A stretch of 64,000 nucleotides of DNA, taken from the NCBI RefSeq assembly GCF_009914755.1, contig NC_060925.1, one strand, 5' to 3'. The notes beneath the pieces are model-generated. The model had not been told where the DNA came from. It saw only the letters and a list, made by a program, of their open reading frames with translations, and searched no databases. The stretch is from the human T2T-CHM13v2.0 reference genome, Homo sapiens. Below, one piece after another: positions 1-64,000 of this stretch. The translations under genes were made by a program, and so were the position numbers. Every line of letters begins with the position of its first letter. Within the stretch, counting starts at the first letter, position 1.

Positions 1-68
1 CCTCCCTCCTTTCCTCCCTCTCGGATCATCTGCTTCCCTACTTTAGTTGTCACCTCTCTCCAACTCAC

Positions 69-126
69 ATTTGATCAGCTTTACCACTTCCAGGTGTGAG
101 CTATTGGTCACCATGGTGCCGTTGAC
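69..126 (-). CDS. ARHGEF11: ARHGEF11 coding exon 5 (58 nt): VNGTMVTNSSHLEVVKLIK(S)
   Basis: Acceptor TGTTTGTCCCTCCAACAG| and donor AAT|GTGAGT. Contains the PDZ VNG...H..VV alphaB motif. Confidence 0.97.
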
Positions 127-187
127 CTGTTGGAGGGACAAACAGTATTGAGTAATGGTAATGAACAGCTAGGGGATCCTTCTGTAA

Positions 188-503
<316 letters not shown>

Positions 504-1276
504 CAAAATGCCATGTTTTTAGGAAGCCATTTTCCAATGCTCTTTAGCCTCCTCTGGTCACTTGTTTACTCAAGTCACACTATGAATTTGTTCTGTTTGT
601 ATCTGCTATTTGTTCTGTCTCTCCAGCTAGCCTATGAGTTTTCAAGGACAAGACCTGTGTCTTCATTCCTTAATTTGTTCATTCATTCACTTATTTTTGG
701 TATACACTTTTCTAACCATTTGCTTCACACACATGTGAATGTCCACTGACCCAGTGTGCTTCCTCATTACAGAGGACTAAGAAGTCTCTGCATCTAGGAT
801 TTCCTTAATGCACCCCACTATGTTGCCCAGGCTAGTCTTGAACACCATTCTGTCGAAGAAAGGTCTGAACGACCAGGGCAGGTTATAGTAGTTCAGAATG
901 GGCAAAGACCCCAGGTTGGCATTATATGGAGGAAAGAATATCAACCTGAGAATTGAAGTCTTGGATCCTTCACTAGTTACTAACCCTCCCTCTTAATCTT
1001 ATTTTGGTCATTTGTGAAATAAGAATAATAAAACTTGTTCTAGAAGCTTGGTTGCTTTAGAGTCAAGAAAGGCCTAAAATGTAGAACACAGCTATCCTCC
1101 TCCTCACTCTCTCTCATGCTATACCACTGTGCTCCCTCGTATGGTACCACTCCTAACTCAGTGGCTGCCTGGCAGTTGGTATCAAGATGAAAGTGTGCAG
1201 GATGGGCCAAGGCCAGGAGTGCCCTGCACATCTATTTCCACTGCTGGGAGTGGGAGTGTGTGTTGGGGTCACTCAC

Positions 1277-1326
1277 TTTGATGATCCGGTCGCCCTCTTT
1301 CACACCGGCCTTCATGGCTGCACCTC
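1277..1326 (-). CDS. ARHGEF11: ARHGEF11 coding exon 4 (50 nt): (G)GAAMKAGVKEGDRIIK
   Basis: Acceptor CCTTCTCCTTACAG| and donor AAA|GTGAGT. Contains the PDZ G-D-x-I motif. Confidence 0.97.
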
Positions 1327-1878
1327 CTGTAAGGAGAAGGCCTGGTCAGCAGTGCCCAACAACCTCTTCCACTGAAGCTACACGAAGGTCCCTGTCAGAT
1401 CACCTCTCCTCTGAAATTTCCTCTTATTTCTCTGTGTTAAGTATCTCAAATTCTGGGTGTACTTCCTATTCTACTCCAGTGACACAACTACTTTTAAGCT
1501 AGAGTGAACTATATAAGGTCCCATCTCCTGCTCTTCCTTTCACCTAAATAAGATGCCAGACTTCTGATAGCCAGGCCAAGGCAGGAGCGAGGCAGGGCCA
1601 GGCTCTGGGAAGAGCACGTGTGCTTCATTCGAGTGTATCTGGATATGTTCCAAGGTCAAATCAGTTATATTCCGGGGGGGGGGGGGGAAATGAGTTTACT
1701 GTATGAAACATAATTGTTAAAATAATAATTAAGAGAAATTCAGAGAAAAGGATTAAAACAAGAGTTTCCTAAGTCCTGAGAGGTTCATAAAGATATTCTC
1801 GGTATTCACATCATTAAAGACAACTGTTTTCTTTCTTTTAAAAAAACTGTTTTAAGCCATTTACAGTTTCTCCCCTCC

Positions 1879-2195
<317 letters not shown>

Positions 2196-2239
2196 TAAAA
2201 TGGACCAAATTAAGAGCTTCTGATGGTGACTGACTGTGA

Positions 2240-2632
<393 letters not shown>

Positions 2633-4046
2633 TGACTTATATTCCTAGTTTAATTTACATCCAGGAAGCACAAAAAACACTAAAGCCAAAACAAGTTAAT
2701 GAGAAGCATAAAAATTACATATTGTACATTTGCCCCAACGTGATCATTAAATCTTTAAGTTGCATTCCTCTGATCAAAACAAAACTCCCACAAAGCCCAT
2801 CTAAATGTTTCTACTCTAAAAAGAAAAATTCAGTGATGACTACATTCCAATTTGGCTTTTCAATACTGGGACTCAAGACTACCCTCAGCTAAAGTGTGCT
2901 ATTTATGGAAGAGTACTTGCAAATAGCTTGAAATTCCCTCTTATACGTTCATTTAGAAACTAACGTTAAAGACAACAGAACTATCTTGCCTGAATGTATG
3001 AAACACGTGAGGTGACTTCTAATAACTTAGTGTTTTTTTTTTTTAAACTAAACTCTTCAGAGTTAAGGAACTTGAGCAGAAATTCTCAGACTTCAGCAAG
3101 CCTGAGAATCACTGTGGGAATTTTTAAAAAGTGTATTTCTTGGACCTCTTGCCAGAAAGCAATTCAGTGCTTCCGAGGTCAGCCCCAAGAAAAAGGATTT
3201 CAATCATCTTGGGCTTAGGTGATTCTAATACAGGCAGAACACAGACTATACTTTGACAGTGAATTAAAGAAACCTAATATGTATCTGGAAAAGATAACCG
3301 CTGCTTTGTTACTCTTGTGACTTCAATGCCAATCCAAATGAAGTCTCTTTTACTCTCCTCCCCAACACACACATGCACACAGGGATGCATGCATGCACAC
3401 ACACACAACTCTCACACACACAGACTCTAGAACTCATATTCTCCCTGTAAGCCATCTTTTCCTTCTTTCTTCTCTGGGTCTGACTCTGCTCAGCCTAAGA
3501 GAAGGAAGAAGGTAAAGGAGAGCTGAACCTTGACTTCACTGGAGGGGATCCCATACACATTTTCTGTACCAGATAGACCAGCAGAGGAAAAGTACAAGTT
3601 ACTGGCAGTTCCACTAACTCTGTCTCACCCTAGTCCAGGAACCCTGAGAAATAAGAGAAGCAAATAATAAAACTATCTTTTTAGAGCTTCACCCCAGGAT
3701 ATGCAAAACAAACCTCCCACTGATATAAGTTTACTCCCAAATATAAGAAGCCATACTTATTTATATCCTTATATGATCCACATACTCATTTTGGTCATAC
3801 ATTTGAAATTCTCTTTTCACCTTTCCTGTGAACATATCTCATATCTTCCTCCAAAATCAATGCAAGTATATTTTCCCTCCTGCTCTGCACTATCAGGAAA
3901 CCTGCTCCCAATCCCTTCCTTGTGCTCTTGTTTAAGCCAAGCCTAGGATGCTCCATGTCACCAGCCCAATGCTACTTACTGCACTGAAGTTCACTCCTTT
4001 TAGGGACACTTCTTTACCCTTTAAGGACTCTCCCACACCCACTGCC

Positions 4047-4361
4047 TTTCTTTTTTTTTTGTTTTTTGTTTTTTGTTTTTGAGACGGAGTCTCGCTCAGT
4101 CACCCAGGCTGAAGTGCAGTGGCACGATCTTGGCTCACCGCAAGCTCCGGCCACGGGTTCATGCCATTCTCCTGCCTCAGCCTCCCGAGTAGCTGGGACT
4201 ACAGGCGCCTGCCACCACGCCTGGCTAATTTCTTTGTATTTTTAGTAGAGACAGGGTTTCACCATGTTAGCCAGGATGGTCTCGATCTCCTGACCTCGTG
4301 ATCCGCGAGCCTCGGCCTCCCATAGTGCTGAGATTACAGGCGTGAGCCACCACAGCTGGCC
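4047..4361 (-). mobile_element. AluY-like SINE
   Basis: Y-type motifs GCAAGCTCC and GTTAGCCAGGATGGTCTCGATCTCC. Confidence 0.88.
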
Positions 4362-5178
4362 ACCCATCGCCTTTTTGATTGTCTTCCTCAGCCTGGACCA
4401 CCAACAGTGGTTCCACTACCTGGCATATGCTAGAGTTTTGACTGTTCACACCCCTTCTATACACAATTGGTAACTTGATGGATTTGGCTATGATGCCCAC
4501 CCACTCTTCACTTCCTTCCCACCAAATTCCTATCCTGCTGATTTGCTTTTCATTTCCATCTTTCAAACTACTTCTAAAATCCTGTTTCTTTTAAGAGGGC
4601 TTCCCAAATGATCACAAGGAAAATGACTATGCCTCAAATCACAAACTACTCAAACTTCCAAACACCATTTCCCCTGACATCACATCCAACATATATCATT
4701 CATCTGTTGGTAATTTATTATTTAATGTTAATTGTATCAGCAAATGTGCTCTGTAATCATTTGGACCATTGTGCCTGTCTCAGGTTATAAACCTCTGTAG
4801 AAAGTGACCATCTGTGCACTTAGCCAGGTAATGTGGAGGTAAATATGAAGAAAGGGGGCCTTTGATTCCTCCATGGAATCTTGTGACCCAGTATGAGGGG
4901 CTCCCTTCGATGGCAATCAGACATCTGCCTGATGATGACCTGACAGCTATTCTGCTGGTTTTTCACTTTCCAGCTAGGGAAGCGAGCATGAGGTGCAATC
5001 TCTAGAAATTCTGCCTGGGGGCTTAGCATTGAAGAGGCTTCCCCACGCACCCATGGAGAACCAGTTCTAGAGTAATTCATTCATGCCCCACAGGAAAGCA
5101 CAGGTAGAATGGCACTGTCACATACATGGTGGCTTTGCAAGAACTGTCCACCGTGGGCAGGAGGGATGCAGCACTCAC

Positions 5179-5277
5179 CAGGCCGCACAGACTGCACCAG
5201 AACAATGCGATCCCCACTGACTGTGAAGCCGAAGCCATGCTGGTCCTTTTGGATAATGACACAGCGTTGAACGAGAC
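5179..5277 (-). CDS. ARHGEF11: ARHGEF11 coding exon 3 (99 nt), start of PDZ domain: (G)LVQRCVIIQKDQHGFGFTVSGDRIVLVQSVRP(G)
   Basis: Acceptor CTTTCTCTCCGCCTTCCAG| and donor CTG|GTGAGT. Contains the PDZ GFGF carboxylate-binding loop. Confidence 0.98.
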
Positions 5278-5800
5278 CTGGAAGGCGGAGAGAAAGGTTG
5301 AGTACGCAGTGTCACTGGGAGGTTAGTGTACACATGCCAAGACCAACCCAGGGAAGCCCCAGTGCCTTTCTTCTTCAAGAAGCCTTTTCACACTAAACAA
5401 ATTCCCTAGACTATTCCTGTCTAAACACTATTGCAATGACACGCCTCCCTTGGTGGTTGGCAAAACCTATAACTTAACTTTGTATTCCAAATAAGAAACT
5501 ACCCTTCTCTGAGGTGCTAAAATGCTTGTCTCTCACAAACATGTCTGTCCCTTTTGGTGTGCCCGGGTGAGACTGGTCAAAGAAGGGGTAGGACCAGGTC
5601 TAGCCATCCTCCTGAAGACTAATATTACCAATAAGGAGCCTCCCAGGATTGAAGCCCAAGTGAGCCTAGAAGTTACATGTTAAGTGACATCCAATGAATG
5701 CAGCAAGTGGTATACCAATGCTTGTTGATTCTTTTTATAGAGCTGGATAACTCATGCAGGGTGACTTAGGAGTGGTCTCTTGCCAAATCTAGGGAAGGAC

Positions 5801-5859
5801 ACATGACAAGAAGAAAACCCTTTTATTTCTGAAATAAAAGGGTTTTCTTCTTGTCATGT
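5801..5859. repeat. Perfect inverted repeat (29-bp arms, 1-nt spacer)
   Basis: ACATGACAAGAAGAAAACCCTTTTATTTC-T-GAAATAAAAGGGTTTTCTTCTTGTCATGT. Confidence 0.97.
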
Positions 5860-6134
5860 ATCCTTTAAAAAAATACAGAATTAAAAAACAAAAAGAAACA
5901 GAGGTTATCACTACCAAATGTCTCCATTCCTGTGAGTGTATACTAGACATCGTACATGTGTATGAGTATGTGTGATTGCATCCTGCAATGATTAAAGCGT
6001 GGGTTCTAGAGTTAAAACAGAACTGGTTTCAAGTCCCCAGTAAGCTTGCGAACTTGGACATATTTCTTAACCTCTCTGTGCCTCAGCTCCCTCATTTGCA
6101 AAATAAAGATAATAAAACCTAGTTTCTATGTTGA

Positions 6135-6889
<755 letters not shown>

Positions 6890-6921
6890 TGTTTTTGTAT
6901 GTTAATGCCCAAGGAGGTTAC

Positions 6922-7013
6922 CTGTTGTCTCAGAGGCATCCGAAGGCTGGCGATGGTGGGAAGGGGACTTGCGCTCTGGTGCAGAATCTCCCAGAGAAGA
7001 CAGGCTACTTAAC
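6922..7013 (-). CDS. ARHGEF11: ARHGEF11 coding exon 2 (92 nt): (R)LSSLSSLGDSAPERKSPSHHRQPSDASETT(G)
   Basis: Acceptor CCTTACTCCTTCTCCAG|GTTAAG and donor CAG|GTAACC. Phase 2 in, phase 1 out, in frame with the next exon. Confidence 0.96.
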
Positions 7014-7338
7014 CTGGAGAAGGAGTAAGGAAAGCATGTCAATGAGCTCAGCAGGGGGGATCAGCCTTGTAGTAGATGGAGGCTCTGTCAAAAGGGGCCC
7101 TGAGTCTTGGATAATGAGAGACCAACCTACCCGCCCTGTAACCCAATCTGGTAGGACATTAGCCATGTGTACACCACTGGTAACACCACCTATCTGGAAT
7201 CCTGGGCTGGCAGGGCAAGCATGATCTCTTTAATACCCAGCAAGGTGTGAAGGGAAATAACCCTTCCTGGAGTTAGGCGACAAAGAGACAATAGCAAGAA
7301 GGGGATGTGCACACGTGTACATGCTTGTTGGGTCTTAC

Positions 7339-7353
7339 CAGGCTGCAATGGGG
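7339..7353 (-). CDS. ARHGEF11: Alternative microexon (15 nt) in intron 1: (S)PIAA(W)
   Basis: Branch point ACTAAC (7423-7428), AG-free pyrimidine tract with UGC motifs, CATCAG| acceptor, CTG|GTAAGA donor. 15 nt and open in phase 2. Confidence 0.8.
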
Positions 7354-8039
7354 CTGATGGAACAGAACGGAGCAGCAGAGAAAATGAATGCAAGAAAAAG
7401 ACAGGGAAAAAACAAACAGCCAGTTAGTTTTAGGCAATGATTTGCAAAGGAAGGGGAGACTGGAGGGAAGGACGAGGTGGGTCAAACACATACAGAGGTC
7501 TGCATGAGCACAACATGTGGCTGTAGTGGTGGCAGCAGAGACAAGCTCCCCATTTAGCTTCATCTCTTTGTCCCTCAAAGTTCCACCTCTCCATAACAGT
7601 GATCTCCAGGAGGGTAAATGGGCATGAGTATAAGCCCGCTGGGTAACTGGCAACTTGCACACTTTCTAGAAAAGACAGTAGAGGAACGGCCCAAGCCTTT
7701 GAAAATTCCATTTATCCTTTGGGTACCATGGGAGGACAGGAATCTGGTCTGTTTGGCGGTAGTATTCCAACCCCATATTCAGCTCCAGTCCCTCAGCCAG
7801 CCTGAGGCACCTCGCCTAATTAGAAACTACTAAAGACCCCAAACCTTCAAGTGGTACACATCACCAAACCAAAGGATTCACTGCTTCATCTCCTCTTCAA
7901 CTAGGACCCTCACAGGAATAGAAGAAATTTCAATAACTGCTGTGGCACTCCTTTTTGGAAAAGTGTACAAGTTGCAAGTTCCTGAATCAATAGTTGCTGC
8001 CCCTCAGAAAGGGGCAATTCCTATCCTACCTATAGCAAA

Positions 8040-8495
8040 AGACTAAGTAGAAGGCTACTCATGGAAGCACTGTGTGTGATGGCAAAGCACTGGAAATAAT
8101 CTAAATGTTCACAATGAGTGACTGGTTAAATAAATTACAGTAATACAATGACACAGAACTCAGTCATAAGAAAGAATGAAGAGGCTCTTTATACATGATA
8201 CAGAATATCTCCATGATATGTTACTGAGTGAAATAAACAAAATATAGAATTATTTGGACAGTTTAAAAAAGTGAGTAAAGGAGAGAATAAAATTATGTGT
8301 TTATATATGTTTAAATATTTATTTACATATCCAAAAATATCTAAAATATCTCTGGAAGAATACAAAAGAAACATATAACACAGTTGTCTCTGAGGAGGGA
8401 AACTGGGTGGCTGGGGCACAGGAATGGAAATGCAGGCTTTTATTATATTCTTTGGTACTTTTAATGTTTGAAACCATGTGAGGGTACAAGTAACT
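8040..8495 (+). mobile_element. Old L1M (ME-like) 3' fragment
   Basis: Degenerate L1 3'UTR motifs (CTAAATGTTCACAAT, TTAAATAAATTACAGTA, AAGAATGAAG, TATGTTACTGAGTGAAA). Confidence 0.6.
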
Positions 8496-8549
8496 TATAA
8501 ATATAAAGGAGTGGGTCTTCGTTCCCCCTCACAATGGCACCCCTCTTAC

Positions 8550-8582
8550 CTGGACAGGTGAGACTGCTTTTTACTGGCTGAT
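8550..8582 (-). CDS. ARHGEF11: Alternative cassette exon (33 nt) in intron 1: (R)SASKKQSHLS(R/S)
   Basis: About 119-nt AG-free pyrimidine-rich tract (8585-8703), AAG| acceptor, CAG|GTAAGA donor. 33 nt and open in the phase-2 frame required by exon 2. Confidence 0.8.
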
Positions 8583-11500
8583 CTTTGGATCAGAGAGAGA
8601 AGGACATCAAGGAAGAAGAGAGCGTGGGCCCAGGAGAGAGCAACGCAGGACAGGAGGAAGAAAGAGAAAGAAAAACAAAACACGACATAAACCAGACAAG
8701 ACACTAGGGATGGTTGGTTCGAAGAAAAACCACAACAGAGCCAAGAGTGACCCAGGGGAGGCACCTGGCCACAAGGTGAGCTTACTAACAGCCATCAGCT
8801 TTCTAACATCCAAATTTACCCATGTCATTTTGCTGCTTAAAACCTTTTAGAACCTCCCCACTGTACTTGGGAGAACAGTCATCTGGCCTCAGCTAGGCCA
8901 TTCGCCACAGCATCTAACAGGAAGTATAATGCCTGATGCCCGGGGAAGTGCCCTTTGATGTTTTCCACAGCTCCCAGTATCTGTCCTTCCTGCAGCTCAA
9001 ATACCCAACTGAAAATGCGCTGTTCACTTGTCTGTAAAGCCGTACAGACAGGCAAGGTTGGAAGGTCCATGAAAGCAGAGAGGGTCTTGCTGCTGTGTCC
9101 CCAGTGCCTGACGCAATAGGGAGGGGCTCAGTCCTATTCTTGGTCCCTGCTCTTTACTGTCCTCCTTTCACTTGCTATGGTTTCTGGCTTCTGTCTCTGC
9201 CTATACTGTTCCTTCCTCCTACATGTTCTGCCTACTTTATTCTCTATGACTGCACAGGGCTATCCACGCTGGGCTTGAACTCCTCCTCCTTCCTACCTAA
9301 AGAGAAAGCCCATCTTATCTTGGGACACCTCGGGCCTTCTTGCCTTGTTCTTGACCCCACCAGGAAGCTGGTTTCCTATGCCCATATTAAAGCCTAGAAG
9401 GTGCATCTGAACCTGAGAACCTGATTTGGTTTGCATTTGAGCTGAGGCATGAGCAGTTCCACATAATCAAAGGCAAATGAACCAAAAGGTCCATGTCCCT
9501 GCTGTCAACAATTGTTAGGGGCATGGACAAAGACCATTTCAGCAGTAACCAAAAGTTTCTCTAAAATAAAATCAGAGGCTAGGGCAGGTATGTGGGGGAC
9601 AAGGAGATGGCAACGTAAGTATACTTGCAACAGATGCAAAAAAAATTTTTTTTTCTGAGAGCTTAAAGGAGAGAAAACTACCATTGAACTGAAGGAGGAA
9701 GAAATGCCTATGGAAGGCAGGCCTGGTGGATAGAATCAATGGACAGACTATTGTGTCAGCTGGGTTGTGAGTCTGAGCACATATTTGGGAGGAAGACCTT
9801 GGAAGGTTAAAAATCTGAGAAACAAGGAAAGGAGAGAGGAGGGTAGTTTGGCCTGAAATGGAGGCTGTCATAGATAGAAAAGATTTTAATGGTGGCCCCT
9901 CCCTTTTCCTGAGGACATTCTCATCAAAATTTGGCAGCAGAGCTCAGATTCTGCTCAGCCTAAACCTGGGGGTATGGAGGCGGCCCTGAGGAGTGGAGAA
10001 TTTCCCCCCAAATTTGTACTCTAAATGGCACCACTGAGACAGATTTTCTGACCCAACTTCTCAGTTATCCCCTACTGCCAGTCAAAGAAACCTTTAGGTT
10101 CTTTATAATCGTTTCCCAGACTCGCTCCTTTCTTTACATAATCATTGACACTCATCCCTTGAAGCCACATGTCTAGTGCCTCATGCCTGGATTACTGAAA
10201 AAAACCTCTTTTCCACTCTCCAGTCCATCCAGCACTCCACCACCACAGACTAACTTACTCAAATACTACTCCCTCAGGCCCTCTCATCAAGAACTTATCA
10301 TTTCTCTCCTTATTATCTACACAATCAGATGTGCCTCCAATAACTTGGTATTAAAGGACTTTCATCCTGTGGACCCAAACGTCTTTTCAAATTCGTCTCT
10401 GATTACTTGCCTACTACCTACCTCTACTGGATCCTAAGCGATGCTATACTCATTCCCACCTCTGACTTGATGGTTGCCATCCCTTGTCATCTCTGTCCAT
10501 CTCCTACTACTTTTTCAAGGTCCTGATCAAATGGCATTGACTCCACAAAGCAATCCCTGACCACTGCAGCACACATTTCATTTACCCCAACATTTTATTT
10601 TGAAAAAGGTCAAACTACATTAACATTGAAGAAGTAGCATGGTGAATATCTACATGCCCTTCATTTAGATTCAGCAACTAACATTTGTAACATTTGCTTT
10701 ATCTATGTTTATACATTTTTTCTCACTTGAAAATTGTAGACATCATGACACTTTACCCCTATTTTAGCCTATATCCCCTAAGAGCATTGAAATTCTTCTG
10801 TATAACCACAATGCCATCAGCACACCCAATGAGTCTGATACAATATTATCTAATATACAGTACACATTCAAATTTCCCCAACTGTCTTATTAAGTTCTTT
10901 GTAGCTATTCCCCAATTGCCTCAGTTCAGGAGCCAATCAAAGATCTCGAATTATACTTACGTCCTGTCTCTCAGATTAATTTGATCTAGAACTCTCCCTA
11001 CTTTTCTTGGTCTTGTCTCTCATAACACTGACATTTTGCAGAGTCTAGGCCAGTAATCTTGTTGAATGTCCTACAATCTGGATTCATCTGATGCCTCCTC
11101 ACAGTTAGATTCATGTTAAACATTTTTAAGAGACTATTATATAAGTGATGTTGGATAGCTTGCCCCATTTTGGTGACGGTAGGTTTGATTACTCAGGTAA
11201 AGTGGTATTCCTGAGATTTTTTCAATGGTAAAAATCTATTTTCTCATTTGAATTAATGAGAAATCTGTGGGATGATATTTTGAGACTGCATAGATACTCT
11301 GTTTTCCAACAATCTCTCATCCAATAGTTTTACTATCCATAGATGATTCTTGCCTAAAGCGCTTATTGCACTGGTGCCTGCAAAATGGCAATTTGCTAAT
11401 TCTATCATTCCTTCAACATATATTAGCCAGTAAGCTTTTATAAAGAATGTCATCTCATCCCTTTTCTGGAGTAGTGCTATGAACTCACAGATCCTGTTTC

Positions 11501-11854
11501 CCCCGCAAAGTAATAATATATTATAGTCTATTACCCTTTAAAAAAAAAGTTTAAAATGTTCCAATTTGACCAGTGGGAGCTTCTGAAAGCCAGCTCCTGT
11601 GTCCTTTTAACATGTCACCATCTGTCTTTGATCATGTCCTTGCTTTCTGGCACAAAAAGATACTCCATGCTCACCTTGTACTTCCCCTATGCCAGACCTG
11701 GAATTAAACATTTCTCCAAGGAGCCCTGTTCCTTTTAGCAGGAAATGCATTTACAAACAAGATCTGACTGCTAGGTACTCATTGCTGCTGAGCTGTCCCT
11801 CGTTCCAGGCCCTTTTAATGGACAGAGTTAGAAAAATTTATTATAAATTTTTGA

Positions 11855-12460
<606 letters not shown>

Positions 12461-12487
12461 TAATCTGTTTTTATGTTATCAATTTGA

Positions 12488-12859
<372 letters not shown>

Positions 12860-13384
12860 TTATTTCATTTTTTGAATATATCAAACATTTACATGGTTGA
12901 AAAATCAAAATGAAATTTTAAAAGTATATTCAGAAGTGTACCTATTCTTTCTCCCCATTCCCCAAGTAATCATTTTCATTTGTTTTTGGTTTCCTTGCTG
13001 TGTTTCTTCTTGTAAAACTAAATAAATACCTATACATATTCTTATTTTCCTTTCTTCCTTACACAACAGGTAGTATCATCCCCTTTTTGCACTTTGCTTT
13101 TTTCACTTACAATATCTGTAGAGTAACTCGCAGAACTCTTCCTCTTCTTTACAATGCAGCCCGCATTGGCGCACACATTCTCCCCTCCTCCAAGGCTCCC
13201 TGTGGCCTGGTGCGTCAGTCCTGCCTATTTGCTGGAGGGCAGAGGTTGCAGTGTGGACTTCCCGGTATGCCTGAGTGCAGCACAAGGCACAGAGCAGGTG
13301 CCTTCTAACTATGCATCCACATGCTCCTCACCCCAGCCCACAGGGTGGGCGACAAAGCAAGGAGATGCTTGGTGACCTTCCAGA

Positions 13385-13680
13385 GAGCCCACATATCCTT
13401 TTTGTTGGTCTGCGGTGTGTCTGTGTGTGAATGTGTATATATATGTGTGTGTGTGTATATATATATATATTTTAAAAGTTAGTTGCTAAGCAATAAAATA
13501 CAGATTTCTGACTTCTCTTGAAAGGTCAGTCAGAAGTTCTGGCATCCTCGAGCTTACGGTCTCACATAGAGACAATCAGCTGAAAATGAGTGGTGGCAGC
13601 CCTCTCCAGATGGGCATGTCTTACCTTTCCCAGTCACCACTGCCCACAGCTTACACTGCCCACTGCTTCACTCAGACCCC
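13385..13680. mobile_element. Probable hAT-Charlie (Charlie4-like) DNA transposon fragment containing a (TG)n(TA)n repeat
   Basis: Motifs AGTTAGTTGC, GATTTCTGACTTCTCTTGAAA and GATGGGCATGT resemble the remembered consensus. Confidence 0.45.
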
Positions 13681-14130
13681 TACAAAGTATACGAGTTCGA
13701 ACTTAAGGTGGCCAAACAGGACTGGCTTCTGGAGTTTAAAGAAACAAAGAGAAGCAAATAACATCACGTCCTTTCCATCTGTCAATGGGAGGTTCCTGGT
13801 CTACTCACCCTTACGCCTACCCCATCACAAATGTGTAAATGAGGACAAGGCCTAGAACATCCACGTTCTGTGGTAATAATGATAAAGTTCTTACTACTTA
13901 CCACGTGCTGTGCTAAGCACTTGATATAACCTTATCTAATTCAATACTCACAAAAGTCTGGTGAAACAGGTAGTACATCCCCATTTTCCAGTGTGTGAAC
14001 AGAGAGGTTAAATAAATGAAGTTAAGATGTGCATAGAGTTGGTGTGACTTCAAGGTCTGTGCTCCTAAATAAAAAATTATATGACCTGTATATGCCACAT
14101 GTAGATTTGTTTGGTCTTTATTTTCTCTTT

Positions 14131-14280
14131 TACATACATACACACACATTCCAGACATATACACATATATACATCACATGTGCCCACACACATATAATAT
14201 ATACATATATGACATGATTAAAGATATATATAATACACATATGCTATATATGTATATAAATACATAATACACATACATAA
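14131..14280. repeat. (CA/TA)-rich low-complexity tract
   Basis: Direct inspection. Confidence 0.8.
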
Positions 14281-15719
14281 AATAGATGGATAGAGAAAGA
14301 TAAAAAAAGCACACTATACACAGGCTGAGCTAGGTTTTCCTGAGTCTGGGGCAAAGTAATATTCCTGGGCCCTTCCCTAAAGACAAGAGCAGTAAACCAG
14401 GAAAGAGACAAGAGACACCCTACCAGGACCTTAGCTCCAGATAAAGTCCATACTTACTGAACTCTGACCTGGTCTTACTGGTTGGTTTCCCTTATCTCCC
14501 AGGGTGGAGTTTTCAGCAGGCTCCTGGCACCCTAACTTTCTATGGATTCTGCCTCCGGGTAGAATTTTCCCTCTGGTCTGAGGCTGGCAAACACACCGTC
14601 CTAGACCTGCACATCCCTACAGTAAGGGCTATGAGGAAAGACGGCTGTTTGCAGACAACCGCTGCTGATCTATAAGCATCAGTTCCCTCATCTCTTAAAC
14701 TAGAGAATAGACAAATGGTCTCTGGCAGTGCACCAGAGAAGGTTCACTCCTCAGTTGGATCACTTTCTAGCTATCCAGCAGCATACGAATCACTTGAGGC
14801 CCCACCCTTAGGGATCCAATTCAGCAGGTCTGTGGTGTGGAATCTATTTCAACAAGCAGCCCAAGCCATTCCTTATTCAGAGGACCGTAACTTGGAGAAA
14901 CTCTTGAAACAAGTCCCTTAATTTATGAGTCTATCATCAGTCTATCATCTTTCTTATCTGCAAAATGAACACATATTGATATCATCTGTTAGTCTGTCAT
15001 CTCTTTTAGACTTTAAGCCCCTGAGAACAGGGACCATGTCTTATTCATCCTTGTATCACCAGCTGAGTTCCAGCACAGTGCCTGGTGCATAGTGAGGGTC
15101 GCTCCAAAAATGTTAGCTGAAGGACCCATATACGTCCTTTCTTTCTTCCAGGGCTGATGTGAGGGCAAAAAAGATAATATTTATTAAGTGCTTTGAAAGT
15201 GTAAAGCCCTCTGCAAATGGTTTTATTGTGTGTTTTTTTTTTTTTTTCAGGTGTACAGTAGGTGAGCTATGCTTGAAAAATGTCAGGTGTGAGGGGAACA
15301 GAACTAGAAAGAGTGAGTGAAAAATACCCCCAGGGTGTTCAAATTCTAGGTAGGGCAGGGCCAGTAAACCTCACCTTTCTACTTTCATGAAGGTCTTAGA
15401 CAAAAAGAGATTTTAGGATTTGTTTGACTATCAGAGCAGACAACTTGGCAGACAGGTGTGTGTGGAGAAGGGAGGCAGAGAACTCGTGTGTTGAGAAGGT
15501 TGGTTAGCTTGGTTCCACATCGAATATTCAGCACACAGGACATGTGGTATGGTTTTAAAAGCACAGCTTTAGGAGTCAAAATACTGGCACAAGCTCAGGC
15601 TCAGCCCTTTCTTGGCTATGTAGTCTTAGGCAAGTCATCCAACCTCTTCAAACCTTAGTTTCCCAATAACAAATGTAGGTAATACTACCTTTCTCAAAGG
15701 GTAATTGCGAGGACCAAAT

Positions 15720-16330
15720 CACCTTCACTGACACCTCAAAGCTACAACAGTCAAACTGCAATCAATCTCCCCAGCCCTGCTCCTGATCAAATGTTTCCTC
15801 CTCAGTAAAACACTGCCGTGCACTTGCTCACGCCAGAAATCTGAGATTATCTTTGACATCTCTCTGCAAATCCAATCAATTGACAAGTCCTACTGATATG
15901 ACCTCCTAACATTTCTGAAATCCACCTACTTCTCTTCTCCCCCTCTCTGCCACCACGCTCATTTAAGAGACCATCATCTCTCACCTAGAAGAACTGGCCT
16001 CCCCATGTCTACTCTAGCCCCTACCCATTCTTACACACAGAGTGATCTTTTAAAGAGAGAAATTAGAGGATATACACCCTTCCGTGGTTTCCCACTGTCC
16101 TTGCATGAAGTTCCAAATCCTGCACATGGCTAGCAGGTCCTTGGGTGAGGTCTCATGCCTATTCTCAAGCTGTGTATCTGGTCACCCTCCCTCTCACTCA
16201 CTGTATTTCAACCTCAGGGGCTTTCTCTCCCCACCTTGGCCTGGGGAACCCACACTCATTCCTCAGCGTTCAGCTTAAGTGTCCCTTTCTCAGAGAGGCC
16301 TTCTCTGACACTTAATGTGTTGAGTTTCCC
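15720..16330 (+). mobile_element. L2 fragment
   Basis: L2 motifs (AAATCCAATCAAT, CCATCATCTCTCACCTAG, AGAGTGATCTTTTAAA, TCAGAGAGGCCTTCTCTGAC). Confidence 0.65.
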
Positions 16331-16389
16331 TGAAATTTACCTTTGTAATGTGCCTAACTCAATAGTAACTACACTATTGTTTGGGTGCC

Positions 16390-16683
16390 TTTTCTTCTTC
16401 TTTTTTTTTTTTTTGAGACAGGGTCTCACTCTGTTGCCCAGGCTGGAGTGCAGTGATGCAATCACGGCTCACTGCAGCCTCGACTTCCTGGGTTCGAGCT
16501 CAAGCAATCCTCCCACCTAAGCTCCCTGAGTAGCTGCCCAGCTTGTTTTTTTTTTTTTTTTTTAAATAGAGATGAGCTCTGACTATCTTGCCCAGGCTGG
16601 TCTCAAACTCCTGGGCACAAGGGATCCTCAGCCTCAGCCTCCCAACGTGCTGGGATTACAGGCATGTGCCACTGTGCCCGGCC
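16390..16683 (-). mobile_element. AluJ-like SINE with internal deletion
   Basis: Alu arms are recognisable; about 30 nt are missing near the linker. Confidence 0.85.
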
Positions 16684-17380
16684 GGTTTGGGTGCTTTTTA
16701 AAATGTCTGCTCTTTTCCCATTTAATGATAAACTTCGTGTATGTTGTTCTCATGCATACTTGTCCAGAACACAGGACATAGTAGATATTCAATAAATATG
16801 TGTTGGAAGATGAAATCAGATACAGGTAACAGATCTTTAGACATCAAAATAAGCCTATACTTATCACAGCTGTTGAGAGAAACATTTTTGAGTGACCTCC
16901 ACAATGCATATAAATTAGGATTAAATTCATAATTTCATAGGTTTAACAAAGACTAATAAACTAGAAGGGTGTTAGCCTCTCTATGGACTTAGGCGGAGAG
17001 TACCACTGGTGACCCTGTAAGAACTATTTAAGCTCCTAAATTCTTCAATGCCCCAGATTGCTACAACTGAATTCTGCAAATAAGACAGTGAAGCATCAAC
17101 TAAATAAGAAACTGCATGTTAAAGTGTGTTGGTAGTTACAAACTAGATTTGGGGAGGGGATGGACAAAGAAGAAATCAGAGAGGAGGTGGACTTTAACCA
17201 GAGCCTTGGAGGAAGGGGAGAATTCTGACAGGTAGCTATGCTGTGGAAGGACATTCTAGGGGAGGAAGCAGCAGAAGGCAGAGGGAGGACACAGGGACTC
17301 TGGGGAGGCTGTCAATGCAATATGGGAGAAAAGGGGATGGATCTCACAACAAGGAGTGTAACAAGAGATAAAATTAAAAA

Positions 17381-17681
<301 letters not shown>

Positions 17682-17700
17682 TTAGGAACCTCTCTCTCTA

Positions 17701-18009
17701 TTTTTTTTTTTTTTTTTTTTGAGACAAAGTCTTGCTCTGTCACTCAGGCTGGAGTGCAGTGGTATGATAATAGTTCACTGAAACCTCCAGTTCCTGGTCT
17801 TATCTGATCCTTCCGCCTCAGCCTCTCAAGTAGCTGGGATTACAGGTCTGCACCACTATATCTGGCTAGTTAAAAAAAATTTTTTTTTTTGTAGAGATGG
17901 GGTCTCCCTTTGTTGCCAAGGCTGGTCTTGAACTCCTAGGCTCAAGCAATCCTCCCGCCTCAGCCTCTCAAAGTGCTGGGATTACAAGTGTGAGACACCA
18001 TGCCCAGCC
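17701..18009 (-). mobile_element. AluJ-like SINE inserted into a MIR (17640-18125)
   Basis: TSD AGGAACCTCTCT at 17684-17695 and 18010-18021; the flanks join to give a MIR core. Confidence 0.88.
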
Positions 18010-18474
18010 AGGAACCTCTCTTAAACTCTCTGAGCCTTATAATTCACCTGCCCTGCCCTACCTATCTCACACAGCTGCTGTGAGAATTAAGTGGGATAAA
18101 GTATGTCAAAAGGTTCTGCAAATACTAAAGTAACATATCATTGCTAGGGAGTATGATGGAGGGAAAAAGACAGGTTATGGAGGGCCTTAAACGGTATCTA
18201 AGGATTATAGATTTGATTATTTACAGATGGGGGAGCTGTTGAAGGCTTTCTCGAAGAAGTAATAGGATCAGGTTTAGCCTTTAAAAAGATAAGTCTGACT
18301 GCAGTGACTAGAGTGGCCTGGAGGAGGAAAGGCTGGAGGCCCAGACACCAGCTGCGGCAGAGCAGATGTGCACCTGAAAGACAGCGATGCGTGGAATGCA
18401 CTAGAAAGCACAGGTGAGGGACAGACTGCTGAGAGTGGGTTACTAGGAGCTGACACTGGGAGTACCCTCTAGCC

Positions 18475-18769
18475 CTGCACTGTCTTAACAGGAACCCCAG
18501 GTCACATGTGGCTAAGAGCACCAGAAATGTGGCTGGCTCAAATTGAAATACACTGTATAAAATGCACATCAGATTTAAAGTTTTAGTGAAAAAAAAAAGA
18601 ATGTAAAATATCTCAATAACTTTTTATATTAGAGTATTTTGAATATATTGGGTTAAATGAAATATATCATTAAAAATAATTTCACCTGTATTATTTTTTT
18701 TTTTACTATGGCTACTAGAAAATGTTAAATTACATGTGGTTTGCACTATCTTTCTATTGGACAGCACTG
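18475..18769 (-). mobile_element. MER33-like hAT-Charlie MITE
   Basis: Termini CTGCACTGTC...TATTGGACAGCACTG with internal CACATGTGGCT and TGGCTACTAGAAAAT. Confidence 0.8.
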
Positions 18770-20815
18770 GTCTGGCCTCCTTTGGCCACAGCTGCACCAC
18801 ACTTCCACCTTCTCTCCAGTGGTGAGACCTCCTTGCCCTTCAGAACAGTCAGAGAAAACTAGAAGCCTGCCCAGTCAACCCTCCAGGAACTTCTGTCTCC
18901 CACAGCACCTGGTATATATTTCTGCAAAAGCACCTTCCACATTGTCGACCTCTCTCCTTGTTCGCTGGACTGTGAGTCCTAGAGTAAAGAGGCACAACTG
19001 TCTCCCAGAAACGAAGCAGAGCCCGGCTCTGAGGGCACCATCTTCACCCCTTAGTAGAACAATCCAGCACTGCCCTAGGCTGTGCACCCTTTTCTCCACT
19101 CAGAACCCAACACCCCATCAGCCTTGCAGGCTCTATCAGCATAGGTATTGGCACAAGCTCACATCGGACTTATCCAATTTGTCACATATTTCTCAGAAAA
19201 AGCTCAATGCCGAAGCTATGCCCAGGAATTTACATTGATATTGAGGAGCAGTGTGGTGAAGTGTGGAGTTAGAACAGGCCTGGCTCTGCCTCTGGCCATC
19301 TATGGGACTGAGAGCAAACTATTTTCTGCGAACCTCAGTTTTCTCATCTACAAAATGGGAATACTAGCCACCTATCCTATCAGGCTGTTTTAAGAATTGG
19401 TGTAATGTAAGTACAGTATCTAGTACAATGGCTGGCACTCTGCAGTACTTTAAAAATGGGTGCTATTCTTTGCTGAAGCCCTAAGTCAGACACAATTAGT
19501 AAGCTACTGCCAAAGCAAGCACATCCTGCCTTGAAACACAAAATCAAGTCTTGAGTTATCTAATATAGATGCAACCATTTTACAGATCTCCTAAGATCTC
19601 CTAGATGATCTACTGCCGAATATTATGTTTAGCCTATATTTATTTGCTTTTGTCACGGAGTCCTCCATCAAACTTATGTTCAATGAAAAGAATAGCATCT
19701 CAAGACATCAAGAGGAAGCCAGGAGACCTAGATATTGGTGCTAATTCTGCCATTTACTAGCTGTGCAACTCCAGACAACATAAAGCAACTTTCAGGAAGA
19801 TCCAAGATCTGATTATTAGGAGTAGAAGTCAGGGGTGGAGAGCAAAGCCACAGGAAGGGAAATCATGGAGGCTGCCCCAGCAGGAGGGAGGGGGCGGGCC
19901 CTTCTGACAAGAGGACAGGACTGACAGCTGGCAGCCTAGACATCTGGGTTCTAGACCCACTCTGCCCTTATCTTTTTATATATCCTTGAAAAGGGAGAAG
20001 AAAATTACATATAATAAACATGTGTTACAGGCATTCATTTAATCCTGACAACCTGGTGAGATAACAGTGTTATTTTCCTTTACGGATAAGGAAAATGAGG
20101 TTCAGCTAAGTTACATAAGTCGCCCCAGGCCATACAGCTATTAAATAGTAGAGCCAGGACACAAGTTCAAGTGTGTCTGATACCAAAGTCCCAGCTTCCT
20201 CTCCCTGTGCCTTGGCCCTATCATCCCCACGACGAGGGAGCTGAGCTAGGTCATCTCACGTCCTTTCTTAATTCTGCTTGATTCTTTGTCCCTTATAATT
20301 CTTCTTCAGCGTATCAGGTCTTGCACCCAGGCAGAACTACATCCCTAGCCTGGAAAGGAAAGATTCTCTCTAAAGAATAAAGGGAGGGCAGGCCACAGCC
20401 AAATTCATTTCAACTGGAAAAGAAACAACAGACACCATCACCAACCATGATCTAGAAGCAATTCTGTGTCTGCATTGGTGATATCCACAAGATGAAAAAG
20501 TATATTTTCATTTGAGTTTCCTGGTTTTCAACAAAGGGCAAAGGAGATGAGCAGAACCTAGAACCTACAAGATAAAGAACAAGCATCTGTCACAGGGACT
20601 TGCCAGGGCCGAAGGGAAAGGCCTCCATCTGTGGAATGAGGTTTCCTCCTCACCACATCGTAGCCACTGTGTGGCACTGGGCAAGCCACACCACTTCTCA
20701 GTCTCAGCTTTCTTAACAGTAAGATGGGAAGACCAAGCCTTGTACTTTTTGCAGGGCACTGTGATAATTAAATTACTTGTCATCCTAAAACCACTCTACA
20801 AGAGTATCTTTTTAA

Positions 20816-21103
<288 letters not shown>

Positions 21104-23659
21104 CTACAGGCATATCTTGTTTTACCTAATGTTTTCCTGAAAAGATAAGTAAATATGTTCTGAAGTAAATCATCATGAAAGTGATAATACCTTAAATATA
21201 AATTCTCAAAAGACTGGATTTTCTTCAAAGAAGGCATACTTTATACCTTGTATAAACGGAGTTGTTACTTGAGTCGACTTTTGATTATTGGCACAAATAA
21301 AGGACCAACCATGAAACAGGTACCCAGGATAATGGCCAATCCAAGAAGTCTTCATTTTGCTTTTTAAAAGTGTGTCATTTGGCCCAGAAGATTCACCTTT
21401 CTAATTTACTTTCTTAAGGTGGATTTTAAATTAGCTCCCTTTCCCTGAGTTCATACCAACATCGATAGGAAAGTACTGGGTGGCAGAGGAAAGTTAGTGT
21501 TCTACTTTAAAACCACTGAGGTTAAACCATCAAATGGGTAACTTGTGGAAGTAATGGGAGTTGATGGTATGAGGTCTGCTTGTCTTTGCAATCCCCTTCC
21601 TTGGGCAGGCTGTAGGCAACCTGTTCTTCAGCTGAGGTAACTGCAGGTAGATGCAAACTGAGTCATGGCAACCTAAGCTCCCAGCTGTAATGGGGGGCAG
21701 AAGTGGGAGGCGGGCCAGAGCTTCACAGGCTGAGTCCATACCCTCCACATTCCTGGCTGGTGACTTCAGGAAGCCCTGCCAGAAGTAGAAGAAAGAAGGG
21801 CGTGCAGACAGGGGAGGTTATTCCAGGTCCCCCTGGAAATTCCTGTTCTACCCTTCGAAAACCTGTGCGGAAGCTCCCCTCCTTGAGGAAGCCTTCCTCA
21901 ATGAACTCTCGAATGATGACACTTCTATTCTTTACATCTCCTGGCCCTTAAGCATCTGACTTATGCTATCATCACAGATCCCTGCCTGTGTACTGCTTTT
22001 AAAAGAAACTCACGTATTCTACCGTGTGATCTGTTTAATAAAATACCTGTTCTGAAGGAGAGACTTACATCTTCTATTTTTTTGTTTCTTTAGCACCAAG
22101 TCTCCAACAACCTAAAATGGGTCTCTCAACCCATAGACTGAGCTCTACAAAGTATACTTGATATACATAGTTGGCTAGGATGCTGACAGAAGGCCAGCCA
22201 AGAGAAAATCAGAGTCAAGTTTTCCAGTAGCCAGATCCCTGCAGCTCTCGCCACAGTTTCATCACCCAGGATCCACTCTGGATCTCTCTGTTGTTTACTC
22301 CATTCCCTCACATTGACTAATGGGCCTTGGACCACTAGAACATTAGCCACTGTGTTTATGACAAAGACAACCCCAAGCAACAAACTCAACATGTAGCTGC
22401 CTGATAGGAGGTGCAATAGGCAGGCCACAAACCAAAAGAATGCCCATTGGCTCTGGCTATGCAGGCACTTTGCAGATCTAGATCACACAAATGGAGGGTG
22501 CCCTCTCCACTGGGGGAGATCCCAGACCATTCTGTGGGAGGAAAAGTGGTTTTTAGAGCAGTGGCTCCTACCACTTCCAGCAAGTGTTGCTGTCTCTTAC
22601 ACTCTTTCTACTGAATTACATCTTTGATACTGAGGGGCTTGCACAACAGTGAAACGGGTGTTAGGAAGACAAAAATTATTGGCACTGGGATATGGGCTTA
22701 TAATTCCCTCTGTAGGTTTACAAAAATGGTAGGCATTTGTCCTACAGCACTTAATTTGACTCACAATTCACGCAGCACAGTTTAAATAAAGTATCCTAAA
22801 GGTTTGAATATTTGGATTATGGTCTTAGTTCTAGGCCTTATATTTCTCCTAAGCAAAAAGTGTGGTTGCATGTGCATGTATGGGATTGGGAAGCGGGGCG
22901 GTGAAATGATGGGAGAGAGGAAGAGATGAATGAACCATGTGGTCCCTGCAGTTCCTTTCCAGGACCTAGACACATATAATGATTCTATCCAGGCACAAAT
23001 CACATGATAATGAGGCTTTATTACATCAATAATGGACCACCTCGAACAGGGCAATACTAGCATTTCAACTGGGAAACTGCTAGTCCACAAAACACAATCT
23101 CCAGGAAATGAACCTGGATTGGCCAGGAGAGAAACAACAGCGACTGAGCAATCAGTTTGGATCTCATTCTCCATCGAGTGAGGCACATAAGATACACTCA
23201 ACAGAAATTTGTTGAATGCTGAATGACCAACCTTGAAATTCTAAATCCTCCCAAACTCTAGTGCTCCAAACAGCCCAACCTTGCCCTTCAGCCCACTTTT
23301 CTAAGGCTGAATTCAAGTAGTACTGTCTCTAGTAAACTTTCCTAACTAGTCCAACTTACCCAATGATCCTTTCAGTAACTAAGTCCATTTCTACTGCATT
23401 TTGAGTCCATACTATGCTATTTGGCACTTGTTATCAAATCATTTCATCCATATTGTTCATATCTCACTCCAACTAGATGATAAACTCCTCACAAGCAGAA
23501 ATCCTGTCACATATATTTTGTTGATAAAGCCTGCAATAACTAACACAGTGCTAAGCATATACTCTTAGTAAATTCTTGTGACTGATTGATAAATGGGAAC
23601 TCATGATGATAATAATAATAAGAGCTAGCAAATTCTTAAAGCACTTACTGAGACAAGAA

Positions 23660-24790
23660 TGTAGGCTCCTGAGTTCCCCTCCCAGATGTAAATGCTGGCC
23701 CTGACATTTATTAGCTGTGTGACTTTAGGCAAGTTACTTAATCTCTTGCCTCAGACTACTCATCCATAAAATGGGGATAATAATAGAGAGAATTCATAAG
23801 AATGTTAGGATTCTATTTCATGAGAGTGTTAGGACTAAATTATTTAAAACATGCAAAAAATGCTCAGGCCAGGGCCTGGCACTCAGTAAGAATTCCTTAT
23901 TGATTGATTGTTGATTATTCATATTAGCCATTCTTATGTATTACATTTAATCCTCACAACAACCTCATGAGTTGGCACTATTAATGTTGCCATTTTACAG
24001 ATAAGAAAATGGGCTACAGAAAGGCTGAGCCACTTGCTTGATTTCATGCATCCAGCAAGTGAGATGAAGCTGGGATATGAACCCAAGCATTTTAACTTCA
24101 GAGCCTTTACTCTGCTAATGCTTTGCACTCTGTCTAGAGAGAGTCCTCACCATCCATTTGACTTTGCCATAGATACATCCTTAACTTATGCCAGTGTTCT
24201 AAAACCTCAGATCACAAATTCAGGAGGGCAGGGACTAGGGCTGCTTGAGTCTATACTATGCCACTTATTCGAATTCCCCTCATTCAAATTCAGATTCTGC
24301 TAACATACACTAAGCATCTGCTGAGTAGCAGGTGTTGTGCCAGATAGTATCTCACTTAACCCTCAGAACAACTATGAAAATATGTTTCATGAATGGAAAA
24401 CAGGTTCAGAGAAGATAAAGGACTTGCCTGAGGTCCCAGGGTTGGTGAGAGCCAGAGCTAGGACTTGAACTCAGATTCTCTGATGCCAAATCCAACAGCC
24501 AGCCTCACTAAGCCAGCCTGGCTCTGAGTGTTTCCTGACACAAGCGAGTAAAATGCAGTGCAGACAACTATTTATACGTCTGCTGGCCAAATGCACAGGC
24601 TTTAGAATCCTGATGCTGACACTCACTGGGGCCATGACCTCAGGTAACATATTTAACCTCTTAACCCCACGTTCCCTTAGCTATAGCAGAAGTAACTATT
24701 ACACGGGATTGTTAAGAGATTAAATGGTAGAATTCATTAAAGCGTTTAGCACAGGGCACACATTAAGTGCTTAAAATATGTTAGCTATTA
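23660..24790. mobile_element. Cluster of about four MIR elements in mixed orientation
   Basis: MIR core motifs GCTGTGTGACTTTAGGCAAGTTACTTAA (+), CATTTTACAGATAAGAAAAT (-), CAGGTTCAGAGAAGATAAAGGACTTGCC (-) and GACCTCAGGTAACATATTTAACCTC (+). Confidence 0.7.
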
Positions 24791-26977
24791 TTTTTATCAC
24801 CACCATGGGAAAAGGGGGGCTTAAGTTGCTCCCTTGTATTCATCTAGCGTTTCTCTACCTATGACTTAAGGGACATCCTTGTTAGAAAAGACACATATTC
24901 AAATCAAATCACTGATGGAGAAACTAATGTCTAAAAAGATTAAATCACTTGTCCTAGGTTTGGGACACAGTTGACATTCTAACTTTAACCATACAACTCT
25001 TTACCAGGTCCTGCTATCTGCCGCCTCTCTGAACTTTTCAAAAATGTCTAGCATTTCAGAGCATACAACCTCTCGTTCAGTTCCAAAGGAAGGCCTTATA
25101 TTCCTACCACTATCCTAATCGCTCCTTTTGAGCTTTAAGGATTCACTCTGCTCCCCAACCAAAAATGGGGGCTGGGCAAGTTGCTCCAAGTGGAAAATTC
25201 AACTCCATCCCAGGCGGAAACCCCAAATCTCTGCTGTACCAGCAGATTTCCAGGACGTGCTGGCTCTCAGAAACCACAATTACAGGCAAGCTCAAGGCAG
25301 GGAGTAATTAGGCCCATACCATCAGCTCAGCAGTCTCCTGGCCTCTCCCTCCAGGGCTGACTCCATCTTTCTACTTCTCCCAACCCCCCTCACCAAAACC
25401 CCATCTGAACCACTGCATAGCCGAGAGAGATGCAATGGGAATTTCCATCCTTTCTCTCTTCCAGCCCCCATTCCATTTCCAGGAAACTGAAGACGGGTGG
25501 GGTGAGGGAGGAAAGAAGCCATCTCATGGATACAAGTAATGTTGAATGGCAGTAAGAGCTGAAAAAAACTTTCACAGAAAGAGAAACATTCTTGGGGCCC
25601 CTCCCCTCATTCCCTCCTTTACATCCCACAAAGATGACATCAGGAAGGAATTCCCTGGGTGAGACCCCCCAAACGTAAAAATAAAAGGAATCCTGTGAAA
25701 TAGGAAACAACAACTTCAATCTCTCCAGAAAGGGAGAGCCTTGGCTGGAGACAGGATGTGGAAATGATGACATCCAGAAGGCCAAAGGAATCTAGGACTC
25801 TAACTCTTACTCCCAAGATCATAGAGAGGTCCTGCAGAAAATCTACCCCTCTCACAGCTCCTTCTAATCTTGGCTAACAGGAAGGAATGCCAGGCCTTGC
25901 CTTCGTTTCTAAATATGCTGCTCTTCTATTCTGAAATGTAGGGCTGATGTTCCCATTATTTCAAACTCCAGCACACTCACACTTTGTATAGTACTTCCCT
26001 TCTTCCTTCCTGTGTTACTGCCCGTTGCTTGGGCAGTGGATTTGCTCAGCTTGGTTTGATGACTGCCTTAAACCCACCATTAAAAAGAGAATGCTGTCCC
26101 TTATAGCTCCCAGTGGTCTCAGGGCTGGCTGCATCCCCCCAACCCCCATAATGTTGACCGCCTTCAGAGGGTCTGGGTTCCCTGGAATCACCTCTAGGGA
26201 CTTTCAGGAGGTGAAGCTAATGTTGGATAGTGCAAAAGATGGATGGAGGGGCATCTCAAATAGGAAGTGGACTTCAACATCCTAAAGGTCTTTTGAACAG
26301 CGACAGCTCAGAGGTCAGAACTGAAGGTTGTCAGGGCAGTTTCTCAAGGCCATTCAGAACCCCCAGAATTCTGGTTGACAGAGCAGACTGAGAAATGCCC
26401 CCAAACAGTTCTGGTACTCACCCAATTCTATCAAAACCTTACTTAAAACGCATTAATCCCATGAAGCTTTCCTTGATTTAGCCTCTCCTAACTTCAATCC
26501 TCACAAATTTATTCTTGTACTGCTACTTAGTCTCTTACAACAAAATCAAAGTGAAAAAGTCAACACAAACCCATTCAAACCATTTATTTCAAGTTATATT
26601 TCACACATTCAGTATGACCAAAAATATGAACTTTCCCTGGAGTTCATTCTAAAGAGACCTGATTTCTATATTAAAGGGCACTTGTTTTGACACCCTTTTC
26701 TAGGTATTCTTAGATCAATATACTTCTACATCTCTGGTTTCCCCAACTAAGCTGCAAACTCCTTGAAAGAAAAGAGTATATCTCCCATTTTTGAAATTTT
26801 GCATTCTCCTCTGCTGGCCAGTTGGATGAAAAACATGTTTTTGCATGGGCATGTGTGTATATGTACATACACATAAAACATTCACTGTAAAATATAGGTT
26901 TCTACACACAGCATTCTTCAATCCACTTGTGTGGCAAATCAGTTGACAATTGATGGCAGCCAGGACATCACAAATCT

Positions 26978-27112
26978 ATTTTTTTTTTTGGTAGAGATAG
27001 GGTCTTGCTATGCTGCCCAGCCTGGTCTTGAACTTCCTGGCCCTTCAAGGGATCCTCCTGCCTTAGACTCCCAAAGCACTAGGATTATAGACATGAGCTA
27101 CTGCACCTGGCC
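26978..27112 (-). mobile_element. FLAM / Alu monomer
   Basis: Single Alu arm with an imperfect TSD (ACATCACAAAT / ACGTCACAAAT). Confidence 0.8.
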
Positions 27113-29062
27113 CACACGTCACAAATTTAAAAGACTAGATAGCCAAAGAGAAAGTGGAGCTATCCAAGATGGAATCACACAATCATATGGGCTAAGAATC
27201 GGAGGGCCAGTTTAATTAGATGACTGCCAAGATTCCTTCCAATCCTGAAGTTGACTCTGATTTGAAGACAGAGTGGGACTGTGAGAGGGAGTGAGAGACC
27301 TAGGATGTATTCCACCAAAAGCACCGTAATCATAGGGTAGAAATGGGTAGAATCTAGTTTCTCTCTTTCCTGGGCTTAGAAAAAAAGGGTTCTGAGGACA
27401 AGAAGAGAATTGCTCTCTGATCCTGTGTGCCCTCTGGTGCAGCAGACAGCTCTGGCCTGGGGCTCAATACTTTGGTTCTTGGTAACAGCATGGGAAGTCA
27501 GGCAGATCTGGCTTTCCAGACAATTGGATAGGGCTCAGGTCAGAAAGGCAGAGACTGAGAAAAGTTTCACCATCTGCTGGCACCTCCTTCCCTGGATCAC
27601 ACTGAACCTTTAACGATTTGACTGGTATGTGATGCCACCCCCATAATACACTAAGTGTAATGTGCCAGGAGCCTGAGCCAGAAGATGAAGGGCCCCAGTG
27701 AAGCACCCTGAGAACAGCAGCATGAGCTCTGTGCCACAGGCCTAGTGAGGGGTGGCTCCTGCAGGGCCAGGCTGGCTAAGGTTGGTAGCCCTTTCTAACT
27801 GACTTGTGTCAGAATCTCTCCCCTCAAGGGTTCTGCATGCTCAGGCAGCACAGAGTTAGGGGGAGGCGGCAGAGGTACCAGGACATGACTGACTGGGTAA
27901 ATGAAGAGAACTCCTCACCTGTGTCACACCTGTTCTCCACATACATTTCAGGGTACAAGGGAATGACAGGATGGAAAGGAGGAGAAAAAACAGGAGAGTT
28001 AGAGATAGAATAAATACAGACATGAGATGAAAAAACAAAAACAAAGAAGTAGGAGGAAATGTGGAAGTTACAAAAGAAAGGGAAGAGCAAGAGAATGAGA
28101 GAATAAAATGGCTGGGGATAGATGGTTATATGGAAAGATGTGGAAAAAGGAAAGAGAAACCAGCAAAAGAGAGTAAGAAGCATTGAAAAGGGGAGAAAGG
28201 GCATCACAGTATTTAAACATCAGATTGTCTCAGGGGTTGGTACAGATTCTAAGCCAGCCAGACTTCCCAGACTCAGGCAGTACTGGCAGCAGGGGTGTTC
28301 AATGGAACTTCTTATTACAGTCCTTAGGCTGAGATTTATAAAAGGGCTGTGAAATCATTAATTAGTGTAGAGTGTCTGGCACAAAACAGAATGATGGGGT
28401 TGTGCGGCGGGGGGAGGAGTATGTGCACACAGAAGTGAGTTGTCAGCATCTGGGAGGAAGAACAAGGCTACCGTACGATTTTTGGTTAAGGTGCTTTCCC
28501 TAGCAGGGTCTCAGTTTCCAATCTGGCCACACAGAATTAAACATTCTCTCTCCCTTCTTGACACAAATACCACCTAAGGTGATCTTTTCTCTGACCGCCT
28601 TATCTAAAATTGCAATCCCACATTCCTGATACTTCCTGTTCTGTCTCTGTAACCATATTATCTAATACACAGTAATATCTAACAAATAACTTTCTTATTT
28701 AATTTGTTTAGAATGTAATGTAAGCTCCAAGAAGGCAAAGGTTTTTTTTTTTTTGTTTTTTTTTTTTTGTCTCTTTTGTTCTCTGTTACAGCTCCAATGT
28801 TTACAACAGTTCAGTTCCTGGAACACCGTAGATGCTCCAAAAATGCTTATTAAATAAAAGAATAAGCCTAACTGCCTAACTCTATTTAAACCTAGCCCTA
28901 TTCAGTTCTCAGTTGCCCAAGAAAATGTAGAGGGAAACATTTCATATAACTCGAACTCGAAAATAATGCAAATCTACATCTCACAGAATTATAAATGATA
29001 AAGGCTAGAAAGAATCTCAACACTCTCATTTCACAGACAAGGAAACTAAGGACTACAGCCTT

Positions 29063-29447
29063 TGTTATGGACTGAATGTTTGTGTCCCCCAAAATCCCTA
29101 TGTTGAAGCTCTACCCTCCAATGTGATGGCATTTGGAGATGGGGCCTTTGGAGGGTAATTAGGGTTAGGCTAAGTCATGAGAGTAGGGCTCTCATGATGG
29201 GGTTGGTGTCCTTCTAAGAAGAGACATCAGGAAGCTTGCACGCACGCACACACACACACACACACACACGAAAGGCTATGTGAGCACACGGTGAGAAGGC
29301 AGCCGTCTACAAGCCAGGAAGAGGGCCCTCACCAGAATGTGACCATGCTGGCACCTTGCTCTTAGATTTGTAGCCTCCAGAAACTACCAGAAATAAATGT
29401 CTGCTGTTTAAGCCACCCAGTCTATGGTGACCCAAGCTGACTAAACC
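29063..29447 (+). mobile_element. MLT1A-like MaLR solo LTR (internal (CA)n), inserted in a MIR
   Basis: Begins TGTTATGGACTGAATGTTTGTGTCCCCCAAAAT and ends AATAAATGTCTGCTGTTTAAGCCACCCAGTCTATGGT. Confidence 0.88.
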
Positions 29448-30799
29448 AGACTTTAATTGGATTTTCCCCCAGTGGCAGAGTGAGAACTAGAACCCAGGGC
29501 TCCTATTCCAGGAGGACGGTGAACTTTGTATTACACAAGGCCTTGGAATGTGTTTATGTATCAATGTAGGGGTGTTGGCCATTCTGGAAATAACAACACT
29601 AGAAGAAGCTGGAAGAATGGGTTCAGCATCTCTATCTCACCCTTCATTCAACTTCTCAGAGCTTCTTACTCTAAGCTGGGAGCCAATGGTATCACCTTTG
29701 AGAGGGATCCAAAGGGAGCTGTTCTCCTAAGTCCTACTTCATTCCTTCACAAGGTGGGGAAAGAAACAAAAGGCAAGGCATGGATTTGTTTTCAAAGGCT
29801 TTTCCTCCTAGCTATTGTTGAACTACAAGATTGCACTCAGGAGTAGGGGTTAGCAGAGATGCTGATAAGGTCCATGGGAAGTAAAAAGTCAGACTGCCCA
29901 GTATATCACCTGTAGATAATTAAGAATGAAACTAAATAAATCCTAGGGGGCAGTTTAGTATGAATGTCTCTGCACATTTTTAAAAACCCAAGTGTCTCTG
30001 TGTCACATCTTAAAATCATGACTTTTAGGGGATCTTCACCTCTATGAAAAGTCTGCTTATCCAGTATAAAATGGACTTATACTTAATATGCTTCCCAAAT
30101 GACTCAGAGATCTTTGTATTTATGACCATATTTACCCTTATCAACAGTTAACAACTATTTACTGGTACAGAGAAATGCTTTGACATTTGAGGCATATATT
30201 AAGGTGCAGGCATGGTTCTTGTCCTTAGGAAACATACAATCTTGAGGAGTTAGGAGACACAGGCAAAACAGACTTAAGTTTGTGCAATGTACAAATAAGA
30301 GAAGTTAAGTCCAAATCCACAAAGTGCCAACTGTACACAGAATGTACTGAGTAATAAACATAGTCATCAGAAAATGGAACTCATCAAGGAGAGCTATCCT
30401 AAGGTTGGTGGTACTGAGCTAGGCTCTTAAAGGGTACCCACAAGGGATGCATACTTATCTTTTATTTCTCCTGGATTCTAAACCTGACTCTGAACCATAA
30501 TTTGATCTAAACACAGGACTCCTTACTAACACAGATTCATGAGCTAGTCTAAGCTAGCTGGAAAACTTCTATGGAGGGTAAAGCCAGTCTACCTGGCTGG
30601 AAACGCTGAAAGACACTAAGATATCCAGGACCTGTAATCTTATTATTTGCCACTTCATTCCAATGTAAAAAGGCTCTCATTCTCCTCACACACTCGATTC
30701 AATATGCATCAGCTGAATCTCAATCTGAACCTCTCTTGCTTTCTTCTCAACATGAACCTGCTGCCTGGAGCACCTATCAAATTCAATCTCACCCTTCCC

Positions 30800-33335
30800 T
30801 CAAAAACAGATGAAAACCCCACAGCTAACATCATACTCAACAGGGAAAGACTTGCCCCTAAGGTCAGCAACAAGACAAGAATATCTGGGCTGGGTGTGAT
30901 GGCTCATGCCTGTAACCTCAAAACTTAGGGAGGCCAAGGAGGGAGGACTGCTTGAGCCTAGGAGTTTGAGACCAGCCTGGGCAACACAGCGAGATCCCAT
31001 CTCTATAAAAAATAAAATAAATTTTAAAAACACAAGAATGTCTGCTCTAGCCACTTCCATTCAATGTTGAACTAGGGAGTTCTGGCCAGGGCAATTAGGC
31101 AAGAAAAAGAAATAAAAGGTATCCAGATGGAAAAGGAAAAAGTAAAACTCTCTCTTTTCACAGATGATGTGATCTTGCATACAGAAAATCCTAAGGAGCC
31201 CACACAAAAAAAATTAGAACTAAGCTGCAGGATATAAGATCAGCATATGAAAAATTGCATTTCTTTTTTTCTTTAAGAGACAGGGTCTTGCTCTGTCACC
31301 CAGGCTGTAGTGCAGTTGTGTGATCGTAGCCCACTACAGCTTCAAACTCCTGGGCTCAAGGGATCTTCCCACCTCAGCCTCCCAAGTAGATAATTAGCCT
31401 GGCTAATTTTTATTTTTAAATTTTTTGTAGAGATGGGGTCTTGCTACATTACCCAGGCCAGTCTCAAACTCCTGGCCTCAAGCGATCCTCCCATCTCAGC
31501 CTCCCAAAGTGCTGGGATTATAGGCATGAGCCACCATACTTGGACTGAAAAATTGTATTTCTATACACTAGCAGTGAACAATACAAAAATGAAATTAAGA
31601 AAACAATCCCATATTAATAGCGGCAAAAAGAATAAAATATCTAGGAATAAATTTAACAAAATAAGTGCAAGACCTGTATACTAAAAACTATAAAATATCA
31701 CGGAAAACAATTAAATGAAAAGACATCCATGTTTACAGAGTGGAAGATTTAAGATAGTTAAGATGGCAACATTCCACAAATTGATCCACAGATTAAATGA
31801 AATCCCTATTAAAATCTCAATTTTTTTTGAAATTGAGAAGTTGACCCTAAAATTCATATGAAAATGAATAGCTAAAACAATCTTGAGAAAGAATCAAGTT
31901 GGTGGACTCATAATTCCTGATTTCAAGATCTACCAGAAAGCTACAGTAAGCAAGTCAGTATGCGACTGGCATAAGGATAGACATAGATCAATAAAACAGA
32001 ACATCCAGAAATAAACTCTCACATTTAGGGTCAATTCATTTTGACAACAGTGCCAGGACAATTCAGTGGAGAGGTAATAGACTTTTCAATAAATGGTGCT
32101 AAGACAACTGGATATCCACATGCAAAATAATGAAGCTAGACCCCTGCCTCACATCATATACAAGAATTAACTCAAGAATTAACTCAAAATGGATCATTGA
32201 CCTAACTGTAAAACTCTTAGAAGAAAACATAGGAATAAATCTTTGTGACCTTGAGTTAGGCAGTGGTTTTCTAGATATGACACCAAAAGCATAAGCAAAA
32301 AAAGAAAAAATATATAAAAACTGGACTTCATCAAAATAAAAAACCTTTGTGCTTCAAAGGATGCCATCAAGAAAGTGAAAAGACAGCCCAGAGGATGGGA
32401 GAAAATATTTGCAAACCACATATCTGATAAGGGACTTGTAACCAGAATATATAAAGAACTCTTACAAATCAACAATAAAAAGACAACACAATTAAAAAAT
32501 GGGCAAAGATCTGAAAAGATACTTCTCCAAAGAAGACATACAAATGGCCTATATGCATATGGAAGAGGCTCAATATCATTAGTTATTAAGGAAATGCAAA
32601 TCAAAACAACAATGAGATACCATTTTACATCTACTAGGATGACTAGAACAAAAGTAATGGAAAATAACAAGTGTTGGTGAGGATGTGGAGAAATGAGAAG
32701 CTTAATACATTGCTGGTGGGAATGTAAAATAGGGCAGCCACTTTGGAAAATAGTTTCACAGTTCTTCAAAATGTTAAACACACATATGCTATATGACCCA
32801 GCAATTCCACTCCTAGGTATATACCCAAGAGAAGTGAAAAGTGTTCACACAAAAACTTGTACATGAAGGTTCATAGTAGCAGTATTTACAAAAGCCAAAA
32901 AGTAGAAAACTACCCAAATGTCCATCAACTGATTAACAGATAAACAAAAGATGGCATATCCACACAATAACATATTAACTGGCAATTAAAAAAAGAACGA
33001 AATCCTGATACATGCTACAACATGGATGAACCGTGAAAGCATTATGCTAAGTGAAAGACGCCAGTTACAAAGACTTCATGTTATATGAATCCATGTATGT
33101 GAAATATTCAGAATAGGCAAATTCATAGAGACAGAGAGTAGATTAATGGCTAACTGGGGCAGGGATGAAGGAGTGGGGAGCAGGAAAGGGAAGAGCATAG
33201 GGTTTCCATTTGGGATACTGAAAAATTCTAAAACTAGGATGTGATAATGGCACAACTGTGACTATACTAAAAATCACTTAACCATATAATTTAAATGGAT
33301 GAATTTTATGATATGTGCAATATATTTCAAAAAAA
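30800..33335 (+). mobile_element. L1MB-like element (ORF2 3' part plus 3'UTR), interrupted by a FLAM (30887-31029, +) and an AluJ (31262-31543, -)
   Basis: Degenerate ORF2 C-terminal peptide WEKIFANHISDKGLVTRIYKEL...[15 protein letters not shown] (ORF 32375-32680). TSDs flank both inserts. Confidence 0.92.
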
Positions 33336-34096
33336 CGATAACACAAACAAAATGAACAAAGAACCAGCCCTTCACTTCCATGCTTTTCTGGTTTTACAGA
33401 TATGAAGAAAACGTCCTTCCTAGTACTCTCATAAGAGATTCTCAGAAGACACTACTTTCCTTACTGTCTACTCTGAATGGGTAACTGTTGCCCATATATC
33501 CAAAGTAAGTAGTTTCTCTGTCTAGGTATTAGTTCAGTATTTTTGCTAAATCATCTGTGTTGACTCTGGATAAAAAGAGTACCTACTTCACAGCATTGCT
33601 GTTGAGTATTGAAAAACATTTAGAACAGTGCTTGGTGTGTAGTAGATGCTATATAAGTTTTAGTTGCAATCATCATCACCGCCATCCTCATCATTTCTTG
33701 GCCATTCATTCAACAAAATTTACTGTCTAATGTACATGAAGAAACATTATAGCTAGGTCTCAGGGAGAAAACTAAAATAGGGCACAAGCCAGATTTCCCT
33801 TCCTTGTCTGGTGCAAAGTCGTTGCAGGTCTTTAGATAAGGGTACTTTTTAGGGGGCGTTGACAGGGCAGTGATGTGGAAGAGGAGGTATATGAAGTTGA
33901 CAGGCTAATATTCAGGTGGACTCCTCATCTTTTGCTCTGCTATCTAGTCCTGGATGCCTACAACTGACTACCTCTGCCAGACCTCTAGCCACTATTGCTC
34001 TATTGTATAGAAATCTGGTTTACTTGCAGGGCTGAATTCCATTTCCCTTCCATCATGTACTTGGGTCTGTCCCCAACTGCTCATAACTCCCCACTA

Positions 34097-34097
<1 letters not shown>

Positions 34098-34161
<64 letters not shown>
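34098..34161. repeat. Perfect (CA)n microsatellite, about 31 units
   Basis: Direct inspection. Confidence 0.97.
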
Positions 34162-34479
34162 AAGAACCTTCTCCGGTGGGTGGGTTTCTTTCAAAGGCAG
34201 TTTAGGTTTTCCCTGTGCTGCTGTATGTAGCACAGCCATGTCTCACCATGCCTACTCCTTGGATGCCTGGCAAAAACTCCTGCTTATTCCTCAAGCCCCT
34301 ATGAATTCCTCAAACATTAATGCTTCTTGGTGAAGCATTTCCCTACCTCTCCCCCAGCATGGCTGCTCACACCTTCCTTTTGGCCCCTACTTTACTTGGT
34401 ATTCTCCCTCCCTCTATTACAACACCTTTCATTCTGTATAGCAAATCTCCATTTATGGGTGTCTCTCCTTCAACCCACT

Positions 34480-36045
34480 TTGAGTTCCTTTTCTTCCCTT
34501 AATTTTCATGACTTTCACTCCCATCCCCACCTCCACTACTCACACCCAGAACTACATTTTGAATCTTGACATTGCTCACAATACTTCCACCTTCAAAAAC
34601 ACAGGCTCCAGTTTCCTCTCATACATTTGGTCTCACCACATTTGCTCTTCTTGGTGACATCACCAGACCCTGGTATTTTCCTCCCAGGTATCAACGTCCT
34701 CTCAGCTTCTCTTCCTTTTCGCCTGAATTCCATAGCTGATCACCTACGGCAGCAGTCCTGATTCCTTTGTATCCCCAGTCCTCCCATCAAATTTGTCCAA
34801 CAAACTAGCTCTGGAGAAAAGCTCCCATTTTCGGGCTTTACTTCTACTTTGTTAGCTGCACTCAGCTAGGGAAAAATCACACTGCTGTGTGATCTAACAT
34901 GCAGATTCAAGGTCTCCAGCCTTGCTGAGGCCTTTGGTGCCTCCAATCACGGTTTTATTAGTGTTTCCATGACCTTTTCCACCACAACGCTAAAACTTTA
35001 CAGCTCTCCTCAGCCTCCATATTTAAAGCCCACCCTCTCCCTATCATTAGATTGTATTGCCTCTTACCACATAAAAATAACTGGAGCCTTTAAGCACTGT
35101 TCTTCTGCAATTTCCTACCTCTACCTACAAGCTCCTCACACTCATCTTAGCCTTTTCCCTCTAGTTCAAGCTCAAATCTCACTCATGCCCCTCCTAAATC
35201 TTCAAGATCTAATTGTATTGGCTCTTTCTCCTCAGCCCAGAAATTTATTCAATTCTCTCTCTCTCTTTTTTTTTCTCCTCTTTTTGAGACAGGGTCTTGC
35301 TCTGTTGTCCAGGCTGGAGTGTAGTGGTGCCACTGTAGCTTACCGCAGCCTCAAACTCCTGGGCTAAAGTGATCCAATTCTCTCTTAAAGGAAAAAATAT
35401 TTCCTTGACCCAACAATCCCCTCTAGCTATTACCAATCAACCAATCTCTTTTCTCCACTTCTCATCCAGACTCCTGGGAAGAGTCGTCTACATCGACTGT
35501 CTCCAGTTTCTCACCTCCCACTTACCCCTCAATCCACTGCAATCTGGCTTCTGCCTCTAGAACTCTGATGAGATTGTTTTCAGTAAGATTACCAACAGCC
35601 CCTCAACTGAGAAGTTCAGAGCATTTTCTTTTCCAGATCTCATCTCACTGGACCTCTCTCTGCATGCAACAATGTTGATTCCTCTTGCTTTCAGACTTGC
35701 TACTTTATCCTACCCTTCCTTCTTAGGAGACAGTGCGTACTCTCCTTTTAACCAACTTTTGTAACAATGCGGACTCTCATTCTTGTCTTCAGCCTTCAGT
35801 CTCTTTTAGATTTCAGGCTCCATATGGAACTCTCTAGGGGACAACACAGCCAACAGATGCTCAAACTCAACACACTGACAAACTCATCTCCATGCACCAC
35901 ACCTCTGTCCTCCTCTCGTATTCTCTCAAGCCCCAGGTAGGAATTCTGGCAATCAATCTTGACTCTTCCTTTTCTCTGACCACATAGCCAGTTAAACAAT
36001 ACATCCTGGACAATTTGATACAAATTGTCTATGCTTCTCATTTTC
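34480..36045 (+). mobile_element. L2 fragments with a partial Alu (35265-35380, -)
   Basis: L2 motifs TCTCCAGTTTCTCACCTCCCA, AATCCACTGCAATCTGGCTTCTGCC and CTCAAACTCAACA. Confidence 0.65.
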
Positions 36046-36074
36046 CCCTCTACTTCAGGAATTTCAGAGACTGC

Positions 36075-36300
36075 TTGATATAGTGGTTAAGAGGACAGAA
36101 CCTAGGGCCACACTGCCTAGATCTGAATCCTAGTTCTACTACTTACCAGCTGTGTGATTTGGGTAAGGTGCTTAATGCTCTGTCTCATTATACGCAGCTA
36201 TGAAATGGGGACGCTCACAGGCTGTTATGAGGATTAAAGGAATTATTATGTGCAAAGTTCTTAGAACAGTGCCTGGTACATAAGTACTATATGAGTATTT
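36075..36300 (+). mobile_element. MIR
   Basis: TAGTGGTTAAGAG...GAATCCTAGTTCTACTACTTACCAGCTGTGTGA...TTAGAACAGTGCCTGG. Confidence 0.8.
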
Positions 36301-37079
36301 ATCAAACAAACAAGCAACCCCACTCTCCTCCCCTGGCTGGGTTATCTTTACCCTGCTCCTAACTCACAGGGCACATCGCCATCACTGCATTCATCTTGCA
36401 CTGTGGTCATCTATTTAATGGTCTTTGAGCTACTTGAGGCAGGGATTGTCTTATCCATCTTTGCAGCCTGAAGGTCTACTGCCATAATTACACTCTAGGT
36501 CCTCAGTAATGCGCAGTGTGTGTCTGCTAATGGTCACAATATCCTGAAGGGCCTTACTGCATGCAGCACAGGCATGTGTGGATTAGTGCCTCTTTCCACT
36601 GGAGGAGGAAGCACTGGGATGGAAGGTCAGCCATGGGACTCTTGGCGACCTGGCCCAACGAGCATGTCTCCCAGGGGGAGCCAGATACACTCATTCACCC
36701 AATCAAAAACATTTACTGAATTTCCACCAGGTGCCAGTCACTTTGCTATTATGGTCCCTGCCCTCTGGGAATTCTCAACTGAGGAGGGGGAGAGATACCT
36801 TTTCACAATATGGGGATTGGAAGAGTGATGTGATGACTACTGCAGTCTTAAAAATAAACCAGGAGTGTGTGGATATCTCTAAGATTTTAATCCGTAATGA
36901 AACAACAAAAGAACAGTAGGAAAAACGCTTGCCAGGAGTCAGACTACCCAGCCAATCACAAATAAGACCTAAACCCCCAGGTGTCTATTGTGAGGACTGA
37001 ATGAGGCACCCATAGCACCCATTACAGGCCTGGCACATGGTCAGCGAGCAACAAAAGGGAGCTACTTCTAATATTACTG

Positions 37080-37379
<300 letters not shown>

Positions 37380-37652
37380 TAATATTCCTGTTTTTAAAAT
37401 TATTTTTCTCTGTTGTTAGGTTGTTTGGCGTCTGTTCATTTTGTGTGTGTGGTAACAGTATTGTGACTGTATTTTTAAGCGTTTTCATCTTTTAGAGATA
37501 CATACTGAAAAATTTACAGATAAAATGTCTGTGATTTGCTTCATAATCTGATGAAGGGTATGTAGGAGTGTAGACAAAATGAAATTGGCATGAGTTGATA
37601 ACTGTTGTTCCTTATCTCATCCTACTCTTGTTTGAAATTTTCCATAATAGAG

Positions 37653-37830
37653 TTTTTATTATTTATTTATTTATTTATTTATTTTGAGAGAGAATCTTGC
37701 TTTGTCATCCAGGCTGGAGTGCAGTAGCACAATCTCAGCTCACTGCAGTCTCCACCTCCTGGGCTCAAGCGATCCTCCCACCTCAGCCCCCAAGTAGCTG
37801 GGACTACAGGCACACCCCACGACATCCAGA
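37653..37830 (-). mobile_element. Partial Alu (right arm) with (TTTA)n tail
   Basis: Single arm. Confidence 0.8.
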
Positions 37831-38281
37831 CTAGTGAGATTTAAGGCTAGAAGCTAAGGCTGCTGCCATACCATTAAGATTTAAAAAAGAAAATAGGAAG
37901 GAGAAGAACTATTGATAAAGATGTATTCCTTTCAGACTCCCCATAATAATAAAGCAAATATGGACAATCAGGATGGCGAAGAGGTGGAACTTCCCCAGAT
38001 AGCTCAGTTTAAATACTTTCTTATCAATGACCTCCAAGTATTCCTCAGGCAGTCATACCCTTCCAGAACAGCAGGGTCTGCAGAGATCATCTCACTGCCC
38101 AGATTCTGAATGGTCCTGCCTCTAAATTCCCAGCACACTCTGTATCATAACTACCATGGCACTTATTACACTTACTTGTTAAATTATAATTATTTGTTTG
38201 TATGTCCGTCTCTTCCATGAATCACTAGTGTCTGATACAGTGGGTACTAAATGTTCACTGAATTAATAAAGAAATGGAGAA

Positions 38282-38587
38282 GGCCGGGCGCAGTGGCTCA
38301 TGCCTGCAAACCCAGCCCTTTGGGAGGTCGAGGCAGGTGGATCACGAGGTCAGGAGATCGAGATCATCCTGGCTAACATGGTGAAACCTTGTCTCTACTA
38401 AAAATACAAAAAATTAGCCGGACGTGGTGGCACGCACCTGTAATCCCAGCTACTTGGGAGGCTCAGGCAGGAGAATCACTTGAACCCAGGAGGTGGAGGT
38501 TGCAGTGAGCCAAGACCGCGCCACTGTGCTCCAGCCTGGGCAACAGAGTGAGACTCCGTCTCAAAAAAAAAAAAAAAAAAAAAAAAA
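38282..38587 (+). mobile_element. AluSc/Y-like SINE
   Basis: Dimer with TSD AAAGAAA(T/C)GGAGAA. Confidence 0.9.
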
Positions 38588-38729
38588 GAAACGGAGAAGA
38601 GGATTTAATAATTTCTTTTGTTTTGATTTTTAAAGAATTTCTGGTAAGAGAGAATCTAACATCTGCTCCAAAGGTCTACCAAGAAGTTCTAAAATCCTGA
38701 TATTCTCCAAAACTCATAAAACATACAGA

Positions 38730-41180
<2,451 letters not shown>

Positions 41181-42639
41181 AAAAACAGCATTAAGAAAAA
41201 AAATTATTCTGGGTCCATATTAGAAACTAAACATTCCCTTACTCAATTATAGAGATGCAGGTACTCGCTCTTTTTAGTGGTAATATAAGGCTGTCCCAAA
41301 ACATTCTGTTTATTGTCCAGGTCATAGTGCTGCTAGATCCTAAAATGAGGCTATGGTCTTTGAATTTAAAATGGAAGAAAATCACAATATGTACATACAG
41401 TCTTGCATTTTATCTGTTTGTACATACATATGATTATTTAATCAATTAATGCATAGGCAAGTTCCAAACACACATATTAATGGAGAAGCAACACAAATAA
41501 TCAGCAAAGACAGATAATTTTTACAAAGCACACTTTCATTTGCCTTTGTAATATAATACGGGGTTTTGTTTTGCAGCAGATATATTCTTAGGGATGTTGG
41601 GCTTTGACTAACATTAAAATGAATGGTCATTTTTTTCCTATTTTATACTAGAGCAAGAGCTAAGGAGTTCACAGCAAGGATAAATTACAATGCTGATATC
41701 GATAAAGCAACTGCATTAAATGTAGGCATTGAGAATTTAAAAGCATTCATTTGAATTCAAAAGCCAGCAAAATGTTATATACTTCCAGGTAAATGTCTGT
41801 CCATGTGCTCCCCACCCACTCTTCCAAGCTGCCCCAAAGAGCTTTTCTGGATATCTAAATGTGAAATGTGTAATAGCCTGTGCACACATCAGAAAAGGTG
41901 GAGAAAGCAAAAGATTTAATGTTGAGATTCTGTCAGTAAATTCTCAGCAATTACAGTCTCTGACATGCCAGTTGCTCTGTAGGAAGATGGGAAAGAGAGT
42001 GATGTGATGGGGTACACAGTACAGGCTGAAGAGAAGAACACAGAGATTTCAGGCCAAGTGGATCCTTGGCCAACAGAACCTGTCCTTAGATGCTTTCAGG
42101 TGGGCACTATAGACATGCATCCTTCCAATCCTAAAGCCTTTATCAAGTATGTGTCAAGTATTTGAGGATGGCAAATGCTGAACACCAAAAAAGAAAGCAG
42201 AATCACAGGCATGTCCTTGCCCTGTAATGCTCCTGAATCAAAAAAGAGACAATGACAAGGATATATTTAAAATCAAAATAATAACCATCAAGGATGTAAA
42301 TTTCATTATCACCTCAAATGGATCCAATATTAAGTCCTGATTAGGTGGTCATGTAATGAGAGCATTAACAAGACCACCCTCTGGAAGTTTTCAGTCCAAG
42401 ACAGTAATGATGGTGTTTCATAAAAGGAAATCGTTTAAATAAATGGAATCAACTGTGGGTTATAGATGCTAAACGAGAGGCCAAATAAAGCAGTGGAAAA
42501 AAAGTTAGACTAAATTCAAAAGTCTTGCATTCCTGTTCCAGTTTGACACTATGTGGTCACAGGCAAACAACTTATGCCTCAGTTTCTTCATATGGACCCT
42601 AATCACATAGGGTTGTTTCAAGGATCCAATAAGACTCTA

Positions 42640-45285
<2,646 letters not shown>

Positions 45286-47955
45286 AAGAATATACATGAA
45301 AATTCTCAAACTATAAAACTCCAAGTGCTGCACATACACAAGGGATTATTATGATACAAAATAAATGGCTATGGATTGTGAAGTCATGAAGGTTAGATGA
45401 AGTAGCAATTAAATCAGCCAACTCGCTAACCTCAAAAAACTTGTCTGCAGGTATAGGTGGTGCCCAGCCTGCTATGCTATGTAAATATCTTTTAATGTAT
45501 TTATCTCTTGACTTGAGGGTCCATTTATAATAATCTCCTTTTCATCTCTGACCAAAAGCCGTATTAAAGATAAAATGAATGGGTGAAAGGCAAAAAAAAA
45601 AAACAGAAACCTATCTTTTTCCACAGTTAAAGAAGTTTGTATCTATGCCATAGTCAAAACAACAGATTTTTAACTCCATAATTATGCCCATCATCTCTTG
45701 ACTAGACTACTGTAATAGCTTAATAGTTCTCTCATGTTTTCTCTTGAACCCCTTGTGTATTCACAATACCAGGGAAAACCTTTTAAAATGTGTGTTAGAT
45801 ATGTCACTCCTCTGGCACCTGGAATGACTATTACTTTCCTATTTTTTGAACACATACCTCATGTTAAGTATATTCTTATAAATTAAATCCCCACAACCTC
45901 TGTCTAGCACAGTGCAGGCACATCAACTTAGGATCAATGAACATCTCTTGCTGAAGTCAATTAATTGCCAAATAAGACTTGCAAGTAAAATCAGAGAGAA
46001 GGGGAGATTTGTTATCTCTACCAAACTGATGGTACAGACAGTAAGCACTCCTGCTGTGGGCTGTGGTGCCTTTACTCTTCCTTTCAAGTGATGTACTCTG
46101 CTGCTTCCAGGTTCTTAGGTCTTTTGCAGGTGCCTTTCCAACAGGCCTGAGGTTCCCTAAAGGCAAGTACTACTTGTCTCCATTATCTTCCCCGATGCAT
46201 GTCGAAGATAAATAAGCACACAATACAAAGTAGGTGTAGATGCTGACTGAGACAATGGTAGCTGAAATGAGACAGGGCATAAATCTGGTAGAGAGGGAAA
46301 AAGGACCTTGGATTCCAGGAGGATCTGTGCTGCCAGCTAGTTACCTCATTCTTCCCTCCTCAGCACCCCTCCCCACCACATCTTCCTGAACATGCGGGTT
46401 CCTAGCCTGAGTTGGTAATCTTTCTGCCCTAGCCAATTTATTTTCTAATCTTGTAGCTTTCATATAAAGGGCTCTCCGTGAGATTGATGATGACAGTCTG
46501 GGCAGCCACACAGATGAGCGGGCTCCCCTGTTAATTACTACCAGGGAGGGAAGGCACTCTATTCAAGGGAGGATAGATCAAGGAGCTAAGTTATATCAGA
46601 AGGGGGCAATTTCAAAAGCTGGAAAGATCTGTCAAAAAAGTGTGTCCTATGGGAACCCAGGCAGAAGGAAGGAGAGGAGAAAAGGGAAACTAAGTCACTT
46701 GGAGGGAGATGGCTCCTTCTTCATGCCCAGGTTCTTCCTTACAAGTCTGTGATGAGGGTAGGTATAACAATAGATGGAAACTGCTTTGAAGAATAAAAAC
46801 ACTGTATAATGCTTGGTACTGCAAGGATTATTGTATTAAGTGGATTCTTATCCTTTGCCTGGTTTATGTCCTGGTTCTTGCAACAGCACCCTAACTACAT
46901 TCACCAAATATTTGATCATCAAGACAGAAAATAAAATGAAGCCAATTCTCAGTGAAGAGTCCCTGATGACGTAAGTATCATTCTGCAGTCAGCGGCAGAT
47001 ACCAGCAGAGTCAGAGGCAGAGACAGCATCAGTTTTGCATCTGCCTGTTCTCTCCTCAACTGAAGAAAAGAGAACTTCAAAGTTACCACTTTGGGAGATT
47101 CTTTTCTCTACCTTCTGTAGCTACCTTCCTGTCCTTTTGCCCATTCTGTGCTTCCTATTTTATTAAGCACTATTTCTCAGACCATCCTCCTAGAACACAC
47201 ACACAATTTCCCCTAATGGGAGTGCATTTTTTCAAAGTAACCAAGCTCATAGGGCGCCCAAGCAACACAATCTCCAGGGTAAATAATCAAAGAAGCAGAG
47301 GCAAGACCATGTGAGGAAAACAAAGCTCTGAGTCCCAGATCACCCAGATGATTATAATAGAGAAGGTAGGGCTAGAACTGTAGAAGAGATTTCATCAAAG
47401 TTCAGTACCCTCAACAAAGACTAGAAGGTAGAAGGCAATTTCCGAGATCCAGTGGGGCCAAGCCAGAGGCCTTCCTCAAGCAAGGGGAGGAAGTCCAGGA
47501 TTTAGGGTCAGAGCATAGGTTCAATGCTATGTGATTTCAAGTACCAACTCCCGTGAGCCTCAGCTTTCTCACTATTAAGGAGAATAATAACTGTAACAGC
47601 TATGTTTCAGAATCCCTGTTGTTAAAGCACTTTCCAAAATCAGTAAAGTGCTGAACAAATGCTAACTGTTATTATGGATCTATCCTGACCCACTGTCTAT
47701 CAGTGTCTATCAATCTTTATGCCTAGATGTGATAACATGTGAGAAAACAAACGGGTGGAGAACTTGGCCTTCCCTAAAGTGCAGCATGGACCAGAGTTGG
47801 GGGTCAGTCTGAAAAAGTGTGAGAATTTTTAATGCCGAGAGAACCAGTCAACATTTGATCACTAGCTGATTAAAGTTATTGGAAAAACCCTAATTGGAGA
47901 TTTTTAGTAAACTCTTTCAGGTAGCTGGTCAACATTACTTAAAGAGTACTGTCTA

Positions 47956-48252
47956 GGCTGGCTGCAGTGGCTCACACCTGTAATCCCAGCACTTTAGGAG
48001 GCCAAGGCAGGAGGATCGCTTGAGCCTAGGATCACTTGAGACCAGCCTGGGCAACTTGGCAAAACCCTGTCTCTACAAAACATACAAAAATTAGCCGAGT
48101 GCGGTGGCACATGCCTGTAGTCCCAGCTACTCAGGATGTGGGAGGATAACTTGAACCCAGGAAATCCAGGCTGCAGTGAGCCAAGATCAAGATCACGCCA
48201 CTGCACTCCAGTCTGGGTGACAGAGTGAGACCCTGTCTCACACACAAAAAAA
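47956..48252 (+). mobile_element. AluJ-like SINE
   Basis: Dimer with TSD AAAGAGT(A/G)CTGTCT. Confidence 0.88.
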
Positions 48253-48487
48253 AGAGTGCTGTCTGGTTGTGGGTACTGTGGGAGTATTGACAGATACAGA
48301 GGCACAAGAAAAGATAATTGGATGTCATATAAAAATCAAAAGGGACCTACATGGTGAGAGCTATAGGAGAAAGAAGAAACCCACATCAAGGAGAGTTAAT
48401 AAGGTAAGACCTCACTAGTAAGTTAGTTTTGAACTGGTATTTGAAGGAGAGGAGGGACAAAAATTAACAATAAAGGAGTTAAATAAT

Positions 48488-49036
48488 TGTGGCAAATGAA
48501 TTTTCCAAAAGTAACTGCAACAGTAGTTCCCATCCCTGATGCTCTTTCACAGCCTTGCCACTGCCCATCAGGAGGTAGAGTCTATGTCTTCTCCCCTGAT
48601 CCTGGGTTGGCCTTTGTGACTGCCTCAACTAACAGACCCCCAAGGCTAGCTCATCAAGACATCACCTCTGCAAATGTCTTGCGATGCTTGCTCTGAGAGC
48701 CTTCATCTTCCTTTTAAGAAGTCAGCTACTCTGAGGTCGCCATGTAGAAAGATAATCTAGAGATTCCAGAGAAAGGGTGGTGGGAAAGAGAAAGAGAGAT
48801 CCCTGAAGAGCTCTAGCTGTTTCAAGCCCCAGCTGTTTGAGCCCTTCCAACAAAGGTGCCAGAGTGAAGAAGTCTCTGGAAGCCCAGCCCTATCCCTATA
48901 TGACTACAGCTGCATGAGAGACCTCATGTGAAAACAACTGCTTGGCTCAGCCCAATCAACCGCCAGAATTCTGAGCAAAATAAATGATTAGAATTACGTT
49001 AAGCCCCTGTTTGGGAGCAATGGATAAACTGAACAA
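48488..49036 (+). mobile_element. Old MLT1 (G/H-like) MaLR LTR
   Basis: TGTGGCA start, CCATCAGGAGGTAGAGTCTAT...GGCCTTTGTGACTGC, and an AAATAAATGATT...GCAATGGATAAACTGAACA end. Confidence 0.7.
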
Positions 49037-49524
49037 TACTGATCTGTGCAAAGGCTCCAAGATCAGGACAAGCAAGTCACATCCAGGGGATGGGGAGCTG
49101 GCTTGTTAATTGGAGACTATAAGACATGAAGTAATGATATAATAATAATAGCTGACATTTATTGAATTCTTAACTACATCAGGTATTTTGCTAAGCACTT
49201 CACATGCATTATTTTTATTTAATCTTCAGAGGAACCTCATGAAAGAAATACTTTTTTTCTCATGTTCCAAAGGGAAAAACAGGCGTAGAAAGGTTAAGTA
49301 ACAGGAAACCTAGGTTGATTCAACATAAAAGTCATACCCCTAATTACCAGACTGGACTGCAACATGATGGCGAGTAGAGCCCTAAAAGAGTGACCAAATT
49401 ACCAAAGATCAAATAATACTATATTTGAATCGATCTCAGAGATCAAATCCAACTTTCCCACTTTACAATTGATAAAACTGAGGCCAAGAGAGGTTAAATG
49501 ACTTAGCTTAAAATTCTATTCATT

Positions 49525-51035
49525 CCTCAACAATAAAAGCACAAATAACCCCAATTTTTAAATGGGCAAAGGATTTGAGTAAACATTTCTCCAAAGAAAA
49601 TATGCAAATAATCAACATAAAAAGATGCTTGGCATCTTTAAGCATTAAGGAAATGCAAATCAAACCACCGTGAGATACCACTTCACACCCACAATCCTAG
49701 CTATAATCAAAAAGAAAGTGTTGGTAAAGATATGGAGAAACTGGCTGGGCGTGGTGGCTCATGCCTGTAATCCCAGCACTTTGGCAGGCTGCAGTGGGTG
49801 GAGTGCTTGAGTCCAGGAGTTCGAGACCAGCTGGGTAAAATGGTAAAACCCCATCTCTACCAAAAATACAAAAAACTAGCCAGGCGTGGTGGCATGCACC
49901 TGTAGTCCTGGCTACTCAGGAGGCTAAGGTGGGATGGTCACCTGAGCTGGGGAGGTCAAGGCAGCAGTAAGTCAAGATTGTGCCATTGCACTCCAGCCTA
50001 GGCAACTGAAGTGAGACCCTGTCTCAAAAAAAAAAAAAAAAAAAAGAAAGATATGAAAAAACTGGGCCCTCACAGATTGCTGGTGGAAATGTAAAATGGT
50101 GCAACCACTTTGGTGGTTTTTGTTGTTGTTGTTGTTGTTGTTGTTGTTTTTGAGACAGAGTCTTGCTCTGTTGCCCAGGCTAGAGTACAATGGCGCAATC
50201 TCAGCTCACTACAACCTCCAGCTCCTGAGTTCAAGCAATTCTCCTGCCTCTCAGCCTCCTGAGTAGCTGGGACTACAGGCACCTACCACCATGCCCAGCT
50301 AATTTTTGTATTTTTAGTAGAGATGGGGTTTCACCATGTTGGTTAGGCTGGTCTTGAACTCCTGACCTCAGGTGATGCACCTGCCTCGGCCTCCCAAAGC
50401 ACTGGGATTACAGGCGTGAGCCACTGTGCCCGGCTGTGCAACCACTTTGGAAGGCAGTTTGGCAGTTCCCCAGAGTTCCCATATGATCAGCAATTCCCCT
50501 CCTAGGTATACACCCAAGAGAAATGAACACATATGTCCACACAAAAACCTGCACACAAATGTTAATAGCAGTATTATCCACAATAGCCAAAAAGTGGAAA
50601 AAACCTAAATGTCCATGAACTGATAAATGGATAAACAAAAAGTAGTCTATCCATACAGTGGAATATTATTCAACCATAAAAAGAATGAAGTACTTATACA
50701 CACTAAAACATGGTTAAATCTTTAAAATATCATGCTAAGTGAAGGAAGCCAGACACAACAAACCACATATTGTGTTATTACATCTACATGAAATGTCCAG
50801 AATAGGCAAAACCATAGAGAAAAAAGTAGATTAGTGGTTTTCAGGGGTTAGGGGAAGGGGGCAATGGGGAGTGACTGCTAATGGGCCAAGGTTTCTTTGG
50901 GGGTGATTAAAATGTCCTAAAATTAGACAGTGATGATGGTTGCACAACTCTGTGAATATACTAAAAATCACTGAACTGTACACTCTAAAGCAGTAGATTT
51001 TATGGTATTGTATATCTCAATAAAGCTGTTAACTA
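49525..51035 (+). mobile_element. L1MB-like 3' end with two opposite Alus inserted (49743-50045 +, 50117-50434 -)
   Basis: L1 3' motifs ending TATATCTCAATAAAGCTGTT. TSD GTGCAACCACTTTGG around the second Alu, whose tail has become (TTG)n. Confidence 0.9.
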
Positions 51036-53244
51036 AAAAAATTGTACCTGTTTTTCAATAAAACTTTACCGAGCATCCATTTACTACACAGTCCCAGGCA
51101 CCATAGTGTACACAAAGATAGGGCCCCTGAGTAGCTTAAAAGATGCTGCACTGCTAAGTGGCAGAGTGCTGAGCCACTTTTGAGGAGATTGCATCTTTCC
51201 CAGCCTCACTGAAACATTACCAGCCCCAGCGTGCCACTCTCCCCACCATTAACCAATGAGGAGGCAAAGAAGAGGGACTTATCCTCTTCTTAGACAGTGA
51301 ATGCAAACCTCAGGTCCTAAAGGGGCCATGGACAAGGAAATTGTATTGGGAAGAGACAGAAAAACTTGGGGGACTTGACTCCTGATTTACCTATCTCTTT
51401 CCTAGTCAGGCAAATTTCACTGTCTTTCACTACTGTCAGGCAAATCTGATGTCTGGCTCCCTTAAGAATTACACATTTTTACCACCAAGCCTTGACAGGG
51501 GTATAGGAAAAGAGGAACAGCACTAGGTTAGGGCTCAGTAGGCACAGAATAAAAAAAAAAATCCCAACTCCATTACTTCTTAGTTTCTGGACCTTAAGCA
51601 AGTTACTAAAGCCTCCCTGAGCATGCTTCCCTATCTATAAAATGGGAATGAAAATCCTTGCCCTGGACCACCTCAATGAGATAATGGACAAGACACTTTG
51701 CCAAATACATCTTGTAGTGCAGAAATACCAAGAAGCCTCATCATCACTGCACTCTTATCTGGGTCCTCAAGCTTCCATTCTTCTCTTGCCATGAATTATG
51801 CCCCCGCCCCCGCCCTGGCCCACTTTAAAAACTGACTTCTCTTCTTGACTCTAATCCCTCCTTTAATCCTGTCACATCTTTCCTCCTGCCTCTCCCACAG
51901 CAGTTATGAACCCAGGTCTTATAAAATTCATTTATATGATGGATCACAATAATAATAATTTTAAACACTTGCTTGTTGTCTCTCTTGCTCCAGCAGAGTG
52001 AAAGTTCCAGTGTATCCCCAGTGCCCGGAATGCTGCCTAACATTTAATATGTATTCAGTAAATGTGCTGAATGAATTTTAAAATTCCCATAGGCCACACC
52101 AACAAATGGGAAGGAGGATCTTAACAAGGGAGTGGTCTCTCCCCCCGTATCTTGCCCAGTTCTTTCTCAACCTGCCAGGCCTCAAGTTCAGGATTAGTAA
52201 AAGGATGTGTCTCCAGGCATGAGTTCCAGCAGAAGTGTAGCTATTAGCCCTGAACTAGGCTGAGCTAAGAGAACTAGGATTTCTTCTGGGTTTCCCATTA
52301 CTTAATTAAATGATCCTAAGGCCTGAAGTGTTATTTAGGAAACCCTATGGCACAAGAATTGCCAGGCCATGTCATGTACCTACCACTATCCTCGGACCCA
52401 CATCTGCATCTCAGACTCAGAGCCATTGGTCTGGAGAACCTGGAGATGATGAGAAACGGCCCACTAATGCACAGGGCAAAAAGAAAAGCAGGAGAGGAGG
52501 AAGAGGCTCGAAGGTCAGGGGGCTCTCAGAAACCACAGTAGTGTGGTCCCTGAACCCAATTTCAAGGGGAGTGGCAAAGGCCCTAGAACAGAACCCCAGA
52601 ACTGCATGGGATCCCTACTCCCACCCCTTGAGCAGAGAAGCCATAGTGGTGGTGTGGACTCCTGCAAGCGTAGAACAACCGATCACTCTGTGGAAGCATG
52701 TTCTGGAGCCCTAAGCTCTTTGAGTGCAGTAACCACGTGTTAAGAGCTCTAACAACATTCTAAGAGGCAACAATGACATTCCAAGGATCCTTACCACTGG
52801 AAAATTCAGAACCTGGGATCAGTTTGAGAAACCATTTTAGGAAATTTATTCTCTCACTTAATCCAAAACTGAATTATTGAAATTATATATATTTGATTTT
52901 GACATTTACTATAAGCTTTGACATTTCTCTTATGTATGACTCTTCTGGGCTTTAATTTTGAAATTACAAAAAATCCTGTAAGCCCACCATCCTTAAAGAT
53001 CTCTAGTAGACAGGATTTATTTGCACCTATGTCAGAGGTAGACAGAAATGGGGTAAGCAAGGTTTCCCAGATGGGGAGCTTACGTTAAGCTTACAAAGTG
53101 ACCAGTCTGCTCCAAGGTATTCACCAGCCACCGAAGCAATTCCCAGCAGAGTAGAGCCACTGACAAGTTTTGAAATAGACAGTGAACAAAAGTTCTGTTC
53201 TGAGAACATAAAAAGAGTTCGTTAAGAGCACAGATGTCATAAGG

Positions 53245-53430
53245 CAGTGGCTCTGGAAGCACAGAATGCCAGTATTGGCATCATCTGGGAAGTTGTAACA
53301 ATGCAGATCCTCAGGCCCCAAACTCAGCTCAAACACACTGAGTCAGAACGTTTTGGGTGGGGCCCACAGACCTGTATTTTAACAAGCTCTCCAGCTGATT
53401 CTAAAGGATTCTAAAGATTGAGAACCTCTG
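53245..53430. mobile_element. MER5A-like hAT MITE (related relics near 3075-3260 and 14770-14905)
   Basis: GCATCATCTGGGA...ATGCAGATCCTCAGGCCCCA...GGGTGGGGCCCA...CTGTATTTTAACAAGCTCTCCAG...TTGAGAACC. Confidence 0.78.
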
Positions 53431-53479
53431 ACCTAGGGCAATACATCCCTACCTTGAAAAAATTAAAGTCCTACCTGAC

Positions 53480-54900
53480 AGGACCAGGAGCGACATTTTT
53501 TTTTTCCTTTCTGATGAAACTTCATGAAAGAATTGACTAGACTATGTCCATCACCATTTCTTCACCTCCTATTCTCACTTGGACCCACTAGAAACTGGCT
53601 CCTTCCCTTGCTACTGCCCAGAAACCACGCACGGAGGCCATGAACATCCTCCCAGTTACTAAGTCCAGGCATTTCTCTGTCCTTTTCGTCCATGACCTCT
53701 TAGGAGAACTTGACATTGTTAATCACTCCCTCTCTTTACTTTGGAGGTTCCTCACTGCCCTGGTTGCTTCTGTCACTCCCTGCCAGTCTCTTCTGCACCT
53801 CCCTTTTAAATGTATGCCTCTCATCTTCCTTCACCTCCCTTTTAAATGTATGCCTCTCAGGGTTCTGTGCACAGCCCTTTGCTCTCTCTACACCCTGCCC
53901 CTGGACAGTCTTATGCTTCTGCTGCTCCGTCTAGGTGTTGATGACCTGCTAATGTGATTCTCTATCCCCTCCTGACCTCCAGCCCAAGCTCCAGTTGTCT
54001 GCTGAACATCTTTCCTTGGATCTCCCACAGGCACTTCAAACACAACATGTCCAAAGGGATGCTGACTCCTCTCCTCCTCTCTCCCTCAACCATCTTATGT
54101 TCTTCCTCCAGAGTTCCTTTTTTTTTATTGAATAGTACTATGCAGTAGCCCAAGAGAAGGGTAAGGGTATCATCCTTGCCCCACACTCTCCTTCATGCCT
54201 CCGCATACCCCCATATAATCAACTTCGTAACCTCTGATCTCTCATTTTTCTCCCTCTCTGAAGTCACTTCCGTAGCAGAGACCACATTCATCTCTTGTCA
54301 AGGTTACTACAAAGGTCTCCTAACCCATCTTCCCTCTCTCCACCCTTTCACTTGTTTAATCCCATGTCTGCACTGTAGCCATGGTGATCTTGCTTTTGTG
54401 AAAGCATATCTGATCATGTCACCCTCTATTTAAAATCTCACAATGATCTTCCACTGCCCTCAGGATCAAGTCCAAAACCTCTAAGAGCATTACACGGTCC
54501 TCAGGCCTTGGCTCCTACTCATTTTCCTTTTCTCCAGTTTCATTTAATTAATGGTTCTATGGTCTCACTACAGATCACAGCCACTTGCAATTCTCACAAC
54601 ACCATGCTCTTTCTTGCTTGAGGCTTCTGTACCTGCTGTTCCCTCTGCCTAGACTTTCCCTTACTCCAGCCTAGCTTTTATTTTTTGGCCTCAATGTAAA
54701 GGTCCTTTCCTCCACCAGGAAACCTTCTTTAGGTGTCTCTCCCAGTGCTTCAACTGTTATCACAGGAGTAAGTTTGGGTGCTATCATACTTACTTCTGTC
54801 TCCCTCCACAAAACCATAAGCTCCTTAAGGGCAAGGTATGCAGCATATTCTGGTTGAATCCTTGATGCCTAGCACTACGATAAGTGAAGATTTGTTAAAC
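53480..54900 (+). mobile_element. L2 fragment
   Basis: CCCACAGGCACTTCAAACACAACATGTCCAAA, CTGATCATGTCACCCT and CATAAGCTCCTTAAGGGCAAGG. Confidence 0.72.
53796..53859. repeat. Local tandem duplication, period 36 bp
   Basis: CACCTCCCTTTTAAATGTATGCCTCTCA is identical at 53796-53823 and 53832-53859. Confidence 0.92.
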
Positions 54901-56062
54901 AGACCAAGCTTCTTATTTGAGGGATGGCATGAATGCTTCCCAAACCTGAAACCCTGTTCCTGTGAAGACACTGAAATCCTAGTGGTATTTTTCCCCTCTC
55001 CCTGGGGCTCTGAAGGGAAGAGGGTCTGTGGTTCTAGCTGCACACAAGGTCCCATTCACATAGCTATTTACTACACTCTCTCCAGCCACCTCCCCCCAGA
55101 ACAACAGTGGCCTTTCTCTGCAGCAGCAGTCTCTTGGGGGGAAGTTTCTGAAGGCCCTGCTCTGGGAAATGAATGGGGCCAGCCTGGGGCAGGCGGGACA
55201 ATGGCAGGGTAGGCCTTGTGCCCATCAGACTCCTGCAGGGAAAGGCAGCCCGGAAATCAAGCCGCCATGGGGAAATCCCCAGAACTCTGAGAGGCTGAAG
55301 GCAGGCAACCCCAACAAGGCTGCTCTGTCCCTGCAAGAAATACCAAGTACCAAAGACCTAGCACCCAATGAGAACGAGAGGAATTTTGGTCTTAGTTCCT
55401 GGCAGGAGTGTTTAGAGCTTGCTTTCTTAAAATCCCTTGGTTAGGCATGGAATGAATCAGCAGTGTCAAGAATGAGCTGTGTTCGAGTCAGGAAAGAGCA
55501 CATAGGGAGTATACCGTGTCTAAAGAGAACTAAGCTGGGCCAAAGAAGACAACCCAGAACAATGAGGAGACACTGCTCTTGAACCCTTAGGAACAGGATA
55601 AAACACAAGAACCATATAAAAGAACCAACATAACAGTCTACCACGTGCTAGATATTCTGCTAGAACTTTTACACAAATTATTTTATACAAGCAAATAAGA
55701 TAAAGTTGAATTGCTGTATGTATGTGCAAAAGGAATGCTGAATAATATAAAGGTGTAGGGTTTGGTGATATTAACCAGCAAAGACTTCCTTGAAGGAAAT
55801 AAGAGTAATGGAGTTGGGAGAAGACAGAGAACACTGATATAAAGGTGTGCAAAGAGGGATGTGGGCCCAGGAATGAGGCTGGTCTACCCGAAGCAGGGCG
55901 ACAGGGTACAGTAATGAGACCTACGATTATTGAGATGTGGGCTAAACTGAAGAAAGAAGTCATGAATCCCAAGCTGGGGAGCTTGGGCTAGGAAGGAAAG
56001 ACATTGTGGGTTTCTAGCAAAGGATCTGCTTTGGGATGAGCGCTTAGGCCCCTCATTTTTAA

Positions 56063-56512
<450 letters not shown>

Positions 56513-56620
56513 TAGTCACTCAGCTGGGGCTCACTTAAAGTCCTATATTCTCTACATTAGTCAACTAGAATGATTTCCACATAGATGGCCCTCCAGCCCC
56601 AGAGTTTGGGTGGCTATGTG

Positions 56621-57027
56621 GGAATATATATATATACAGGAATATATATACAGGAATATATATATAGGAATATATATATGTATATATTTAGGAATATATA
56701 TAGGAATATATATAGGAATACATATAGGAATATATATATATGAATCTATATATAGGAATATATATATATGAATCTATATATAGGAATATATATATATGAA
56801 TCTATATATAGGAATATATATATGAATCTATATATAGGAATATATATATGAATCTATATAGGAATATATATATGAATCTATATGAATATATATATGAAAA
56901 TACATATATGAATATATATGAATATATATATGAAAATATATATATGAATATATGAATACATATATGAATATATATATGAATACATATATGAATACATATA
57001 TGAATATATATATATATATATATATAT
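56621..57027. repeat. TA-rich compound tandem repeat / VNTR (about 400 bp)
   Basis: Units GGAATATATATA, TGAATCTATATATA and TGAATA(C/T)ATATA, ending in (TA)n. Confidence 0.95.
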
Positions 57028-57062
57028 GGCTGATTAATCAGGATCCATCAAATACATGCTAA

Positions 57063-57455
<393 letters not shown>

Positions 57456-57650
57456 TGAAGAGCTCTAAAACTATTTGGTAGAAATGGCCTAACCTAAGGG
57501 TCTAAGGAAGGTTAAGTATCCACTGTATTCAGTAAATTGCTAGGTATCAATGGCAGACAAAATGACTTCTACTGAAGATCCTAGTCTATCAATAGCACTA
57601 CCCTTCTCCTAGTCCACCAGTCTCATAAATTTGGGAATAAAATTTGATTC

Positions 57651-58065
<415 letters not shown>

Positions 58066-58550
58066 TTATCTTTTCCTAAGATTGCTACAAAAACTCCTAG
58101 GCTTCCTAACCCCAAGCTCTCTTCTGCTCTATATATTAATATCAGAATTCTCTCTTTAAACACTATGTTTATCACCATATAATACATAAACCTTCCCCGG
58201 CTCCCTTTCTACTACCACATAAAGTCTGAATCCCTTCATTCTCCCTACCCTACCCATCTTATCAATCTAATTTCTCTCTGCTCTACAATAATCTTAACAC
58301 TTGGAGACCACACCATGTTGGTGCCACCCCAGACAGAACCTTGCTCGTGTTGCTCCTCTAGTCTGAAATGGCCTCTTCTCTTTCTTCGACCTGAATAATT
58401 CCTAACTACTCTGCCTTTGACTATTCTTATTAGCACCAACCTTGCACTCTTCTCTAAATGTACCTTTTGGTGTACATAACGATTCAGCAATTATGTACCA
58501 TCTTTTTATTTTGTGTTGCTTTGTTAATAACATTTCCCAACAAGCATTTA

Positions 58551-58865
<315 letters not shown>

Positions 58866-59560
58866 GAATGTAAGCTCTATGTTCTCCTGTACTATCTCTC
58901 AGAACACTGAGAACTGCACTGAGCCATCTGATAAATATTTCAAGTCCAACCAACCGTCAAGCGCCACAGATCACAGGTCATCACCAGGAGGGCTGCTAGA
59001 TTGGTTCCCTACATGATTTGAGGCCAGGCTGTGACTGATGACTACAGATCCCATCACACCACTTTGTAGTGGCTGCTCCCAAATACTGGAGAGAAAGGAG
59101 CAGGGTCTGGAAAGCAAGACTCTGAAATTACTTCACTCTAACTTTTCAAAGCCCCTTTCTCACATATTCATGTCTTAGTTTGCTATTCTTTAAAATGAGG
59201 AGGAAAATCTTAAGGAAGTCAACAATGGTAATAGAGGGATACTAGTGACTTTAAGGCCTATGCTGAAATCACAATAGAAAGACAATAAAATGGTTTTAAA
59301 TTGTGGCAGAGGAAGTTTCGTATCCAAAGGGATTTCTAATTGTTGAACTAATGGAACCATCCTCCAGAGATCACTGAAAATGGGAGAGGCCTTCAACCTG
59401 TCTTTACTAGGTTAAGAGACACCCTATTTGGAGTCCAGAGTAAAGGGCAAGAGGATCCCTTGAAGTCCTGCCAGATTTTTGTGATTTTTTCCTGAAATCT
59501 GTCCAATTGTTTTAGTACAATAAATTGGGGTATTCTTCCAGACCTTAAGAACACCTTCCA

Positions 59561-59851
59561 GGCCTGGCGTGGTGGCTTGCACCCATAATCCTGGGACTTT
59601 GGGAGGCCGAGGTGGGCAGATTGCTTGAGTTCAGGAGTTTGAGACCACTCTGGGCAACATGGTGAACCTCATATCTACAAAAATTAGCCAGGTGTGGTGG
59701 CACATGCCTGTAATGCCAGCTACTCAGGAGGCTGAAGTGGGAGGACCACCTGAGCCTGGGGAGGTCAAGGCTGCAGTGAGCCATGATCATGCCACTGCAC
59801 TCCAGCCTGGGCGACAGAGTGAGACCCTGTCCCAAAAAACAAAAAACAAAA
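59561..59851 (+). mobile_element. AluJ-like SINE
   Basis: Dimer with TSD ending CACCTTCCA. Confidence 0.88.
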
Positions 59852-62800
59852 CCACCTTCCAAATCCTATTCCAATTCTATTAGGGGCCATGGATTTCTCA
59901 GTTCCTCCCCATGTTTCCATGTCCCTGTACTTCCATCTTCTCTCCCATTTGATCAGGCAGCTTTGTTCTCTGTTCTTTTCAAGCTTTCATTTTCACTGAT
60001 TTTCAGGAAAGCCAGACAATGATTTCTGAAAAACCATTTGGCCCACTGAAAGGACACAAAGCATTCTGGTTTCAGAGGCTGAAAGAACGTAATAGCTAAA
60101 AGGAATCAAATCTTAGAGGCTGGCTAGCCTAATTCCCTCATTTTTCCAAATAAGCAAACTGAGGTCGAGGGCAGGTAAGCACCTTTGCAAGGTCATTCAC
60201 CCAGCTGCTAACAAAGCTGGCTCCATCATCCACGTCTACTAACTCAGATGTTGTGTTCTTTCCTCAGAACTCCAAACCTCCTTTCACAAAAGATCTAACA
60301 TGACTTTTTATGAAGTTATACTTTTTTCTTTTTGAGACCAGGATCAGCAACTTCTTCAGTACGGTTTACCCCATGGGGCAAAGGAGTGATCTTGCATGCC
60401 ACTAGCAGGTGTATGCTTGGGTCTTTTATCAATATAGTGATTGACAAAAGAAGGAACACCACAATCCACAGCAAAAAGAGTTTCCAAGCCACGTGATATA
60501 TCTTTGAGTTAAGCTTAAAAAATAATAAACCAATAAAAATGAATTTTTAAAGGCAATGCTACTATGAAGAGGTGAAACAGATTCAGTCAATATAGATTAA
60601 AATAACTCCTCTTACGTTTATAGAACTCAACAGTTAACAAAGCCTTTTCACAAACATCAGATTATCAGAACATTAAAGCAGCAAGAAACACTATACAAAC
60701 TAGAGTTTCTAAACTCCATTCCACAGAGGCTGTGAGCTTCCAGAACTCCTTTACCTTTATACTAACTAGGAGATTAGCTATGTGCTGTTCACAAAATCTT
60801 TTTATTTTTGATGAACTCGTATTGTCATTTAATTTTTCTTATTTCTTGTCTATTAAAAAAGCTAAACAAATACATTAATAAAAGGGCACTCTTTCAGAAA
60901 TGTTTTTGAGTATCTGAAGTTAAGCTTAGTCTGCTCCTTCTCATAATGGTGATTAATTGCCAAATGTTTCAGCTGCAAATCCATTGTGTCTCTCATCTCA
61001 CACCCCTAGATGGGAACAAGGGTACATTTTGGAAAAGACTCAGCATTTCCGGGACTTATCATACGTAGCTCTGGATCCCTGTCTCCATTCTGGGAGGCCA
61101 ACCTTCTAATCTAGGTAGAAACTCAGCTAAATGTCTGGGGACTTCTTGGTCCCAGGAGTCAATAAAGACCAGAAGCCAAGGTGCGAAGAGACCCCTGACA
61201 GAGAACAGTTGCTGGGTCTAGATTTATTTTGAATTAGGAAAGTCATACGCTTTTAAGACAAGGAATGGCTGGAGATCACAGAACAAATCCTTTCTATCCC
61301 CATCACTAACAGACATTTAAGGTGAGCCAAGGTAGATGAAGTCTCTCTCATTCATCAGAGTTCCTGGGAAGGAGATTCAGTAACCCTTCTCTTCTCACAT
61401 TCTTCTAGTACCCTATCTATTGGAAAAATACTCCTTCCTCCTGACCCCATGCACTTCTACAACAATAAAGCCAGTTCACTCTGCTTAAATTCTTCAAAAT
61501 GATATAAAGATTTCAGTCACCTTGTTTTGTTTTGGGATACTTAGCTCAGAAAGTTGTGCACGAAGCTAAATCAAATCTGTGAATTTACCATCTATAATTT
61601 ATATAGAGTTTACAGTTTAGAAAACAATTTGAAATACATTATCTCGTTTGATTTGCTCCTTTCAATAGGCTTGTGAGAGAGATGAAACAAACATTATAAT
61701 CCTCAAATGACACACCATATAAAAATGTTTGAGAACTGGATTGTACTTTATAGAAATGAACTACTACTGCTTTACATGAGGAAGCCAGAGGAGGCATGTG
61801 ACTTCCCCAAGGTCACATAGTTAAGGGGAAAGCCAGGACTCAAACCACAAACTCTTGGCTTAAAGTACTTTGGTTTGATCCTCACATGAACTAACTTTGG
61901 GCAGAGGAAAGATGTTTCATGGATGCAAACCCCTAACCCTCCTGTCCATCTCAAAAACATTTGCCATGGGGGAACCAGGCTAACAGATATAGATGGCTTA
62001 GCAAAACTCATGACCACTCCTGTAAAAATAATTTAGTATCATTATCTCTGTTTGCAATAGCAAACACATTTTTAGAAACTCTTGAAAGGAATATATATTA
62101 ATGGGCAGTAAGTTGCCCATGGACAAAAACTGAAAGGGACATGAACAGCTACACTTTAGCCCATCTTTCAGTAACAACTGATTAACACTGAAAGATAAAG
62201 AATAGTTGCAAATACTTTATGCTTTCTATGGACCCAGGAGTCACTCTTGAACAGGGTGCTACAGGAGATGAAAGACTGCCAAGTAAATATTCCAAAATTT
62301 TCTTACTCTCAGCTACAATCTCTTTCCAAATACATAGTCCTTTATTATGTCATTTATTTTCTAGAAAATACACATTACCTAGGAAACCTTCTCTAATTGA
62401 CCTTATTTGACTACATTTGAAATTAACACGTGAATGTTGAAACAACCCGCAATGAAATAATTTGTACTTGCTGATCTGTTCATTCACTCTAACATTCATT
62501 TGTCAAACATTTCTTGAGTACTCACCTCATGCAAGACACTAAGCTAGGCACACAGGATTTCATACAGGCAAACCAAACTGTCCCTGCTTGTGAGGGGCTT
62601 ACAGTCTGGTGTTGCTTTATGTGGTCTTCAAGAGTCTTACGTGTTTCCCAGTCCCCCAGTTGCATGCTCTCTCTGTGAGCAAGTACTGTACACCTTAATT
62701 TTCTAAAACTCTCCTATAGCACCTTACACTAGGCTCTCTACACAGCAAACTGATAAACTGAAAGAATACTAGACTCCATAATCCGCAGCGTATTATTCCT

Positions 62801-63249
62801 TTCAGTGTGATTTAAATCTGTAAATTATTTAAAATCCATAGAGTCTTGAGGCTGATGTTGCCCAAAGTTACAATTGAATAAGCCTACAGTTAAGGGAGTA
62901 AGATTCAGTGCAGCTAGCTGGGGATGTCTGAAGGGGATCTGAGTCCTACCACTCTTAATGGGGAAGAGAATCAGGCAGGGTGGAGGTGAGGAATACCCTT
63001 ACCCTGCAAAGCTGCACTATCTTACAAGAGAAAATAGTGCTTTAACTATAGGACTTACAGGTATGAGCCCCAAGACTGAACCCCCAAGGTAGGAGCCCCA
63101 AGACAGAAAAGTAGAAGGGAAGACCTTGACTGCTGACGGGCACTTTACCCTACTACCAAAGAGAAAGGAGAAAACGGTGCCCCACACATTCTACAGGACC
63201 AGTACAGAAGCCTAGTTAGACATGATGGGGCAATGAAAGAGCTACAGAT

Positions 63250-63465
63250 TCAGACTCAGAAGACCTGTGTTTGAGTCTTTGAGTCCAGATTCTGCCACTA
63301 GCCAGGCAAGATGGCACTGGGCAAGCCAGGTAGCCTCTCTGAGCCTCAGTTTCCCCTTCTGTGAAACATGAATAATAACCTCTGATGCTTCTGTCTACCT
63401 CACACAGAACCACTGTGAGATTCAAATGAGATATGTTCTACGAAAGCACTTAGGAAACTGTAATG
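63250..63465 (+). mobile_element. MIR
   Basis: CTGGGCAAG...CCTCTCTGAGCCTCAGTTTCCCC...TGTGAGATTCAAATGAGAT. Confidence 0.8.
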
Positions 63466-64000
63466 TGCTGGGCAAATCCTGAGATTTTTATCTATGAGGA
63501 TATCCAAACCCCCAGGAGTGTCTCACATCAACCCAGGAAGGCTCACCGCCTCCTCCTTCTTGCACGCCCCCAAAACTTGGGTTCCCATCTTCTCAAATCC
63601 TTGCATTTACCAGAAAGAGTTCACCATCCAAATCTTAAAAAGGCAAGTGCACTAATTCTCAAACTCCAAGAGGATGAAAAGGGAAGAAGGGCAGCCATGT
63701 AAACCATTCCAATTCCTCACCTTGACACACCTCAGTTCTCCCTTTCCAAGGGTCAAACTGCAGAGAGGCCAACAGAAAGGAGGAAGGAGGTCTGAACTGG
63801 CCGTACATCCTTTGTGGCTGTCTGCCTCCTCTTCTCCACTGCCAAGTCAGTTCCCATCTAGGGACTGCTGAACTAATCTAAATGGGACTCTGAGGCAATA
63901 CAGAGATTAGTGCTTGAGAGAGAGAGATTATATGCATTTTAGGCCACATTCCACAACCAAAAGGAAATTATTATTAGCATGGATAACCGAAGGTGGACTG

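What the first reader, a model, noticed from the sequence alone, without database searches (positions are those of the whole stretch)
7339..8582. Tandem frame-preserving microexon switch (33 nt + 15 nt) remodelling the N-terminus of PDZ-RhoGEF
Seen in sequence: exon 2 begins in phase 2 (G|TTA AGT AGC). Two tiny cassettes upstream have lengths that are multiples of 3, are open in exactly that phase, and each has a GTAAGA donor and a long AG-free pyrimidine tract. From knowledge, the canonical human protein reads MSVRLPQSIDR-LSSLSS. Inference: four N-termini are possible: DR-LSS, DRSASKKQSHLSR-LSS, DSPIAAW-LSS and DRSASKKQSHLSSPIAAW-LSS. From memory (unverified), the rat brain form GTRAP48 begins ...IDRSASKKQSHLSSPIASWLSSLSS, which would mean both cassettes are conserved and co-included in brain. 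This would be a combinatorial, probably neural, module just ahead of the plexin-B/LPA-receptor-binding PDZ domain. It may already appear in minor annotated transcripts.
Basis: partly seen in the sequence, partly recalled or inferred. Interest (0 to 1): 0.85.

Follow-up and report, generated by a model that had tools for sequence, protein, structure and literature searches.

The report
Two annotated ARHGEF11 N-terminal microexons
Two tiny optional coding exons (33 and 15 bases) near the start of the human ARHGEF11 gene are real and conserved, but they already sit in predicted public gene models, so this is an ordinary and still untested case of alternative splicing.

Summary
On the minus strand, window 8582..8550 (33 nt) and 7353..7339 (15 nt) are frame-preserving cassettes. 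Both are open in the phase left by exon 1 (…GAC AG|), and each has a GTAAGA donor and an AG-free pyrimidine tract over 100 nt long.

They are not new. RefSeq's own T2T annotation carries both as coding exons in 11 of 26 ARHGEF11 mRNA models: 7 with both, 3 with the 33-nt one only, 1 with the 15-nt one only. All 11 are Gnomon predictions; none of the 4 curated NM_ transcripts has either.

Weddell-seal ARHGEF11 fragments encode the same 16 inserted residues, 16 of 16 identical.

The 15-nt exon has the layout of an SRRM3/4-type neural microexon: distal CTAAC, UCUCU, then three UGC before the AG. The 33-nt exon has a weak acceptor behind a UCUCUCUCU tract and no nearby UGC.

Brain specificity and the recalled rat GTRAP48 N-terminus could not be tested.

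The paralogue ARHGEF12 has a 24-nt exon at the same position and phase. It also has a known NOVA2-regulated exon just before its PDZ domain.

Verdict: real, already annotated, function unstudied; modest interest.

The parts
8550..8582 (-). Cassette A: a 33-nt frame-preserving alternative coding exon. It adds SASKKQSHLS and regenerates the split codon as R (AG|A at its 5' end; AG|G when joined to exon 2) or S (AG|C when joined to cassette B).
   Evidence: Sequence. Coding exon in 10 of 26 RefSeq ARHGEF11 mRNA models, all XM_. Identical peptide in seal P0003 and P0004.
8544..8549 (-). Donor of cassette A, GTAAGA. The 9-mer CAG|GTAAGA scores 9.8 bits, the 65th percentile of 272 control donors. 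If the intron is read through, an in-frame TAA follows at once.
8585..8703 (-). AG-free tract of 119 nt, 79% pyrimidine, upstream of A. It holds UCUCUCUCU at -18 to -10. UGC occurs only at -65 and -60. The acceptor ...GATCCAAAG| is weak (4.6 bits, 8th percentile).
7339..7353 (-). Cassette B: a 15-nt frame-preserving alternative coding exon. It adds PIAA plus two split codons, S (AG|C) and W (TG|G), giving SPIAAW.
   Evidence: Sequence. Coding exon in 8 of 26 RefSeq models, all XM_. Identical peptide in seal P0004.
7333..7338 (-). Donor of cassette B, GTAAGA. The 9-mer CTG|GTAAGA scores 7.7 bits, the 32nd percentile.
7356..7459 (-). AG-free tract of 104 nt, 76% pyrimidine, upstream of B. It holds a consensus branch-site-like CTAAC at 7427..7423 (-74), UCUCU at -28, and UGC at -39, -24 and -21 (7377..7372). 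The acceptor scores 11.2 bits (42nd percentile).
   Evidence: Motif layout compared with the bipartite UCUC...UGC enhancer described in bioRxiv 10.1101/2024.09.17.613571 (passages).
6922..7013 (-). Constitutive exon 2 (92 nt), the common acceptor of all four splice paths. Its first G completes the split codon. It encodes LSSLSSLGDSAPERKSPSHHRQPSDASETT, which leads into the PDZ exon (5277..5179).

Best explanation
These are two genuine, conserved alternative cassette exons of ARHGEF11 (PDZ-RhoGEF). They lie 1.5 kb and 0.3 kb upstream of exon 2, at the 3' end of intron 1 (56.5 kb from exon 1 to cassette A).

Exon 1 and cassette A both end in the dinucleotide AG in the same phase. Both cassette lengths are multiples of three. 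Any of the four splice paths therefore keeps the reading frame. The only changes are 0, 5, 11 or 16 inserted residues and the identity of the junction residue (R or S). The change falls in the segment between the start codon and the PDZ domain. I take that segment to be disordered, by analogy with the paralogue; this was not measured.

Shown:
- The anatomy of the exons.
- Their annotation in predicted models.
- Peptide identity in a carnivore.
- The unusual acceptor architecture.

Inferred:
- Cassette B (15 nt) is recognised through the microexon route, in which SRRM3/4 binds UGC between a distal branch point and the AG. That would make it mainly neuronal or neuroendocrine.
- Cassette A (33 nt) has a weak AAAG acceptor behind a CU-repeat and no proximal UGC. 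It is more likely held down by a CU-binding repressor of the PTBP type, or controlled by another factor. The two cassettes can therefore be used independently.
- The protein effect is a change in charge and phosphorylatable residues next to the PDZ domain. A adds a net charge of +3 and four Ser/Thr. B creates a Ser-Pro and adds a Trp.
For: - Anatomy and frame.
- All four combinations are in RefSeq Gnomon models. Of 26 models, 7 have A+B, 3 have A only, 1 has B only and 15 have neither.
- Seal fragments P0004 and P0003: the 16 inserted residues are 16 of 16 identical to human. The neighbouring exon-2-encoded stretch differs at 7 of 31 aligned columns (Fisher P = 0.078). Whatever evidence those models rest on, the seal genome must encode both peptides between usable splice sites.
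- AG-exclusion zones of 119 and 104 nt, against a median of 27 and a 95th percentile of 59 in 240 controls. The 5 sequence decoys have 12-41 nt.
- B has CTAAC at -74, UCUCU at -28 and 3 UGC within -40..-4. Only 12 of 240 controls have 3 or more. This matches the published signature: distal branch point and pyrimidine tract, and a bipartite UCUC...UGC enhancer (bioRxiv 10.1101/2024.09.17.613571, passages).
- A has an acceptor at the 8th percentile, a donor at the 65th percentile, and UCUCUCUCU at -18 to -10.
- Charge and Ser/Thr counts.
- No solved structure covers this segment. All 4 matching PDB sequences start at GLVQRC.
Against: - I could see no expression or junction evidence. Inclusion level and tissue pattern are unknown here.
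- None of the 4 curated NM_ transcripts includes either exon.
- Conservation is shown for a single species and through predicted protein models. Among the six hits, the only bird fragment that starts at the Met (P0005) lacks both cassettes, although it is an ab-initio 'hypothetical protein'.
- UGC near an acceptor is common: 153 of 240 controls have at least one within -40..-4.
- B's donor is only at the 32nd percentile, not the strong donor said to be typical of microexons.
- A, at 33 nt and with no proximal UGC, does not fit the SRRM3/4 signature.
- B has 8 YCAY in the 200 nt upstream, against 3.4 expected. NOVA control is therefore an equally open option.
- The protein-level effect is pure inference. 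A test of one idea, that B extends an amphipathic helix, was negative.
Confidence: 0.7

Rival explanations
1. The cassettes are low-level splicing noise or annotation carry-over. Gnomon built them from sparse reads or from cross-species protein alignments, and they have no function.
For: - They appear only in XM_ predicted models and in none of the 4 curated NM_ transcripts.
- No paper main text mentions them.
- Splice-site scores plus an open frame alone also pick out 5 decoys in the same intron.
Against: - The inserted residues are 16 of 16 identical in seal, while the adjacent constitutive exon 2 differs at 7 of 31 columns.
- Both cassettes sit behind AG-free pyrimidine tracts over 100 nt long, which only 10 inter-AG gaps in the intron reach.
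- They lie in unique, non-repeat sequence.
- The paralogue keeps a microexon at the same position from human to a salmonid fish.
Confidence: 0.1
2. The exons are real and regulated, but not by the SRRM3/4 neural microexon programme. They might be set by NOVA, as for the paralogue's pre-PDZ exon, or by PTBP, RBFOX or MBNL. Their main tissues might be endothelium, muscle or endocrine cells rather than neurons.
For: - ARHGEF12 exon 4, in the disordered stretch next to its PDZ domain, is reported as NOVA2-regulated (PMC10178952 table; PMC12221596 table).
- YCAY in the 200 nt upstream: 8 before B (3.4 expected, Poisson P = 0.023) and 7 before the 57-nt ARHGEF12 exon (3.1 expected).
- A has no proximal UGC and a CU-repeat at its acceptor.
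Against: - B has the full distal-branch-point, UCUC and UGC layout and is 15 nt long.
- The YCAY excess is modest, and no dense cluster was seen downstream of either cassette.
Confidence: 0.25
3. The two cassettes are not an independent combinatorial pair. They are mostly included or skipped together, so that in practice there are two forms (none, and A+B).
For: Of the 11 RefSeq models with any cassette, 7 have both. The two exons are only 1.2 kb apart.
Against: A-only models (3) and a B-only model (1) exist in human, and an A-only model exists in seal. The two acceptors have different motif content. Counts of models are not counts of transcripts.
Confidence: 0.3

Closest known systems
SRRM3/4 (eMIC)-dependent neural microexons
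   Same: Cassette B is 15 nt and frame-preserving. It lies in a segment next to a binding domain. It has a long AG-exclusion zone with a distal branch-site-like CTAAC, and UCUCU followed by UGC motifs before the AG (signature as described in bioRxiv 10.1101/2024.09.17.613571, passages).
   Different: Neural inclusion and SRRM3/4 dependence were not tested. B's donor is only average (32nd percentile). Cassette A, at 33 nt, exceeds the 3-27 nt size given for microexons in a search-listing abstract (PMC7935315) and has no UGC within 40 nt of its AG.
ARHGEF12 (LARG) small exons ahead of its PDZ domain: the 24-nt second coding exon and the NOVA2-regulated exon 4
   Same: ARHGEF12 exon 1 also has 10 codons plus AG. 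After a 68.9-kb intron comes a 24-nt exon in the same phase. It also ends in AG|GTAAG, has an acceptor at the 8th percentile, and encodes a KK core (FPLKKPI in human, FSKKAT in a salmonid). It sits 1.6 kb before the next exon. In ARHGEF11 the distances are 56.5 kb and 1.5 kb. A 57-nt frame-preserving exon with a 139-nt AG-free tract lies directly before the PDZ exon. It fits the published NOVA2-regulated 'exon 4 ... contiguous to the PDZ domain' (PMC10178952; PMC12221596).
   Different: Sequence similarity of cassette A to the 24-nt exon is limited to (S)KK, too short to prove paralogy. No counterpart of cassette B was found in ARHGEF12. No counterpart of the 57-nt exon was found in ARHGEF11 intron 2: 1 weak candidate, alignment score 7. 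Equating the 57-nt exon with the papers' 'exon 4' is my own exon count, because I had no chr11 annotation.
ARHGEF11 exon 37/38, the ESRP-regulated epithelial/mesenchymal switch
   Same: It is in the same gene, and it is a frame-preserving cassette that changes a binding property without touching the catalytic domains (PMC6371790, passages).
   Different: That exon is near the C-terminus, is regulated by ESRP1/2 and has a demonstrated function (PAK4 binding, tight junctions). The N-terminal cassettes are not mentioned in the passages I read (0 hits for 'N-terminal').
   Same: Two very short frame-preserving cassettes close together give four protein forms.
   Different: There the inserts lie in folded extracellular domains and are known to set ligand choice. 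Here they lie in an unstructured cytoplasmic N-terminus, and no partner is known to depend on them.

Membership tests
Annotated alternative coding exons of ARHGEF11 | Present as a coding exon in a public transcript model | tested here: met
   A is in 10 and B in 8 of 26 RefSeq T2T mRNA models. All are Gnomon XM_; 0 of the 4 curated NM_ transcripts has either.
SRRM3/4-dependent neural microexon | Length 3-27 nt and a multiple of three | tested here: met
   Met for B (15 nt). Not met for A (33 nt).. The size range comes from a search-listing abstract (PMC7935315).
SRRM3/4-dependent neural microexon | UGC motif between the branch point and the 3' AG, with an upstream UCUC element | tested here: met
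   B has UCUCU at -28 and UGC at -39, -24 and -21. Only 12 of 240 controls have 3 or more UGC in -40..-4. A has 0 UGC in -40..-4, so the feature is not met for A.; definition.
SRRM3/4-dependent neural microexon | Branch point and pyrimidine tract far from the AG (long AG-exclusion zone) | tested here: met
   119 nt for A and 104 nt for B, against a median of 27 and a 95th percentile of 59 in 240 controls. B has CTAAC at -74.
SRRM3/4-dependent neural microexon | Stronger-than-average 5' splice site | tested here: inconclusive
   A is at the 65th and B at the 32nd percentile of 272 control donors, using a home-made weight matrix rather than MaxEnt.
SRRM3/4-dependent neural microexon | Neural or endocrine-restricted inclusion that depends on SRRM3/4 | not testable with these tools
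   Reads are off for this job. No paper main text links ARHGEF11 to microexons or SRRM4 at this site. Supplementary tables are closed.
SRRM3/4-dependent neural microexon | Deep conservation among vertebrates | tested here: inconclusive
   Identical in one carnivore. The only bird fragment that starts at the Met (P0005) lacks them, but it is an ab-initio model. Full-length orthologues could not be reached.
PTBP-repressed exon | CU-rich or UCUU-type tract at the acceptor | tested here: met
   A has UCUCUCUCU at -18 to -10 within a 79% pyrimidine tract. This resemblance is common among acceptors and is not specific.
PTBP-repressed exon | Inclusion rises when PTBP1 falls | not testable with these tools
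   The 25 listed of 27 papers holding both Arhgef11 and Ptbp1 were, by title and abstract, about EMT, cancer or unrelated topics. I opened only PMC13589949 (in the earlier).
Paralogue of the ARHGEF12 24-nt second coding exon | Same intron position and phase after a homologous first coding exon | tested here: met
   Both first exons have 10 codons plus AG. Both small exons start in the same phase, end in AG|GTAAG, and lie 1.5-1.6 kb before the next exon at the end of a 56-69 kb intron.
Paralogue of the ARHGEF12 24-nt second coding exon | Recognisable sequence similarity | tested here: inconclusive
   Only (S)KK is shared: SASKKQS against FPLKKPI in human and FSKKAT in Hucho. In the ARHGEF12 5' region the best score to cassette A among 239 candidate frames went to a different exon, the 57-nt one (19), which is in another phase.

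The most novel reading that the evidence does not exclude
A microexon directly after the first coding exon is an ancestral feature of the PDZ-containing RGS-RhoGEFs and predates the ARHGEF11/ARHGEF12 split. Both genes have kept regulated splicing of the short stretch ahead of the PDZ domain as a control point. In ARHGEF11, the basic Ser-rich insert (A) and the Ser-Pro/Trp insert (B) would form a cell-type-specific phospho-switch. That switch would tune how the PDZ domain engages plexin-B or LPA-receptor tails in neurons.
Probability: 0.12. Interest if true: 0.5.

Novelty: already known. Interest (0 to 1): 0.3.

Why it matters
ARHGEF11 couples plexin-B and G12/13-linked receptors to RhoA. The passages I read also tie it to dendritic spine biology and to glutamate-transporter regulation in rat brain (PMC5297702).

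Published ARHGEF11 splicing work that I could find concerns only the C-terminal exon 37/38. If the N-terminal cassettes are abundant in neurons, studies that use the curated cDNA, which carries neither cassette, would be using a form that neurons may not mainly make. The same holds for the solved PDZ structures, which start after the insertion point.

The practical value is a reminder to check which N-terminus is expressed. The parallel with ARHGEF12 suggests that the pre-PDZ stretch is a regulated handle in both genes. It is not a new kind of element.

Tried and rejected
1. Full-length orthologues, including rat GTRAP48. These were unreachable. The protein word search admits only hits of 0.55-1.75 times the query length, no ARHGEF11 coding exon exceeds 363 nt, and a spliced query may not be typed. 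All three searches therefore returned only fragments of 74-118 aa. In those searches 15, 21 and 71 candidates were left out as sample-only.

2. Splice-site strength plus open frame as proof of reality. Rejected, because 5 decoys pass the same cut-offs.

3. The idea that cassette B extends an amphipathic helix with LSSLSSL. The best 11-residue helical moment is no higher with B (0.56-0.74) and lies elsewhere in the peptide. Dropped.

4. A counterpart of the ARHGEF12 57-nt exon in ARHGEF11 intron 2. One weak candidate, alignment score 7. Rejected.

5. A possible unannotated exon after the long AG-free tract at window 28228..27937. The acceptor scores -8.7 bits. Rejected.

6. Literature. There was no main-text mention of these exons:
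   - 'arhgef11' + 'microexon': 1 paper, an irrelevant review.
   - 'arhgef11' + 'micro-exon': 0 papers.
   - 'arhgef11' + 'srrm4': 5 papers, all ESRP or unrelated.
   - 'arhgef11' + 'ptbp1': 27 papers, 25 listed, none on this by title or abstract.
   - 'gtrap48': 12 papers (passages read in PMC5297702 only).
   - 'pdz-rhogef' + 'splice variant': 40 papers, 30 listed.
   - 'pdzrhogef' + 'splic': 25 papers (passages read in PMC12718393 and PMC3496707; irrelevant).
   - The VastDB-term search listed 40 of 136 papers, none of them holding 'arhgef11'.
   - The cassette-A peptide: 0 papers.
   Microexon catalogues are usually in supplementary tables, which were closed, so these blanks do not show that the exons are unpublished.

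7. Rfam scan of window 5000-10000. It found only the annotated 7SL pseudogene.

8. ORF and tandem-repeat scans of window 7000-9000 added nothing.
Full report
**What is there.**

ARHGEF11 runs on the minus strand across the whole window. Exon 2 (7013..6922) begins G|TTA AGT AGC, so it needs two bases from the exon before it. The first coding exon lies outside the window. I fetched it from the same reference as L001. It reads ATG AGT GTA AGG TTA CCC CAG AGT ATA GAC AG|gtaggt, that is MSVRLPQSID plus the dinucleotide AG. An alternative first coding exon (MPVDAK plus AG) ends in the same phase.

Cassette A (8582..8550, 33 nt) reads A|TCA GCC AGT AAA AAG CAG TCT CAC CTG TCC AG|gtaaga. Cassette B (7353..7339, 15 nt) reads C|CCC ATT GCA GCC TG|gtaaga. 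Exon 1 and cassette A both end in AG and both cassette lengths are multiples of three, so every path keeps the frame. The split codon becomes R before A (AGA) or before exon 2 (AGG), and S before B (AGC).

**Already annotated.**

The annotation file for this assembly lists 26 ARHGEF11 mRNAs:
- 7 carry both cassettes (XM_054339780, -781, -783, -784, -788, -789, -792).
- 3 carry A only (-782, -786, -794).
- 1 carries B only (-785).
- 15 carry neither, including all 4 curated NM_ transcripts.

The combinatorial set is already in the public gene models, though only as predictions.

**Is the sequence pattern more than chance?**

I built donor and acceptor weight matrices from curated internal exons of 26 other chr1 genes: 253 distinct acceptors and 272 donors.

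| Site | Score (bits) | Percentile of controls |
|---|---|---|
| A acceptor | 4.6 | 8th |
| A donor | 9.8 | 65th |
| B acceptor | 11.2 | 42nd |
| B donor | 7.7 | 32nd |

I then scanned the in-window part of intron 1 for AG...GT segments of 51 nt or less that pass the weaker of these scores on each side. This gave 19 segments. Seven have a length divisible by three, and all seven are open in the right phase. A and B therefore have five decoys, several of them Alu-like. Splice sites and an open frame do not single the cassettes out.

The acceptor architecture does. The AG-free stretch upstream is 119 nt (79% pyrimidine) for A and 104 nt (76%) for B. For 240 control acceptors the median is 27 nt and the 95th percentile is 59 nt. 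Only 10 of the inter-AG gaps in the intron (4354 AG dinucleotides counted) reach 100 nt, and the five decoys have 12-41 nt. In the intron, 57 of 4353 AGs (1.3%) are followed by an open in-phase cassette with a donor as good as B's, against 2 of the 10 long tracts (binomial P about 7e-3; cut-offs chosen after seeing the data). Neither cassette overlaps a masked repeat or a tandem repeat.

**Conservation.**

Its length window (0.55-1.75 times the query) and the ban on typed spliced sequences made full-length orthologues unreachable. I therefore queried with the stop-free genomic stretch around the first PDZ exon (76 aa). Six of six scored candidates passed.

Two are Weddell-seal "ARHGEF11-like" fragments:
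- P0004 (91 aa) reads MSVRLPQSIDRSASKKQSHLSSPIAAWLSS..., so it has both cassettes.
- P0003 (86 aa) reads ...SHLSRLSS..., so it has A only.

Aligned with the human forms, the 16 inserted residues are 16 of 16 identical and exon 1 is identical. The exon-2-encoded stretch differs at 7 of 31 columns (Fisher P = 0.078). Whatever evidence those predicted models rest on, the seal genome must encode both peptides between usable splice sites.

Among these six hits, the only bird fragment that starts at the Met (P0005) has neither cassette, but it is an ab-initio "hypothetical protein". The other three hits lack the N-terminus. Searching again with P0004 found the same six.

**Likely regulation (inferred).**

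A recent preprint summarises the signature of SRRM3/4-dependent microexons (bioRxiv 10.1101/2024.09.17.613571, passages):
- strong 5' splice sites;
- a strong pyrimidine tract and branch point placed far from the AG;
- a bipartite UCUC...UGC enhancer in the space between;
- UGC between branch point and AG in 74-79% of such exons.

Cassette B fits this well. It has CTAAC at -74, UCUCU at -28, and UGC at -39, -24 and -21. Three or more UGC within -40..-4 occur in only 12 of 240 controls. Its donor is only average.

Cassette A does not fit. It is 33 nt long, has no UGC within 40 nt of the AG, and has a UCUCUCUCU run at -18 to -10 just before a weak AAAG acceptor. That looks more like a site for a CU-binding repressor of the PTBP type.

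B also has 8 YCAY in the 200 nt upstream, against 3.4 expected. NOVA control therefore cannot be set aside. None of this is evidence of tissue pattern, and read data were not available.

**Protein consequence (inferred).**

The inserts fall 30 residues before GLVQRC, where the PDZ domain begins. All 4 PDB sequences that match (5e6p_B, 5tyt_A, 2dls_A, and 2omj_A for the paralogue) start at that point, so nothing solved covers the segment. In a fragment with a complete domain start, Pfam places the PDZ domain from just after that motif.

Counted from the start codon to the PDZ exon, the effects are:
- A raises the net charge from 0 to +3 and adds four Ser/Thr.
- B alone changes the junction Arg to Ser, creates a Ser-Pro and adds a Trp.

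A plausible reading is a change in phosphorylation or docking next to the PDZ domain. I have no test of it. The one structural idea I could compute, an amphipathic helix through B, was not supported.

**The paralogue.**

In ARHGEF12 (chr11) the first coding exon also has 10 codons plus AG (MSGTQSTITD). After 68.9 kb comes a 24-nt exon, G|TTT CCC CTC AAA AAA CCT ATA AG|gtaagt. It is in the same phase, ends in the same AG carry, has an acceptor at the 8th percentile and a donor at the 87th. It lies 1.6 kb before the next exon, of 86 nt. In ARHGEF11 the corresponding distances are 56.5 kb and 1.5 kb.

A salmonid ARHGEF12 fragment (P0008) reads ...PER-FSKKAT-R-TPSIL..., so this small exon is conserved to teleosts. 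Another fish fragment (P0011) lacks it. The shared (S)KK core with SASKKQS is too short to prove common origin. Position, phase and layout do agree.

ARHGEF12 also has a 57-nt frame-preserving exon directly before its PDZ exon. It encodes (D)SSSKKTKSSSEESRSEIY and sits behind a 139-nt AG-free tract. A cobra fragment (P0010) contains its peptide. By my exon count this is "exon 4". Two papers list that exon as NOVA2-regulated, and one describes it as lying in a disordered region contiguous to the PDZ domain (PMC10178952, table passages; PMC12221596, table passage). Regulated splicing of the pre-PDZ stretch is thus already documented in the sister gene.

**Literature.**

Across nine searches aimed at ARHGEF11 I found no main-text mention of the N-terminal ARHGEF11 cassettes. 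The tenth search was on ARHGEF12. The ARHGEF11 splicing papers I opened deal with the ESRP-regulated exon 37 near the C-terminus (PMC6371790, passages; a review). Supplementary tables, where microexon catalogues live, were closed. One older paper on PDZ-RhoGEF in neurons is not held.

**Verdict.**

They are already in RefSeq predicted models, so the sequence feature is known. What is missing is any measurement of where they are used and what they change. The neural reading is reasonable for the 15-nt exon and weak for the 33-nt exon. The parallel with ARHGEF12 is the most interesting by-product. Interest is modest.

Noticed in passing
window 6592-6889 (minus strand): A full-length 7SL RNA copy lies in the sense orientation of ARHGEF11, starting 33 nt downstream of the exon 2 donor. 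It matches Rfam Metazoa_SRP at 188.5 bits over model positions 1-299 of 299. It is annotated as the pseudogene RN7SL612P. Whether it affects splicing of exon 2 was not examined.
   Followed up: partly
window 27937-28228 (minus strand): Two adjoining AG-free pyrimidine-rich stretches (115 and 175 nt, 75-79% pyrimidine) are followed, 16 nt after the next AG, by a very strong donor (CAG|GTGAGG, 94th percentile). The acceptor context itself scores -8.7 bits, so an exon there is unlikely.
   Followed up: yes
window 57812-57859, 16202-16240, 63731-63757 (minus strand): Five decoy cassettes pass the same splice-site and open-frame cut-offs as the real ones. Two overlap in an Alu-like sequence. One lies inside the annotated non-coding alternative first exon 63721-63873. 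None is annotated as a coding exon.
   Followed up: partly
L030 about 5011-5111 (chr11:120444511-120444611): The first PDZ exon of ARHGEF12 appears to end at a GC donor (...GTC AAA GAA G|gcaagg). The protein fragments continue ...VKE-D-GAAMRAG from the next exon, so this looks like a GC-AG intron.
   Followed up: partly
L029 (chr11:120431496-120431581): ARHGEF12's 86-nt third coding exon is clearly real by similarity to fish proteins (E = 1.6e-4). Yet its acceptor scores -2.5 bits and its donor 4.4 bits on my matrices. It would have been missed by splice-site scoring alone, which is a caution for the decoy scan.
   Followed up: yes
P0007 (Tachysurus ichikawai ARHGEF12 partial, 74 aa): This database fragment repeats the first-PDZ-exon peptide twice in tandem (GLVQRC...LVKE, then again). 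It looks like an assembly or annotation artefact.
   Followed up: no
L001 3216-3235 (chr1:156183216-156183235, minus strand): The alternative first coding exon (MPVDAK plus AG), used by NM_001377418 and two XM_ models, ends in the same phase and with the same AG as exon 1. No model joins it to either cassette. Its donor is weak (7th percentile).
   Followed up: partly
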